From positions 1-64,000 of IMG/VR virus record IMGVR_UViG_3300024346_000039: a DNA stretch of 64,000 nt. One strand, written 5' to 3'. This DNA comes from a virus. The position numbers and the translations under genes are program-made. The first letter of the stretch is position 1, and every line of letters begins with the position of its first letter. Of the stretch, positions 1 to 64,000 are shown piece after piece. The notes under the pieces were generated by a model. It did no database searches, was not told the DNA's origin, and was given only the letters and a program-made list of their open reading frames with translations.

Positions 1-10
1 CATGAAAAGC

Positions 11-48
11 AAAAAAAAAAGAAACCCCCGATTTCTCGGGGGCTTCTT
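11..48 (-). terminator. Rho-independent terminator of early cassette 1
   Basis: Hairpin GAAACCCCCGA-TTTC-TCGGGGGCTTC preceded on + by A10 (U-tract on minus), just downstream of ORF 57..281. Confidence 0.85.
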
Positions 49-56
49 CACAACTT

Positions 57-281
57 TTAGAAGAAGAGTTCTTCTACTGCTGAAGAGGCTAGAAAGCGTA
101 ACTTTAGATTGAGGATACGGATTCCATATTCCTTTGCGAAGTTTTCTGCTTCTGCCTTTGTGTCTGCCTTGAATTGGTAAGCCTTGTTGCCTTCATAGAC
201 TGCCATAAAATGCTTCTTGCCGTTTGAGTTTGTGCCAGTCATTACTGCGATTAGTTCTGCGTCTGTTATTAGTTTAGACAT
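57..281 (-). CDS. Small early hypothetical protein (74 aa)
   Basis: ORF with AAAGGGAAG RBS, its own promoter and its own terminator. Confidence 0.8.
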   Translation of the reverse strand: MSKLITDAELIAVMTGTNSNGKKHFMAVYEGNKAYQFKADTKAEAENFAKEYGIRILNLKLRFLASSAVEELFF

Positions 282-333
282 TTGCTTCCCTTTGTTAGTT
301 GCCTTGCCCCCTGTGGCTTGGCTTCTTGGTCTA

Positions 334-362
334 AGTGTATCCGGTTAGATGGGTAGTTGCAA
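334..362 (-). promoter_or_regulatory. Housekeeping-sigma promoter P1 (TTGCAA-N17-TACACT)
   Basis: Minus strand reads cTTGCAA ctacccatctaaccgga TACACT; the same architecture recurs four times. Confidence 0.8.
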
Positions 363-394
363 GACCAAATGAAGAAATTGTTTAGATTTGCGGG

Positions 395-410
395 TGTGAG
401 TTACATCACA
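395..410. promoter_or_regulatory. CRP/GlxR-type binding site (TGTGA-gttaca-TCACA)
   Basis: Perfect TGTGA-N6-TCACA core, 32 nt upstream of the P1 -35 element. Confidence 0.75.
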
Positions 411-426
411 TTTTTCGGCGCTCGCA

Positions 427-506
427 AGTTTTTACTTTTTACGGGGTTTTTATTTTTCCAGCAAAAAGAAACCCCCTCTTTCGAGGGGGCTTCCTTTCCA
501 GACTTT
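427..506. repeat. ~80-bp inter-cassette direct repeat, copy 1 (includes terminator)
   Basis: AGTTTTTACTTTTTAC..TTTTATTTTTCC.GCAAAA.GAAA.CCCC..GGGGGCTT.CTTTCCAGACTT recurs at 1091..1168. Confidence 0.8.
461..494 (-). terminator. Rho-independent terminator of early cassette 2
   Basis: GAAACCCCCTC-TTTC-GAGGGGGCTTC hairpin (GAAA loop on minus) with adjacent U-tract on minus. Confidence 0.85.
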
Positions 507-879
507 AGAAGTGTGGGTCGAAGTATTCCATTCGCACACCGACTAGGAGAACACCAGAATTAGTTGCGCCTTCACGCATATAGCGTCCGTCTTTGCGGAG
601 TGTGTAGCGTTCTTGCTTTGCATTTGGGTTTGTAGTGAATTCGTAATCTTGGCTCTCTGAATAGTAACCATTTGAATCCACACGCTTTGCGATATCGCGG
701 GTAGCAATTACTGCCTTTACTTGTCCAGCCTTCTTTCCTGTTTTGTAGGTTTCAATTCCTACAACTGTGTATGCAAGTCGGTCAGACCAGCCAATCTGTG
801 TTGCGCCCATACCGATTTCAATTTCGGTAAGGGACTTGCTGTTGCCAGCAAGTAGATTATGAAATGAGCCGTAAGACAT
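505..879 (-). CDS. Early hypothetical phage protein (~124 aa; start moved to MSYGSF)
   Basis: ORF 505..924; the RBS AAAGGGGAG and promoter P2 position favour the ATG at 879 (or 888). Confidence 0.8.
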   Translation of the reverse strand: MSYGSFHNLLAGNSKSLTEIEIGMGATQIGWSDRLAYTVVGIETYKTGKKAGQVKAVIATRDIAKRVDSNGYYSESQDYEFTTNPNAKQERYTLRKDGRYMREGATNSGVLLVGVRMEYFDPHF

Positions 880-931
880 TTCTATCATCTCCCCTTTGTA
901 TCCATCGCCCCTTGCGATTTCCACTACCTAA

Positions 932-960
932 ATAATAAGGGTTGGCTACGGATAACGCAA
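932..960 (-). promoter_or_regulatory. Promoter P2 (TTGCGT-N17-TATTAT)
   Basis: Minus strand cTTGCGT tatccgtagccaaccct TATTAT. Confidence 0.75.
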
Positions 961-991
961 GTCCATTTGGCAAAAAAGGTTGGAAATGTCG

Positions 992-1007
992 TGTGATTTG
1001 CACCACA
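992..1007. promoter_or_regulatory. CRP/GlxR-type site (TGTGA-tttgca-CCACA)
   Basis: One mismatch to the core consensus; 31 nt upstream of the P2 -35 element. Confidence 0.65.
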
Positions 1008-1044
1008 CATTTGCACCCCTGCGGAAGTTGTTGAGAAGTGAAAG

Positions 1045-1077
1045 TTATCCACAGGTTTATCCACAGGGTGTGGATAA
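1045..1077. promoter_or_regulatory. Three perfect DnaA boxes
   Basis: TTATCCACA at 1045-1053 and 1057-1065, and TGTGGATAA at 1069-1077, each separated by 3 nt. Confidence 0.85.
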
Positions 1078-1090
1078 CTTTTCTTCTGGG

Positions 1091-1168
1091 AGTTTTTACT
1101 TTTTACCCTTCTTTTATTTTTCCTGCAAAAGAAAACCCCCCTTGCGGGGGGCTTTCCTTTCCAGACTT
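1091..1168. repeat. Inter-cassette direct repeat, copy 2 (includes terminator of cassette 3 at ~1125-1156)
   Basis: Near-identical to 427..506; hairpin CCCCCC-TTGC-GGGGGG (GCAA loop on minus). Confidence 0.8.
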
Positions 1169-1388
1169 ATTCTTCCCCGATTTGCTTCAGGAAGTCATTG
1201 ACAATATCTAGAGCCTTTTCACGACCCTTTAGACCCTTACCTGTGTCAATTCCTGTTAGACGCTTGAACGCCTTTAGGCTTGACTCTGCGGTAAGTTGCA
1301 TACGCAACTCTGTGCGGATTTCAAGTTCTAGACCCTGCTTCAATACGAAGAGTTGCATTGGGCTGACTTGGATTTCAACTGCGGACAT
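1167..1388 (-). CDS. Small early hypothetical protein (73 aa)
   Basis: ORF with AAAGGGGGAA RBS, flanked by promoter P3 and a terminator. Confidence 0.8.
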   Translation of the reverse strand: MSAVEIQVSPMQLFVLKQGLELEIRTELRMQLTAESSLKAFKRLTGIDTGKGLKGREKALDIVNDFLKQIGEE

Positions 1389-1415
1389 TTGGTTCCCCCT
1401 TTCTTTGTTAGCCTA

Positions 1416-1444
1416 AGCATATAATCTTTTTACGGATAGTGCAA
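1416..1444 (-). promoter_or_regulatory. Promoter P3 (TTGCAC-N17-TATGCT)
   Basis: Same architecture as P1 and P2. Confidence 0.75.
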
Positions 1445-1474
1445 GTTCATTGACGATTTTTCTTTCCTATTTCG

Positions 1475-1490
1475 TGTGAGTTGCACCACA
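1475..1490. promoter_or_regulatory. CRP/GlxR-type site (TGTGA-gttgca-CCACA)
   Basis: One mismatch to the core; 30 nt upstream of the P3 -35 element. Confidence 0.65.
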
Positions 1491-1492
1491 TA

Positions 1493-1524
1493 GAAAAACC
1501 CCCCACATTTCTGCGGGGGGCTTC
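1493..1524 (-). terminator. Rho-independent terminator of early cassette 4
   Basis: AAAAACCCCCCAC-ATTTCT-GCGGGGGGCTTC hairpin downstream of ORF 1536..1790. Confidence 0.75.
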
Positions 1525-1535
1525 TCTTTAGTTCT

Positions 1536-1790
1536 TTAGGCTGATGTAGTCGCTAGGACTACGACCTCTTCTTCTTTGACCTCTGCGGGTGTTGGGTGAT
1601 TGAGGACGAGGTAAAGGATTTCCTCTGCACTCATTTCACGATGAGGTTCTCCGCGAGTTTCTTCTTGGATTTCTACCTTCTCGATAGGTGCGGTAGCACC
1701 TAGTAGAAGTTCTCTTACCTGCTCTTTTGTGTCAATGATGTAGCGGTAAGTAGTTCCCTTGATAGTAACTGCGGTTCCATATGCTGACAT
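1536..1790 (-). CDS. Small acidic early hypothetical protein (84 aa)
   Basis: ORF with AAAGGGGAAAG RBS and promoter P4. Confidence 0.8.
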   Translation of the reverse strand: MSAYGTAVTIKGTTYRYIIDTKEQVRELLLGATAPIEKVEIQEETRGEPHREMSAEEILYLVLNHPTPAEVKEEEVVVLATTSA

Positions 1791-1840
1791 TTTCTTTCCC
1801 CTTTTTTCTTTTTATTAAAGCCCTTTGCTTTAATGAGATA

Positions 1841-1869
1841 AAGGTATCTAACTCTTTGCGGTAATGCAA
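1841..1869 (-). promoter_or_regulatory. Promoter P4 (TTGCAT-N17-TACCTT)
   Basis: Same cTTGC -35 element and 17-nt spacer as P1-P3. Confidence 0.65.
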
Positions 1870-1942
1870 GTCCAAAAGGGTGTATGACTGGTCATACTTT
1901 TAAGCCTAGCCCCACTTAAGTTACTGACAAGTAGCGAAGTTA

Positions 1943-2170
1943 TTAGATACCCCCACCCCCTTTCATTTCTAGACCTATACCCCCCTTTGCTAGTCCTAGA
2001 CAAGTCAAGACCTATTACATATATCTAGACCCCCCACCCCCCTGCTAGAAATAAATATCTAACTACCTTGCTTTAGATTCTTCACTAGACATCTTGGCAA
2101 GCCTTCACTTTGAGAAGTTGTTTATAGTTGCTAGACCTAAGCAAGCCTATTAGACGCAAGCCTAGACAAG
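1943..2170 (+). repeat. Non-coding block with co-oriented CTAGAC hexamers and C-tracts
   Basis: CTAGAC at 1969, 1996, 2025, 2085, 2131 and 2162, plus variants; CCCCCACCCCC occurs twice. Confidence 0.6.
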
Positions 2171-2200
2171 TAAGCCTTGCCTTGAGCCATAGTTCATAAG

Positions 2201-2227
2201 AAAGTTGAGTCGCATTGACTCAAGTTT
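2201..2227. promoter_or_regulatory. HspR operator (HAIR)
   Basis: AAAGTTGAGT-cgcattg-ACTCAAGTTT matches CTTGAGT-N7-ACTCAAG with one mismatch and has the AAA/TTT flanks. Confidence 0.75.
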
Positions 2228-2254
2228 GTTGATACACATTACTTATATTAAAAA

Positions 2255-2349
2255 ATAACTTTTTGTTATATACATAAAATAAAATATATATGCCCTTGCC
2301 TTTTTATAACAAAAAGTTATAAGACAAGTTTTTGATAACAAAATGTTAT
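2255..2349. promoter_or_regulatory. Three copies of palindrome ATAAC-W5-GTTAT in an AT-rich tract
   Basis: Copies at 2255-2269, 2306-2320 and 2335-2349. Confidence 0.6.
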
Positions 2350-2507
2350 TTTTCCGGAAACGATTTTGAAAAACCTCGAATATAAGCGCTTCCTTCTCAC
2401 AGGCCAAAAGCATTTAATGGAAAGGTTCATACTTTCGATGCTTTCGTCCAAGAATCTTGGCCTCAGTAGTGTCTGTACGGCTTTGAAAAATGCTGTACAA
2501 TAGAGCA

Positions 2508-3008
2508 ATGAAACAGAAGGTAAAACTCCCCGACGATGAGGTTAGGTTTATCTCTGCTCTTGACCCCGTTTTAGTTCCCTCCCGCCTTCGTGCACTGTGG
2601 GAAGCAGGTTGGTCTTTAGGAATTATTGCTTCTTCAATCAAACCAGCCAAGCCAAAATCAACTGTGCATTTCTGGGTAAAGAACGCTCCCTCTACAGAGC
2701 AGCGTCGCCAGATACCAATGCCACCACCAAAATCTCTTACAGTCTCTGCACCCCTCCTAGGAACCCCCAGAACTCGTTCTATCTCCCCTACGGTTCCTCC
2801 CGAACTGAGGCCACGCTTACAGGAACTCTCAGCGCTAGCAAAACGCTATCGCGCCAAGACTTCTGACGATAGCCCACTAGCCCAAGCAAATAGGGAACTA
2901 ACAGAACTATCGCTCACGCTCTATCACAGAGGGGTTCCTGCTGCTGATATTGCAGAAGCGGCTGGAGTTACCTATCGTGCAATGGCTCGGCGGTTGAGTA
3001 ATGGCTAG
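2508..3008 (+). CDS. Helix-turn-helix DNA-binding protein (probably leaderless start)
   Basis: Two HTH-like segments (GWSLGIIASS..KSTVHFW; GVPAADIAEAAGVTYRAMARRL); TACAAT lies 6 nt before the ATG at 2508. Confidence 0.7.
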   Translation: MKQKVKLPDDEVRFISALDPVLVPSRLRALWEAGWSLGIIASSIKPAKPKSTVHFWVKNAPSTEQRRQIPMPPPKSLTVSAPLLGTPRTRSISPTVPPELRPRLQELSALAKRYRAKTSDDSPLAQANRELTELSLTLYHRGVPAADIAEAAGVTYRAMARRLSNG

Positions 3009-3348
3009 GCTATACAAAACAGCATCTGGAACCTACTCCGAGTCTGAACTAGTTGTTGCCGTCTGGGTCAATCCAAATCGCAAAAAGGGACGCTCTCAGG
3101 CAAGACTTCTTGAAACACTTACAACAGATAATTCCAGTATCCCTATTGCATTTCCTTTAGAAACACTTCAGAGAATTCAATCGTGGATGTTCTGCCCTGT
3201 GGCTCACGACCCATCAGATTTAGACCTGTGGCTAGTTCTAGAGAATGGAGCAACTAGGGAGAAACCTTTGCTAGTCCCGCTGACAATTGCTAAAAAGGCT
3301 CTAGGCTGGCAAGATTTCCATATCCCTTCAGAATATACGGAGAAATAA
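3001..3348 (+). CDS. Hypothetical protein
   Basis: Overlap-coupled ORF in the operon. Confidence 0.7.
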   Translation: MARLYKTASGTYSESELVVAVWVNPNRKKGRSQARLLETLTTDNSSIPIAFPLETLQRIQSWMFCPVAHDPSDLDLWLVLENGATREKPLLVPLTIAKKALGWQDFHIPSEYTEK

Positions 3349-3716
3349 TGAAAGTTCAGGCAGACGTCTTTCCAGCAGTGATTGCTCTTGCCGAACCTGG
3401 CTCCCTCGAAGACTATATGGAGTTGACCCCAAAAGGTGCTGCTCCTGAAGGAACTCGGCGTCTAGACCGTTGCCGCGTTGTGGTTTTCAACGATATGTTA
3501 ATGGTTGCTATTGACTCTCCAGAAGGAGCAAAACTTGTTTTCCGTGAAGCGTGTCATTCCTATATTAAGGATGACAAGAAAATTCACAGGGTAATTACCG
3601 AGAGTGGAAAGATTGTTTCTTTCCGCAAAGACGACAACTGCGGCTGTGGCTCTAGACTCAGGACATGGAACCCTTATGGACACATACTGATGGCTACGGA
3701 CGGCGAAAATGACTGA
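3348..3716 (+). CDS. Hypothetical protein (CGCG motif)
   Basis: TAATG-coupled ORF with GGAG RBS. Confidence 0.75.
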   Translation: MKVQADVFPAVIALAEPGSLEDYMELTPKGAAPEGTRRLDRCRVVVFNDMLMVAIDSPEGAKLVFREACHSYIKDDKKIHRVITESGKIVSFRKDDNCGCGSRLRTWNPYGHILMATDGEND

Positions 3717-3999
3717 ACCACTTACCTTTGTAATAGCAGCGCTAGCCGTATATAGAGTCTCCAGATTTATTACTACAGATACGCTTTTTAACCCAATCCG
3801 AGATAGAATATGGAAGAGGTTTCCACCAGAGACTTCAAAGTTCGGATACTGGTTTACTTGCACTTGGTGTACGTCCATTTGGGTCGCATCACTATCTGAA
3901 ATATCCCGTATCATTAATCCCAGCATCACATTGGGCATCCAAACAGTGTTCGCACTGTCTGCCCTTGCGGGGCTGTTAACTGCATACGAGGAAAAGTAA
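3709..3999 (+). CDS. DUF1360-like membrane protein
   Basis: Hydrophobic helices, YRVSRFITTD and CTWCTSIW motifs; lies just upstream of the portal. Confidence 0.7.
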   Translation: MTEPLTFVIAALAVYRVSRFITTDTLFNPIRDRIWKRFPPETSKFGYWFTCTWCTSIWVASLSEISRIINPSITLGIQTVFALSALAGLLTAYEEK

Positions 4000-4037
4000 T
4001 GTCCTTAGTATTCCGTAACAAAGACGAGGAGTTTTAA

Positions 4038-5792
4038 GTGGGCGTTTTTAAGCGCGATGAACAAGGCGAATCTGCCGAGGTTGTTCCTACTCCCGTCACC
4101 CCTAAAGCAAAGCCACAGAAGCGTACTAATAAATCAAAACAAACAGGTCGCTCTCGTCAAGTAGTTTTAAATCAAACACCAAAAGTAACTGGTGCAGCAT
4201 CAGTATTTTTATCTCAGCCAAACTCAGCACAGGCTGCTAACTATTCAACACCACGCACACTTACTGCCGCAGCAGCCCAAGTAAAGATTAATGACAAGGG
4301 CGAGTTCGAACAGTTTAAGCATCGTCGCACTGCTGCATCGTCAGCATGGCAAGCAGAGGCTTGGGAATATTACGACGCAATCGGTGAAATCAAATATGCA
4401 TTCAATTTAGTTGCATCTGTTGTATCTCGTATTCGTATCTACTCAGCAGTGATTGAGAATGCACACGAAACTCCAGTAGCAGTGAAATCATCTACACAGA
4501 TTGACCCACGCCTTGGTGCAGCAGCAGAGCGTGCGCTTGCACGACTTGACTCTGCATACGGCGGACAGGCTGGTCTTCTAAAAGATGCAGCACTTAATCT
4601 TTCAGTTGCTGGCGAATGTTATTTAGTTCAAATGCCAGAGCGCCCAGGTTCAGGATTGCCTGAGTCTTGGGACATTCGTTCCGTTGATGAAGTTATGGCA
4701 GATGCTCGTGGTGGGTTTAACATCATTGGTCGCCGTGAGCAATCATCTGGCGGACAAAATCAGAACAACGCAACAAATCGTCTTTCAAAGAATGCATTCG
4801 TAGGACGCATCTGGCGTTCACATCCACGCTACTCAGATGAAGCAGATTCATCACTTCGTGGTTTGCTTGATATGTGCGCTGAACTTCTTTTGCTTAACCG
4901 CACCTTCCGTGCAACAGCACGCTCTCGCCTAAACGCTGGAGCACTTTATCTTCCAGATGGTCTTTCAGTTGCTGCACAAGGCGACCCAGACCAGCCATAC
5001 GATTCAGATAACGAGTTGAATCCAAACTTTACTGCCGAGGAGGCAGAGGACGAGTTTGAAGAGCAGTTGATTGATGCGATGACAACTCCAATTCGTGATG
5101 AGGAGTCAGCATCAGCAGTTGTTCCACTTATTATTCGTGGTCCAGCAGAACTTGGCGACAAGATTAAGCAGTTTAAGTTCGAGCGTTCATTTGACCCATC
5201 ACTTGCAGAGCGTTCAGACCGCGTTCTAGAGCGCATCTTGCAGGGACTTGATGTTCCAAAGGATGTTGTAACAGGACTTGCAAATGTTAAGTATTCAAAC
5301 GCACTTCAGATTGATGAAGCGCTGTATAAGGCACACATTGAGCCAATGATGTTGCTTATCTGCGATGCTCTTACAGTTGTCTATCTTCGCCCATACCTCA
5401 TTGCACAGGGCTACAGCATCACCGATGTTGAGAAGATTGTTATTTGGTATGACCCATCAGCAGTTGCAACACGCAATGACCGTGCAGCAGATGCAGACTC
5501 AGGTCTTGACCGTGGTGCAATCTCATTAGATACATGGCGTCGTGCCCACGGCTTCTCGTCAGCAGATGCACCTACTTCAAATGAAATGGCGCTTCGTCTT
5601 TTGTCTGAGCGTGGAGCAATTACACCTGAACTTACTGAGGCAATGCTTCAAGCACTTGCTCCAGAGATTATGGATGCTGTTAAGCAAGCACAACAGGCTT
5701 CATCTGTCGCTCCTATTCCAGCAGATGTCCAACAAATTCTTGACCAAGCAACTAGCGGAGAAGCACCAGTTACAGAAGGGCAGGAGCAATAA
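4038..5792 (+). CDS. Portal protein
   Basis: 584 aa; WQAEAWEYYDAIGEIKY..SRIR motif of actinophage cluster-B-like portals; first gene of the head module. Confidence 0.8.
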   Translation: MGVFKRDEQGESAEVVPTPVTPKAKPQKRTNKSKQTGRSRQVVLNQTPKVTGAASVFLSQPNSAQAANYSTPRTLTAAAAQVKINDKGEFEQFKHRRTAASSAWQAEAWEYYDAIGEIKYAFNLVASVVSRIRIYSAVIENAHETPVAVKSSTQIDPRLGAAAERALARLDSAYGGQAGLLKDAALNLSVAGECYLVQMPERPGSGLPESWDIRSVDEVMADARGGFNIIGRREQSSGGQNQNNATNRLSKNAFVGRIWRSHPRYSDEADSSLRGLLDMCAELLLLNRTFRATARSRLNAGALYLPDGLSVAAQGDPDQPYDSDNELNPNFTAEEAEDEFEEQLIDAMTTPIRDEESASAVVPLIIRGPAELGDKIKQFKFERSFDPSLAERSDRVLERILQGLDVPKDVVTGLANVKYSNALQIDEALYKAHIEPMMLLICDALTVVYLRPYLIAQGYSITDVEKIVIWYDPSAVATRNDRAADADSGLDRGAISLDTWRRAHGFSSADAPTSNEMALRLLSERGAITPELTEAMLQALAPEIMDAVKQAQQASSVAPIPADVQQILDQATSGEAPVTEGQEQ

Positions 5793-6739
5793 TGTCTATC
5801 TCTAAGACACCTGCACCAAAGAAAGACCAGATTAAAGGCTCAGATAAAAACAAAAAGGGCTCTGCATCTGGTTCTAAGAAAGTTGTTTTTAGTAAGGCAA
5901 CAGAAAATTCTTTGGCTGAAAAAGTAAAGACACACAATGCAAAAGCACCAGAAGGTCGCAAAGCAACACTTGGAATGCTTAAGGCTGTGTACCGTCGTGG
6001 GGCTGGAGCATTTTCTGTATCACACCGCCCAGGTATGAACCGCAACCAGTGGGCTATGGGTCGTGTCAATGCTTTCCTTAAATTATTAAAGTCTGGCAAG
6101 CCATCAAACTCTGCATACAAAACAGATAATGATTTGCTTCCGTCAGCACATCCACGCTCTACAAAGAAGTCAGCATCTATTACCGCTTCTGGATTAGTTC
6201 CAGAAGAGCGCGACTTAGCAGAAGCGCTTATTGCAATTACTCAGAAGCACGGTCCGTTTGACCAAGATGGCACAGGAGTTTGGGCGGGATACACACCTGC
6301 TGAAGAAAATGAAGTTAGAGACATTGGTGTCAAGTGCAGCAATTGCGTCTTTTTTCAAGGACCAAACAAGTGTCAGATTATCTCCCTTGAGGTCGAAGCA
6401 GATGGTAAGTGCCGCTTTGCTGTAATTCCAGAGGGTGTCGTCTCAGTAAAGCCAGACTACAAAGAACTTGAAGATGAAATTGAAGACTACTTTATGGACC
6501 AAGAACTTAGTGTAGAAATTAAAAATAGAGAAGATTATGAGTCCGCAGAAGACGCTATCCTTGCTATGACAGAATATTCTGGTTATGGATATGAAGCAGA
6601 GTCTGCTATTCGTGCATCTTGGCTTCGTGCAGTGCGTAATGGAGATGACCCATTCCTACGAGCAGGAATGCTTGCAGTGATGGGACAAGACAGTCTTGAT
6701 GGAAACTTACTTCCTATCCTTGAGGAGGACGGCAAATAA
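5792..6739 (+). CDS. Head-associated protein: DUF5824-like domain plus a CxxC..C..C (HiPIP-like) domain
   Basis: AVYRRGAGAF..HRPG..QWAMGRVNAFL..DLLPSAHPRS; CSNCVFF..C..C. Confidence 0.6.
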   Translation: MSISKTPAPKKDQIKGSDKNKKGSASGSKKVVFSKATENSLAEKVKTHNAKAPEGRKATLGMLKAVYRRGAGAFSVSHRPGMNRNQWAMGRVNAFLKLLKSGKPSNSAYKTDNDLLPSAHPRSTKKSASITASGLVPEERDLAEALIAITQKHGPFDQDGTGVWAGYTPAEENEVRDIGVKCSNCVFFQGPNKCQIISLEVEADGKCRFAVIPEGVVSVKPDYKELEDEIEDYFMDQELSVEIKNREDYESAEDAILAMTEYSGYGYEAESAIRASWLRAVRNGDDPFLRAGMLAVMGQDSLDGNLLPILEEDGK

Positions 6740-9700
6740 TGAGTAGAGTAGTGCGTCGCTTTGGTTATGCCATCTCTCCTAATGGAGCACAGGCTAGCAC
6801 CTTCAAACAGGCTGCTTATTTGCGTGAGAAGGTTATTGAATTCATTGACTCTACCAATGCTGAAGCATCTACATCTCGTCGTCTAACTCGTGGTGCTGCG
6901 TTTGCAGTTGTCCACCGCTCACTTGTTGCAACAAAAGATTTGCCATTCTCAATCCGCGAGCACATTGCAATGAAGGAACTTTCACAATATGTGACACTTC
7001 TTCAGAATAATAAAGTTGCTGCGATTAAGCCAAGCCACACAGACCTTCTTCCTGTAGCGCACCCACGCTCAACAAAGATGCACACATTGACAGCATCTGC
7101 TCTCATTTCAGCACGAGCAAACTGGTATGCAGATGATTCACGCATCACCAACGAAAAAGTAAAGTCAATTGTTGCCTCTGCATATACAGCAACTCCTGGT
7201 TCTGTAGAACACTCTTATTACTCGGCAGTTCTTGCATCACTTCCACAGGGCTCAGTTCCACAAGACATTCTTGTTTCTCTTACTGCTGACGGAAACTCTT
7301 CAGCAGAACGTTCTCTTCGTGCTCGCTTACAGCGTCGTGACCGCTTCGGTCAGTTTGCTGAAATGGGTGGCGGTATGAGCGCTCTTATTCGTATGGCAAA
7401 AGATGGAGTGATTCGTAAACTAACTGGTCGTCCTGTCACAGATGGCCCTGACGGTGATGATATTCAGGTAGAACTTCCAGATGGTCGTATTGTAAATATT
7501 CCTGCATCTAAGGGTCAATTTATTCCAGCAGTTTTGGAACGTAGTAAAGATGGATTCTCTCAAACCCCTGCAAAAGTTTCTGTTGCAGATAATCAGTATG
7601 TTATTAATGAAGAAGATTTAAAATTTGTTGATTCACCTAATGGTTTTGAAAAAGTTGGCGAAAACAAGTGGCAGGGTATTGACACTATAAACGCTGGAAT
7701 GATTGTTGAAAAAGCCGATGATGGTTCCCTCAATGTCGAATTCGAGTTTATGAATGGTTCGAGACAAGATGTCGGTAACTTTAGCGACTGGGAAGATGTA
7801 TTTGACGGAATTGTTGCCTGGGACGAAGACCTCAAGGATAGGTCTGAAAAAGCAGACGCTAAAAGAAAGAAAGACCTAGAAGAGGATGATAAGCGTCGTG
7901 CAAGCCTTCCTAAGTTTGATGACGAAGATATTCAAGTAGTAGAGTTAGATAAAGATGGAAAAGCAAAAGGCCCTGCAAGAGATGCTTTCCCTAAAAAGTT
8001 TGCTTTCAACTACCCTGAAGGCGCTTACAAGATTTCTAAAGACCCAGATGCAGACATTGAAGAGTCATATGAAGACCCTACACAAATTGCACAGTATGCA
8101 GATGAGCGCGACCTTATTACCGCTTTGGAAGAAGGACTTCTTCCTAAGAAGGAAGGTCAGAACGCTACTGGCTATGGAAACATTAATACTTATGATGGAG
8201 AACAGATAGTTCCTGTCGAAAATCTTTACCTTGCACTTCAAGAAATGGGTGGAGACCCAGAGTTAGAAGTTGCTCGTATTTACGATAAGCAACTTGGCAC
8301 ATCTGAAAACGAAGACAATCTTCTTGGTTCACGCAAGCAGGAAACTATTTCAGAACCAACTCCTGAACTTGATAAAGCATTTATCCGTGAAACAAAAGAA
8401 CTTGGTCCAGATATTGAGCCAGCAACAGAAGAACCTGCATTTGATGCAGAGAAGTTTGATGCTGCTCCACTTCCTGCACTTCTTGAGGGTCTTTCAGAGA
8501 CTGAACTTGCTCGCTTTATGGAATCAGAGGACCACACTTCTTATCTTCCAAAGAATGAACAAGTTGAAATGCCTATTGGCTACGCATCTCTTAGCCCAGA
8601 ACCATACGCTGCGTGGAAGAAAGTAACAGCAGAGAATCCAGATGCAAACCTTCCAGAAGGCTTTAGCGATAACCCTGTATTTATTGCACAGAACATTCCT
8701 ACACCAGAACTTGAAAAAGAATTCCGTCGTGCACTTGAGCCAGGTAATGACATTCCAGGAACTGCAAAGATTTCACTTAAGACAGACTCTGGTGAAGAGT
8801 TTGTTGCAGATGTTCCAGGTGAGGCAGTTCGTGATGCATTGCAACTACAGGGCGTAGATACAAACGCTCTTACTAAGCAGATTGCAGATGAAGGCTTCGA
8901 AGGACAGAAGCAAGAAGTTGTTGGCCAAGAGCAGCCTGTAGCAAAGATTGAATCTGTAGAAGATGCAATCAGAGCAGACGAGGAATACATCCTCAAGATG
9001 CGAAACCTTTATGGTTTTGACCGCAGAAATGCTTTGGAAAAGTATGACCAAAAGGGTCCTCACGACCCACTAGACCCTGCTTACAAGGGCGAGTTTGCTG
9101 AAGAATTTGAGAACTATCTATACGAAGATGGAACACCTAATGGTGCATTCAACGACTTGCTTCGTAGCAACCCAGACTTTGCTCGTCTCTTTGCGTGGAA
9201 CCAGTTTGACCAAACAGGAAGCCCTATCCACGAAGAGTGGAGACCAAGCGATGAAGATGCGTTTGAAGAGTTCCCTAATGACAACTTTGAAGATGTTGAC
9301 CACGCATACATAGACCGTCTGTATGACGCTGCACCAACACCAGCAACTGCTATTAGTGCTGGTCTAAAGGTGCTTATGCAGCCTGACTATTTCTATAGCA
9401 GCAAGAAAGATAAGATTGCAATACTTCAGGATGCACTTCGTGCATTTAAAGATGGCGATATGCGCTCTGACATTAAGGATGACGAGCAAGAACTTGCTGC
9501 TGTTGAGTCCGTAACTAAATCTATTGAAGACGAGATTGCAAAACTTCAGACTGCACCTGCTGCACCTATTGCAGCGCCATCTGTAGACGAAGATAAGATA
9601 AAAGAATTAGAAGCAGAACGTGAGAAGTTTGTTAAGCAAGAGCGAGGCGCTCCAAGTGCTGATATGCAAACTAAAGCACGCATAGCAATTCAACAGATTG

Positions 9701-12700
9701 ACGCAGAAATTGCTAGGCTCAAGGGAACGCTTCCTTCTGACCCTAAAGCAATGGGTAAAGATGCATTTGCTAAGGGGAAGAAACGCGTAGCGTCAGTTGA
9801 CCCAGACCTCACAAATCTGATGGAAGGTAAGTCTTCTGAAGAGAAGACCCAACTTATGAAAGATTGGTATGAGGGCTACGATGCAGCAAACATATCAGCG
9901 CCAATGGACGACTTTGAAGTTCCAACCGAGCAAGAAATTCCAGATGGTATTGAAGCAGACCCTAAGTCTCCAAACCTAGAGCCAGACAATATCAATGGTC
10001 CTTACCGTATCGTGTCTAAGGTTTCTGATTTACAGCCTGGCGACATTACTGCTGATGACCATTTTGTTATTGAATCTGTTGGTGGACCTTTCGAGGGCGA
10101 CCCAAGTAAGTTAGAGATTGCTGGTTACTATCCAGGGCACGTTACGCAGAATACAAAGAAGTGGAATGCTTCTACAGAAATGACTGTTATTCGTGGCGCA
10201 CAAGCACCTGAGAAGGGTGACCTACCAGAACTTAGCAAGCCATTTGCACGAGATTTTGGACCTGTCTACAAGAATAAAGAAGGCAAATGGTCTATGTCTA
10301 AGGCAGAAGACCAAGCAAAACTTGATGCAGCGTGGGAAGAATACAACGCAAGAAAAGCAGAAGCGATTGCTCGTTTTGAAGACCCAACAAACAAGGACAA
10401 CACAAAGGCTCCACATCAAGTTCGTGTTAAGGCTGCTGACCTACAACCAGGTGATGTTTCTGCTAAGCCAGAAAAGGGTCACTTTGTTATTGAGCGCACA
10501 TTTACTGACGAGACAACAAAGCCAGGATTTGTTAGCGTTGAAGGCTACTATCCAGGACACGTTTCACAGCGCAAGGAATGGAAAGTCGGAACTGACATTG
10601 ATGTAATTCGCAATGTTGAAGCACCTGCAAAGGGTGAACTTCCAGAAATTCATCAACCATCTAAGACAAACGCTAAGGGCAACTGGGTTCCAGACAGAGA
10701 CCCTGCTAAGCGTGCAGAGTATGAAAAAGAAATTGCTGATGTTGCATCTAAGTGGGAAGTTCCACAAGACCTCCCAACTATTGAACCTTCTGCATCTGAT
10801 TCAGACGCAGCCGATGCTGCTGCAACTAAGCCAGTAGTTGTAAAGGCTCCAGAGCGTCCTCGCACACCAACAATGCCAGCGTTCCAAGGTGAGTTTGCTG
10901 CTATTGCTCGTGAAGCAGGTGGTGACTGGGATAAGTTCCGTGAACTTATTAAAGACCGTGAAATTATTTTCTTTGATTACGAAACAACTGGTATAGACCC
11001 TGCTGATGGCAACGAGCCATGGCAACTAGGTGCTGTAAAGGTTGTTAACGGAGAAGTTGTTGACCGTTTCAATGTATTTATGAATCCTGGTCGCTCTATT
11101 GCAGGAACATACGCTTCAAGAGATAAAGCGAAAAAGCCAAATGCTGTTGATGGAGAAGGAAACAAACTTACAGACGAGTTCTTAGCGTCACAGCCAGACC
11201 AGAAGACAGCACACGAGCAGTTTGCTGCTTGGGCTGGAGAAAACCCTCTTCTTGCTGCACACAACATGATATTTGATGATGAAGTTGCTCGTCGTATGGC
11301 GGACAAGCATGGCACTCCATACTCACCTGCTGGTCTTATGGATACACTTCCAATTGCACGAGATGTTCTTAAGGATGATTCATCTTCACCTACATATGCA
11401 TATAACGGTGAAAAAGACAACAGACTTCCAAGTCTTGCTGCACACTATGGAATTAGTTTAGAAAGAGCCCACTCTGCTGACTACGATTCTCAAGCAACTG
11501 CTGAACTCTTCTCCAAACTTGCTGACCAAGCAGGTAAGGAAAAGACTGGAGCAGACCTATTTGATGTAGATGCTCGTCAGGCAGATTGGGAAAAGGCTCA
11601 GACAGAGTTCCAGACTGCTATGTCTGATTACGAACAAAAGGCTGCTGACTTTGCTACTGCAAAGGCAATTCAAGATGCTCTTGCTGGAAAGAAAGTTGAT
11701 TTAGATAAAGTTGTTGCTGATGCAAAGGGTGCTGCAAAGCCAAACCCAGATGGACAGCAAGAATCTGAAAAGAGCGAAGCATCTACAGAACCAGCAATTA
11801 TTGACTTTGAAAGTGCTGGAACATACCCACAAGGCAAGATGAAGTTAATGCCTCGTGAATGGGCAGCAGACGATGCAAACACAACACTACTTCCTCGTGA
11901 AGATATTCGTATGAAAGACCTTTTGCCAGGTGACTTTATGACATCTGCTAGCGGCGACCATATGTATCAAATCGTTGCTGTTCGCGCTGGTGAAGACTTT
12001 GGTTTCCAAGCAGGAAAAGTTCGTGCATATCGCGCTGACCTTGAAAATGGCGAAACTCATATGATTGAGTATTGGCAAAATACAAGATTAGATGGCGTTC
12101 GTCGTCCTAAGAATCCAGACGACCTACTTCTTCCAGAAGATACAACAGATTCTCCAATTAATGACAGTGCCACTGAAGGCGAGTCATCTAATCAATACGT
12201 TCCAGTTTCTACAGGAAGTGCAACTGTTAAGGTTGAGCCATCAGAAGATGGTAGATACAAGATGGTTGCTACATTCTTTGATGACAATGGAGACGTTGCT
12301 TATCAGGTAGAAGATTCTTACCGCACTCGTGAAGGCGCTGAGGCTGAAGGCAAGGCTCTTATTCAAGACCATGTTCGTTCTACAGAGGCACAGAAAGCCA
12401 AGGAGCAAGGCGAAGAAGCCACTAAGCAAGAGGACACTCCTGTATCTCGTGGAACAGTTCCAGCCAACGCTGACAGTGCTCCTCAGCGTGTTGAAATCTC
12501 AGACTTGCCTGGTGGATTTACTGGAGACATTCAAATTACTCCATCATCTCCAGATAAAGATAAGCCTGAATACACATCAGACTCTGCTCTTATAGATTCA
12601 GATGGAGATGTCATTGATGTTCAAAAGACAGTCCATACCTCTCGCTCAGAAGCAGAGTCAAGTGGACGCGAGTTTATTAGTCGTTCAGCAGATGCATATT

Positions 12701-14700
12701 CTTCAGCAGAAGTTCCTGAAGATTTAGGAAAGAAGTCTTCTAAACCACGCAAGGTTAGCCCAGAGCGTCAAGCAGAGTTGGATGCAATTCGTATTAGTAA
12801 CGATGCTGTTCTTGATTCCACAGGTTTGCTTCCTAATACAGATGCAAAAGACCTACGAGTTGGTGACTTTATTAAGCACAATGTTAATAAAGTTTATGAA
12901 GAAATTGTTGAGATTTATCAGCATCCAACTGAAAAAGGTAAGTTGCTATTCCGCGTTCGTGACCCACGAGACGGAAACATTTACGAGCGTAAATTTGACA
13001 AGGGCTCTGACATTACAAACCCACGTCGCCCTGGCATTGAAGACCAGACAACAGAGGAAGCAAACAAGAGAGCAACCGCGCCAGAAGATGCTGAAAAGAG
13101 CAAGAGAAAAGGCCGTGGTTATGGAAAGAGAAGTTCTCGTTACAGTGACCGCGTAATTGTTGATGCTGCGGTAAAACTTAATCCACAGGCTCGTGCCAAT
13201 GCTGGTCGTTACGAAGACCGTATGGGTAATCAACTAAAGCCAGCAGATGAAGTTGGATTTGCAGAGGCTACACGAGTAGTTCACGTTTCTCAGAACTTCC
13301 GTGACAAGGTTGGAAACCAGGTTGGAACAGTTATTAACTTCTCTGGCGACCAGAAGCACGGTGGAGATGTTCGTGATGGTGTTGTATATCTAGACTTTAT
13401 CTTTGTTCAATTCCCACCTTCAGAAGAACATCCAAATGGAGTTATTCGTAAGTGGCAAGCAAACAACGTATTCCCTGTTGGCCCTAATGGAGAGATTCCA
13501 AAGGCATTTGAAGGACCTAGAAATCAAAGACCTCCTAAATTAGAGTACGAAACTCCTGAATCAGGCGAGGAAGTTATTCTTAACCAAGCCTTCCGCCCTG
13601 AAACAAAAGATGATGCTACCCCTGCTCCTACTTCTACATCGAAACCAGAAGCAGAGCCAACTACTGAAAAGCCTAAGTTTGTCAAAATGACTCCTGAAGA
13701 AAAACTTCAGTATAAAAAAGATAGAGTAGAAGGAATTCAAGCCTCTGTTGTTGACAGAATTTTTGATGACCTAGACAACACTACCGACCTTCAGTGGGCA
13801 GCAAAGTGGACTGGCATCCTTGGAGACCTTCCATACAATATTTTGACTGGAAATGCGTATAATGGAATTAACCCATTTATTTTGTATTTTTCAAAAGAAG
13901 ATAAAGGATACTCTTCAAATCGTTGGATAGGCAAGAAACAAGCCGAGAAATTCAATGGCGTTCTTAAGCCAGATGAAAAACCAACTTACATCATTACAGT
14001 AACTCCATCAAAAATTGTGTATAAAAAAGATGCTGATGGCAAAGATACTGATGAAATTGCATACAGAACAAGACAAAACTACGGCTACGCTGAGGTTTAT
14101 AACGTAGACCAGTTTGAGACTATTGACCTACCACCTGTCCCAGAAATCCCAAAGATTGAAGCGTCAGAGGCTGAAGAAGAAATTCTTAAGCGCTACAAAG
14201 ACCATCCACCAATTGAGTTTGTAAAGATGGCTCCAGGACAAAGCCCTCACTACACGTTTGATAAGGATATAATTAAACTTCCTGAAAGAGGTCAATATGG
14301 TGATGACCAATTAGGATTTATTAAAACCCTTCTTCACGAACTTTCACACAGTTCAGGTCATAAAGACCGCTTAGACCGTTCAGAGTTATTTGATAGGATT
14401 AAGATTGAAGCAGGTCTTCGTATTGATAACGGTCCAAACAGAGCAACAGAAGAACTTATGGCAGAAATTGCTGCTGCAATTATTGGTGCCAGACTTGGTT
14501 TAGAACTAGACACGAAACACACGTCAGCATATATTAAGTCATGGATTCGTGCACTTAATAATAATAGGTCTGCAATTATTGATGCTGCTAGCGCTGCTGC
14601 TAAAATTGCTGATTACATTCTTGAAGGTAAAAAACCAGGCTCTGGCGTAGGTAGATACGGCAAAACTGGCGATGAAATCGCTCAAGAAGAAAACGAATAG
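6739..14700 (+). CDS. Giant polyvalent head-associated protein (2653 aa): DEDDh 3'-5' exonuclease, ArdC-like ssDNA-binding domain, zincin metallopeptidase
   Basis: FFDYETTG..AHNMIFD..DTL..AHSADYD (~10960-11510); PYNILTGNAYNGINPFIL..RW..KQA..VYNVDQ (~13740-14115); LLHELSHSSGH..EELMAEIAAA (~14330-14600). Confidence 0.8.
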   Translation: MSRVVRRFGYAISPNGAQASTFKQAAYLREKVIEFIDSTNAEASTSRRLTRGAAFAVVHRSLVATKDLPFSIREHIAMKELSQYVTLLQNNKVAAIKPSHTDLLPVAHPRSTKMHTLTASALISARANWYADDSRITNEKVKSIVASAYTATPGSVEHSYYSAVLASLPQGSVPQDILVSLTADGNSSAERSLRARLQRRDRFGQFAEMGGGMSALIRMAKDGVIRKLTGRPVTDGPDGDDIQVELPDGRIVNIPASKGQFIPAVLERSKDGFSQTPAKVSVADNQYVINEEDLKFVDSPNGFEKVGENKWQGIDTINAGMIVEKADDGSLNVEFEFMNGSRQDVGNFSDWEDVFDGIVAWDEDLKDRSEKADAKRKKDLEEDDKRRASLPKFDDEDIQVVELDKDGKAKGPARDAFPKKFAFNYPEGAYKISKDPDADIEESYEDPTQIAQYADERDLITALEEGLLPKKEGQNATGYGNINTYDGEQIVPVENLYLALQEMGGDPELEVARIYDKQLGTSENEDNLLGSRKQETISEPTPELDKAFIRETKELGPDIEPATEEPAFDAEKFDAAPLPALLEGLSETELARFMESEDHTSYLPKNEQVEMPIGYASLSPEPYAAWKKVTAENPDANLPEGFSDNPVFIAQNIPTPELEKEFRRALEPGNDIPGTAKISLKTDSGEEFVADVPGEAVRDALQLQGVDTNALTKQIADEGFEGQKQEVVGQEQPVAKIESVEDAIRADEEYILKMRNLYGFDRRNALEKYDQKGPHDPLDPAYKGEFAEEFENYLYEDGTPNGAFNDLLRSNPDFARLFAWNQFDQTGSPIHEEWRPSDEDAFEEFPNDNFEDVDHAYIDRLYDAAPTPATAISAGLKVLMQPDYFYSSKKDKIAILQDALRAFKDGDMRSDIKDDEQELAAVESVTKSIEDEIAKLQTAPAAPIAAPSVDEDKIKELEAEREKFVKQERGAPSADMQTKARIAIQQIDAEIARLKGTLPSDPKAMGKDAFAKGKKRVASVDPDLTNLMEGKSSEEKTQLMKDWYEGYDAANISAPMDDFEVPTEQEIPDGIEADPKSPNLEPDNINGPYRIVSKVSDLQPGDITADDHFVIESVGGPFEGDPSKLEIAGYYPGHVTQNTKKWNASTEMTVIRGAQAPEKGDLPELSKPFARDFGPVYKNKEGKWSMSKAEDQAKLDAAWEEYNARKAEAIARFEDPTNKDNTKAPHQVRVKAADLQPGDVSAKPEKGHFVIERTFTDETTKPGFVSVEGYYPGHVSQRKEWKVGTDIDVIRNVEAPAKGELPEIHQPSKTNAKGNWVPDRDPAKRAEYEKEIADVASKWEVPQDLPTIEPSASDSDAADAAATKPVVVKAPERPRTPTMPAFQGEFAAIAREAGGDWDKFRELIKDREIIFFDYETTGIDPADGNEPWQLGAVKVVNGEVVDRFNVFMNPGRSIAGTYASRDKAKKPNAVDGEGNKLTDEFLASQPDQKTAHEQFAAWAGENPLLAAHNMIFDDEVARRMADKHGTPYSPAGLMDTLPIARDVLKDDSSSPTYAYNGEKDNRLPSLAAHYGISLERAHSADYDSQATAELFSKLADQAGKEKTGADLFDVDARQADWEKAQTEFQTAMSDYEQKAADFATAKAIQDALAGKKVDLDKVVADAKGAAKPNPDGQQESEKSEASTEPAIIDFESAGTYPQGKMKLMPREWAADDANTTLLPREDIRMKDLLPGDFMTSASGDHMYQIVAVRAGEDFGFQAGKVRAYRADLENGETHMIEYWQNTRLDGVRRPKNPDDLLLPEDTTDSPINDSATEGESSNQYVPVSTGSATVKVEPSEDGRYKMVATFFDDNGDVAYQVEDSYRTREGAEAEGKALIQDHVRSTEAQKAKEQGEEATKQEDTPVSRGTVPANADSAPQRVEISDLPGGFTGDIQITPSSPDKDKPEYTSDSALIDSDGDVIDVQKTVHTSRSEAESSGREFISRSADAYSSAEVPEDLGKKSSKPRKVSPERQAELDAIRISNDAVLDSTGLLPNTDAKDLRVGDFIKHNVNKVYEEIVEIYQHPTEKGKLLFRVRDPRDGNIYERKFDKGSDITNPRRPGIEDQTTEEANKRATAPEDAEKSKRKGRGYGKRSSRYSDRVIVDAAVKLNPQARANAGRYEDRMGNQLKPADEVGFAEATRVVHVSQNFRDKVGNQVGTVINFSGDQKHGGDVRDGVVYLDFIFVQFPPSEEHPNGVIRKWQANNVFPVGPNGEIPKAFEGPRNQRPPKLEYETPESGEEVILNQAFRPETKDDATPAPTSTSKPEAEPTTEKPKFVKMTPEEKLQYKKDRVEGIQASVVDRIFDDLDNTTDLQWAAKWTGILGDLPYNILTGNAYNGINPFILYFSKEDKGYSSNRWIGKKQAEKFNGVLKPDEKPTYIITVTPSKIVYKKDADGKDTDEIAYRTRQNYGYAEVYNVDQFETIDLPPVPEIPKIEASEAEEEILKRYKDHPPIEFVKMAPGQSPHYTFDKDIIKLPERGQYGDDQLGFIKTLLHELSHSSGHKDRLDRSELFDRIKIEAGLRIDNGPNRATEELMAEIAAAIIGARLGLELDTKHTSAYIKSWIRALNNNRSAIIDAASAAAKIADYILEGKKPGSGVGRYGKTGDEIAQEENE

Positions 14701-14710
14701 GAGAGATAAA

Positions 14711-14893
14711 ATGACAGTAGAGTTCGAAAACCCGTACACAAAAGAGGAGTTAACTCCTGAACTAATAGCAAAACTTGATGAGCCAATTGTTTTGGACATC
14801 GGGTTTAACGAGTCAGATGCAGAGTTGCTCGATTCTATGGCAGATGAGCCAGAAGAAGAGATAACTGAAGAAGACCTTGAGGAGGTTAAGTAA
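14711..14893 (+). CDS. Small acidic hypothetical protein
   Basis: AGGAGAG RBS before the ATG at 14711. Confidence 0.65.
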   Translation: MTVEFENPYTKEELTPELIAKLDEPIVLDIGFNESDAELLDSMADEPEEEITEEDLEEVK

Positions 14894-15183
14894 TGACTTT
14901 TACACCAGAAAAGCCAGAATACATTGACTCCCTATGGGCTCAGTTGGACCCTGAACTAGATGAAGTTGTCACTATTTTCTATAGGTCTGACGAAGGTCTT
15001 TTTTATCGTGAAGACGGTAACTGGAATGAGATGACAGGACCGACTCCAGAAGAAGATGAAAACGACGAAATTTATTTTATAGATTCAAAGTTTATTTCTG
15101 TTTATGACGAATCGGAAAAGGCTGGAGATGCCATTGGCATTGATGCTTTAAAAGAATACATAAAAGAATATAAGGTAGGTTAA
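14893..15183 (+). CDS. Acidic hypothetical protein
   Basis: GAGGAGG RBS, TAATG coupling. Confidence 0.75.
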   Translation: MTFTPEKPEYIDSLWAQLDPELDEVVTIFYRSDEGLFYREDGNWNEMTGPTPEEDENDEIYFIDSKFISVYDESEKAGDAIGIDALKEYIKEYKVG

Positions 15184-15185
15184 AA

Positions 15186-18100
15186 ATGAAGTTCGTAGGT
15201 CGCAAAGGCGATGAAGTCTTATTTGTAATTGATAATCAGGCTGTTTTTGTCAATGAAAAGCAGAATGTTGTATCAAACATAGACAGTGCTTCTACAGTGC
15301 TGGCTTCATTCGTCCCAGAAGGGCATCAAGATAAGCCTGACTCTGTGCCTTACGAACTTGCTTTGGCTGCAACAACAGATTTAGATATTAAAGTCTTCTC
15401 AAACAATGACCGTATGTACACGATTCCAGACGCTGTTAAGGCTGAAGCAAAGCGTGCAATCGAGTGGCGTAAAGAGCATAACCGTGGTGGAACACCAGTT
15501 GGTATGAATACTGCCCGCACTCTTGCTAAGGGTGGACAAATTGGTATTAGAAAGATTCGCCACATCGCAAAGTATTTCCCACGCCACGAAGTGGATAAGA
15601 AAGGCACTGGCTACAAACCAGGACAAAAGAACTACCCTTCAAATGGTCGTATTGCTTGGGCACTTTGGGGCGGAGATGCCGCAGAGCGTTGGGCATCAGC
15701 AATTGTTGAACGTGAAAATAAAAAGGCTCAAGCAAATTCAATTACTGCTTCATACCGACACATTATGTCTGAGCAGAATGACCCTACAGCAATAGAGTTA
15801 AGTGCATTTGAACTCGCTCGAATTCTTCCGCAAGGGCTTGCTCCAGAATTTTTTATTCGTATCCGTTTAGATGGAGCAGGTATTGACCGCCTCTATAAAA
15901 CAGAGCCAACAGGAGAAGTCTCTGTTTGGGATGATGGAATGTGGGAAGACCTTGGAAACATCAACCACGACTTCCTTACCTACGACAAGTCATTAGATGA
16001 TGCTTCAGATACTGTAGAAAAAATTCACCTTCCTGTAGATATTGACTCTGCTATTGCAATCTCTGGAATGTTTGATGTTGACCCATATAAGTATGTGGGA
16101 GTTACTCAAGTAAATCCTGAAGAATCAGGGCTTGTCTCCGAAGCAGTGGATTATGTTGACTGGAATGAAATTGATTTAATATCTATGGGCGAGAGTCCAG
16201 AGTATGCCGATATTGAAATGCTTTCTGATGAAGAGGCTATGTTTGCTGTTGGCGCACCAGTTGCAGCACCTGCACAAGCAGACGCACCTACTGGAGAAGT
16301 TAAAAAGGGTGATGGACAATACACACCAGCAGAGCGCTCAAAAAACGCTAGCGGACAGGTTCGAAACAAACTAGGTATGTTTGCTAAGGCTGGTTCACAA
16401 GTTGTTATTGGTGGCAAATCTAAATACACAGGCAAGATTGTTGGAATGAATGCTGATACTCAGACTGTTCGTGTTGAGTTGGAAAATGGCATCACTGTAG
16501 ATGTTCCAGGAAACCTTACTCAAGAAGCAGAAGGATTTGTAGAAGCACCAGAAGCATCTGCTCCAACTCCAGAGCAAGCAAAAGCGCTAACTCGTAATAT
16601 TCTTGGAGAGCCAAAGCCTCCTGCCGATAAAGCAAGTGCTCGTCTTTCAGAGCGTATGTCAACTATGACACCTCAGCAGACAGCAACTGTTGTTAGCGAT
16701 TACCCTAACTTTGTTGGTGGAGAGCGTTCTGCAAATCTTAAAGCAACTGCTCAAGCACCAGCAGCCCCTGCTGCACCTGCCACACCTCTTACTGCAAAGA
16801 CCGCGTATCAAACTCCTAATGCATACAACAATCCATTACTAAGAGCGTTTCTTGAGAAGAAGGTTGTTTCTCCTACAGGTGAAGTAAGTTACCCGAACGC
16901 GATTTGGTATCGTCCTGACCTTGCTGGTATCAATCCTAACGAAGTAGAGTCATACAAAGACAATATTTCTAGCGTTGATAAATTTATTAAAAACCAAGAA
17001 GCAGCACCTCTTATGACTAGCCCTGCAATGCAGCAGCCAGCAAAGGGATTCTCCAAACCAACTGCTCAGCCAGCCGCTCCAGCAAAAACTGTATCTACAA
17101 ATAAAACACTTCCTAATGGCGTAGTCCAAAGTGGTACACCACAGGCTCCAATCTATACAGCAATGATTAATGGTTTCCCTGTAGAAACAAATAAAGATGG
17201 GGAACCTATTAAGGGTGTCTACCTAGAAGTTCCTGAAGAAGGCGTTAAATATGCTGGTGCTCTAGTTAAACGAGGAGAGTCTTATGGCGCTCTTAGGGAA
17301 ACTGGTGAATTAGGAACTCCTAAAGAAAAATACGACAAAAATTATGACGGAATTAGAGAGTATAAGGCTGCTGATGGAACTATTTATTACGGACGCAGAG
17401 GCGTTGTAGTTCCTCCTGGCAAGATGATGACATCTGCTGGAAGTATTGTTGACAAGCCTAAGACTGCATCAGCAATGATTGCTTCTGCTGAGAATGTTGA
17501 ACTCACTCCAGATACATCAGATGTGCCACCAGTCTATATGGCGGTTGTTGCACCAGATGACGCTCAGGCTGTGATGGACCTTATTTCGCTTGTACCAAAA
17601 AGTTCTCAGTCAGAAACTCCTACAACATTTAAGCGTAAAGAAGGTAAGTGGATTAAGGATGAAGCAATTCTTAATGACTTAAATAGTCCTACACCACCTC
17701 CTGTAGTAGTTCTTGACAATACAACTTTGGGAGATGTTTTAGAACAAATTGATGGTCCAGATGCTGCAACTGCTTCAGCAATCGTTGAGACAATGATGGC
17801 TGCTGGCGGTCTTGATAAGAACCGTGGTAATGCAGAAGAACTTCGTCAATACTGGCTTCGCGGAAAAGGTGCAGCAAAGATTCGTTGGAATACTCCAGGA
17901 GACTGGACACGCTGCGTCCGTCAACTTTCTAAATATATGGGTCCTCGTGCCAAAGGCTACTGCGCTCTTCGTCACAAGGAAGCCACTGGTATGTGGGCTG
18001 GTGATAAAGAAAATCGTCAGATGGGCAAAGTCACTGCAAGTGGAAAACTTTTATATAGTAATGATTTTATTATTCCAAGCAGTTCTGTTATTGCATCTGC

Positions 18101-20888
18101 CGAATGGCGTGCACAGCAGGTAGAGTCTGCTCCTACTGGAGAAAAAGGCGCACCATTCTTTATCCCTCTAGTAATTCCAGAAGGTATTGAATCTGGAGAT
18201 GGACGTAAGTTTGATAAGGGAGTAATCACAATGCGTGAACTTCCTCTTCCTTTAATGTGGCAAATTGCTACTGGCGAGGGACATTCTGGGTCAGTTGTTG
18301 TGGGCAAGATTACCGAAATGGAAAGAACAGAAAACGGTATCGGAAATGCTCGTGGCTGGTTTGATACTGGAGAGCACGGAAAAGAAGCGGAAAGACTGGT
18401 TCGCGGCGGGTTTATCCGTGGCGTCTCCGCTGATATGGATAATTTTGAAGCAGATGAAGAAACAAATGCTTCAGAAACTGACTCTGACAAGAAGGTCGGA
18501 GCAGGTAAAATGAAGATAACAAAGGCAAGAGTTATGGCTGTAACTATTGTCCCAAAGCCAGCGTTTCAGGAATGCACCATTAAGATTGCTGAAGCAAAGG
18601 CACCAGAGCAGGAGGAAAAAGCAATGCTATCTGACGGTGTATATGTCGAAGGTGTAAACCCTCTCGACGCATCAGCACTTGTCGCTTGTGGACTCGTTGC
18701 TGGAATGATTCCAGTAACTCCACCAAAAGAGTGGTTCGACAACCCTAAGTTGACAAAGCCAACTGCTCTGACAGTAACTGATGATGGAAAAGTTTATGGT
18801 CACATTGCCGCATGGCACGTTGACCACATTGGAATGGCTTTTGGAACAAAGCCACCTCGTAGCCGTAGTAACTACGCCTACTTCCACACAGGAGTTGTAA
18901 AGACTGAAGAAGGAACAGATGTTCCTGTTGGTCAACTAACTCTTGCTGGTGGACACGCTTCACTAGAAGCATCTGCATCAGAGGCAGTTCGTCACTATGA
19001 CGACACAGCATCTGCTATTGCTGATGTTCATGCTGGTGAAGATGCTTATGGCATCTGGGTTTCAGGAGCACTTCGTCCAGGAACAACACCAGAGCAGATT
19101 CGCTCACTCCGTGCATCAGCACCATCAGGAGACTGGCGCCCAATTAAGGGTGGACTTGAACTTGTTGCAGTATGCCAAGTAAATGTTCCAGGATTCCCAA
19201 TCGCTCGTGCCCGTGTTGCATCAGGTCAGGTAATGGCTTTGGTTGCAGCAGGTGCAAGTGTTCTTGCACAACTAAAGCACGACCCACTAGCAGATATCCA
19301 GGCTCGCCTAGACCGCGTTGAGTCAGTAACAACTGAACCACTAGTTGCTGCTGCTAATGAAGCAAAGGCTCGTATGGAATCAATGACTGCTGCTGTAAAA
19401 GCAGGAGAACTTTCAAAGCGCTTTAAGAGTATTAAGGATGCAGATTCTTTTTACATGACTCAGATGCTGGACGACGACACAACTGAGTTGGCAATAATCC
19501 CACGTCGTGAACGTATTAAATTGGCTGAACAAGGAAAGGCACTTAAGGATGGCTCTTTCCCGATTCGTAACGAAAGCGATTTGCGTAATGCAATTCACGC
19601 TTTTGGTCGTGCTAAGCCAGGAAAGCGTGGACTAGTTCGTCGCCATATTGTTAAAATGGCTCGCGCTCTAGACCGTAAGGACCTTGTTCCTGAAGCATGG
19701 AAAGAAGCATCAGACACTACTGTAACTGCAAGTTTGCGTGAAAGAATTGCAATTGTAGAAGCAGTTTTAGCAGCAGGAGATATTAAAGAACTCCCTTTCG
19801 TTGAGGGGGGCCAGGCACCAGTATCAGCAGACTCTGCTGACGCTTGTCCCCCTGCAACGGGAGACATCTCTATCAACCTAGCCAATCGCCAGAAGGCAAT
19901 TGACAATGGTGGATATGGCCCACTAAATCCGCAAGAACCAAACGATGAGTTTTGGCAAGAAAAAGCAACTCGTTGGTCTGTAGATATTCAAGAGGCTAAG
20001 AAGTCTGTATGTGGTAACTGCGTAATGTTCATCCGCACTCCAAAAATGTTGGACTGCATCTCTGCTGGTTTAGAAGCAGGGGACTCAAGCAAGAACAATG
20101 CTTGGGATGCTATTGATACAGCAGAACTTGGTTACTGCGAAGCATTTGATTTTAAGTGTGCAGCATCTCGCACTTGCGATGCTTGGGTAGTTGGTGGACC
20201 AATTACTGCGGCAGCAGATGAAGCAGAGGCTCCTGCTAAAACTCCTGCACCTATGGGTGTTGAACAGCCAGCAGTTGAAATTACTGATAAAGATATTGCA
20301 GACTTGTCAGATGAAGAACTTAAGATTCTAAAGCAAGAACTTAAGAAGAAGCGTCTATCAGAGCGCAAAATTGATGGAAAGTATGTTCCTGGAAAGACTC
20401 AGCCAAGAGATACTTCAGGAAAATTCCGCACTGTGCTAGCAAGACTTAAGGCAGACCTAGGACCAAATGGTTCTGCCCAGGCGCTTGCCAAGATTGAGAA
20501 GGCAGAGCAATTAGACAATGCTGGTAATTATCTAGCATCTGCTAAGGCCGCTGGCGACCTTCTTGGAATGGTTGACCGTTTGGACGCAGGGGCTCTAAAT
20601 GCTGAATCTCTAGAAAATGTCAGAACTACAGCACAAGCGTTGGGCAAGACCATTGCCAACCTACCTTTTGCCTTCGGAAAAGACGCTCAAAAAATTCGTT
20701 TTTCTGATGTCCCACCCGTTCTTCAAGACTTAATGCGAGATATGATTACCCGCGTAGAAGACAAAATTGGTGATAAGGACGCGGCTGAGGCTACGCAAGG
20801 GCTAAAGACTTTTATGTCTGGTGGAGACTATTTCAACCAGGGAGAGATATCTAGCCAGATGTCTAAACTCCTCCGCTTACTTACCTAA
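15186..20888 (+). CDS. Capsid maturation protease polyprotein (1900 aa, multi-domain)
   Basis: IPEGIESGDGR..LPLPLMWQ..GHSGSVVVGKI..RGVSAD and GHIAAW..PPRS..YAYFHTG..SGDWR..ALVAAG blocks; lies directly upstream of the major capsid gene. Confidence 0.75.
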   Translation: MKFVGRKGDEVLFVIDNQAVFVNEKQNVVSNIDSASTVLASFVPEGHQDKPDSVPYELALAATTDLDIKVFSNNDRMYTIPDAVKAEAKRAIEWRKEHNRGGTPVGMNTARTLAKGGQIGIRKIRHIAKYFPRHEVDKKGTGYKPGQKNYPSNGRIAWALWGGDAAERWASAIVERENKKAQANSITASYRHIMSEQNDPTAIELSAFELARILPQGLAPEFFIRIRLDGAGIDRLYKTEPTGEVSVWDDGMWEDLGNINHDFLTYDKSLDDASDTVEKIHLPVDIDSAIAISGMFDVDPYKYVGVTQVNPEESGLVSEAVDYVDWNEIDLISMGESPEYADIEMLSDEEAMFAVGAPVAAPAQADAPTGEVKKGDGQYTPAERSKNASGQVRNKLGMFAKAGSQVVIGGKSKYTGKIVGMNADTQTVRVELENGITVDVPGNLTQEAEGFVEAPEASAPTPEQAKALTRNILGEPKPPADKASARLSERMSTMTPQQTATVVSDYPNFVGGERSANLKATAQAPAAPAAPATPLTAKTAYQTPNAYNNPLLRAFLEKKVVSPTGEVSYPNAIWYRPDLAGINPNEVESYKDNISSVDKFIKNQEAAPLMTSPAMQQPAKGFSKPTAQPAAPAKTVSTNKTLPNGVVQSGTPQAPIYTAMINGFPVETNKDGEPIKGVYLEVPEEGVKYAGALVKRGESYGALRETGELGTPKEKYDKNYDGIREYKAADGTIYYGRRGVVVPPGKMMTSAGSIVDKPKTASAMIASAENVELTPDTSDVPPVYMAVVAPDDAQAVMDLISLVPKSSQSETPTTFKRKEGKWIKDEAILNDLNSPTPPPVVVLDNTTLGDVLEQIDGPDAATASAIVETMMAAGGLDKNRGNAEELRQYWLRGKGAAKIRWNTPGDWTRCVRQLSKYMGPRAKGYCALRHKEATGMWAGDKENRQMGKVTASGKLLYSNDFIIPSSSVIASAEWRAQQVESAPTGEKGAPFFIPLVIPEGIESGDGRKFDKGVITMRELPLPLMWQIATGEGHSGSVVVGKITEMERTENGIGNARGWFDTGEHGKEAERLVRGGFIRGVSADMDNFEADEETNASETDSDKKVGAGKMKITKARVMAVTIVPKPAFQECTIKIAEAKAPEQEEKAMLSDGVYVEGVNPLDASALVACGLVAGMIPVTPPKEWFDNPKLTKPTALTVTDDGKVYGHIAAWHVDHIGMAFGTKPPRSRSNYAYFHTGVVKTEEGTDVPVGQLTLAGGHASLEASASEAVRHYDDTASAIADVHAGEDAYGIWVSGALRPGTTPEQIRSLRASAPSGDWRPIKGGLELVAVCQVNVPGFPIARARVASGQVMALVAAGASVLAQLKHDPLADIQARLDRVESVTTEPLVAAANEAKARMESMTAAVKAGELSKRFKSIKDADSFYMTQMLDDDTTELAIIPRRERIKLAEQGKALKDGSFPIRNESDLRNAIHAFGRAKPGKRGLVRRHIVKMARALDRKDLVPEAWKEASDTTVTASLRERIAIVEAVLAAGDIKELPFVEGGQAPVSADSADACPPATGDISINLANRQKAIDNGGYGPLNPQEPNDEFWQEKATRWSVDIQEAKKSVCGNCVMFIRTPKMLDCISAGLEAGDSSKNNAWDAIDTAELGYCEAFDFKCAASRTCDAWVVGGPITAAADEAEAPAKTPAPMGVEQPAVEITDKDIADLSDEELKILKQELKKKRLSERKIDGKYVPGKTQPRDTSGKFRTVLARLKADLGPNGSAQALAKIEKAEQLDNAGNYLASAKAAGDLLGMVDRLDAGALNAESLENVRTTAQALGKTIANLPFAFGKDAQKIRFSDVPPVLQDLMRDMITRVEDKIGDKDAAEATQGLKTFMSGGDYFNQGEISSQMSKLLRLLT

Positions 20889-20953
20889 GTTCTATAAAAA
20901 TCGTACAAAACTAAAAATCACAGTAATAAAACTAATGTAATATTCAGTATTAG

Positions 20954-21058
20954 GTGGAGTGCCTCCACGCATCTATTGCGTATTGGAGTCCCTCGGCCTC
21001 GACTGACAGCGAGACAGGAATTATTAGCCTGTCGTGACTGGCCCAGAGGAGGGACAGT
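20954..21058 (+). promoter_or_regulatory. Structured 5' leader of the capsid gene that pairs with its RBS
   Basis: GTCCCTC (20988-20994) is complementary to GAGGGAC (21049-21055); inner GGCC/GGCC and GACAGG/CCTGTC stems. Confidence 0.5.
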
Positions 21059-23131
21059 ATGGACCAAATCAAAACAATGATGGACCAACTCTCAGACCTC
21101 GATGACTCACAAGTCAGCGAACTACAGAGTTCAATCATCAAAGAGTTTGAAGCGGTTGAGAAAGAAGAACCTTCTCTTGCAACAGTTGACGCGATGACGT
21201 CGCTTGCCGATATGCTTGACGGAGTTAGAAACGAAGTCATGCGCCGCGAAACTGCGGCCAAAGAACTCGCACAGCGAGCAGCCGAGGCCGCTAACCGCGT
21301 ACACGGACAAGATGGCGAAGCAGCGGATAAGTCAATGGATGAAGAAAATCCTGATGCCGCACCAGCAGATGCAGAAGCACCTGCTGCTCCAGTAGAAGAA
21401 ATGCCTAAAGAAGAAGTTGCTGCCGCACCAATGGAAGAAGAAGCACCTGTTGCTGACGCTCCTGTTGCTGAAGAAGCACCTATGGATGAAAAAGCAGAAG
21501 AAACTGATACTGAAGAAGACACGGAGAAAAAGGACAAGAAGGAATATTCCATGACCGAATCAACAACTAATGCAGAGAAGAACTCAGAGTTCTCAACTGA
21601 AAACGCAGAAGCAGCGCCCGTTGCTGAAGCAACCACTGAAGTAGCAGCAGAAGTTGCCGCTCCAGTAGCAGAAGAAGCACCAGCAGCAGAAGCACCAGCA
21701 GCAGAAGAGGCAGCAGCATCAGATGATGCAGCAGCAGCAGATGCAGCAGTTGCAGATGCAGTTGATGGTTCAGAAGCATCAACCCAATCAGAAGCAAGTG
21801 AACCAACTTTGGTTCAAGAAACTATGGAGGCACCTGTGACCGCCGCTGCCGAAAATGCAGACAACCTCAACATTGAGGTCCCGGCTGACCGTCGTCTTAT
21901 CTCCCAGTCTTCTGCCGCACCTGTGGCAATCACAGCGGGCGCAGATATTCCTGGGTATACAGCCGGCAGCCCAATGAACGACATGAGCGCTGTTGCTGAA
22001 GCAATGTCAAAGCGCCTACACGGCCTACGTCGTGTAAACGGTGGAGATGGAGAGCAGCACATTGTTGCATCTGTCACTACTTCATTCCCAGAAGAGCGCA
22101 CCCTTACTCAGGATGCAGAATCAAACTGGGCAAAAATCCAGGCTGTAACTGGCCCAGAAGCACTTGTTGCTTCAGGTGGTCACGCAGCACCATACACAAT
22201 CAAGTACGACATCTTTGGTCTTGGTACCACTGCACGTCCAGTACGCGATTCACTTCCAACATTCCAGGCTGACCGTGGCGGTATCCGCTTCGTAACACCA
22301 CCAGTTCTTTCATCATATGGAGACGCTGTAGGAATCTGGACAAACGCTAAGGATATTACTCCTGGCACAGACACCAAGACATCACTTACTGTTTCTGCTG
22401 CACAGGAAAACACTGTTGCAACAGATGCTGTAACTCTACAGTTGCAGTTCGGTAACTTGATGACTCGTGCTTACCCAGAACTAATCGCTCGTCACAACGA
22501 GTTGGGTCTTATCCAGCACGCTCGTGAAGCAGAGCAGAACCTTCTTTCAAAGATTGGTGCTGCTTCAACAGCAGTTACAACTACAAGCCTTATCGGCTTT
22601 GGTCGTGACTTCCTAGTCCAGATTGGACGCGCTGCTGCTGCTTACCGCTCACGCCACCGTCTAGAAGCAGATGCACCACTTCGTGCAATTGTTCCTTCAT
22701 GGGTTGCTGACGCAATGCAAGCAGACCTTGCTCTAAATATGCCTGGCGACGGCACACTTGCTGTTGCTCAGTCAGAAATCAATGGCTACGTTAAGGCTCG
22801 TGGAGTTAACCTAACTACTTCACTTGACGCAACAGTCTTTGGAGCACAGGGCGCTGCCGCTCTTCTAGAGTTCGCAGATTCATTCACATGGTACCTATTC
22901 GCAGAAGGTTCATTCTTGTTCCTTGATGGCGGTACTCTTGACCTCGGAATCATCCGCGACTCATCTCTAGTCGGTACAAACGACTACAAGATGTTCGTTG
23001 AAACATTCGAGAACGTAGCATTTGTTGGTGTCGAGTCTCTCGCCATCACATCAACCATCTCTGTTAACGGTGTGGCTGCTGCCCTCCGCGACACAACAGG
23101 TGGCGCAACTGCTGCGGCTGTTGAGTACTAA
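21059..23131 (+). CDS. Major capsid (hexamer) protein with long acidic N-terminal scaffold-like region
   Basis: 690 aa; coiled-coil and Ala/Glu-rich N-half; C-half with RPVRDSLPTFQADRGGIRF and FLDGGTLDLGIIRDS..NDY.MF.ETFE. Confidence 0.85.
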   Translation: MDQIKTMMDQLSDLDDSQVSELQSSIIKEFEAVEKEEPSLATVDAMTSLADMLDGVRNEVMRRETAAKELAQRAAEAANRVHGQDGEAADKSMDEENPDAAPADAEAPAAPVEEMPKEEVAAAPMEEEAPVADAPVAEEAPMDEKAEETDTEEDTEKKDKKEYSMTESTTNAEKNSEFSTENAEAAPVAEATTEVAAEVAAPVAEEAPAAEAPAAEEAAASDDAAAADAAVADAVDGSEASTQSEASEPTLVQETMEAPVTAAAENADNLNIEVPADRRLISQSSAAPVAITAGADIPGYTAGSPMNDMSAVAEAMSKRLHGLRRVNGGDGEQHIVASVTTSFPEERTLTQDAESNWAKIQAVTGPEALVASGGHAAPYTIKYDIFGLGTTARPVRDSLPTFQADRGGIRFVTPPVLSSYGDAVGIWTNAKDITPGTDTKTSLTVSAAQENTVATDAVTLQLQFGNLMTRAYPELIARHNELGLIQHAREAEQNLLSKIGAASTAVTTTSLIGFGRDFLVQIGRAAAAYRSRHRLEADAPLRAIVPSWVADAMQADLALNMPGDGTLAVAQSEINGYVKARGVNLTTSLDATVFGAQGAAALLEFADSFTWYLFAEGSFLFLDGGTLDLGIIRDSSLVGTNDYKMFVETFENVAFVGVESLAITSTISVNGVAAALRDTTGGATAAAVEY

Positions 23132-23195
23132 GCCGTACCCAATAACTGAATAGTAAATTACCGAGCAGACACTTAGAAGAAAGAGGAATACAAAG

Positions 23196-24068
23196 ATGGC
23201 GTTTAAAGGAATTTATCCAGCATCAGAGTTGACCCCTGCCGCTTGCGGCCTTCTAAGTGTCGCTCGTGTAATGAAACACACGGGTTCAGATTCCGATGAA
23301 ACTTGGATTCGTGGATTCTCATATGAGTTTGACTCACAACCAGAAGTTGAAATTTTTACAGTAAACGATGCAGTAACAACTGGTGGGGTAGTAGGAACAT
23401 CTAATCTCCCACAGTATTTAGATTACGAGCCTTTCTTTATCCAAGTAACAGACACCCGTTCTGCTTTTGGAGTAACTGGTGAAGACCGCTTTGCAATTAC
23501 ACTAAAGCAGTTGGAAGCAGCAACACAGAAGGCGGTAGAGCGCGAACTCTGGGAAGGCGTATCGGCTCTAGCAGAAACCAATTCAAATTCATTTTTAAGA
23601 AAGAGCGGCTCAGCAACTGTTGTAGATTCAACAGCACTTGCTCCAGCAACTGCTCTTATGCTTTTAGAGCAAGCAATTGCCTCTGCACCAACAGGTGAAG
23701 CAGGGGTAATTCACATGACCCGCGACGTAGCCTCACTTTTAGGCTCTCGCCTTATCTTTCTTCCATCAGACGGTGGAAAAGCAATGACTCGCTTGGGAAC
23801 CCCAGTAGTCATTGGTTCTGGTTATACAGGTGCTGGTCGCATTGGCGATGCAAACACCGCAGCGTCTGCTTCAAATAAGTGGATGTTTGCTACAGGTTCA
23901 CTAGATGTGCACCTAAGCAAGCCAGAAGTTGTTAATGACAACCTAAGTCAGGGATTTACTGTAAGTAGTAACGTAAATACTCTATCTATCAGAGCAGTGC
24001 GCTCTGCTGCGGTATACTTTGACCCAAGTATTAATTTTACAGTTCGACTAGCGCTACCTACAACCTAA
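23196..24068 (+). CDS. Probable major capsid pentamer (second capsid) protein
   Basis: 290 aa directly after the MCP; AVERELW, GVIHM, TRLGTPVVIGSGY and WMFATG motifs recalled from actinophage pentamer proteins. Confidence 0.6.
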   Translation: MAFKGIYPASELTPAACGLLSVARVMKHTGSDSDETWIRGFSYEFDSQPEVEIFTVNDAVTTGGVVGTSNLPQYLDYEPFFIQVTDTRSAFGVTGEDRFAITLKQLEAATQKAVERELWEGVSALAETNSNSFLRKSGSATVVDSTALAPATALMLLEQAIASAPTGEAGVIHMTRDVASLLGSRLIFLPSDGGKAMTRLGTPVVIGSGYTGAGRIGDANTAASASNKWMFATGSLDVHLSKPEVVNDNLSQGFTVSSNVNTLSIRAVRSAAVYFDPSINFTVRLALPTT

Positions 24069-24098
24069 TAAAACAAGAAAACACAAAGGAGATACAGA

Positions 24099-25142
24099 AT
24101 GGCCACTCAGGACTACGCGGCTTCCGTCCAAGGTGTGGCGATTCGAGTCACAAGACTCGACGCCTCGGGTAACCTGCTCACTAACGATGGTGACAGTTAC
24201 ACAACCTCGGCGTTTCTTCGCGCTTCATTCACCCCAGAATACGAAGAGGGTGACGAAATTGTTGAGAAGTCAGCCGATGGAACAATTTGCGTTTCATACA
24301 AGGCACCAGACACACTCAAGCGCATCACAATGGAACTCGCAATTTGCGAACCAGACCCAGAATTAACATCACTTCTTTCAGGTGGCTTGCTACTTCGTAA
24401 GAACTTCGGAACACTTAACACACCTGATAATCAGTCAGTCGGTTGGGCCGCACCAGCAGTTGGCGATAATCCAGCAGGAAACGGTGTTGCTCTAGAAGTT
24501 TGGTCATTTGCAGTAAAAGATGGAAAGCGTGCAACAACAAATCCATACTTCTACTGGGTATTCCCATACGTTAAGTTGCGCCAGTCAGGTGACCGCGTAA
24601 TTGAAAACGGAATGCTTGCAAACACATTTGAAGGTTACGGCCTTGGAAACCAGTTCTTTGGAACAGGTCCAGATGGTCGTTGGGAATTCCCAGTGGCAGC
24701 AGAGCGTCCATACTCATACGCTCGCGGAAACTGGGCTCCAACAGGTCTCAAGGGCTTCTATGACTGGTTCGACAACAAGTCAGTATCAGTTAGCAACAAG
24801 TCTTTGACTTCTAACGTAGCAACTCTTACCACATCAGCCGCACACGGGTTTGAAATTGGTCAGACAGTTGTTGTTGCTGGCGTAGATAGCACCTTCAATG
24901 GTACTTATCTAATCACTAACAAGACCAACAACACATTCACATATGCGAAGACAGCAACAGATGTTGCTTCAACAGCAGTTTCTCCAGTAGGAACAGCAGT
25001 TCGCCAGCGTGGATATATACCTGTAAGCAACTTTGCATATCAGTCATCAACATCACAATATAACGTTCCTGGTGGAATTACTTATAATGCTGATTCACCT
25101 GTTGACTTCATCATTGCTTCATCACAGGACCCACAAGCGTAA
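24099..25142 (+). CDS. Major tail tube protein with C-terminal beta-domain
   Basis: IRVTRLD..EEGDEI..K.ADG.IC..ALEVWS..YWVFP; position in the tail module. Confidence 0.8.
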   Translation: MATQDYAASVQGVAIRVTRLDASGNLLTNDGDSYTTSAFLRASFTPEYEEGDEIVEKSADGTICVSYKAPDTLKRITMELAICEPDPELTSLLSGGLLLRKNFGTLNTPDNQSVGWAAPAVGDNPAGNGVALEVWSFAVKDGKRATTNPYFYWVFPYVKLRQSGDRVIENGMLANTFEGYGLGNQFFGTGPDGRWEFPVAAERPYSYARGNWAPTGLKGFYDWFDNKSVSVSNKSLTSNVATLTTSAAHGFEIGQTVVVAGVDSTFNGTYLITNKTNNTFTYAKTATDVASTAVSPVGTAVRQRGYIPVSNFAYQSSTSQYNVPGGITYNADSPVDFIIASSQDPQA

Positions 25143-25157
25143 TATTACAAAAGGAGG

Positions 25158-25210
25158 GCGGACGACATTCCAGTCGTGTATTTTTACACAAGGAAGTCGT
25201 CCGCTTTTCT
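25158..25210 (+). terminator. Long stem-loop terminator after the major tail gene
   Basis: GCGGACGAC (25158) / GTCGTCCGC (25196) stem followed by TTTTCT. Confidence 0.6.
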
Positions 25211-25228
25211 CATTAACGTAGGAGAGAC

Positions 25229-26368
25229 ATGAGCCATCTTTGGACTAATGCAGAAGACCTAGGGTCTTATGCTAATTCTGAATACGCCTATGATGCTGTA
25301 AAAACAGCCTCTTACCTTATGTGGGCAATGTCAGGTCGTAAATACTCTGGAACAACTACAGTTACAGAGCGCTACATATCGTCTTTTTCTCCCTACCTGA
25401 GAGTTGGGGCGTCGAGCCTTAATTTCTCTCCGGTACTTGTACAGGGGCAAGTTCAGAACGTTCAGGTGAACGTTTTTGGTAGATATAACGATAGCGACTT
25501 TGCAGGAGATGGTTCATCTGCTGCAACTCGTGTGCGTTTGCGTGGACGCAAAGTAATTAAAATCCACACAGTGCGAGATATGAAGGGCAATGTAGTAGAC
25601 CCTAAAGAATATTATTTAGTTGAGCACTCAACGATGCTTGCAATTCCTGGAGCAAGTTGGACCCCATCTAACGTAGAAATTACATATACTTATGGAACAG
25701 AACCACCTACAGCAGGTAAAAATGCTGCTCGTATGTTGGCTCTTGAACTAGTTAAGTTATATGAAGGCGATGATACCTGCGCTCTTCCACAGCGTGTAAC
25801 TTCAGTATCTCGTCAAGGAGTTTCATACACAATCCTTGACCAACAAGATTTTATTGACCAAGGCAAGACTGGCTTATACGCAGTTGACCTATTCTTAAAA
25901 ACTACCAACCCAGACAATGCTCGTGCTCGTTCACGAGTCTTCTCCCCTGACCAGCCTCGTGCTCGTCGTATGACACCTAAGCCATATCTCTTTACCGAGA
26001 CAGCATTTGACCTAAAGGTTCTTCCTACAGGCGGGGACACAGAAATCTTCCTTGATGAAGTTAGTGGAGATTTTCTACTTAACGACAATGCTTGGGTAGT
26101 GTCTTTAACAGTTTCAGACTACACAGGCTCTAAGACAGTAAGTGTCCCTGGAGCAGCCACTCTTAATCGTGCTACTGGAAAGATTGCCTTATCCGTAGAT
26201 TACAGCGATATCCTTGCTATTCTTGGACCTCGTGAGCCAGGAAGTTTTGATATCTACTGCACTCGACCAAGTCTAGGCAACCCTGCCGTTGACGAAGTTA
26301 TCAACCTTCTTACAGCAAACATCTCTATTCAACTCGGAACACGAACAGAGACCATCTATACTTTCTAA
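25229..26368 (+). CDS. Head-to-tail adaptor
   Basis: ASYLMWAMSGRKY..ITYTYG..PP.AG..AA..LA.EL..C.LPQRVTSVSRQGVS motif. Confidence 0.75.
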   Translation: MSHLWTNAEDLGSYANSEYAYDAVKTASYLMWAMSGRKYSGTTTVTERYISSFSPYLRVGASSLNFSPVLVQGQVQNVQVNVFGRYNDSDFAGDGSSAATRVRLRGRKVIKIHTVRDMKGNVVDPKEYYLVEHSTMLAIPGASWTPSNVEITYTYGTEPPTAGKNAARMLALELVKLYEGDDTCALPQRVTSVSRQGVSYTILDQQDFIDQGKTGLYAVDLFLKTTNPDNARARSRVFSPDQPRARRMTPKPYLFTETAFDLKVLPTGGDTEIFLDEVSGDFLLNDNAWVVSLTVSDYTGSKTVSVPGAATLNRATGKIALSVDYSDILAILGPREPGSFDIYCTRPSLGNPAVDEVINLLTANISIQLGTRTETIYTF

Positions 26369-26395
26369 GTATAAGAATTTAAGAAGGAGAGACAT

Positions 26396-26902
26396 ATGAG
26401 CGGGTTACCAGACCTTTCACAGGTAGACGATGATGCAAAACATCTTGCTAACTTTTTACAAGCCGTACTTGATAAAGTTGTTTCGACCTACGCTTCTTAC
26501 GGTATGCCACTTCCAGCGCGACGCTACTGGACTTTAGGCGAGCCTTCAATAGATTGCGAACAACTTGTAGTATCTTTCCTTCAAATGTATGTTGGCTCTC
26601 CAGGAGATGAAGCAACACAGCCTCGCCGATGTGCTGACCCACGAAGTGCAACAATAAATATTTCTGTTTCTCGTCAAGTTCCTACAGTAGGACAAAATGG
26701 TCGTCCGCCATCAGCCGAAACTATCGAGGCAGGTTCTCGTTTATCTGCGTATGATGCTTGGGTAATGATGGAAGGCGCAGCAAAATTTGATGCCTGGGAA
26801 GAGACTGGTTTTGGTCTTGGCGTTATCGCTACAGTTGAGGTAAGAACTGCTGAAGGCGGATTTCAGACTGCTGTTCTCACGATGACTGCTGGTGTCCCGT
26901 AA
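26396..26902 (+). CDS. Neck/tail-terminator-like structural protein
   Basis: Position; DCEQLVVS and EGG motifs typical of this actinophage gene. Confidence 0.55.
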   Translation: MSGLPDLSQVDDDAKHLANFLQAVLDKVVSTYASYGMPLPARRYWTLGEPSIDCEQLVVSFLQMYVGSPGDEATQPRRCADPRSATINISVSRQVPTVGQNGRPPSAETIEAGSRLSAYDAWVMMEGAAKFDAWEETGFGLGVIATVEVRTAEGGFQTAVLTMTAGVP

Positions 26903-27288
26903 TGGCAACAAAAGTAACATTTCGCAAGGCCGAGTATGAATTTTTCTTTAACGAGCCTTCTGGAAAAGTTGGAAGATATTTGGCTCTTAGAGGAGGACTT
27001 ATTGTTCGTGCCGCTAAAGCCCAAGTTGGTGTAAGAACTGGTGCTCTAAGAGCGTCAATTCATATGCGCCACGCCCGTGATATTCGCGGTCAGTACATTA
27101 GAATTGGTTCGGCTATGAACTACGCACTCCTTCATCACGAAGGAAGCAAACCTCATATGATTAAGCCTGATAGGGCTCAAGTCTTGCGGTTTACGAGTCG
27201 TGGAAGAGTCATGTATGCCCATGCGGTCATGCATCCAGGAACCAAGCCTAACCGTTATTTAACAGATAACTTAGGGTTAATAAAATAA
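26902..27288 (+). CDS. HK97 gp10-like neck protein
   Basis: VRTGALRASI..YALLHHEG..HPGTKPNRYL. Confidence 0.75.
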   Translation: MATKVTFRKAEYEFFFNEPSGKVGRYLALRGGLIVRAAKAQVGVRTGALRASIHMRHARDIRGQYIRIGSAMNYALLHHEGSKPHMIKPDRAQVLRFTSRGRVMYAHAVMHPGTKPNRYLTDNLGLIK

Positions 27289-27340
27289 AAACGTTTACTG
27301 CAAAAGCAGAAACAAAAGACACAAGTGAAGGAAGAAAGAT

Positions 27341-27694
27341 ATGACGACAGCACGATTTAAAGATTTTGGTTCGGGTGGAGAAACTAACCTTGAACCGTTG
27401 TCTTTTAAGATTCATGGAGAAGAGTTCCATTGCTATCCAAATATTCAAGGTAAGACTCTCTTGGATATGGTTTCGCAATCAATGCAGGAAGATACTGCAA
27501 TGGCAATAGAAGTCCTTACTACTTTCTTTGATAAGACTCTAAAACCACAAAGTAAAGATGCATTTAATGCACTTATTAATGACCCAGAACGAATTGTCAC
27601 GGTTGAAGCCCTTGGTGAAATTGTTACTTGGTTGGTGGAGCAGTATTCCTCGCGCCCTACACAGGGGTCAGAGGACTCACAGAGTGGGCAGTAG
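27341..27694 (+). CDS. Tail assembly chaperone (G)
   Basis: Two genes before the tape measure; ends ..YSSRPTQ.. Confidence 0.75.
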   Translation: MTTARFKDFGSGGETNLEPLSFKIHGEEFHCYPNIQGKTLLDMVSQSMQEDTAMAIEVLTTFFDKTLKPQSKDAFNALINDPERIVTVEALGEIVTWLVEQYSSRPTQGSEDSQSGQ

Positions 27695-28083
27695 ACCTCT
27701 GGCCCTACGTTAATGGCAAAGCCCTTATGAGTGGCCTACACCTTACTTCAATGGAACTTAGTGAAATGTTAGACGTAATTCATTATCTTTTTGAAGAAGA
27801 CCTTATCCACGCACAAAGCGCTGAGCAAATAGATGCAAAAGAAAAAGTTAGAAGCATCATATATCGAGACTTTTATGGCCAAACTTACAAATACGGCACT
27901 AAAGGAACAGATTATAATATGTCTAACGAGGTTTTACAAGATGGCCTTGTTGGAGACGAAGAAGACGAACTGAAGCCTTTTGACCCTACAAAGGCTCCCA
28001 TTAAGCCTTACTTTGCCCCAACAAATCCTGACGAAAAATCTGCCAAACCTTTTGGTATGAATATTGATGCCCCGCTGGGCTGA
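27655..28083 (+). CDS. Tail assembly chaperone extension (T), -1 frame; likely made as a G-T frameshift fusion
   Basis: Overlapping ORF 27628..28083 in the -1 frame with no good RBS; candidate slip at CGC-CCT-AC. Confidence 0.6.
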   Translation, partial: PYTGVRGLTEWAVDLWPYVNGKALMSGLHLTSMELSEMLDVIHYLFEEDLIHAQSAEQIDAKEKVRSIIYRDFYGQTYKYGTKGTDYNMSNEVLQDGLVGDEEDELKPFDPTKAPIKPYFAPTNPDEKSAKPFGMNIDAPLG

Positions 28084-28105
28084 GTAGTAGATTGGTGGTG
28101 ATGGT

Positions 28106-31100
28106 GTGGCTGTAGTCGGTGATGCATATGTTGTTGTCCACGCCATCACTTCTGGCGTCAAAAAAGATATTGAACAAGGTTTTAAAGGCGTAGACCGTGT
28201 CGGCGAACAAGTTGGCAAAAGAATTGGTAAAAATTTAAATACTGGTCTAGCCCAGGCTATGACAAAAACCAATAGTTTTCTTACCCCTCAGTTGCAGAGA
28301 GAGTCTATTGCTGCTGCCGATGCATTTTCAAGTTTAACTCGTGCTGGATATGTTTTGGCTCCAGCAATTACAGCAGTTGTTGGTGCTATTGGAGCACTAG
28401 GTAACGGTCTTGTTTCATTAGTAGCGGTAACTTTGGCAGCGGGCCCAGCGTTTGCTGTTCTCACTAATGCTATGGCAGGTTTGATTGGGATATTAGCAAC
28501 TGTAAAAATTGCTTTTAATGGAGTAGCCCAAGCAATTAGTGCTGGCTTAAAAGCGCAAAAAAGTTCAGTAGCAAACACTAGACAAATTGCTAAAGCAGAA
28601 CTTGCTTTAAAAAGAGCAACAGAGGACCTAGCACGAGCATATAAAGATGCCGCTGCATCTAACCAAAAAGCCCTTCGTGACGAGGAGCAAGCACAGAAGG
28701 CACTTAACAAAGCCCGTGAAGAAGCAATGGAGCAACTGCAACAACTTGCATTTGACTCAGAAGATGCGGCAATTAATGAACAGAAGGCTGCCCTTGAATT
28801 AGAAAAGGCTCGTGAAACTCTTGCTCGTGTTTCAGACCTTCCACCAAACTCTCGTGCTCGTAAAGAAGCAGAACTTGCATTTGCACAGGCTGACCTTAAT
28901 TATCGCCGTGCTATTGATAAAAACAATGACCTTAAAAAGACTGAAGCAAAAAATGCTCAGATGGGTAATGGAACAATACAAGCCCAAATTGAGGGGCAAG
29001 ATAGTGTTATTTCTGCTCAAGAGGCTGCGGCAGAGGCATCTAGAAACGTTACACAAACAAGACTAGATAATGAAATAAAACTTACCCGTGCTACAGAAGA
29101 TTTAAAACAACAGACAGAGGACTTGGCTAACCTTAAGATGGGGCCAGGTTTTGATGCTTTCCAAGACGCTTTAAATAATCTTCCAAAATCTGCTCAAGAA
29201 TTTGTTAAATATATTGTTAGTCTTAAAGGTGCATTTAAAGACCTCCAAGAAGCAATCGGACAAGAACTTTTTCCTAAACTTGAAGAGGCTATAGACAAAC
29301 TTGTAACAAAACTTCTTCCACGCCTTAAGCCTCTTTTTGCTGAAACAGGCAGCGTTCTTGGAGATGTAGCAAATAAAATTGCTGACGTTCTCACGAGAGC
29401 AGACAATATAGAACGTATTGAAAGAATTTGGAAAACCAATAACGAAGCCCTAGGAATCTTTGGCGACACTATTGCCAACCTTATTGACTCGTTCTTACTT
29501 ATTGCAGACGCTGCTCGCCCCCTAGTTATTGAGTTTGCTAAGTGGACAAGAAACATTACTGGTGCGTGGAAGGCAACTCTTGAAGCAGACACTAAGTCTG
29601 GAAAACTTGCTGGAACCCTAGAGACAGCAGCAGAAGTTGTTCGCAGACTTGGAAAACTTTTCCGCGAGACTTTTGGTGCTATTGGAACTCTTATCAAGGC
29701 AAACGTGGGTCCTGGAAGCGGTGGATTTTTCCTTCTTGACTACCTAACAAATGCTGCAACAAAATTAAAAAACCTTACTGAAGTTGATGGTAAACCTCTT
29801 AAAGAATTCTTCCTTCAGGGTGCAATTAATGCTAGCAAGTTATTAGATATTCTTGGCGGTCTTTTAGGGGTTATTTTAAAAATTGGTGCAAGCGAAGGTA
29901 TGCAAGGATTTCTTGATGCCTTAAAAGGCGCTATGCCTGATGTTGAAGGAATTGGAACGTCTCTAAGTAATTCACTACCAGCATTTGGAAAGTTTATTGC
30001 AGAATTTATTAGATTTGTTAGAACAGTAACAGATAGCGGTTCCATAACAATCTTCTTTAACACTCTTAGAATTGCACTAAAAGGCATTACTGACTTCTTA
30101 AATACAGATTTTGGACAGGCACTTCTTAAAGGAGCAGCAGTAATATTGCCATTCCTTTTAGCCTTAAAAACAATTACTCAGGCTGGAAAGTTTTTTGGCG
30201 AAGTTATTTATGGAAACTACCTTAAGGTTGCAGGTATTTTAGATAAATTCCCTGGAATACTTACAAAAATGACCACAGCATTTAGAACTGCTACAAGTGC
30301 TCAAGCGCTGTGGGGAGCAACTATGGCTGCCATCTCAAGCCCTGTAGTTATTGTTGTTGCTGCAATTGCAGCACTAATTGCAATTTTTGTTATGGCATAT
30401 AAAGAGAGCGAGATTCTTAGAACAGCAGTTTCTGCTTTTGGTCAAGTTCTAAAAGATATTTTTAAAGGCGCTCTTGAAGAAGTAAATACTGCTCTTAAGG
30501 CTTTGTTCCCAGGATTAGAGGGCGTCAAAGGTCTCTTTAAGGGCATAGGCGATGTAATTGGTTTGGTAATTATGCCTATCATCTCACTGCTTGTTGGACG
30601 TTTAGTGGGTGTTTTAGTTGGTGCGCTGACTAGTGTTATTTATAAATTAGCAGCATTTAAAGATGGCTTTATGACTGTATTTAATCTTATAAAAGGAATT
30701 GTACTTTCCGTAACTGCACTCTTTACTGGCGAGTGGGATAAAGCATTTAAAGCCTTTGGAGACTCTGGCCGTAGTTTTGTTAATATGTTTAAAAACATAA
30801 TTAAAAGTATCATTTCACCATTTGTTTCAGCATTAAATGGAATTATTAATGCATGGAACAGTCTTTCTAAAAACTTTAAAGTTAAAATTCCTGACTGGGT
30901 GCCTGGATTTGGAGGAAAAGAGTTTTCATTTCCTCCTATCCCTGGCCCTATTAACTTAGCAAATTTTGCAAAGGGAGGAATTGCCTATCCTCAAGCAGGT
31001 GGAATCATTGCTCGTGTAGCAGAAGCAGGTCGCCCAGAACGTATTGAGCCTCTTGACCCAGACGGGCTATCAAAGCGCGATAAAGCAATGATTGACTATA

Positions 31101-31222
31101 TGGGCGGTGCTGGTAAGGGTGTAACTATTGTTGTAAATCCTTCTGCTGGTATGGATGAACGTGAACTTGCAGCAATTGTTTCTCGTCAACTTTCATATGC
31201 AATGCGTAAGGGAGCAGCATAA
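28106..31222 (+). CDS. Tape measure protein (1038 aa)
   Basis: MAVVGDAYVVV N-terminus, long helical Ala/Leu-rich repeats, C-terminal FAKGG..VAEAGRPE. Confidence 0.9.
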   Translation: MAVVGDAYVVVHAITSGVKKDIEQGFKGVDRVGEQVGKRIGKNLNTGLAQAMTKTNSFLTPQLQRESIAAADAFSSLTRAGYVLAPAITAVVGAIGALGNGLVSLVAVTLAAGPAFAVLTNAMAGLIGILATVKIAFNGVAQAISAGLKAQKSSVANTRQIAKAELALKRATEDLARAYKDAAASNQKALRDEEQAQKALNKAREEAMEQLQQLAFDSEDAAINEQKAALELEKARETLARVSDLPPNSRARKEAELAFAQADLNYRRAIDKNNDLKKTEAKNAQMGNGTIQAQIEGQDSVISAQEAAAEASRNVTQTRLDNEIKLTRATEDLKQQTEDLANLKMGPGFDAFQDALNNLPKSAQEFVKYIVSLKGAFKDLQEAIGQELFPKLEEAIDKLVTKLLPRLKPLFAETGSVLGDVANKIADVLTRADNIERIERIWKTNNEALGIFGDTIANLIDSFLLIADAARPLVIEFAKWTRNITGAWKATLEADTKSGKLAGTLETAAEVVRRLGKLFRETFGAIGTLIKANVGPGSGGFFLLDYLTNAATKLKNLTEVDGKPLKEFFLQGAINASKLLDILGGLLGVILKIGASEGMQGFLDALKGAMPDVEGIGTSLSNSLPAFGKFIAEFIRFVRTVTDSGSITIFFNTLRIALKGITDFLNTDFGQALLKGAAVILPFLLALKTITQAGKFFGEVIYGNYLKVAGILDKFPGILTKMTTAFRTATSAQALWGATMAAISSPVVIVVAAIAALIAIFVMAYKESEILRTAVSAFGQVLKDIFKGALEEVNTALKALFPGLEGVKGLFKGIGDVIGLVIMPIISLLVGRLVGVLVGALTSVIYKLAAFKDGFMTVFNLIKGIVLSVTALFTGEWDKAFKAFGDSGRSFVNMFKNIIKSIISPFVSALNGIINAWNSLSKNFKVKIPDWVPGFGGKEFSFPPIPGPINLANFAKGGIAYPQAGGIIARVAEAGRPERIEPLDPDGLSKRDKAMIDYMGGAGKGVTIVVNPSAGMDERELAAIVSRQLSYAMRKGAA

Positions 31223-32367
31223 TGGCACAACTTAATCAAGCACAGAAAAATAGAATTACCCAGCAAGCGCTGACGCCACTTCCAGAGCCGCACCTAACGG
31301 GCATGAAGTTGCAGGAAGACATTATCCTCAACGACTTTGTTTTTAATACAGTTGATGAGTATGGTGTGCTTTGGGTAATTACTGACATTAAAGGTTGGTG
31401 GAGCCCTCCAGCACCTGATATGCCAGACATTAAACGTGGTTGGGCTGATGGTTCTTACGATGTAAAAGGTCGCTACAACGCTCGTGATTTGACCCTAGAA
31501 GGCTCTATTCTGTGTACTGACCCGTCTTTAGCCGCGGAGGCAAGACGACGTTTAGTTGCTCAGATTAACTTAGTAAGGCAAGGAGGATGGTTAAAAACAA
31601 ATGAAAACCCGACTAAAGCATCTTGGGTTCGCCTTAGTGGAGAACCAAACTTTGAGACAGTCAATGCTCGCGGCAGAATTGATTTTTCCATCGGTCTTCG
31701 TTCTTCTGACCCTATAAAGTATTCTTGGAATGAACTTAATGAAGATGGTTACGATGTAGAAGAAATTCTTGCTAAATCAGCAAGTCCTGCAAGAAGTGGA
31801 AAGTCTGTTTTGACAAATCAAGGTGACTATCCTGTTACTGCTTATTTTAGAATTACTGGTCCAATTACTGGCCCTGGAATTATTCTTAACGAAACTAATG
31901 GAGAGTCCATTACTATTGTCGAGCCTTTACGAAGCATTGTTACTGGAACAATTATTTCTAAATCTATTACTGGTGGTGTTGTTACCCTAACTACATCTGC
32001 TCCTCATATACTGCAAGTAGGTGACTCGGTTGAAATGTTTAGCCTTGGAGCAGGAATAGACGGAGATAGATTTATTATTTCAAGAACAAGTAATACATTT
32101 ACTTTTATTGGAACTGCTGGAGACACTCTTAACGTAGTTTCAGTTTCTGGAACATACACTTTTGGACCAGATATTCTTGAGATTGACACATACAACCGAC
32201 AGACTTCACTTAATGGCGAATATTTTGGTGCCCGTATGAAGTTAGAGGTTTACAACGACTGGATTAATCTTGTTCCAGGAGAAAATACTATTAGTTTCTA
32301 CGACAATGGAAACGCCAACTCGACTGCTAAACTAACTGTGGAATATCGCTCTGGCTGGCTAGCGTAA
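31222..32367 (+). CDS. Distal tail (Dit)-like minor tail protein
   Basis: Follows the TMP; GWW.P..R.LTLEG..DP.KY..L.PGEN.I motifs. Confidence 0.75.
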   Translation: MAQLNQAQKNRITQQALTPLPEPHLTGMKLQEDIILNDFVFNTVDEYGVLWVITDIKGWWSPPAPDMPDIKRGWADGSYDVKGRYNARDLTLEGSILCTDPSLAAEARRRLVAQINLVRQGGWLKTNENPTKASWVRLSGEPNFETVNARGRIDFSIGLRSSDPIKYSWNELNEDGYDVEEILAKSASPARSGKSVLTNQGDYPVTAYFRITGPITGPGIILNETNGESITIVEPLRSIVTGTIISKSITGGVVTLTTSAPHILQVGDSVEMFSLGAGIDGDRFIISRTSNTFTFIGTAGDTLNVVSVSGTYTFGPDILEIDTYNRQTSLNGEYFGARMKLEVYNDWINLVPGENTISFYDNGNANSTAKLTVEYRSGWLA

Positions 32368-32394
32368 AACTAAACGACACGAGGAAAAGACGAA

Positions 32395-35394
32395 ATGGCA
32401 ATTAATTACTACGAGGTTACCCCGCCTGAATATCGCTATTACGTTGCCGATTTATTGACCAACGAAGTTATTGCAGAAATCCCTTTTACAGGTGTATCTT
32501 ATGAGCGTTCTTTAAGTAAGGCTGGTTCTTTTTCTGGAACTATTCCTCTTATCGAAGCAACAGCGCATTTAGAACTTTATGACAACACAATGCCTGGAAA
32601 GACTGCCCTTTATGTTCTTAGAGACGGCGTTTGTGTTTGGGGCGGAATTATCTGGGGACGTCAATATTCTCCAACAAACAAAACTTTAACTGTGGATGCA
32701 AATGAGTTTATAAGTTATTTATATAATCGTGCAGTATGGCAAACCCTTTACTACGGCTCCGAGCAATACTACTGCTCACGCTACGAAGCAAATGGCTCAG
32801 TTGCAACTGTTTATACCGAGGTAGACCACGGTTTTAAAGTAGGAGAAAAAGTAAGAGTTCGTAATTTAAATCCTGCTCTCAACGGGGATAGAACAATTAC
32901 AACTGTTCCATCTCCTGCAAGTTTTACTTTTGCTGTAAGCGGCGTAACCCTAGCCTCTAGTCCATCTACAACAGGACTTGCACGAACTATTGTTGACACA
33001 TATGACTTAGCCCGTGACTTAATAGGTTATATGAATGATGACTTTGCTAGCCTTGCTTTTGCTAATGAAGAAGTAAAACCAGCAAACGAGTTGCTCTACT
33101 CTCTTACCAATAAAGTCATGGCTTCGGGAGTTGCTACGCTCACTACAGCCCTGCCGCACGACCTTCTTCTTGGTCAACAAATACAACTAGTTGATGTTGA
33201 TGCCCTTCTTAACGGGTACCAAGTAATTACAGCAATACCATCAGCAACAACTTTTGTAGTTAAGCCCGCTGGAGTAACTTCAAGTTTTGCTAGCACTGCC
33301 CTAACTGCTTTAAGCACCTACGACATTACTTCTGCTCAGATACAGACAACAACTTTAAAAATTACAACAAAACAAGTTTTGAACAATGTTGCAACAATGA
33401 CGACCTCTGCTGCTCACGGGTTGGCTGTAGGCGATTCAGTAAATATAGATAACATTACAAATGTTATTAGTGTAAGTAAGACTGCTACAGCGGGAACTGC
33501 GGGGGCATCAACAATTACTATTTCTGGAAGTAACTCTGGAATTTTAGTTGGTATGGGTGTAACTGGTGCAGGGATTGGCGGAAATGCTACTGTTCAGTCA
33601 ATTAATGGTCTTACAATTACTTTGGGAGTGCCGAACGCTTCTACAGTAAGTGGAACTCTTACATTTTTTTATGAATCTATTTTAAACGGTCCTCAAAAAG
33701 TTATTGCTATTCCGTCAGCGACACAGTTTAGTTTTGCTAAAACATCTCGTGACGTAGCCTCGACTACTGTGACTAAAGTTGGTGAGCAAACTACCTACGC
33801 CTTTACAAACAGTAATAATCTTGCTTATGCCTCTACAATTCAAGGAGCCTCTGCCCCGACTAATAACCCAAATCTATACTTTATTCGTGGAAACACCTAC
33901 ACTCTTACTATCAACTCACCTGGCTACAACTTCTGGATTCAAAATCAAGGAGGAGGATATGCTGCTGGAAAAGTTTACTCCACTGGAGTAACCAATAACG
34001 GAACAGCAAGCGGAACAATTACCTTTACTGTCCCCCTCAGTGCGCCATCAACTCTCTACTACCAGGCACAGCAAACAAACAGTATGGGCGGAGTAATTAA
34101 CGTAACAGATTATGGCTCTGTCTCGTACAAGTCTGGAATTATTACTACTGCAAACAACCATGGCCTTACATCAGGTAGAAAAGTTGTTATTGAAAATGTT
34201 GGCGCAGAATACGATGGTGTCCAGACTGTTTCAAGTATTGTTGACACTAGAACTTTTAAATTTAACTCGACTTCAATAGTAAATGCCGAAGCCGAAGCGG
34301 TCTACGGTGGAACTGTTAAATGGGGCGCTAGAGCAGTTGCGGGCACATTCGGAGCATACTCTGGAAACTCTGATATTGGCATTGAAGTAACCGAAGAGTT
34401 AAGCGGTAAATATATTGGAGTATCTCAGCAAATATTTAGAGGCTCTGACTTAAGGTCTTTTGGTGAAATTCTTGAAGAGTTTTCTAAAGATGTAAACGGT
34501 TTTGAATATCGCATTGACTGTGATTTTGATAAAGATATTGGTAAGTTTTCTAGAGTTCTTACTTTTGTTCCATTTATTGCACCTCCAAATCAAATACCTG
34601 TGACTTACAAAGTTCTTGCCTCTAATGTGGCAACTTTGACTACAGCAACTGCTCACGGGCTAACTACTGGGCAAGAAATTGTAGTTAGTGATGTTGGAAC
34701 ATCTTTTGACGGGACTCAGGTGGTAACTGCCACACCGACTACAACTACATTTAGTTTTAGTGTGGTTAAGCCAGACATTCCTGGAAGTACTGCCGCTGGG
34801 TTTATTGGCTCAGTTCACCCAATTAGTGTTCTTGGTGCAGACCAATATGTGTTTGAGTATCCAGGAAATATTCTTGAGTTTGGTATTACTGAAACAGCAG
34901 AAAATTCTGCTGTGCGTATGTGGGTTGCTGGAAATAATGACGGTCTTGATAACAGCGCAAGTCAACCTTATGCGGCGGCTTCTTCTACAGATTTAATGGA
35001 CAAGGGTTGGCCACTTCTTGACCAAGTTGAAAGTAAAAATGATACTGAAACTACGGCTTTTGGAGAGAGTGCTCTCTACTCATATGCTAAAGATTTTGTT
35101 GACGAGGCTCGTCCGCCAGAGGGTAACTTTACTATTGCAATTAACGGCTCGATTGGGCCATATGTCGGGGACTTTTTGCCTGGGGATTGGTGCTCATTAA
35201 TTATTGACGATGAGTTTGTTCGTATGCGTCTTGCTAGCGACTTAGAGCCTAGAGGAGATGTTATTGTGCGTAAAATAGTTGGTTATAAAGTAAACGTCCC
35301 AGATGGAATTGCTTTTCCTGAAAAAGTTGACCTTGAACTTATCAGCGAATGGAAAGAAGACCGTCGAATTTCTGCATTAAAGATTACGGTATAG
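32395..35394 (+). CDS. Minor tail/hub protein with multiple inserted beta-repeat domains (999 aa)
   Basis: N-terminal DLLT..IAEIP..VSY.R.LS.AG.FSG..VWGGIIW; C-terminal FEYPGNI..GWPLLD..PGD; five TLTT..HGL..G repeats. Confidence 0.75.
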   Translation: MAINYYEVTPPEYRYYVADLLTNEVIAEIPFTGVSYERSLSKAGSFSGTIPLIEATAHLELYDNTMPGKTALYVLRDGVCVWGGIIWGRQYSPTNKTLTVDANEFISYLYNRAVWQTLYYGSEQYYCSRYEANGSVATVYTEVDHGFKVGEKVRVRNLNPALNGDRTITTVPSPASFTFAVSGVTLASSPSTTGLARTIVDTYDLARDLIGYMNDDFASLAFANEEVKPANELLYSLTNKVMASGVATLTTALPHDLLLGQQIQLVDVDALLNGYQVITAIPSATTFVVKPAGVTSSFASTALTALSTYDITSAQIQTTTLKITTKQVLNNVATMTTSAAHGLAVGDSVNIDNITNVISVSKTATAGTAGASTITISGSNSGILVGMGVTGAGIGGNATVQSINGLTITLGVPNASTVSGTLTFFYESILNGPQKVIAIPSATQFSFAKTSRDVASTTVTKVGEQTTYAFTNSNNLAYASTIQGASAPTNNPNLYFIRGNTYTLTINSPGYNFWIQNQGGGYAAGKVYSTGVTNNGTASGTITFTVPLSAPSTLYYQAQQTNSMGGVINVTDYGSVSYKSGIITTANNHGLTSGRKVVIENVGAEYDGVQTVSSIVDTRTFKFNSTSIVNAEAEAVYGGTVKWGARAVAGTFGAYSGNSDIGIEVTEELSGKYIGVSQQIFRGSDLRSFGEILEEFSKDVNGFEYRIDCDFDKDIGKFSRVLTFVPFIAPPNQIPVTYKVLASNVATLTTATAHGLTTGQEIVVSDVGTSFDGTQVVTATPTTTTFSFSVVKPDIPGSTAAGFIGSVHPISVLGADQYVFEYPGNILEFGITETAENSAVRMWVAGNNDGLDNSASQPYAAASSTDLMDKGWPLLDQVESKNDTETTAFGESALYSYAKDFVDEARPPEGNFTIAINGSIGPYVGDFLPGDWCSLIIDDEFVRMRLASDLEPRGDVIVRKIVGYKVNVPDGIAFPEKVDLELISEWKEDRRISALKITV

Positions 35395-35402
35395 GAGGAA
35401 TA

Positions 35403-37175
35403 ATGCCAAGTAGACGCCGCAGTGCTAATAAAAATATAGGTAATAATCTTTCTGATGTTCAACGCAGGATGCGAAACCTAGAGCGTCGTCCTGCTCGCAG
35501 CAAATTAGGTGCAAAATCAGTCACTACTGCTGCAATTGGTGCAGAGGTTATTACCCCTGAACAAGTTAACTTTGGAACAGTAGTTGTTGGTGCTCCTGGA
35601 GACATTACAGACCCTAAAGATGGTCAGTTAGTTATTAACCCCAACGATGGTTCAGTTTCGGTTTATAACGGAGACAATCAAGCATTTATTGATGTAGGAG
35701 ACCCAGCCGCTTTTGACCTTTCTGTAACAGCCTTTGCTGCTGCTAATGCTGCTGTTCAAACAGCAAATGGTAAAAACAAGGTTACATACTCTTTGGCTGT
35801 TCCTGGCACAACCGCAAATACTGCTGGAGATATTTGGTGGCAATACAACTCTTCTAACATAATTATTGGCCAGTGGACTGGTCTTGGCGGGACTTCTTGG
35901 CAAGCAAACACTATAGGAAATGCTGTAGTTGCAAACTTAGATGCAGGAAAAATTACTGCTGGTTTCCTCGATGCTGCTCGTATTAATACTGGAACTATTA
36001 CAGCAACAATGATTGCTTCTACAGCACTAGATGCCAAAACAATTACTGGTTCAACTATTAGAACAAGTGCTGGTCCTAACAGTAGAGTTATTTTTGATAC
36101 TAGTGGTATTAGAGCAATTAATGCTAGTGGAGTAACAACAGTAAATATTGCTAGCGATGGGTCAGCATCTTTTACTGGTGCTGTTAGTGCCTCTAGTTTT
36201 ACCGCAACAGGATTAGTTGACGGAGACGACCTTGCTAATAACTCTATTCTTAATAGACATATTTCTAGCCTAAGTGCAGATAAAATTAATGCTGGAACAA
36301 TTAATGCTAGCACAATTACTGTTACTAATTTAAATGCGTCTAATCTTACGGCTGGAACTATTACTAGCCGTGCTATCAATAATGGAAACGGAACTTTTTC
36401 TGTTACCGCTGGTGGTGCTATGACTTGTACGAGCGCAACTATTACTGGAACTATTAATGCTACTAGTGGCTATGTTGGGTCTGCAACAGATGGTTGGAGA
36501 TTTTCTTCTGGAGGAACTATTGCAAACGTTGGTAATTCAACTATTTTATATCCAAGTAGCGGATTTAGTCCGTATGCAATAATTACTGATAGAACAATTG
36601 CCGCTAATAGAGGTTTTCAAACAAACGGTTTAGGAATTCAAGGCGGTAACACTACAATAATCTCTCAAGGAAATTTGGGCCCTGGATTTATAAATACAGG
36701 TTCAGGTCCATCAGGAGTTGATTCAGCCTATGATTTAGGCACCACTAGTAACCGCTGGGGTGTAGCAAGAGCAGGTTCTTTTTTAACAACATCAGATGTT
36801 AGAACAAAAAATAACATACAAAATGCAAGTTTAGGTTTAAATTTTATTAAAAAACTTAGACCCGTATCTTTTCTTATAGATAGAGGTAGAGTTGATATTA
36901 CAGATGCAGTTAAAGATGAAGATGGAAATATAGACCCGGAAACTGTTGTAGTAGTTCCAGGAAGAAGAAGACACTACGGATTTATTGCTCAGGAAGTCAA
37001 AGAAGTTTTAGATGAATTAAGTTCTTCTCCTACTATGGATTTTGCTGGCTGGTCTCTTGCGGAAAAAGATGACCCTGACTCACAGCAAGCCTTGGCATAT
37101 GATGAATTTATTGCTCCCTTAGTTAAGGCAGTGCAAGAATTATCCGCTAGACTAGAAGCATTGGAAAACAAATGA
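35403..37175 (+). CDS. Tail fibre/spike with C-terminal intramolecular chaperone (peptidase S74-like)
   Basis: SDVRTK.NI..LGL.FI..LRPV..HYGFIAQEV..YDEFIAPLVKAVQEL; AGGAGG RBS before the ATG at 35403. Confidence 0.85.
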   Translation: MPSRRRSANKNIGNNLSDVQRRMRNLERRPARSKLGAKSVTTAAIGAEVITPEQVNFGTVVVGAPGDITDPKDGQLVINPNDGSVSVYNGDNQAFIDVGDPAAFDLSVTAFAAANAAVQTANGKNKVTYSLAVPGTTANTAGDIWWQYNSSNIIIGQWTGLGGTSWQANTIGNAVVANLDAGKITAGFLDAARINTGTITATMIASTALDAKTITGSTIRTSAGPNSRVIFDTSGIRAINASGVTTVNIASDGSASFTGAVSASSFTATGLVDGDDLANNSILNRHISSLSADKINAGTINASTITVTNLNASNLTAGTITSRAINNGNGTFSVTAGGAMTCTSATITGTINATSGYVGSATDGWRFSSGGTIANVGNSTILYPSSGFSPYAIITDRTIAANRGFQTNGLGIQGGNTTIISQGNLGPGFINTGSGPSGVDSAYDLGTTSNRWGVARAGSFLTTSDVRTKNNIQNASLGLNFIKKLRPVSFLIDRGRVDITDAVKDEDGNIDPETVVVVPGRRRHYGFIAQEVKEVLDELSSSPTMDFAGWSLAEKDDPDSQQALAYDEFIAPLVKAVQELSARLEALENK

Positions 37176-37199
37176 CAGTAATGACAAAAGGAGTTCGTA

Positions 37200-37670
37200 A
37201 TGTTTGAAGTTAAAGACGGCTCTAGAACCCTTCAATTTAAAGGTCGCTTACTAGGAGAGTCTTCGTCTTGGCGACGCGGCTCTACACGCTGGATTGAGTT
37301 TGAACTTTACAGAACAGAAAATGGTTCTTACATTCTTTCTCGTATTGGTGTATCTTTAGTTTTTCATGGTGCTGCTTGCCCCCTAGTTAAGCGATACGCG
37401 CTCACTGAAGAATCCTCTGACGTGCTTTCTAAAGACGCTATTCCTTGCGAAGAGTGTAATCCAGTTAGAACACTTCCAATCGTGTTCCCTGAAAAGTATC
37501 GCCACTGGGCGCAGGTAAGTGAAGACCCTCGTCCTGTTCTAGATGCTCTTTACAAATATGACCAAGGTGGTGCAAGATATCTTACTAACGTGGCGCAGAG
37601 ATTGTTAGAGCGTGCAGCAACCCTTGATGAGAGGATAGACTCGCTTTACCGCATTGAAATGATTCCGTAA
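37200..37670 (+). CDS. Hypothetical phage protein
   Basis: AAGGAG RBS; RW.EFELYRT..G.Y motif. Confidence 0.75.
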   Translation: MFEVKDGSRTLQFKGRLLGESSSWRRGSTRWIEFELYRTENGSYILSRIGVSLVFHGAACPLVKRYALTEESSDVLSKDAIPCEECNPVRTLPIVFPEKYRHWAQVSEDPRPVLDALYKYDQGGARYLTNVAQRLLERAATLDERIDSLYRIEMIP

Positions 37671-37690
37671 AACCAATAGAAGGAAACTAA

Positions 37691-38524
37691 ATGACAAATG
37701 ACAGTTTTGAAATTACGCAAGAAGACTTAGACTATCTAAGCGAAGTAAAATTACACATAGCAACCCCTTGCTATGGCGGTATGTGCGGCTCTGACTATGC
37801 AATGTCCGTATTTAAATTTATAAGTTTGGCATCTTCTCTTGGGCTGCAAGTTAGCATCCAACAACTCTCTAACGAAAGTTTAATAACAAGGGCTAGAAAT
37901 CTTCTTGCAAACCATTTTTTAAAAGAAACTGATGGAACTCATTTAATGTTTATTGACGCTGATATTTCTTTTGAGCCTTTAGATATTATTAAACTTGTTC
38001 TTAGAAAAAAAGAAATTATTGGCGGAGCATACCCAATTAAAGAAATTAAATGGGACACTATTTTAAAAAATAAAGATTCAATAAATTCTGTTGAAGGTCT
38101 TATGCATTCTTCTTCTAGTTATGTTGTAAATATTCCTCAGTCCAGCATTGAAAAGTCTGTTCTGTTTGGAGGAAAAATTGAACTAGATAATGGACTGCTT
38201 GAGGTAAGCGGTCTTGGGACTGGTTTTATGCTCATTCAAAGAGAAGTTTTTAAAAAAATGAAAAAATACTACGATAATGATTGGTTTCTCTATAAAGACG
38301 AAAAAGTGCATTTATTCTTTGACACTGCTATTGAAGAGCAGAGTAGAGAGTATCTTAGCGAGGACTACTTTTTTACTAGAAGATGGTTGAATCTGGGTGG
38401 ATTTACTTGGATAGACCCCACAGTGTCTTTAGTTCATACTGGATATTACAGGTTTAATGGCGGGTCTTTAGCGTTAGATTCTATAGAATTAGAAAAAAAT
38501 AAAGAGGAGTCTGTAGATGAGTGA
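37691..38524 (+). CDS. Glycosyltransferase (GT-A fold)
   Basis: IATPCYGG, ESLITRARN, LMFIDADI (DxD), GTGFMLI, LSEDYFF. Confidence 0.75.
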   Translation: MTNDSFEITQEDLDYLSEVKLHIATPCYGGMCGSDYAMSVFKFISLASSLGLQVSIQQLSNESLITRARNLLANHFLKETDGTHLMFIDADISFEPLDIIKLVLRKKEIIGGAYPIKEIKWDTILKNKDSINSVEGLMHSSSSYVVNIPQSSIEKSVLFGGKIELDNGLLEVSGLGTGFMLIQREVFKKMKKYYDNDWFLYKDEKVHLFFDTAIEEQSREYLSEDYFFTRRWLNLGGFTWIDPTVSLVHTGYYRFNGGSLALDSIELEKNKEESVDE

Positions 38525-40337
38525 GGGTCTTTCAGGTATTGAAGTAACTCTTGTTGACTCTGTAGAAAAAGCCAATCAATTTATTTCTTGGCTTGGTGAG
38601 CGTCGTCCCCACAATGCAATTGCTATTGATACAGAAACTGGCGAGCGTCCTGGTATGCCTCGTGACCATGCACTATCTCCTTGGCATGGCGACCTACGCC
38701 TTGTTCAAGTTGGCGATGGTATGCACGGCTGGTCTATTCCTTGGGAAGAGTGGAGCGGTGTTTTCTACGAAGCAATGAATAAGTTTGATGGGCCACTTGT
38801 TTGTCACAACATTGCATTTGAAGCACGATGGTTTGCAGTTAAATCCCGTTGGGAAATGCCTTGGCAACGTGCACACGACACAATGATTATGGCGCACCTC
38901 ATTGACCCGCTAGGTCCTGGAGGTTTGAAACCACTATCTGCACTTTTAATTGACCCACAGGCGGCGTATCTACAAGACAAACTTGATATTGACCTAACTA
39001 AAAATGGTTGGACTTGGGGCACTGTTCCTACAAACTTTGAGCCTTACTGGTCTTATGGTGCACTCGACACAATTTTAACTATGCGTTTGTGGGAGAAATT
39101 TTACGAGAAGTGCGGTCCAGGAAAGCCATATCACAAGGCGTATGAGATTGAAATGGCAGCACGCAAAATTGTTACTCGTATGGAAATCAATGGCGCTCGT
39201 GTTGACCTTGAGTACTCAAAAAAGAAGTATGAAGAACTTCTTACCTACACAGAGCAAGTTAAAGAGTGGGCTGCAAAGACCTATAACGGAACAAGCATTA
39301 CTAGCAATGTTCAGTTAGTTCGTCTGCTAGAAAATCTTGGAGCAGAGATTACTGAAACAACTCCTTCTGGTCAGAAGTCTGCGTCTAAAGACCAACTTAA
39401 ACTACTTACAATTCATGGCTCTGATGAAGTTAAAAATCTTGCCGAAACCGTTTTAAAACAGCGCAAGGCAGACAAACTGGCTAACACCTACTTCCTTAAC
39501 TTTCTTAATAAGAATGTTGATGGAATCTTGCACCCATCTGTTAAGACTCTTGGTGCTCGCACATCTCGTATGTCTATTACAGACCCAGCGCTACAGACTT
39601 TGCCAAAGGGTGATGACACAGTGCGTCGTGCATTTATTCCAAAAGACAAAGACCACGTCATTATTACCTCTGACCTTGACCAGGTTGAGTTCCGTATGTT
39701 TGCATCTTTATCTAAAGACCCAAACCTCATCACTCTATTTAATCGTGCTGATGCAACTGGCTCTGACCCGTTTACTGAAATTGGTCGTGAGGTTTATCAA
39801 GAACCTGATATGACTCGCTCAGATAAGCGCAGAACTCTTATCAAGGGAATGGTCTATGGTCGTCTTTACGGGGCTGGTGTTGCTAAGCAAGCGCTCACTG
39901 CGGGGGTTGCTGAGTCTCAAATGAAGGCTGTATCTGATGCTTTTGACCAGCGATACCCTGGAATGATTAAGTTTCAAAAAGAAATTGAAAACATTGGTGC
40001 TCGCCGTGAACGCGATGAGGGTCAGGGCTACATTCATACATGGACTGGTCGTAAAATTCCTTGCGACGAAAACCGCGTCTACACACTTATTAACTACTTA
40101 ATTCAGGGTGGAGCAGCAGAAGTCTTTAAGAGTAACCTGATTAAGTTAGACCAAGCAGACCTTACTGAAAATCTTATTGTTCCTGTCCACGATGAAATTG
40201 TTTTACAAGCACCTCGTGACCAGGCAGAAGAAATTAAACGCATCGTGCAAGAATGTATGACAACAACTGACGGCTGGGATGTTCCGCTTACTGCTGGAAT
40301 TGATGGGCCACTAGAGACTTGGGGCGACAAATATTGA
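38517..40337 (+). CDS. polA: DNA polymerase family A (3'-5' exonuclease + polymerase)
   Basis: IAIDTET, HNIAFE, DTMIMAHL; motif A DLDQVEFR, motif B KGMVYGRLYG, motif C VHDEI. Confidence 0.95.
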   Translation: MSEGLSGIEVTLVDSVEKANQFISWLGERRPHNAIAIDTETGERPGMPRDHALSPWHGDLRLVQVGDGMHGWSIPWEEWSGVFYEAMNKFDGPLVCHNIAFEARWFAVKSRWEMPWQRAHDTMIMAHLIDPLGPGGLKPLSALLIDPQAAYLQDKLDIDLTKNGWTWGTVPTNFEPYWSYGALDTILTMRLWEKFYEKCGPGKPYHKAYEIEMAARKIVTRMEINGARVDLEYSKKKYEELLTYTEQVKEWAAKTYNGTSITSNVQLVRLLENLGAEITETTPSGQKSASKDQLKLLTIHGSDEVKNLAETVLKQRKADKLANTYFLNFLNKNVDGILHPSVKTLGARTSRMSITDPALQTLPKGDDTVRRAFIPKDKDHVIITSDLDQVEFRMFASLSKDPNLITLFNRADATGSDPFTEIGREVYQEPDMTRSDKRRTLIKGMVYGRLYGAGVAKQALTAGVAESQMKAVSDAFDQRYPGMIKFQKEIENIGARRERDEGQGYIHTWTGRKIPCDENRVYTLINYLIQGGAAEVFKSNLIKLDQADLTENLIVPVHDEIVLQAPRDQAEEIKRIVQECMTTTDGWDVPLTAGIDGPLETWGDKY

Positions 40338-40801
40338 TAACTGTTCTTGCTGTAGACCCTGGAAAAGCCAGTGGTATTGCACTTGTATCTTGGTCTGGCA
40401 ATCAAGAAGATTTGCCAAAGTTAGAACTTTCATTTGAGTCGCAACCTGAAAACTTTGCCACTGATGTGACTATCTGCCTTACAAATTGGAAGCAATATGA
40501 AAAGTTTGCTATTTCTTGTGAGCGATTTACTATCAATGCTCAAACTGTCCGTAACTCTCAGGCGCCTTATTCACTAGAGCAGATAGGCGTTCTTAAGCAT
40601 CTATGTCGCACTAACGAATATGGGCCAGACAACATCAGTTTTCAAACCCCTGCTGATGCCAAAGCACTTTTTCCCAACGAGGCACTTCGTAAGGTAGGAA
40701 CTTGGCATAAGGGCGGGGAAGGGCACGCTTTAGATGCCATCCGACACGCCCTGCTAAAACTGACTAAGTTAGGCTGGAAGCCAAAAGTTCTGCTAGAGTA
40801 G
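40334..40801 (+). CDS. RuvC-like Holliday junction resolvase
   Basis: VLAVDPGKASGIA..CERF..HALDAIRH; TTG start overlapping the polA stop. Confidence 0.7.
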   Translation: MITVLAVDPGKASGIALVSWSGNQEDLPKLELSFESQPENFATDVTICLTNWKQYEKFAISCERFTINAQTVRNSQAPYSLEQIGVLKHLCRTNEYGPDNISFQTPADAKALFPNEALRKVGTWHKGGEGHALDAIRHALLKLTKLGWKPKVLLE

Positions 40802-40874
40802 GTTACTAGCAAGAAAAAATAAAAAACTTAAAAATCTCTGCTAGTATATAGACTTAATGACATTAGGAGTAAAA

Positions 40875-42677
40875 ATGACAGTTTCAGTAGATATTGACTC
40901 CGCTGGAGAGAATATCCTTATTAACGCTGACTGGCGCTATAAAGAACTCTGTAAGAGCCTTCCAGGGGCCTCCTGGAGCCCTAAAGAGCAGGTCTGGCGT
41001 GCTCCTTTAAGTTGGACAACCTGCCTTGCTTTACGCTCTACATTCCGCGATAACTTAGAGATTCAGCCATCTTTAGCAACTTGGGCTGGAAGCCTTCTAG
41101 AAACCCGTATAAACCCTTCTAACGCCCTTAGAGAGTTAGAGTCATATGAAGGTGACCCTGTTCTATTCCCTCATCAAAGGGCTGGAGTAGCCTTCCTCAG
41201 CACAGCAAGACGAGCACTCTTAGCCGATGAACCAGGGCTTGGAAAGACCGCTCAAGCCATCCGTGCCCTCAAAGAGTTGCACGACAAAGGCGAAGATATT
41301 TTTCCTATTTTAATTGTTTGCCCTAATACCCTTAAGAAGAACTGGGCTCGTGAGTTCAACATCTGGTGGCCAGGGGTAATAACTCAAGTTATCAAAGGGT
41401 CAGCAGTTCAACGCAAAAACCAGTTTGAGGAGCCAGCACAGGTATTCATTATCAACTGGGAGTCCTTGCGCTCTCACTCACGACTATCAGGATATGGCTC
41501 TATCGCTTTGACTCGTTGCAAGGCTTGTGGCGGTCAAGATGAAAAGACAACAGAGGCGCGTTGTGAAGTTCACTTGCGAGAGTTAAATGGAATTGATTTT
41601 AAGGCTGTAATTGCTGACGAGATTCACCGCTCTAAAGACCCTAAGTCAAAACAAAGTCGTGCTCTTTGGGCTGCTACAGGAGATGCTGATATTCGTTTTG
41701 CACTTACTGGAACGCCTATTGCTAACAATGTTGTTGATTTGTGGGCAATCCTTCACTGGCTTTCACCAAAAGACTGGCCTTCAAAGACAAAGTGGATTGA
41801 CCGAATGGTTGACACGATGCTCAACGCCTTTGGCGGAATGATGGTTCTTGGAGTTAAAGCACATATGCAAGATGAGTTCTATAAGAGTGTTAATCCTTAT
41901 ATGCGTCGTATGTTGAAAAAAGTTGTGCTTCCACATCTGCCACCAGTTCTTACTGAACGCAGAGATGTTGAGATGTCTACAAAACAAAAAAAGGCATACG
42001 AGCAGATGCGTGACCTAATGATTGCTGAACTTGGCGATGAAGGTGATGTTGTTACTGCACCCAGCGTTTTGACACAGACAATTAGATTGTTGCAGTTTGC
42101 TAGTTCATACGCTACTTTAGAAGTGGACGAAACAACTGGAGAGCAAAAGACTATCCTAAACGCTCCTTCTTGCAAGATTGATGCGTTGATGGAAGACATT
42201 GAAAACGGAGATTTTGGAGACGACTCTGTTGCTGTTTCGGCTGTATCTAAACAACTTATCAATCTTCTTAGTGCAGAACTTACAAAGAAGAAGATTGCTC
42301 ACGGGCTGATTACTGGCGACCAAGATGAAGATGAGCGTCAGCAAGCAGTTGACGATTTCCAAGCAGGAAAGATTAAGTGGATTCTGTTTACAGCACAGGC
42401 AGGTGGTGTTGGTATTACCTTGACTGCTGCTCGTAGATTGATTATGCTTCAACGACCTTGGTCTCTTGTTGATTACAAACAAGTTCTTGATAGAGTCCAT
42501 CGTATTGGCAGTGAAGTGCATGACTCAATCGTCATTACTGACTATGTCACAGACGGAACAATCGAGGAGCGAGTTATTCAAGTTCTTGAAACTAAAGCCG
42601 ACAACTTTGAGCAAATTGTTAGGGATAAAAACCAACTGCTCAAACTTCTACAAGATGATAAGGCAGGGAAACTATGA
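40875..42677 (+). CDS. SNF2-family helicase/ATPase
   Basis: LLADEPGLGKT, IADEIH, ALTGTP, AGGVGITLT, QVLDRVHRIG. Confidence 0.92.
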   Translation: MTVSVDIDSAGENILINADWRYKELCKSLPGASWSPKEQVWRAPLSWTTCLALRSTFRDNLEIQPSLATWAGSLLETRINPSNALRELESYEGDPVLFPHQRAGVAFLSTARRALLADEPGLGKTAQAIRALKELHDKGEDIFPILIVCPNTLKKNWAREFNIWWPGVITQVIKGSAVQRKNQFEEPAQVFIINWESLRSHSRLSGYGSIALTRCKACGGQDEKTTEARCEVHLRELNGIDFKAVIADEIHRSKDPKSKQSRALWAATGDADIRFALTGTPIANNVVDLWAILHWLSPKDWPSKTKWIDRMVDTMLNAFGGMMVLGVKAHMQDEFYKSVNPYMRRMLKKVVLPHLPPVLTERRDVEMSTKQKKAYEQMRDLMIAELGDEGDVVTAPSVLTQTIRLLQFASSYATLEVDETTGEQKTILNAPSCKIDALMEDIENGDFGDDSVAVSAVSKQLINLLSAELTKKKIAHGLITGDQDEDERQQAVDDFQAGKIKWILFTAQAGGVGITLTAARRLIMLQRPWSLVDYKQVLDRVHRIGSEVHDSIVITDYVTDGTIEERVIQVLETKADNFEQIVRDKNQLLKLLQDDKAGKL

Positions 42678-43603
42678 GTGGAATCGTAAGACTTTCAAAC
42701 TCAGAACTACAAACATTTAAAGATTGTCGCCGTCGTTGGTGGCTTACTTACTATCGTCGTCTGCGCCCTAAACAACAAGATATGACTGGTGCGCTAGCAC
42801 TCGGTAGTCGCATCCACCAAGCGCTAGATGACCACTATGCAAAAGGTGTTCCACTACTTAAAGCGCACTCGGACCTAGTCGAGATTGATAAACAACTTCT
42901 TCTTGCAGACTTTCGTGATGTTGCAAACCTAGAAACTGAAGCCGAACTTGGTCGCATCATGCTTGAAGGATACGAAGAGTGGGTTGCAGAGAACGGCATT
43001 GACGCTGAACTAGAAATGATTTCAACAGAAGAAACAATTGTTGCCCCGCTATTTAATGGTGAAGTAGAACTTCAAGGCAAGTTGGATATGCGTGTTCGTC
43101 GCAAGGCTGACGGTGTGCGTATGTTCCGTGACTTTAAGACTGTTGGAGGCTCTCTTGCAGAGTTTTCTAATATGGCTCATATGAACGAGCAGGTTATGAC
43201 TTATATGCTTCTTGAATCAACTAAAGTTGACGAGAAAGAGCGTAGCGATGGTGGAATCTTTACACTACTAAAAAAGGTTCGTCGCACTGCTGCTGCAAAG
43301 CCACCATTTTATGACCAAGTAGAAATTAGACACAACATCTTTACTATGCGTTCTTTCTGGAATAGAATCCACGGAACGATTGCAGATTTAATGAGAGTTC
43401 GCACAGGACTAGATGCTGGTGAAGACCACGCATTTCTTGCTTATCCAAAAGCAAGTCGTGACTGCAAATGGAAATGCCAATTTTTCGCTATATGCCCAAT
43501 GTTTGACGACGGAAGCGCCGCTGAACAAGCACTTAGCGAAATGTATGAGGAAACAGACCCTTATGCATATTACGGAACAAACGAAACAAAAGGAAGCGAG
43601 TGA
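42674..43603 (+). CDS. PD-(D/E)XK (Cas4/RecB-like) exonuclease
   Basis: LSNSELQTFKDCRRRW, GS.IH, GKLD..RDFKT, Q...Y, C-terminal CKWKCQF..IC. Confidence 0.85.
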   Translation: MSGIVRLSNSELQTFKDCRRRWWLTYYRRLRPKQQDMTGALALGSRIHQALDDHYAKGVPLLKAHSDLVEIDKQLLLADFRDVANLETEAELGRIMLEGYEEWVAENGIDAELEMISTEETIVAPLFNGEVELQGKLDMRVRRKADGVRMFRDFKTVGGSLAEFSNMAHMNEQVMTYMLLESTKVDEKERSDGGIFTLLKKVRRTAAAKPPFYDQVEIRHNIFTMRSFWNRIHGTIADLMRVRTGLDAGEDHAFLAYPKASRDCKWKCQFFAICPMFDDGSAAEQALSEMYEETDPYAYYGTNETKGSE

Positions 43604-44373
43604 CATATATGAGCGAAATTCAACGCTCTTTGACGGTTATGGTTTATGGGGAATCAAAGGTTGGTAAGTCATCCTTTGCTGTAACTGCACCATACCCACG
43701 ACTCATGCTTGACGTTGAGGGTGGACACCGCTTCCTCCCTATCGTTGTCAAGTATTGGGACCCTCTGCGAGAGGAACCACCTATTGCAGATGGAACTTGG
43801 GATACTTGTGTAGTCACAGTTCGTGATTACGACACGGTCATTAAGACTTATCAATGGCTACAACTTGGTCGCCATCACTTCAAGAGTTTGATTATTGACT
43901 CAATCTCTGAACTACAAGTGAAGTGTATGGACAGCATCGCAGGTAACGAACAAATGAAGATGCAACAGTGGGGCGAATTACTTCGTCACATGGGCGGTCT
44001 TCTACGCGACTTGCGTGACTTAACAATGCACGCTACAAACCCTCTTGAGGCTGTTGTTCTTACAGCAATGTCTAGAACAGCACAGGATGGTCGTCATAAG
44101 CCATATTTGCAGGGACAACTTGCAATTCAGGCTCCATATTTTTATGACATTCTCGGCGCACTGACAGTGGAGACGGTTCCAAACCCAGACCCAATGCAGG
44201 GGCCATACAAAGTTCGTCGTATGTATGTCGAACGAACAAATGAATACGAAGCAGGAGAGCGTGTTCAGGGTCGTCTTGGTTCAATTGTTGAACAAGATAA
44301 ACTCTCCATCGAGGTTATGCTTAACACTATTTTTGGTGAGAAGCAGACAACAGAAAAAACAACTAAGGAATAG
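43600..44373 (+). CDS. Sak4-like AAA ATPase / ssDNA annealing protein
   Basis: Walker A VYGESKVGKS, IIDSISE; lies between the exonuclease and SSB. Confidence 0.8.
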   Translation: MTYMSEIQRSLTVMVYGESKVGKSSFAVTAPYPRLMLDVEGGHRFLPIVVKYWDPLREEPPIADGTWDTCVVTVRDYDTVIKTYQWLQLGRHHFKSLIIDSISELQVKCMDSIAGNEQMKMQQWGELLRHMGGLLRDLRDLTMHATNPLEAVVLTAMSRTAQDGRHKPYLQGQLAIQAPYFYDILGALTVETVPNPDPMQGPYKVRRMYVERTNEYEAGERVQGRLGSIVEQDKLSIEVMLNTIFGEKQTTEKTTKE

Positions 44374-44379
44374 GAAGCC

Positions 44380-44910
44380 ATGAGTACACTAAATTGGGCG
44401 GACTTGGTCCGCGATGCTGGTGAGTCAAGCAGTTATGAACCGCTACCAGACGGCGATTACGACGTCGTTGTAGTTGAAGCAACTGCAAAAGTTACACAGA
44501 GTGGAAAGACTATGTTCTCTGTGAAAACACAGGTCGAAGGTGGGCCACACAATAAGCGCCTTGTTTGGGATAACTTAGTGGTTTCCCCTGAAAACAATGC
44601 AGCAATGGGTATCTTCTTTAAGAAGATGCACGCACTAGGAATCCCTCGTGATTTCTTCTTGCAATCTCCGTCAAACGCTCAGATTGAGCAAGCCATTAAT
44701 GGTCGTCGTTTCCGAGCACAGGTCGGAACTCGCACATGGAATGGCACAAAGAAGAACGAAATCAAGAACTACTACCCAGTAGTTTCTGGTCAGGCACCAG
44801 CAGCAACGCCAACAATGGCAGCACCTGCACCTGCACCTGCTCCAGCGCCAGCACCTGCTCCAGCGCCAGCACCTGCCGCAGCCACACAGGCTCCAGCAGC
44901 ACCGTTCTAA
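44380..44910 (+). CDS. DUF669-like single-stranded DNA-binding protein
   Basis: YEPLPDGDY.V.V..A..SGKTM..NEIK; Ala-Pro tail ending PF. Confidence 0.75.
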   Translation: MSTLNWADLVRDAGESSSYEPLPDGDYDVVVVEATAKVTQSGKTMFSVKTQVEGGPHNKRLVWDNLVVSPENNAAMGIFFKKMHALGIPRDFFLQSPSNAQIEQAINGRRFRAQVGTRTWNGTKKNEIKNYYPVVSGQAPAATPTMAAPAPAPAPAPAPAPAPAPAAATQAPAAPF

Positions 44911-44918
44911 TAAAGATG

Positions 44919-44957
44919 CTAGGAACCGCCCAACGTTTATCGTTGGGTGGTTCTTGG
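44919..44957 (+). terminator. Stem-loop after SSB
   Basis: CTAGGAACCGCCCAACG-TTTAT-CGTTGGGTGGTTCTTGG. Confidence 0.65.
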
Positions 44958-44976
44958 CAATTAGGAAAGAGGATTA

Positions 44977-46002
44977 ATGAAAGTTTTTATGACAGGCTGC
45001 ACATCTCCACAAGCCTCTAAAACTGCAAGCGAGAGTCTTCCTTCTTTTGCTGGAATTGTTTATCTTGCTTTAACTCAATCTGGATGTGACGTAACTTGGT
45101 CAGACCCATCAATTAAGATGGATAAGGATTACTTATCTCAATTTGATGCGGTGCTTGTAGGTATGTCTTCCCCGATGGGACTAACTTCTCATAGGCTTTA
45201 CGGTGCATTATCCGTAGTAAACATTGCCTACGAACTTGGAACTTTATCTTTATTTGTTGATGCACCAGAGCCGCACAAAGTGTGGAATGGTCTTAGAGGT
45301 GTATATAAAAACCCTAAAGACCTTGTAAAAGATTTTTACATTAAGCGTAAAGAGTTTAATGACACGCTTGAACCAGCAAACTTTGAAAAAGTATTTGCTG
45401 GACTTTCAAAACTTTACACAGAGATTTGGCCTAAAACTATAATTCCTGGCTATCCTTGGACAAAGCCAGAATCTATTATCAAATATATTCCTAATGTTGA
45501 CCCTAATAATGTATTTGCTTTAGTCCCAGACTCAGCGCTGCTTAACATTGAAAGAGGCTCTAGAGGGATTGCTGAAGGCGGATACTGGTGCATTGATGAC
45601 CCTAAGACAGACTGGTTTAAGAAAACAGAGAAGCATTTAACCCATAAGACTATGCAATACCGTGATGGTAGAACTGAAACCAATCAAGATATTCTAGTAA
45701 AACTAAATAATGCAACTGGTGCTCTTATTTCGACATACCGTGATGGTGCTTCGTGGTGGCTGCCAAGCCTTGCTCAAGCGCTGTTTGTTGGCGTTCCTGT
45801 AGTTACTGACTGGAGACTCACTGTCGGTATGGGACCAGAGTGGGGAGTTCTTCCTTTTGCTATTGAAGAGATGTCTAGAGAAGAACGATTAGTTCACGCT
45901 AATACTCAAAAAGAATCATATAAAAATAATATTCCAACCTGGGAAACATTTAAAAATTCTGTGGTTGAAACATTGTTTGAAAAAGACTACGCTACTAACT
46001 AA
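44977..46002 (+). CDS. Hypothetical protein, possibly GT-B-fold glycosyltransferase-like
   Basis: N-terminal MKVFMTG strand and C-terminal QALFVGVPVVTD resemble GT-B; weak. Confidence 0.4.
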   Translation: MKVFMTGCTSPQASKTASESLPSFAGIVYLALTQSGCDVTWSDPSIKMDKDYLSQFDAVLVGMSSPMGLTSHRLYGALSVVNIAYELGTLSLFVDAPEPHKVWNGLRGVYKNPKDLVKDFYIKRKEFNDTLEPANFEKVFAGLSKLYTEIWPKTIIPGYPWTKPESIIKYIPNVDPNNVFALVPDSALLNIERGSRGIAEGGYWCIDDPKTDWFKKTEKHLTHKTMQYRDGRTETNQDILVKLNNATGALISTYRDGASWWLPSLAQALFVGVPVVTDWRLTVGMGPEWGVLPFAIEEMSREERLVHANTQKESYKNNIPTWETFKNSVVETLFEKDYATN

Positions 46003-46021
46003 GCAGATATAGGAGACGAAC

Positions 46022-46441
46022 ATGGCTGAAGTAGACAATGATTGGGTGAGAAGTCAACTCACCGAGAATAAAACAAAAAAAGTTGTTGGAGATTCGGTTT
46101 TAAAACTTCTTGCTACTTGGGAACAATTAAAACAACCAACAGATAAAAATGCTAAAGACATTATTAACATTTTTAGTAAGTTGGCTTTGGGTCACTCAAT
46201 AGTGGAAGATAATCCTAATGAAAAATGGATTGTTGCTCAGGCTGGATATATTAAAGTAGCAGACACTGTTCGAGTCCGTAGCAATGCTTTTGACGGAGAA
46301 CAAGGTAAGGCATACAACGGACGTAGAGGACGAGTTGTCGGCGTTCGTTATGGAGATGTTATTGTTAAGACAGATGATGGCAAGACTCCAGTGCTAGATG
46401 GAATCCACTTTAAACCAGAAAACTTGGAAAAGTTGGTATAA
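46022..46441 (+). CDS. Hypothetical protein with C-terminal SH3-like barrel
   Basis: AGGAG RBS; DTVRV..NGRRGRVVGVRYGDVIV. Confidence 0.7.
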   Translation: MAEVDNDWVRSQLTENKTKKVVGDSVLKLLATWEQLKQPTDKNAKDIINIFSKLALGHSIVEDNPNEKWIVAQAGYIKVADTVRVRSNAFDGEQGKAYNGRRGRVVGVRYGDVIVKTDDGKTPVLDGIHFKPENLEKLV

Positions 46442-46443
46442 CA

Positions 46444-46644
46444 ATGCCAACAACTACATATAAGTTTTCTGTAAACGCTAAGAACCATAACGAGATTGTC
46501 AGTATTGCTGAGGAAAAAATTAATGCATACACTGGCCCAACAACGTCTCATAATCTAACCTACGAGATTATTGTAGAAGATGGCACAGACAACAAGACAT
46601 ACACTGCTCAAGTCATAGCGAGGATTAAAGATGAATACAGATAA
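46444..46644 (+). CDS. Small hypothetical protein
   Basis: Fits operon spacing. Confidence 0.6.
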   Translation: MPTTTYKFSVNAKNHNEIVSIAEEKINAYTGPTTSHNLTYEIIVEDGTDNKTYTAQVIARIKDEYR

Positions 46645-46954
46645 TGAGACAACTCAACAAAACCCTCTTCGTGTCGAAGCGTTAAGAGAAGCAGCAAAAA
46701 TTATTTCTGGTGATAGAAACAAACAATATGGCTCTCCTGAAGATAACTTTGAAAGAACTGCTCAGATTTGGTCAGTGATTTTAGGTGTGCCAATTAGTAA
46801 TGAAGATGTGGCAATGATGATGGTTGGGCTTAAGGTGGCACGCTATGCCTCTAAATCTGGCTATCAGCCTGACACATGGATTGATATTGCGGGATATGCA
46901 GGATGCGGGTATGAGGTGGGCTCGCTAGAACATAATAAAAAATCCAACAACTAA
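46631..46954 (+). CDS. DUF6378 family protein
   Basis: L.EA..II.GDRNKQYG.PEDNF..A..WS..DVA.MM..LK.AR..D.WIDIAGYA. Confidence 0.8.
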   Translation: MNTDNETTQQNPLRVEALREAAKIISGDRNKQYGSPEDNFERTAQIWSVILGVPISNEDVAMMMVGLKVARYASKSGYQPDTWIDIAGYAGCGYEVGSLEHNKKSNN

Positions 46955-46973
46955 CTTTTAAGAAAGGTTTCCC

Positions 46974-47237
46974 GTGTCCCGCAAACCTTGGGAATTTGAA
47001 AATCCAACCTGTGCAGAAGTTGGACTTGACGTTTTTTATATACAAGATATAGATGAAGACCCAGAAACATCTTCTTATGACCACAAAGAAGCAAGGAAAC
47101 TTTGCTCCTCTTGTGTTTATAAGACAGAGTGTGCTGAATGGGGAATTATGCACGAAGCATTTGGAATATGGGGTGGTCTTACCCCCAGAGAAAGAGTTCA
47201 AATAAGACGGGCTAGGCACATCAATATCTCTCTATAG
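46974..47237 (+). CDS. whiB: WhiB family transcription factor
   Basis: Four Cys (C..CSSC..C) and GIWGGLTPRER turn motif. Confidence 0.9.
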   Translation: MSRKPWEFENPTCAEVGLDVFYIQDIDEDPETSSYDHKEARKLCSSCVYKTECAEWGIMHEAFGIWGGLTPRERVQIRRARHINISL

Positions 47238-47296
47238 GATACAAAATAGAGATAGAATTATGCTGTAAACCATACCTCTAGAAAGAGAGGTTTGAA

Positions 47297-47590
47297 ATGG
47301 CAGCAGAGCCTGTACTAAGTCCTATGGCTGTGTGCGAAATATGCTGGCTTCAAGATAACGCTAACTGGGAACCACAGAGCGTTAACGAAGAAGGCAACAT
47401 TATGATGCGCCTTGTCGGGGTAAAAACCCCTGAAATTTTTGAGCCAGGAAATGTTGATGTCTGCTGTATGTGTGGTGCTATAACTATTGCAGGGATATAC
47501 GAACTTAAAGACCCACAAAAAGTTTACTTTCTTACTGACGACTCAGCCAAGGATTTTGAATACGAATTTGATACCATAGACGACGAGTAG
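47297..47590 (+). CDS. Hypothetical Cys-containing protein
   Basis: CEIC and CCMC motifs; GAGAGG RBS. Confidence 0.7.
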   Translation: MAAEPVLSPMAVCEICWLQDNANWEPQSVNEEGNIMMRLVGVKTPEIFEPGNVDVCCMCGAITIAGIYELKDPQKVYFLTDDSAKDFEYEFDTIDDE

Positions 47591-47605
47591 ATTCGGAGTC
47601 TGGTA

Positions 47606-47944
47606 ATGGCAAAAGACACACGACACGGGGAGCACCTGTGGTCTGAGTGGTCAGGTTGTGGGTTGTCTCAGGAAAGAAGCGATTCCCTTATTTACTTCAC
47701 TATTGACCACATTGACGTTGAGCATGAACTCATTAGGAAAGCATTAGCCTCCACAATTCAAAGAGATGGAATTGTTGATTCTTTAGGAGATGCCTTTAAG
47801 CGACTTGAACTTTCAAAAGTTGTTTGTGGTTGGATAGGGACATTTGAAGAAGATACCGACCTCTACGCTTGTGATGAGACTGGCGAAACTGAATATGGTG
47901 ATATAGTTCAAGATATTCAACCTATTACTTGGGTAGAAATTTAA
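47606..47944 (+). CDS. Hypothetical protein
   Basis: GGAG RBS. Confidence 0.7.
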   Translation: MAKDTRHGEHLWSEWSGCGLSQERSDSLIYFTIDHIDVEHELIRKALASTIQRDGIVDSLGDAFKRLELSKVVCGWIGTFEEDTDLYACDETGETEYGDIVQDIQPITWVEI

Positions 47945-48004
47945 TAAAATTAGTTTGCTTTAGTTACATAATTTTTAATATGTTTAGTGTATTATTATTG
48001 CATT

Positions 48005-48526
48005 ATGTGGAAGCCAGCAAATAGCCTTGAATGGCAAAGAGAAGCAGTATGTGCACTACCTAAAAATAGGGAGTATATTGACTGGTTTTTTTCAAAGGAC
48101 TTCTCAGAAAAATATGCGGCAAAGAATATGTGTTTTACCTGCCCTGTCCGCAAACAATGTCTTCAGTGGGCTTTAGAGCACCGTCAAATCTGGGGCGTAT
48201 GGGGCGGAAAAGACGAAGTAGAAATTCGTAGAGCGCTATCTGTATCTTACTTAGGTGAAGAAACACGCAGACGTCGCTACCCAAACTGCCCTCATTGCAC
48301 CGCACGTCCAGGCAAACTAGAAGTGTCTATTGAACAACTTTCCACAACTGGGCGTTGGACTACAGCAAAGATTGTAACTTGCACGGAGTGTGGCTTTGCT
48401 TGGCGTAGCCGAACAAGCGCGAATGCGGTAGAGGCTTATAAGTTAGAGCGTGAAGATAAACTTGCTAAGCAACTAAAAGAAAAAGAAAAACTACAAAAGA
48501 AAAGCAAGCGAGTTAAGAAATCTTAA
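48005..48526 (+). CDS. whiB: WhiB family transcription factor with C-terminal zinc ribbon
   Basis: WQREAVC..CFTCPVRKQC..GVWGG; then CPHC..CTEC; leaderless TATTAT-N6-ATG. Confidence 0.88.
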   Translation: MWKPANSLEWQREAVCALPKNREYIDWFFSKDFSEKYAAKNMCFTCPVRKQCLQWALEHRQIWGVWGGKDEVEIRRALSVSYLGEETRRRRYPNCPHCTARPGKLEVSIEQLSTTGRWTTAKIVTCTECGFAWRSRTSANAVEAYKLEREDKLAKQLKEKEKLQKKSKRVKKS

Positions 48527-49097
48527 CTAACCAAACTTGTAGTCCTATCTCCAATACCTTAAAACGATTAGAGTAACAAAGCATTATCGCATCAACTGCT
48601 GGTCTTGGTCGGTATGCTGGACCTTTTCCTGCATCCCACTGGTAATCATCAAATGCCAAAATACCACCTACTTTAAGAGCCTCTACAGCATTCATACCAT
48701 CTTTTAATACGGGAACTGCTTCATGGTCTCCATCTATATAAATAAAGTCATATAAAGTTTCTGGGTCTTTTGATGCAAAAAACTCGTCGCTAGTCATTTT
48801 CTTTTTGATAAGACGGCCTGCTTCGACATACTGGTTTGTTTGTGCGTCATAGGCTTGCTCTACTTCATTCCAATTAAGAGCATCGTGAGCAACTTCATTA
48901 GAGCCTCCCCAGGTGTCTACATCAGTTAACGTAGATTTTGGATGAAACAGTATGTTTTCCATAAGCCATGAAGAAGCATCACCTTTATACGCCCCTACCT
49001 GTAAACAATGCATTTCTTCTGTTCTTTTTGATGACAAGTGTCGCTCAAAGATTTCAGGTGCACCTACTGCTAAAAACCAATTAGGTAGTTCAGTCAT
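48513..49097 (-). CDS. Class I SAM-dependent methyltransferase (Methyltransf_24-like)
   Basis: LQVGAYKG, DVDTW, DFIYIDGDH, LKVGGILAFDDY. Confidence 0.85.
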   Translation of the reverse strand: MTELPNWFLAVGAPEIFERHLSSKRTEEMHCLQVGAYKGDASSWLMENILFHPKSTLTDVDTWGGSNEVAHDALNWNEVEQAYDAQTNQYVEAGRLIKKKMTSDEFFASKDPETLYDFIYIDGDHEAVPVLKDGMNAVEALKVGGILAFDDYQWDAGKGPAYRPRPAVDAIMLCYSNRFKVLEIGLQVWLVKIS

Positions 49098-50178
49098 TGT
49101 TTGCCTCTTTCATCGCTTGTTCGCAAAACTCTAAGTTTTTAAGAAGTCTTTCCATCTCGTTTGGAAGTGCCATTTTCACAGCGTCCTGTGCGTGAGTTAC
49201 TGCTTCAGCATACTTGCCTAGTCTGTAGCAAGCAATTGCAGCAAAGTCGTGTGGTAAATAGCCCCAAGCGTCTGCTTCGCAAAGATACTCTTGTGGGCGT
49301 TGTTTAATTGCCAATGCGGCCATAGCGTTGTCGTAGCACTGCTCCCATTTAGAGGTGTTGTAATAGTGCTTAGCCAACTCTACATACGGCTCACGGCGTC
49401 CTGGAGCCTCTTTAATCGCCATATTAAACCAATGCTCGCACTCATCTGGGTTCATAATTCCGATATATCGCATAGATGCGGCTCGTTCCATATCCCAGGT
49501 AGCGGTAGGCATCTCAAGGTGCTTCTTAAAATATTTTGTTGCTTCCTCATATTGACGATAGAAGTAGCATTCTCGTGCATAGTAAAAAGTATTTCTATCA
49601 TCATATGGGTCTTCATCAATAGAAAGTTTTAGTAAATCCAAATACTGGGCTCTTGACTTAGTATTATCAGCGTGATGTTCCATCACAGCGTTTGTGTGAT
49701 ATTGAATTTCTTGAATGCGGTCAGGCACTAAAATTTCGTGGACAGGGTTCTTCCAACGATATCCGTGTCGAGCATGAAATTTATCTCCCTTAAAAGTTGT
49801 CCCGGGAGTGCCATCTTCATTAAAGTTCCATACATAGTCGTACCGTGGACGTGTGGCATGGTTATCAAAGGCTTTTTGTAGTTCGTCTTTCCACCCTGGG
49901 AGCATAATTTCATCCATATCCAATGGAAGACAGTAGTCAATATCTGTCGGGACAAGAGCAAGCGATGCATTCCTTCCCACATCAAAACGCCAAGGTCTAA
50001 CAGTAATAGATACCACATTGATACCTAAAGACTTTGCAATCTCGATTGTGCGGTCAGTAGAGCCTGTGTCGGCAATTAATAGATAATCAGCGTCATCTTT
50101 TACTGAGTTATACCAGCGTTCGACGTGCTTCTCTTCATTAAGGGCAATTGTGTATACAGCAACTTTTACTTTAGCCAT
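49090..50178 (-). CDS. GT2 glycosyltransferase with C-terminal TPR repeats
   Basis: YTIALNEEK, DTGSTD, RFDVGRN, LDMDE, VHE; TPR-like helices. Confidence 0.88.
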   Translation of the reverse strand: MAKVKVAVYTIALNEEKHVERWYNSVKDDADYLLIADTGSTDRTIEIAKSLGINVVSITVRPWRFDVGRNASLALVPTDIDYCLPLDMDEIMLPGWKDELQKAFDNHATRPRYDYVWNFNEDGTPGTTFKGDKFHARHGYRWKNPVHEILVPDRIQEIQYHTNAVMEHHADNTKSRAQYLDLLKLSIDEDPYDDRNTFYYARECYFYRQYEEATKYFKKHLEMPTATWDMERAASMRYIGIMNPDECEHWFNMAIKEAPGRREPYVELAKHYYNTSKWEQCYDNAMAALAIKQRPQEYLCEADAWGYLPHDFAAIACYRLGKYAEAVTHAQDAVKMALPNEMERLLKNLEFCEQAMKEANND

Positions 50179-50203
50179 ATGGGTAGTCTACCCCAAACAA
50201 AGC

Positions 50204-50233
50204 AAAAACCCCGCACCAAGAGGCACGGGGTTT
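50204..50233 (-). terminator. Terminator of the minus-strand fibre operon
   Basis: AAAAACCCCG..CGGGGTTT stem downstream of ORF 50248..50634. Confidence 0.55.
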
Positions 50234-50247
50234 AGGCTATTTAATTA

Positions 50248-50634
50248 TTATGCAACGTTTGCAAAACGAACGCGACCATAGATTGAAGTCCCGCCGTCAC
50301 GACTATAAAACTCTAGTACAGACTTTCCAGTTGTTGCAAGGGTAGGTGTTCCTCCACCATCCCAAGAAACGTTTGCAAAGTTGACTGTGTTTGACCCACG
50401 GTTAGCAACTTCAACCCACCATGTGTTGGCATAGTTATCAGGCACATTAGAAAATGTGATTGTTGATGTTGCAGTCTGGTTTCTTAGAACAGTCACAGGG
50501 AAGTCAATAACGCTCACAGTAATTGCGCCGTTAGCAGCAGCACCAGTAAATGTTTGTAGACGTGCTGTAACGCCTTGTGTGATGTAAGCATCAGTTGATG
50601 CGGTTAGCACCTGGGGTGACATTGTAATTGGCAT
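50248..50634 (-). CDS. Small tail-fibre-associated beta protein
   Basis: TITFSN.P..W..GG.PTL.T.G..VL.F.S.DGG. Confidence 0.6.
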   Translation of the reverse strand: MPITMSPQVLTASTDAYITQGVTARLQTFTGAAANGAITVSVIDFPVTVLRNQTATSTITFSNVPDNYANTWWVEVANRGSNTVNFANVSWDGGGTPTLATTGKSVLEFYSRDGGTSIYGRVRFANVA

Positions 50635-50637
50635 TAT

Positions 50638-50934
50638 TTATTCCTCCGCAGGGGTTTCATCAGAAGACTTCTTCTTTGAAGAGGTCTTTGCAGCAGGTGC
50701 TGCTTCTTCTGCTGCTGCTGCAACTAGTTCTTCCCATACTGGGAGACCCTTTGGCAGTTCAGGAGCAAATGTTTTGGTCTTCATGTTGTAAATCCAACCA
50801 ACTGAAGGAGGCAATACAGAGTCAGTAATGTCTATAGCCGCATACATTATTGCCTCTGGCCCAATTACATCTTCGCTTTCAGCAGCGACAATGTTTTGAA
50901 CCTTGCCGCCGCCTACTAGAGCAAATTTTTTCAT
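50638..50934 (-). CDS. Hypothetical protein (fibre-assembly-like)
   Basis: FALV..G.V.NIV..GW.Y...F; follows the fibre gene. Confidence 0.6.
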   Translation of the reverse strand: MKKFALVGGGKVQNIVAAESEDVIGPEAIMYAAIDITDSVLPPSVGWIYNMKTKTFAPELPKGLPVWEELVAAAAEEAAPAAKTSSKKKSSDETPAEE

Positions 50935-50951
50935 TATTTATCTCCTATACC

Positions 50952-53900
50952 TTACGCTGTGAACTTCTCAGTGTAACGAATAATAACAGTGCCATCAGCA
51001 CCATTTCCACCGTTAGCAACGTATGGATAATACTGAACTGTGTTGAAGTCAATATCGCAAACGTCACCAGCAGACATATTTAACAGTTCAACTGCAACTT
51101 GGAAGTATGCACAATTTGCTGGAGCAAGTGGTGGCTGCCATGTTGAGATTGTTCCTGCGACTGTATCAGAATATGTTGCTGCAACAAGTGCTGCGTTAAC
51201 TGATGGACGGTCTTCACGAATAAGAACCTTGTTGATGTCATACCACTGAATAGTAGGACGAGCAACCTTTGTTCCCAAGTTTGGTGTTCCTGGGTTTGAA
51301 CCAGTAGCCAAACGGAATGAGAAGCCTGAGAAGAACAACTGTGTGCGAGGCAAGATTGGGAAATCTGTCCAAGATGTAACTACCTTAGCATTTCCAGCAT
51401 CCTGAATTGTTGTACGAAGTGCGTTAGTACCGTACTTAGTAGAACCAGCAAGAAGTGCTGTTGTAGCGTTGTATACAGGAGCCCAGCGAGCCATATCTGT
51501 ATTTGGAGCAGTTCCTGCTTCAAATTGAATGAATGTTGATGCTGAGTGTGTAGCAAGTGCCAAAGGTGAGTTAGCACCATTTGAACCACCACCGCCACCA
51601 CCAGAACCTGTATTAGGAGCAGCATCAAGTCCGCGAGAGTAAACGTCTGTAACAAGACCGCCACCCTGACCAGTTAAGTATGCGATGTAAGTGTGTCCAC
51701 CCTTACCGCCACCTGCTTGACCGCGACCTGGGTTATTGTTTGAACCCTGTGCAAAAGCACTCCATCCGCCTCCGCCGCCTCCGCCGCCGAGTTGTGTAAC
51801 ACCAAGTGTTCCAGTTCCGTTAACAAGAACTCCTGGACCACCATCTCCACCATAAGCAGGGGTAGCAACGTTAGATGCAAGAATTGCGTATCCGCCTTGG
51901 TTACCTTGCTGCTGAACATTCTGAAGCATTGTTGAGCCAGTTGTTGCGTAACCAGCAGTAGTGACACCACCAGTAATCTGAGGGGCAAAACTCATAGCGT
52001 TTCCACCAGGACCACCAGAACCAGCACCGCCACCACCATATGTAGGTGTGTTAGTTGCATTTGTGATTCCGTGTCCACCTGCGTTAGCGCCTGGAAGACC
52101 AAACTGCCAGAAGCGAAGGTTAACGTTGTATGTTCCGCCTCCGCCGCCGCCCTTGGCTAGAAGGAGAGGTGCAGTAATTGTTGCAGAGTAGTGTGCTTCT
52201 CCAGCCCATGTAAAGCCAGAAGAGTTTCCATCTTTGTAGAATGTAACTGAAGCGCCCTGCTCAAGTTGAGCAAATGCTAGGTAGAACTCAGGCTCTTGAC
52301 CACCTGTTGAGTTGTTAGCAGCATTAGCAAAAGTTGCTCCTAAGCGAACATAAAATGCGTTTGCAGGTGCTGTTGCGCTTACTGTATAGCGACGACCAGG
52401 TGTTGCCTGAAGGTTGCTTGTACCGCTCATTTTAGTGCCAGTTGTGCCTAGAAGAGCAGCAGTTCCTTGTGTGCGTGAGATGGCATTGCCATCTACATCG
52501 AAGAACTCAAGGTAAGCGCTAGCGTTTCTATACTCTTTCCATGCCCATGCATAGAATGAGCCTGTGTAAACCTGTGCTGGTGTTGCTTTGATGAAGTCAT
52601 GTGAAACTTCCATGTTTGCACCAGTTGCAACAGTAGAAATCATCTTAAGAGCCACGCCTGAGTTGTAGGTAGGTGGTCGGTATGCAGTTGCAGAAGAGCC
52701 AACTTCAACCTGAACGTTATCAAACAACATAGTTACGTTAGCAGGAACAAGAAGTCCTACATAAGCCCACTTAGCAGTTAGACCTGCCGCGTATGCTGGA
52801 AGACCAGTAAATGTTGCAGAAACACGGCGCCATGCACCAGAAACAATACCTGTGTGAGCAAATGTTCCAGTTCCGCTTACTGCTGCTGCGTTGTTAGCAG
52901 AAAGAGTAATTGTTGTGCCAGCAATATTTACAACAGTCGCTGCTGCACCAACACCAGTACCAGACACATTCTGTCCGATAAAGATACCGTCAGCGCTATC
53001 AACAGTAATAAAGTTGTTGCCCTGAAGACCAGAAATTGTCTTAGAAATTGCTCCACCATAACCAGAGAGTGGAGATGTAATTGTAACCTGAGTTACGTTA
53101 TATCCACCAGATGCTGGAGAACCTGAAGAGTAAACAGTTCCTGTACCAGATGAAGTTCCCTGGTTGTTTGTTGGGAAGTTAGTACCATCACCAATACGCA
53201 ACTGAACAACAAGGTTCTGTGGTGTAGGGCTTGTGTGGTAGACGTACATAGAAACTGTGTAGGTTGCGTTAGGGTCATAAGCAAAGCCAGTTGTTCCGCC
53301 AGATAGAGCACCTGCGGCTGAAGTTGAAAGACCTACTAGACGAGCACCAGTTGTTGAGTTAGTACAGATAAGTGCGTTAGCACCTGAAGATGTACCAATC
53401 GCTGCTGGTGAAACCATTTCAGCAAGTTTTGGATAAGGGTTTGAAGATACCTGAGCAGTAATAGAGCCCTGGTTATCAAGTACGAAGAATGAAGAGCCAG
53501 TGAGAGCAACGTCTTCTAACTGAGCATACTGAGCCTGAATTACGTTGTTTGACTGGTTTGTTCCCAAAGATGCGGAAAGCGAAATATTATCGTTATAGAT
53601 AATGCTTGTTGGGGTAATTGTGCAAGACTGTAGAAGGAATGTAATTGTTCCTGAAACAGTACCTGAGTTAGCAACAGATAAAGTAATTGTGTTGCTTGCA
53701 ATTGTAGTAACAACCGCGTTAGCACCAATACCAGTACCTGTTGCTGTCATACCAACATAAATACCAACGTTATCTGGACGAATATCAATAGTGAAAAGAC
53801 CACCAGTACCTGTTGCAGTCTTCTGTGCCTGTTGAATATTGTTTGCTTCCCAGAGAGAAGTTCCCTTGTTAAAAGAAGGGTTCATCAAAAGGTTTACAGG

Positions 53901-54266
53901 AGTTGAGCCACCAAATGTTGTGGTTCCGCCTACGCCTCCTGGCATTGTGTTGATGTTGTCAGTAGCACCAGTTGTTGCACCCTGGCCACCATGTCCACCT
54001 GCACCAATTGAAACGTTGTATGTAGTGCCAGCAGTAACAGGAACTTGACGCTGGACAACCTGTCCACCGCCGCCACCGCCACCAGCAACGACGTCAGCGC
54101 CACCTCCGCCACCGCCGCCGCCACCAACAGCAACAACTTCTACTGCTGTGATGCCAGTTGGTACGGTAAATGTGCCGTTCGAGTTGAACTGGACTTCACG
54201 AATCGAGAAGCGTCCAGAGTTGTCATTAGGAAATACAATTAAATCTTTGCTACCTGAAATAGCCAT
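50952..54266 (-). CDS. Glycine-rich fibre/decoration protein with carbohydrate-binding-like domains (1104 aa)
   Basis: F..NGTFTVP.G.T.VEV.AVGGGGGG..GADGTVIIRY frame with inserted NLL.NPSF and YT.S.Y..DNVQVE jelly-roll-like domains. Confidence 0.7.
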   Translation of the reverse strand: MAISGSKDLIVFPNDNSGRFSIREVQFNSNGTFTVPTGITAVEVVAVGGGGGGGGGADVVAGGGGGGGQVVQRQVPVTAGTTYNVSIGAGGHGGQGATTGATDNINTMPGGVGGTTTFGGSTPVNLLMNPSFNKGTSLWEANNIQQAQKTATGTGGLFTIDIRPDNVGIYVGMTATGTGIGANAVVTTIASNTITLSVANSGTVSGTITFLLQSCTITPTSIIYNDNISLSASLGTNQSNNVIQAQYAQLEDVALTGSSFFVLDNQGSITAQVSSNPYPKLAEMVSPAAIGTSSGANALICTNSTTGARLVGLSTSAAGALSGGTTGFAYDPNATYTVSMYVYHTSPTPQNLVVQLRIGDGTNFPTNNQGTSSGTGTVYSSGSPASGGYNVTQVTITSPLSGYGGAISKTISGLQGNNFITVDSADGIFIGQNVSGTGVGAAATVVNIAGTTITLSANNAAAVSGTGTFAHTGIVSGAWRRVSATFTGLPAYAAGLTAKWAYVGLLVPANVTMLFDNVQVEVGSSATAYRPPTYNSGVALKMISTVATGANMEVSHDFIKATPAQVYTGSFYAWAWKEYRNASAYLEFFDVDGNAISRTQGTAALLGTTGTKMSGTSNLQATPGRRYTVSATAPANAFYVRLGATFANAANNSTGGQEPEFYLAFAQLEQGASVTFYKDGNSSGFTWAGEAHYSATITAPLLLAKGGGGGGTYNVNLRFWQFGLPGANAGGHGITNATNTPTYGGGGAGSGGPGGNAMSFAPQITGGVTTAGYATTGSTMLQNVQQQGNQGGYAILASNVATPAYGGDGGPGVLVNGTGTLGVTQLGGGGGGGGWSAFAQGSNNNPGRGQAGGGKGGHTYIAYLTGQGGGLVTDVYSRGLDAAPNTGSGGGGGGSNGANSPLALATHSASTFIQFEAGTAPNTDMARWAPVYNATTALLAGSTKYGTNALRTTIQDAGNAKVVTSWTDFPILPRTQLFFSGFSFRLATGSNPGTPNLGTKVARPTIQWYDINKVLIREDRPSVNAALVAATYSDTVAGTISTWQPPLAPANCAYFQVAVELLNMSAGDVCDIDFNTVQYYPYVANGGNGADGTVIIRYTEKFTA

Positions 54267-54294
54267 TGTTCTTTAGCCTCTCGTTTCTGTTTTA

Positions 54295-54630
54295 TTACGC
54301 GGTGACTTCTACGCCTGAAATAAGTACATCAAGCGCATTATTGGATGAAGCACCAACATATACGACATCGTTTGGGTTCATAACCTGACGAATATCAAAG
54401 TTTACAGTTCCGTTGGCTGGAACTTGTAGACCATTGCAAAAATTAAATGCTGTTGCTGAGTTAAAGCCGCCAGTTCCAAACTGTACGGTGATTGTAGAAA
54501 CAGATGATGTCTTGTTTGCTACAACGATGTTTGTGATGATGGTGTTTCCACCTGCTGGCACTTGGTTATAAGCGGTGACGCCAGAAGTAGTTGCTACACC
54601 TGCGAAAAGTTTCTTTGCTGTAGTTGGCAT
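54295..54630 (-). CDS. Small structural beta protein
   Basis: Y.VP...TII.NIVVAN..VPAN.T..ISGVE. Confidence 0.65.
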   Translation of the reverse strand: MPTTAKKLFAGVATTSGVTAYNQVPAGGNTIITNIVVANKTSSVSTITVQFGTGGFNSATAFNFCNGLQVPANGTVNFDIRQVMNPNDVVYVGASSNNALDVLISGVEVTA

Positions 54631-54968
54631 TATGCTAACACTCCCATGTATGAGTTGATGGTTAAATCATTTGCTGTTGCAGTGATTGTTGCGAGTTTTG
54701 TGTTTCCTGCTGAGTTCACTGCCGCAACTTGCGTAGTACCAGCCGTGTTGACTGCGTTTACCTGAGTAGTGCCAGCGTTATTCACGAGGGCAACAGAGGC
54801 TGAAGTAGCAGCAACAATATCATTCACTCCTAGGAGTGAGCCTAGAGTCTCTAATGCCTTAGAGATGAACACTAGGTCCTGAGCAGTATATGTACTAGCA
54901 GCGAGGCTAGTGGTAATTTCTGCCTTAACCGCATCAATTTGGGTAGACAGGCTGTCATAACTAGGCAT
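54630..54968 (-). CDS. Hypothetical structural protein with 11-aa repeats
   Basis: VN.AGTTQV.A repeated three times. Confidence 0.7.
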   Translation of the reverse strand: MPSYDSLSTQIDAVKAEITTSLAASTYTAQDLVFISKALETLGSLLGVNDIVAATSASVALVNNAGTTQVNAVNTAGTTQVAAVNSAGNTKLATITATANDLTINSYMGVLA

Positions 54969-55035
54969 TATTTCTCCATTCCTTGATTGTAAATTCTAGC
55001 AGTTTTTTTGCTATGGGTGTTTTTGTATTTTAGCA

Positions 55036-58000
55036 TTATGCCTGGGCCTCAGTCCATGAGACACGAGCAGAAATGGTGGCCTGGGCTGCTCCAATATTTG
55101 TTGCAGTGATGACTAGAACGTCAGGAGCGTTAGGATAACTTGGGCTAGCAATGTTTCCATTACCACTCAAAATTGAGTTTCCAAGTTCACGAATTGTTCT
55201 CAATTCGTAGTTTGTAATGTTAAATGCGGTACCACCAGCGGCTTCTGTATAGAAGGAGAACACTTCGTCTCCACCTTGAACTGAGCCAGTAGCAGCAACC
55301 TGAACACCACCGATAGGGCCTGTATTATCAAAATAAAGCGCCTGAGCCAGTGAACCAGAACCTACGCGCTCGCGCTCCCAGTCAAAAGGAAGACCTAGAT
55401 ATGGTCTTACACCAGTGAAGTTGATTACTTGTCCATTAGCAATACCGCCAGCGGCAACAGGTTGAGACAACTGAATTGTTGTTCCAAAGATACCTGTAAT
55501 AACGGCACCTGCTACAACCGATGCTGAGGAGCCCGCTGCTCTTACAGACATACCGATTGAAAGGTTCTGAACGCTGCTCATATTAACGAATGACTGGAAC
55601 TGAGTATTTGCGTTTGCATATGGGGCTGCTGCTGCAATTACTGTATACCCAGTTACATCGAAAGAAGAAGAAGCATGGTTGTTATACGAGATATTTGTTG
55701 GATTTAGGACTCCACGAATGAGGAACTGACCATTAGCAGAAATACCCATTGACACAAGTTTCATCTGCATACGGTTTACAAGTTCACGAGCACCAAAGTT
55801 CTTTGCTACAGCGTTATCTACTGAAGGAGCCAGACGAACAGCAACAAGAGGACGGTTTACACCGTTAGGCACTGTAAGGTTTTTCTGCATACCAGCAGTA
55901 AAGGTGTAGTTAGAGTCATCATCAAAACGACCATCCATAATTACAGATGAACCCCAGTGGGAAATCATAGGGGCACAGGTCTGAGTAACTGTTTGAACAA
56001 CTACCTGACTTGCACCATTTCCACCAAGAGTTTCATCTGGATTAAATGATAGTTCTGTAGAAGCACTACCTGCTGCCAAAACAGTAATTGCTCCTGGGAA
56101 GAATACAGTGTAGGTTTGACGACGTGCAACAGTTAAAGGATATCCTTTTGCTGTTGGATTCCAAGGACCGATAGCGCTATAAGAAATCATTTCGCAAGCG
56201 CTACTGCTTTTAATAAATGCGTACCCGCTAGTAGGCCATGCTTCTACGTTATCAACAAAGACTGTAGTGTCGTTTGGCTGCAAAGTTGAACCAACAGTTC
56301 CTGCTGCTCCTGAAGTTAAACGAGCACTCTTTGGCTCGTTATGTACTTCGTAACGAGCAGGTAGGTTACCTGAGCGCTGATATGCAGCATTGTTAATGTT
56401 GTTGTTAGCCATACGATGGCAATAGACCACGTCACCGCGGATTGTCCTAAATCCCCAGCGGATGAATCCTGCGCCATACCATGTGTAGTCAATGTAGACC
56501 ATCTGCATTTTCTTAGGGTCTAGAACATATCCTGAAGGACCTGTTCCATCCATCTTGTCAAAGTTCCATGCATCTTGACGAACACGAATCTCTTGAGTCT
56601 TTAAAATGCGGCCATTTGTAATACTTGCACCACGATATGTAGGATTTATATACATTTCTGTATCACTAAAAATGTTATTTACAATGTAAGTTTGGCCACG
56701 AATAACTACTTTATCTCCAACAGTAAGTTGTTTTCTAAATAACGTTCCTACACCAATAATTTGTCCAGAGAATGTGTTTGCACTAATACGGCCAGCCAAC
56801 TCGGTATTTGAAAAACGACGAACAACATACATATATTGACCATCATATTCAACATAAAAACCGTTCTGGTCATCAAACATACCTGTACGAGCAACAGCGC
56901 CCTTCCATCCAGAAACTGTTACTGCACGGTTTGTTCCTCCTGGAGCAGTATCTGTCAAAGTAAGTGCTGCTGGAAGAGTTATCTGGTATGTAAATGTGTT
57001 GGTATCGCCAATACTTGCAACAATAAAACTTCCATTAAATGGATTGTTTAGTGCTACGGTTTCAACGCCTTCAATAAGAACAGTAGCACCTGGCTGTAAG
57101 CCGTGGTCTTGTAGAGTAACTACAGTAACGTTCTTTGTTCCAGCAGAGAGAACATCGCTTGCAACCAAACTTACAATATCAAAAGATGGAGTAAATTTTG
57201 CACCAGTCGAAAATTGAATTGACTTACCTGACTGGTAGCGGAAGTAACGACGAGTTTGACGAATAGTTTGAGCACCTACAGCATTATTAAGTGTTGTTAG
57301 AGAAACTCCACCATCTGTTGGTCGGTGCTGAACATAGCCTTCTGGTTTTGTATAAATCACAGAAGATGATGAGGTAGATACAGAAGTAACTACAGTGTCA
57401 GAAATATCAAAGGTAAGAACTCTAGGTGTAGGAACAGTCTTTACAATCCAGTTACCATTCATACCACTTGTGTTATTGATAACAATAGGTGTCCCTGGGA
57501 AGAGACCATGAGGCTGATTAAAGGAAAGTGTAATTACTGAAGGATTTCCGCCACTTGTTGTAGCAGCAAAACCATTAAGAGTAGATGTGCTTGCAATACC
57601 GCCAGGGATATGTGCGTTATCAAAAGTATCTCCACCATATACGGTTGAGTAGTTGGCAATAGCAATTGAGCCAGAAACCAATCCACGGGCAAAGTATGTA
57701 AATGTTGTTGGAGTTGGAGTTGTGTTTACAAGGAAGGTTCCTTCAGCACGGAAGTTAGTTGTATCCTGAACGCTTACGATGCTTCCTGGAACTAAGTTGT
57801 GAAAAACAGTAGTTGTTACAGTAATAAGAGAACGTGGTCCCTGACCGTTTCCAAGAATATCTACGTTCTCAAAGGAGTTACCACCTGTGCCCTTTGCAAA
57901 GAATGAAGGGTAGTTGTTCATCAAGAAAAGTGCTTCCCATTTAGATGGCTGAACAGAGTATTCAAAGTCTGTATCCATCAAAGACTGTGGCGGAGCAGTA

Positions 58001-58332
58001 CGAAGTTTATCTACGGCATCGAGAAGAGTGTCAGAGAAAGTTACTGTCTCATTTAACTCGTCTACAATAATTGATAACTTGTCAGTAGATGACATCCCTG
58101 TAGTTGACATACCAGAGCCAAGAACCACTGTTGTTGACGGGTCCGTTGGGTTATTTGAGTATGTAAATACCGCTCCTGCACTTGCAGCATCAGCAAAGTT
58201 GTAGATAACTACACCCTTTGTGATGTTAGTAATTAAAAGGAGACGCTCTTCTTGAACAACACGAGGGATGACAATGGTCTTTGTTGATGGATTAAAGGTA
58301 TAAGTCGTACCTCTGATTACTCTTCTTGACAT
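55036..58332 (-). CDS. Large virion structural/fibre protein (1098 aa)
   Basis: YTFNP..LLLITN..IYNF, KLR..PQSLMDTDFEY..KWE, IRQTRRYFRYQSGK, IDY.WYGAG.IRWG. Confidence 0.7.
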   Translation of the reverse strand: MSRRVIRGTTYTFNPSTKTIVIPRVVQEERLLLITNITKGVVIYNFADAASAGAVFTYSNNPTDPSTTVVLGSGMSTTGMSSTDKLSIIVDELNETVTFSDTLLDAVDKLRTAPPQSLMDTDFEYSVQPSKWEALFLMNNYPSFFAKGTGGNSFENVDILGNGQGPRSLITVTTTVFHNLVPGSIVSVQDTTNFRAEGTFLVNTTPTPTTFTYFARGLVSGSIAIANYSTVYGGDTFDNAHIPGGIASTSTLNGFAATTSGGNPSVITLSFNQPHGLFPGTPIVINNTSGMNGNWIVKTVPTPRVLTFDISDTVVTSVSTSSSSVIYTKPEGYVQHRPTDGGVSLTTLNNAVGAQTIRQTRRYFRYQSGKSIQFSTGAKFTPSFDIVSLVASDVLSAGTKNVTVVTLQDHGLQPGATVLIEGVETVALNNPFNGSFIVASIGDTNTFTYQITLPAALTLTDTAPGGTNRAVTVSGWKGAVARTGMFDDQNGFYVEYDGQYMYVVRRFSNTELAGRISANTFSGQIIGVGTLFRKQLTVGDKVVIRGQTYIVNNIFSDTEMYINPTYRGASITNGRILKTQEIRVRQDAWNFDKMDGTGPSGYVLDPKKMQMVYIDYTWYGAGFIRWGFRTIRGDVVYCHRMANNNINNAAYQRSGNLPARYEVHNEPKSARLTSGAAGTVGSTLQPNDTTVFVDNVEAWPTSGYAFIKSSSACEMISYSAIGPWNPTAKGYPLTVARRQTYTVFFPGAITVLAAGSASTELSFNPDETLGGNGASQVVVQTVTQTCAPMISHWGSSVIMDGRFDDDSNYTFTAGMQKNLTVPNGVNRPLVAVRLAPSVDNAVAKNFGARELVNRMQMKLVSMGISANGQFLIRGVLNPTNISYNNHASSSFDVTGYTVIAAAAPYANANTQFQSFVNMSSVQNLSIGMSVRAAGSSASVVAGAVITGIFGTTIQLSQPVAAGGIANGQVINFTGVRPYLGLPFDWERERVGSGSLAQALYFDNTGPIGGVQVAATGSVQGGDEVFSFYTEAAGGTAFNITNYELRTIRELGNSILSGNGNIASPSYPNAPDVLVITATNIGAAQATISARVSWTEAQA

Positions 58333-58354
58333 ATTTTTATATCCTCGCCATCGT

Positions 58355-58891
58355 TTACAGTAGGGCCAGAGCGATTAGGCTGCTGGATGTTGCGCCAATA
58401 TTTGTAATATTTGTAGTTGAACTTACTGCTGTGTCTCCGAAGAGTCCTAGTCCTAGCAATGAATTCATTTCTAACAAACTAATTCTATTTGTATCTGCTG
58501 TAGTTCCGTTTGCTCCAGCAATACCTTGTGGGCCAACAGCACCAGTAGGACCTGTTGCTCCTGGTGCACCATTTGCTCCTTTAATATTGCCTTGCAGCAC
58601 CCATGTGCTGGTAGACGAACTATACGCATAAAAGTTTCCGTCTGTGGAGTTTAGGTAAACATCTGCTTGTAGAGGACCAGCAATACCTGCTGATTCTGGA
58701 GCAACTGTATTAACAGTTATTCTACTTCCGCGAGTTCCTGCAACACCTGCTAAACCAGTCGGTCCAGTAATTGATAAACCTTGCGGTCCAGTCGGTCCTG
58801 CGGGACCTGTAGGTCCTGGGGCTCCTTGAGCGCCCGGGCGTGAACCAGCAACAACTACCCATTCGGTACCTGTCCAGCGTTTTAATGACAT
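58355..58891 (-). CDS. Collagen-like fibre protein
   Basis: Gly-X-Y (GPT/GPQ) runs. Confidence 0.75.
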   Translation of the reverse strand: MSLKRWTGTEWVVVAGSRPGAQGAPGPTGPAGPTGPQGLSITGPTGLAGVAGTRGSRITVNTVAPESAGIAGPLQADVYLNSTDGNFYAYSSSTSTWVLQGNIKGANGAPGATGPTGAVGPQGIAGANGTTADTNRISLLEMNSLLGLGLFGDTAVSSTTNITNIGATSSSLIALALL

Positions 58892-58967
58892 TGATTGCTC
58901 CTACACTCGTCCACAAGTAGCATCTATATATTATCCTATTTTCTCTTTTACTAGTTTCACATTAGCC

Positions 58968-60656
58968 TTAAAATACCCTGACCCACGGGACAAGGTTGGC
59001 ATATGTGGAAAGTAAAGTTGGTGCTGTTAAAGAGTCTCCTCTAGGGATTGTCCCTGAAATTGTGTTGCCTGGAACTCCTAGTCCGATAGTGTTTGCAAAC
59101 TGAGGCTTTCCTAAGTCCATACCAGCCAAAAGCAACGTAGATGCCGAGGTATCTGTAGAGAAAACAACAGCATATGCCTGACCAGGAACTAAAGTATAAG
59201 ATGATGGATACCCGCCAAAAATACTAAATGAGCGGGTATACCAAGCACCTGTCTCGGTCATCAAACTTGTATCACTATTAGTTCGTGCAACAAGAGCCAT
59301 CGAGCCAGTTTGTAGATTTATAGTGTAAAGAAGGTATCTAGCGTATGTTGCATCAGGTAAGTCCAAAAAGCCAGAGCCATTAAAACAAAACATAGAAATA
59401 CTATTAATTGTCAGTGCTTTTGGAGATATAAGAATTGCTGCTGGATTTGAACCAAAATCAGGTCTTATATTGATAGCACAGTTAGTCCCAAGATGCGCTC
59501 TTGAAATATTTTCAAGATGACTTCCAAGAATAAAATCAACTTCATTGGTTGCTCCAGGCACACCTTGTGGTCCTGTAGGTCCAGGAACAAAACTTTGTCC
59601 TGCTGGCCCCTGAGCACCTGTAGGCCCTGTAGGCCCTGTAGGCCCCTGCGGACCTTCTAAAATTTCATCTTGACCACTAGTATCAACCCAAAGAACTGTT
59701 ACATCTTCATCTGGTGCTGTAGGTTGAATAGCAAGATAATCTAAATCAATATCATCTTCATCAATCCACAAATCACCTTCAAAGCGTGTGCCTGTTGGTG
59801 GGTTTGGGTCAGAATAAATAAGTTCTTCAATTACATTTTCTTCAGATGCCCAAAATTGAAACTCTGTTGGGTCTGGTGCTGTTGTTCCAGAATAAATTGC
59901 AGCATTAGCACCAAGGTCATCAATATCAAACCAAATGTCTCCAGATGTTGGGCCTGTAGGTGAACCTAAACCAATATATGTTTCTGTAGGAATACCAGTT
60001 CCATCAGTTGAAACATAGTCTTTACCTTTTGGACCAATATTTCCAGTAGGACCCGTTGGACCAGTTGGACCCGTTGGACCGACAATTTGACCAACGCTGC
60101 TCCACGCAGTTCCGTTCCATACATACATATCACCGTCTGAGTCAACAACAAATGCATCGTTTCGAGCATTACCTGTTGAGGGAAGATTTTGTGGTGTCGC
60201 AACACTTCCTCGAACATTGATAGATGTTCCTTGAGGACCAGTACTACCTGTTGGTCCTGTTGGACCTGGAACTGTAGATGTTGGGCCTGTAGCACCAGTC
60301 GCACCTGTAGGACCAAGAATATTTCCAGTATTAAGCCACTGCCCACCTACAGTGTCCCAAACATATAAATCACCTTGAACAAGATACGCCTCACCAATGC
60401 TTCCAACAGGGTCGGCAGCAATCAGTTGGTTGAGCGTGGCATACGAGCCAAGAAGTGTTAGACCAGCGCCCTGAGCACCTGTTGCACCCGTTGGTCCAAT
60501 AATTCCTTGTGGGCCAACAGCACCTGTAGGACCAGTAGGACCAATTGGAGCAATCTTTACTACTTGCCAAACACTGCCATTCCAACGCCAAGTATTTGTT
60601 CCAGAACTAAATTCTTGATTTAGGGAAGGCGAATTAGGAAAATCAATCGCTGCCAT
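58968..60656 (-). CDS. Collagen-like fibre protein (562 aa)
   Basis: MAAIDFP.SP..W.WNG N-terminus; GPT repeats interrupted by G.AY.V.GDLYVW modules. Confidence 0.8.
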   Translation of the reverse strand: MAAIDFPNSPSLNQEFSSGTNTWRWNGSVWQVVKIAPIGPTGPTGAVGPQGIIGPTGATGAQGAGLTLLGSYATLNQLIAADPVGSIGEAYLVQGDLYVWDTVGGQWLNTGNILGPTGATGATGPTSTVPGPTGPTGSTGPQGTSINVRGSVATPQNLPSTGNARNDAFVVDSDGDMYVWNGTAWSSVGQIVGPTGPTGPTGPTGNIGPKGKDYVSTDGTGIPTETYIGLGSPTGPTSGDIWFDIDDLGANAAIYSGTTAPDPTEFQFWASEENVIEELIYSDPNPPTGTRFEGDLWIDEDDIDLDYLAIQPTAPDEDVTVLWVDTSGQDEILEGPQGPTGPTGPTGAQGPAGQSFVPGPTGPQGVPGATNEVDFILGSHLENISRAHLGTNCAINIRPDFGSNPAAILISPKALTINSISMFCFNGSGFLDLPDATYARYLLYTINLQTGSMALVARTNSDTSLMTETGAWYTRSFSIFGGYPSSYTLVPGQAYAVVFSTDTSASTLLLAGMDLGKPQFANTIGLGVPGNTISGTIPRGDSLTAPTLLSTYANLVPWVRVF

Positions 60657-60695
60657 TTACACTCTCCTCAAGAATAGATATTTCTAATTGTACGG

Positions 60696-60851
60696 TTAGG
60701 AATCAAGACCAAGATTTAATCGGTTTACATATGCGGATGCCCAGTTGATGGCTGAAGCCTCTGACTCCCATGGGCCAGAACTATCAACAACTACATCATC
60801 TGACTTAACTTCACAGATAAGTTCTCTTGTTATTGTATAAGTATACGCCAT
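60696..60851 (-). CDS. Small hypothetical protein (51 aa, below the ORF-track cutoff)
   Basis: AGGAGAG RBS; MAYTYTITRELICEVKSDDVVVDSSGPWESEASAINWASAYVNRLNLGLDS*; fills the gap between two genes. Confidence 0.7.
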   Translation of the reverse strand: MAYTYTITRELICEVKSDDVVVDSSGPWESEASAINWASAYVNRLNLGLDS

Positions 60852-60860
60852 TTTACTCTC

Positions 60861-61772
60861 CTAGTTAGTAATGAGCGATGTGCCCAGAAGCCCTAATTGA
60901 CCTGCTGCAATAAACTTTGGTATTCCTGTTGGAAAGCCATAAGCAATACTATTTATGTTAGAGCCTGAAAAACTAGAATCTCCTGCTGTCCAACTTATAG
61001 CATCTGTTGAATAAATTGCTGTTCCATTCGCACCACCAATAAAAAATGTTGCTGACCCGAAATCTATGTCTCTAAGAGTGAGGGGACCTGCTGGCTGCGT
61101 GCGTTGGGTCCAAATACTTCCATCTAACGATGTTGCAATTTTTCCATCTCCACCGCAAGCAACATAATAACCAAGCCCATATGAAATAGAGTAAATAATG
61201 CTTGTAGTAAAACTACTTGTCCGTTGAGTCCAAGAAATTCCATCCGAAGAAGTTGCTAATTTTCCAGCAGCCCCGACTGCAACATACAAAGACCCTGAAT
61301 ATGTAACACCATAAATAATTGACGTGCCAAAACTACTTGTTCTTTGAGTCCAGGAAATTCCATCTACTGAGGTTGCTAATTTTCCAGAGGCTCCTACAGC
61401 AACAAAAAGAGAGCCAGAATAAATTACATTAAGAATAATTGTTGTACCAAAACTACTTGTCCGTTGAGTCCAATTAATTCCATCTGGAGAAGTTGCTAGT
61501 TTTCCAGACGCACCGACTGCCACATAAACTCCAGCACCATATGCAACATCCCAGATGGTAGTTGTACCAAAACTACTTGTCCGTTGAGTCCAAAAAATTG
61601 CTTCGGGAGATGTTGCTAATTTTCCTGAGTTTCCAACGGCAATAAATTGACCATTTAAAAATTTTACTGATGATATTTCAGTAGTGCCAAAACTACTTGT
61701 TTGAAGAGTAAATGCTGATGGAGCATTAAGTCGAACACGAGATGACCAAATTCCATGAAGGGCTTTAAGCAT
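60861..61772 (-). CDS. Beta-propeller protein with 40-aa BNR/Asp-box-like repeats
   Basis: WTQRTSSF..VAVG..GKLATS.DG repeats; 120-nt DNA period. Confidence 0.8.
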   Translation of the reverse strand: MLKALHGIWSSRVRLNAPSAFTLQTSSFGTTEISSVKFLNGQFIAVGNSGKLATSPEAIFWTQRTSSFGTTTIWDVAYGAGVYVAVGASGKLATSPDGINWTQRTSSFGTTIILNVIYSGSLFVAVGASGKLATSVDGISWTQRTSSFGTSIIYGVTYSGSLYVAVGAAGKLATSSDGISWTQRTSSFTTSIIYSISYGLGYYVACGGDGKIATSLDGSIWTQRTQPAGPLTLRDIDFGSATFFIGGANGTAIYSTDAISWTAGDSSFSGSNINSIAYGFPTGIPKFIAAGQLGLLGTSLITN

Positions 61773-61775
61773 TAG

Positions 61776-63704
61776 TTAGCCCACCAAACTTCCAGCAAGT
61801 AACCATTCATTAGCAGCAATTTTTAGAAGAGAGCCTGTAGCGTAAGTCTGAGAAAGTTTTCTCTTTCCACCTTCAGAGTTGAGAATAACTCCAGCACCAG
61901 GAGCAATAGTTGTTTGTCCAGAGTTGTATTGGATAAGAACAATCTGTGTCCCCACAGGGAAGGTGTATCCGCTTTGACCATCTGGAGGAATTGTCACTGT
62001 ATGAGCATTAGCAACATTCATTCGAACTAATCTAAATGCATCTGCTGGAGCAAGAGTAATTGGAGTTGTGTATACGTTTCCAGTAAGTTCATAGAATGGA
62101 GTTCCTGTTGGACCAGTTGCCCCGATTCCAGTCGGACCTGTTGCGCCAGCAGGACCTGTAGGACCAGCAACAGTTGATGCAGGACCAGCAGGTCCCGTTG
62201 GTCCTTGCGGTCCAGCAGGGCCAGTGGGTCCGACAGCAGTAGATGCTGCGCCAGTTGCACCAGTAGGACCAGCAGGTCCTGTTACAGAAGGCCCTGTGGC
62301 ACCAGTAGCACCAGTTGCACCAGTCGGCCCAGTTGGGCCTGGAACAGTTGAGTCTGCACCCTGCGGTCCAGCAGGTCCAGTAATTGATAATCCAGTTGCA
62401 CCAGTAGGTCCAATTGGACCTGACACACCTTGCGGACCTACAACTGGTCCAGCGTTCTGCCAGTCAGATACAGCAGCATTCCAAATCCATAAGTTAGTTC
62501 CGACAATGTATCCATCGCCAACAAGGTTTGTTTGACCAGCACGAGCAGCAGCCAAAGCAGGATAACTTGGGTAGAAACCTAAAATCTTAATACCAATACC
62601 AGTTGGGCCTGTAACGCCAATCGGTCCAGTAATGCCCTGTGCACCAGTTGGACCAGTAATTCCTTGTGGCCCAGTTGGACCTTGAATACCTGTTGGACCA
62701 ATATTACCTGTTGCTCCTTGGAAGCCACGAATACCAGTTGGACCAGTAATACCCTGAATACCTTGCGGTCCAGTAATTGATAAACCAGTTGCTCCTGTTG
62801 CACCAGTTGGTCCAGTAATACCCTGAATACCTTGTGCACCAGTAGGTCCTTGAATGACACCTACGTTTGCCCAGACTTCAGATGCGTTCCACACATATAA
62901 AGTTCCTTGAACTAAATAACCTTGTCCAGGCATTGTTGGTCCAAATGGAAGTGCAGCAAGTAATTCTGGAAAAGTATTAAAACTTCCAGCAATAGTAAGA
63001 CCAACACCTTGGTCTCCAGTTGGGCCTTGTGTGCCAGTTGGTCCTGTTACTCCTTGTGGCCCCGTAGGTCCTAGTGGACCAGTTACACCTTGAGGCCCTC
63101 TAATACTTCCTAAGTTTTCCCAAGAAAAAGATGTTGTTGACCACGAATAAACTTGCCCGTCAACTAAATATGAATGAGTTGGAATTGTTGGGCCAGTAGG
63201 TAGTGCAGCAATGAGAGCAGCAGGGTTTGGATACGTTCCAGCAATTTTTGCTTCATATCCGCGAGGACCAGTCCAACCAGTAGGACCAGTTAATCCAATA
63301 ATTCCTTGAGGTCCAGTAAAACCAGTAGGTCCTGTAGGACCTGTAACTCCTTGTGGTCCAGTTGGCCCAGTTACACCACCAATACTTGATGCAGATTCAA
63401 CCCAATAGTTATCATAATAAACATATAACTGCCCAGTTGCAGAATCAAACCAAGCGTCACCAGATGCAGCATTAGATGGTGGTGTTGAAGATTCTAAAGC
63501 AAACTTTCCATAGCGACCAGTCGCACCTGTTGGGCCAGTGACGTTTGATGCAGCACCAGTAGGTCCTACTGCACCAGTTGGACCCGTTGGTCCAGTAAGT
63601 GGACTAACAACAATATTCCATGTTGTTCCATCCCACTTCCATTCTTGCAAACCAAATTGATAAATGTCATTTACTTGAGGGTTTGATGGAAAATTAATAG
63701 CCAT
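61776..63704 (-). CDS. Collagen-like fibre protein (642 aa)
   Basis: Long GPT/GAT repeats; C-terminal FPVGTQI..Q..GQ.TI..G.GV.LNS fibre domain. Confidence 0.8.
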
Positions 63705-63707
63705 TTA

Positions 63708-63998
63708 TTACACTGCCCTCTCATACATAAACTCAACAATAATTTCATCATTAGGATTAAATGTAAATGGGTCAGTGTGGCTTGCAGGTAATCCTTCTGC
63801 ATAAACTGCCACCTGAGTATGAATGAACAATTCAACTCTTGTTCTATCATCATTGTTAATAGCAACTGTTCCAAAGAAGTTTTTACCAGTGCTAATACTT
63901 CTCATTGTGACAGTTCCTATTGGTTCAACGTTTCTCATACCGTTCACTGCTGTGAATGGAAGTGTAATTCTATATGTTCCATTTCCACGGTTGGTGGT
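63708..63998 (-). CDS. Fibre-type protein, C-terminal part (truncated by the window edge)
   Basis: Frame stays open to the window end: TTNRGNGTYRITLPFTA.. Confidence 0.65.
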   Translation of the reverse strand, partial: TTNRGNGTYRITLPFTAVNGMRNVEPIGTVTMRSISTGKNFFGTVAINNDDRTRVELFIHTQVAVYAEGLPASHTDPFTFNPNDEIIVEFMYERAV

Positions 63999-64000
63999 TG

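Follow-up and report, generated by a model that had tools for sequence, protein, structure and literature searches.

The interval between positions 334 and 2349 is where an array of monocistronic, leftward small-gene cassettes has its inner end, and it includes the control region that separates this array from a rightward virion operon. Three of its promoters are preceded by palindromes of the CRP/GlxR type. Our reading of the whole, which we consider slightly more likely than not, is that these boxes are bound by the CRP/GlxR protein of the host, that a DnaA-box element acts as a modulator, and that the HAIR-like palindrome and the ATAAC palindromes are separate elements. A host CRP/GlxR dimer would bind the boxes, whose centres lie about 39 nt ahead of the -35 hexamer, roughly at -74 from the inferred start, and the cassettes would then follow the cAMP and carbon state of the host in a class I manner. 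The DnaA element would be an optional insertion upstream of one CRP-type promoter, where it would probably serve host DnaA as a modulator site and not as an origin, and the HAIR-like palindrome would be a distinct, conserved element of the divergent control region.

The analysed window (the whole stretch of 64 kb) is the start of a 75,586-b (75.6-kb) contig, about 49% complete, of an uncultured freshwater actinophage. The portal protein of this contig shares 75% identity with its counterpart in phage DSL-LC01, and the single related paper gives Actinomycetia as the predicted host class, without a CRISPR link. A megablast search of positions 1-6000 against phage records returned no match, and the Rfam scan of positions 1-3200 gave only sub-threshold, terminator-driven matches. 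The original prediction had described the interval as about 2 kb of intergenic DNA. This does not hold: three complete minus-strand genes, each with its promoter, ribosome-binding site and terminator, occupy 852 of its 2016 nt (42%). Each cassette has the same layout, with a terminator, a sigma-70-type promoter, a ribosome-binding site and a small gene:

18-49: terminator hairpin of cassette A
57-281, minus strand: gene of cassette A, 74 aa, no family assignment (start ATG and ribosome-binding site identified)
334-362, minus strand: promoter PA, -35 TTGCAA (362-357), 17-nt spacer, -10 TACACT (339-334), kept in relatives L005, L007 and L008
428-442, minus strand: A-rich repeat GTAAAAAGTAAAAAC, copy 1
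472-489, minus strand: intrinsic terminator of cassette B
505-879, minus strand: gene of cassette B, 124 aa, phrog_33370 (function not assigned)
932-960, minus strand: promoter PB, -35 TTGCGT (960-955), 17-nt spacer, -10 TATTAT (937-932)
1092-1106, minus strand: A-rich repeat GTAAAAAGTAAAAAC, copy 2
1136-1151, minus strand: intrinsic terminator of cassette C
1167-1388, minus strand: gene of cassette C, 73 aa, no known family
1416-1444, minus strand: promoter PC, -35 TTGCAC (1444-1439), 17-nt spacer, -10 TATGCT (1421-1416), regex match at gap 30
1499-1520, minus strand: intrinsic terminator of cassette D, C6/G6 stem
1536-1790, minus strand: gene of cassette D, 84 aa, no known family
1841-1869, minus strand: promoter PD, -35 TTGCAT (1869-1864), 17-nt spacer, -10 TACCTT (1846-1841)
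2490-3008, plus strand: first gene of the rightward virion operon, helix-turn-helix-type protein of 166-172 aa
4038-5792, plus strand: portal gene, downstream of the preceding gene

This anatomy is observed. The transcription start sites, and with them the positions given relative to a start, are inferred. Pfam found nothing in proteins A to D, and PHROGs recognized gene B alone, the product of which groups with viral hypothetical proteins in the ESM Atlas; the whole of cassette B is missing in L005. Contigs from RNA libraries of three studies are identical to parts of gene B (575-725 and 778-908), gene C (1194-1373 and 1175-1384) and gene D (1543-1693). These metatranscriptome contigs are short, give no transcript ends and may stem from contaminating DNA, and the parts that they leave uncovered carry no information. 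The phrog_33370 match and the identical RNA-library contigs identify the genes of cassettes B, C and D as real. Their early expression is plausible.

The three CRP-type sites announced in the original prediction are present. The motif TGTGA-N6-[TC]CACA occurs three times, within 1.1 kb, and nowhere else in the contig. The scan of the window gave four strand-hits against 0.34 expected, a number reached by 0 of 100 shuffles.

395-410: box 1, perfect TGTGA-N6-TCACA with central TA, centred 40.5 nt ahead of the first PA -35 base
992-1007: box 2, second half-site with C for T, centred 39.5 nt ahead of the PB -35
1475-1490: box 3, its centre 38.5 nt upstream of the PC -35

Boxes 2 and 3 each carry one C-for-T change in one half-site. 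Box 1 fits TGTGA-NN-TA-NN-TCACA, which we take to be the GlxR consensus of C. glutamicum. In the close relatives L005, L007 and L008, changes within CRP-type boxes are confined to the central N6; box 3 is kept in all three, with a diverged spacer to the -35 in L005 and L007. The distance from box centre to -35 falls into two classes about 10 bp, or one helical turn, apart: 38.5-39.5 nt in L040, L075 and at 92994 of the near-complete relative G001, and 28.5-30.5 nt in L009, L022, L031, L037, L068 and L076 as well as at 74537 and 84135 of G001, a genome with seven such boxes. At these gaps, a strict promoter match was found for 17 of the 28 distinct sites, compared with 0.5% of random positions. 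Which half-site is imperfect, the distal or the proximal one, differs between lineages, as a symmetric dimer would lead one to expect. In class I promoters the site is centred near -61.5, -71.5 or -82.5, on one helical face. The inferred centres, at -73.5 to -75.5, are 1-3 bp off the classical -72.5 and shift by 1 bp between cassettes. The boxes keep fixed, helically phased distances to their promoters across several lineages, which is a signature of cis regulation. They look like ordinary upstream activator-type sites and not like a decoy array, and the best reading is that host CRP/GlxR would serve as a class-I-type activator. Of the predicted wiring of the first-expressed genes to the state of the host, this is the part that has support, with boxes that are enriched, conserved and phased upstream of sigma-70-type promoters.

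Equally correct was the description of three perfect DnaA 9-mers. TTATCCACA is found at 1045 (plus), 1057 (plus) and 1069 (minus); these copies (3 against 0.53 expected) are the only ones of the 75,586-b contig and lie within 33 bp.

1041-1081: DnaA-box element, a perfect 13-nt inverted repeat with arms at 1041-1053 and 1069-1081

The third box of this element is a 12-nt tandem duplication of one arm. L008 has the inverted pair only, one box being deleted, and L005 has none there. The extended box AAAGTTATCCACAGG also lies upstream of two further promoters, at 84155 in G001 and at 1480 in L005. The inverted pair, GTTATCCACA-N3-TGTGGATAAC, is present in chromosomes of Nocardia, Catelliglobosispora, Acidimicrobiaceae and Rubrobacteraceae. 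It adjoins dciA/recF and gyrB in Nocardia and parB in the Acidimicrobiaceae genome, both loci being origin-proximal among those with neighbour genes identified, and the Rubrobacteraceae genome has the same layout of two direct boxes and one inverted. As the boxes are promoter-linked and the same pair is found in actinobacterial chromosomes, binding by host DnaA is plausible. For Streptomyces and Mycobacterium, the reported DnaA-box consensus is TTGTCCACA and not TTATCCACA. Part of the box, ATAACTTT, also recurs in a common sequence of non-DnaA type that precedes many promoters of G001; the box may be one version of an element peculiar to the phage.

No homologue of CRP, DnaA or MerR is encoded in the contig, as had been predicted for the regulators in the window: the six-frame profile search gave no match to HTH_Crp_2, cNMP_binding, Bac_DnaA_C or MerR_1. 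The same families remained below the cut-off in the five relatives screened (four at least 95% complete, one 86%), G003 giving two sub-threshold domain matches (12 bits, E about 0.02). A phage protein of unrecognized fold could bind any of these palindromes. The palindromes would then be operators of phage regulators of an unrecognized family, their likeness to CRP, DnaA and HspR sites a coincidence or a convergence, and the cassettes middle-class genes switched by a phage activator. We regard this as a serious but clearly less probable explanation. The incompleteness of the contig and the fact that most of its proteins are without a family assignment (Pfam, PHROGs) leave room for it, and so do two further kinds of palindrome, GTATGAC-CA-GTCATAC and ATAAC-N5-GTTAT. 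Further palindromes had rightly been noted, and they stand here with the remaining non-coding elements:

1882-1897: palindrome GTATGAC-CA-GTCATAC, 20.5 nt upstream of the PD -35
1943-2170: non-coding block containing C-runs and repeats of CTAGAC and CAAGCC, poorly conserved beyond the closest relatives
2204-2224: HAIR-like palindrome, 13/14 to CTTGAGT-N7-ACTCAAG
2255-2349: three ATAAC-N5-GTTAT palindromes (2255-2269, 2306-2320 and 2335-2349) in an AT-rich tract

At PD, GTATGAC-CA-GTCATAC takes the place of a CRP-type box, which stands there in L005, L007 and L008; this swap and the occurrence of the same palindrome in L005 indicate that the boxes behave as swappable modules. ATAAC-N5-GTTAT already resembles a phage operator: it also adjoins an HTH_17-like gene elsewhere in the contig, and these palindromes are probably operators of a phage-encoded helix-turn-helix regulator. 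Moreover, the perfect CRP palindrome was not found in relatives G002-G005 (three complete, one 86% complete), which marks the feature as lineage-specific and dispensable and would suit dependence on a phage gene limited to certain lineages. Against a phage regulator, three unrelated palindromes fit the textbook sites of three different master regulators of actinobacteria, G001 has its seven CRP-type boxes yet no CRP/FNR-type HTH, MerR or DnaA domain, and the DnaA-box pair is one that actinobacterial chromosomes use themselves.

The near-perfect HspR HAIR exists, once in the contig, but a match with one mismatch is given by 35 of 100 shuffles and is not significant by itself. It is counted as real on account of its conservation: at least 15 relatives carry it, between diverged flanks, at a fixed distance of about 1810-1836 nt ahead of the portal gene. 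The right half-site of the palindrome is invariant; in 7 of 14 distinct relatives the left half ends in C and reads CTTGAGC. Neither here nor in relatives is the repeat overlapped by a convincing -35/-10 pair, and the HAIR has no chaperone gene. Candidate binders are HspR and a phage protein; as an RNA hairpin it would need none. An RNA hairpin or intrinsic terminator of leftward transcription from the AT-rich operator region, in place of a protein operator, is in our judgement improbable. The HAIR is marked as a terminator-like element on either strand, T-rich stretches such as GTTTTACTTTTTG come after the minus-strand hairpin in relatives, and the one-sided changes all keep G-U pairs on the minus strand and break pairing on the plus strand (pair 10-18 counts seven U-A and seven U-G on the minus strand, and seven unpaired on the plus). 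However, no compensatory double change was seen, and the counts do not exceed those of shuffles, which leaves a mild strand asymmetry. The stem has only 7-8 pairs, three of them G-C, and the arm sequence is kept across relatives with unalignable flanks, which fits sequence-specific recognition better. In the neighbouring conserved block 2349-2479, no consensus RNA structure was found among 22 relatives (four invariant pairs, no covariation).

A phage replication origin, made of the DnaA boxes, CTAGAC iterons, the conserved palindrome and the AT-rich unwinding tract, seems more doubtful still. The order of iteron-like repeats (1943-2170), palindrome (2204-2224) and an AT-rich tract of about 120 nt would suit an origin, the cumulative GC skew has its minimum at about 4-5 kb, and plasmid iteron origins often carry DnaA boxes. 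The boxes of this phage (1045-1077), on the contrary, lie between the terminator at 1136-1151 and PB, 0.9 kb and two genes from the iteron block and more than 1.1 kb and two genes from the AT-rich tract (2225-2345), and not, like those of oriC, several together directly flanked by an AT-rich unwinding element. In relatives the box adjoins promoters, the CTAGAC block is not kept beyond the closest relatives, the skew switches where the genes change orientation, and the phage encodes its own polymerase and helicase.

Least probable of all, and unsupported, is the predicted sponge, in which amplifying phage DNA would titrate CRP, DnaA and HspR, derepress chaperones and block host initiation with no cis function needed: the motifs are clustered, no cognate protein is phage-encoded, the lone HAIR-like site has no obvious promoter, and clusters of boxes are known to titrate DnaA (datA in E. 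coli), but the sites are few per genome (3-7 CRP-type, 2-4 DnaA, 1 HAIR), the CRP-type boxes are fixed and helically phased relative to promoters in several lineages, the perfect CRP palindrome is absent from four relatives, L005 lacks both cassette B and the DnaA element and L008 one box of it, and a dense, promoter-independent, many-site array like datA is not seen, the three boxes including two from a 12-nt duplication. Just as remote is the idea that the three kinds of sites, besides any cis role, together form a protein-free sponge by which the amplifying genome would rewire carbon, cell-cycle and heat-shock control of the host.

That host regulators act on phage promoters is well known, hence cassettes driven by host CRP would bring no new principle. 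Full-text searches turned up no report of CRP-type sites at early promoters of actinophages, nor was a precedent found in the literature for GlxR/CRP sites in phage promoters, for HspR/HAIR in phages or for DnaA-box titration by a phage. If host CRP does drive a subset of early cassettes, the take-over by an abundant, uncultured group of freshwater actinophages would be partly tied to the cAMP and carbon state of the host. DnaA may add a cell-cycle input, and host physiology would be linked to the outcome of infection in lake Actinobacteria. The phased, swappable upstream boxes would also offer a natural series of promoter variants for activator-dependent transcription in Actinobacteria.

Compared with known systems, the HAIR-like palindrome resembles the HspR-HAIR operators of the actinobacterial dnaK, clpB and lon operons, being an inverted repeat with 13 of 14 positions in common. 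It differs from them in its single copy, the missing chaperone gene and overlapping promoter, and the changed left half-site in half of the distinct relatives. The DnaA element is like the sites at which DnaA acts as a transcription factor (dnaA autoregulation, lambda pR) and like datA/DARS in its perfect TTATCCACA boxes, 12-nt spacing, inverted pair and promoter linkage. Unlike these, it has only two or three boxes, far upstream at about -115 to -150, with no adjacent unwinding element or IHF site identified. The cassettes recall phage arrays such as the host-takeover module of Bacillus phage SPO1 and the early genes of T5, which give every gene its own host-RNAP promoter and terminator: here too each of the very small genes, which have no assigned function and run beside structural genes, comes with a strong host-type promoter, its ribosome-binding site and its terminator. 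Those arrays are expressed early, as the present cassettes may be, and we know of no description of upstream CRP-type sites in them. From class I CRP promoters (the E. coli lac type) and actinobacterial CRP/GlxR promoters, the boxes differ by their setting in small-gene cassettes of a lytic-type actinophage, by centres 1-3 bp from the canonical position, counted from inferred starts, and by an imperfect half-site in two of them. Like those promoters, the cassettes have a 16-bp TGTGA-N6-TCACA upstream of sigma-70-type -35/-10 hexamers, with positions one helical turn apart, at about -64 and -74, and a putative site usable in either orientation.

The CRP-, DnaA- and HspR-type motifs in the interval 334-2349 all lie where the original prediction had placed them, and each is restricted to that region of the 75,586-b source contig. 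The observation is real; only the description of the interval as 2 kb of intergenic DNA was wrong, as 42% of it is taken up by three complete small genes, B, C and D. The features are as follows.

57-281, minus strand: fourth small gene (A), a short distance left of the interval
505-879, minus strand: gene B, complete within the interval
1167-1388, minus strand: gene C, complete within the interval
1536-1790, minus strand: gene D, complete within the interval
395, 992 and 1475: CRP-type boxes, TGTGA-N6-YCACA, found nowhere else in the contig
1045, 1057 and 1069 (the last one reverse): DnaA-type boxes, TTATCCACA, only there in the contig
428-442 and 1092-1106: 15-mer GTAAAAAGTAAAAAC, two copies in the contig
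2204-2224: HAIR-like palindrome, 13/14 match to the HspR-type inverted repeat CTTGAGT-N7-ACTCAAG, only there in the contig
2255-2349: three ATAAC-N5-GTTAT palindromes, one further copy in the contig at 69625, also present in the relative phage genome G001

The contig, an IMG/VR virus sequence of which the window covers bases 1-64000, is ~49% complete (CheckV), with a G+C content of ~44%. Its portal protein (4038-5792) shares 74.7% identity with that of the Actinomycetia phage DSL-LC01, a metagenome-assembled genome from a lake with a predicted actinobacterial host, and 59-62% with the portals of large Microbacterium phages. The virion operon starts at 2490 on the plus strand and runs rightwards through the portal, two giant head-associated proteins, the major head protein, the tail proteins and the tape measure; genes for a DNA polymerase, a helicase, an exonuclease and an annealing protein are found downstream. 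The small minus-strand genes occupy the DNA left of ~1870. By language-model features, the first virion-operon protein (2490-3008) was grouped with viral helix-turn-helix proteins (scores 0.86-0.87), some of the clusters containing Sigma70_r4; a tentative lead is that it acts as a small terminase or as a late regulator.

For every cassette gene, a G-rich ribosome-binding site, a TTGCNN-17-TAnnnT promoter and a hairpin terminator rich in G+C could be identified. Gene B matches phrog_33370, a family of unknown function. Stretches of genes B, C and D recur without mismatch in RNA-library contigs of three studies, which is weak evidence for their expression, because such libraries may hold DNA carry-over. 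A comparison of window 505-1160 with L005:5100-7400, from one of the closest relatives, indicates that the cassettes are gained or lost as indel units: in L005, cassette B is missing, its CRP-type and DnaA boxes included, and D is separated from the control region by an additional cassette.

The CRP-type box gives four strand-hits against 0.34 expected, a number reached in 0 of 100 shuffles. In the direction of transcription (minus strand), the box lies upstream of the proposed sigma-70-type promoters of cassettes A, B and C (PA, PB and PC), its centre 40.5, 39.5 and 38.5 nt, respectively, from the first -35 base, i.e., at roughly -74 from the inferred transcription starts. When viral contigs were scanned for relatives of the portal protein, at least 595 coding stretches turned up, of which the best 80 loci were retained. 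In the three closest (L005, L007 and L008, 97-98% portal identity), the CRP-type boxes are kept, and only the central N6 varies. At PC, the box is intact in L005 and L007 even though the spacer that separates it from the -35 has diverged; the PC box is a clean phylogenetic footprint. The promoter of cassette D (PD) is preceded by a CRP-type box in the closest relatives and by a GTATGAC-CA-GTCATAC palindrome instead in the window; hence, the upstream boxes are exchangeable modules.

In more distant sub-lineages (74-83% portal identity), TGTGR-N6-TCACA boxes precede canonical TTGACA or TTGACT promoters, with 28.5-30.5 or 38.5-39.5 nt between box centre and -35. With a strict promoter regex, a promoter stands at exactly those gaps in 17 of the 28 distinct sites, vs. 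0.5% of random positions. The imperfect half-site is promoter-proximal in some lineages and promoter-distal in others, a variability more readily explained by a symmetric dimer than by a directional promoter element. The class I activation geometry of E. coli CRP is well established, and actinobacterial CRP/GlxR recognises the same palindrome. By analogy, the two distance classes, which differ by one helical turn and lie upstream of a sigma-70-type promoter, would match the class I geometry.

No homologue of the three regulators was found in the contig, in line with the original prediction for the window: six-frame searches of the contig revealed no HTH_Crp_2, cNMP-binding, DnaA C-terminal or MerR_1 domain, nor did any such domain exceed the cut-offs in five relatives, of which four are at least 95% complete and one is 86% complete. 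As no phage homologue was found even in G001 (127 kb, 95% complete), one of these five, which carries seven CRP-type boxes, host CRP is the most economical candidate binder. The perfect palindrome was not found in four other relatives (three complete, one 86% complete), and the feature is therefore lineage-specific.

The three DnaA boxes (0.53 expected) all lie inside 33 bp, between the cassette C terminator and the CRP-type box of PB, and the element has the form of a perfect inverted repeat with the 13-nt arms AAAGTTATCCACA and TGTGGATAACTTT. The third box stems from a 12-nt tandem duplication present in the window and in L007; L008 has the inverted pair only, and in L005 the element is missing with the entire cassette B. 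No unwinding element adjoins the boxes, so that the element does not resemble an origin. An extended box is also found upstream of two other promoters, at G001 84155 (11 nt from a CRP-type box) and at L005 1480 (19 nt from the -35). In a scan of bacterial genomes, TTATCCACA-N3-TGTGGATAA gave many matches. Among the actinobacterial matches, a pair with the same flanks adjoins dciA/recF and gyrB (Nocardia) or parB (an Acidimicrobiaceae genome), and in a Rubrobacteraceae genome two direct boxes and one inverted are arranged identically. Actinobacterial cells thus use the same element at origin-proximal loci, so that binding of the phage element by host DnaA is plausible. At L098:3200-3260, from a Rubrobacteraceae MAG, and in L167, two direct boxes and one inverted, with 12-nt spacing, lie upstream of a gene combining HATPase_c and TrmB-like domains. 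In many G001 promoters, the -35 is closely preceded by ...CAATAACTTTCGTGTC; because it shares ATAACTTT with the phage DnaA box, the latter may have arisen by modification of a phage-specific upstream sequence. In a freshwater RNA library, one 137-nt contig resembles the window in the DnaA element alone (1042-1076, three differences); its flanks are unrelated, and the element therefore occurs in another natural sequence context.

The enrichment over shuffles does not extend to the HAIR match alone, which is not significant (35 of 100 shuffles yield one). In the window, the palindrome precedes the portal gene by 1833 nt. Among the 15 relatives examined, this distance is 1810-1836 nt in 11, larger in two with insertions and 1733-1738 nt in two. 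Because this position is kept while the surrounding sequence is otherwise unalignable, the palindrome is, on comparative grounds, functional. Its right arm is invariant, and 7 of 14 distinct sequences have CTTGAGC as the left arm; all one-sided arm changes keep G-U pairing on the minus strand and disrupt pairing on the plus strand. Neither a compensatory change nor an excess over shuffles was found for the palindrome, and it has no convincing overlapping promoter and no chaperone gene. Possible candidates are a site for HspR, a site for a phage protein or a minus-strand terminator hairpin.

The fourth ATAAC-N5-GTTAT palindrome, beyond the window in the region G000 69625-70005 (L094:1324-1704; G000 is the whole contig), lies in a divergent intergenic region adjoining a gene of 74 aa that weakly matches HTH_17, and the same pairing, again divergent, occurs at ~6.2-6.5 kb of G001. 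The copies at 2255-2349 are probably operators of this 74-aa HTH_17-like regulator. The 11-nt core of the 15-mer, AAAAGTAAAAA, occurs 31 times in the 127-kb G001 (0.19 expected), at about 75-105 kb (loci L090-L092). Almost all copies are intergenic, and most share the orientation of the genes in the small-gene region; they lie ~50-70 nt upstream of a -35 or 0-25 nt before a start codon. The repeat could act as a phage-specific promoter, as a regulatory signal or at the RNA level. A non-coding block (window 2349-2500) is kept in 30 distinct relatives as TCCGGAAACGATTT ... TCTCACAGGCCAAAA ... TTCAT ... TCGTCCAA, without a consensus RNA structure. It is followed by TGTACG-N14-TGTACAAT, directly before the first virion-operon gene, and the region may serve as a late promoter, an activator region or a packaging-recognition region.

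Promoter-linked CRP-type sites at early-type cassettes are the best-supported reading of the interval; the DnaA-type sites are probably promoter-linked as well, and the HAIR-like palindrome is a separate conserved element. That the phage DNA instead acts as a sponge titrating host CRP, DnaA and HspR, as originally proposed, is very improbable: a cis-acting site can titrate its protein too, but nothing in the data requires it, and the sites are few, fixed relative to promoters, gained and lost along with the cassettes and absent from several relatives. No prior description was found in the searchable literature. Host regulators acting on phage promoters are a known theme, of which the sites described here would be a new form in an uncultured actinophage group.
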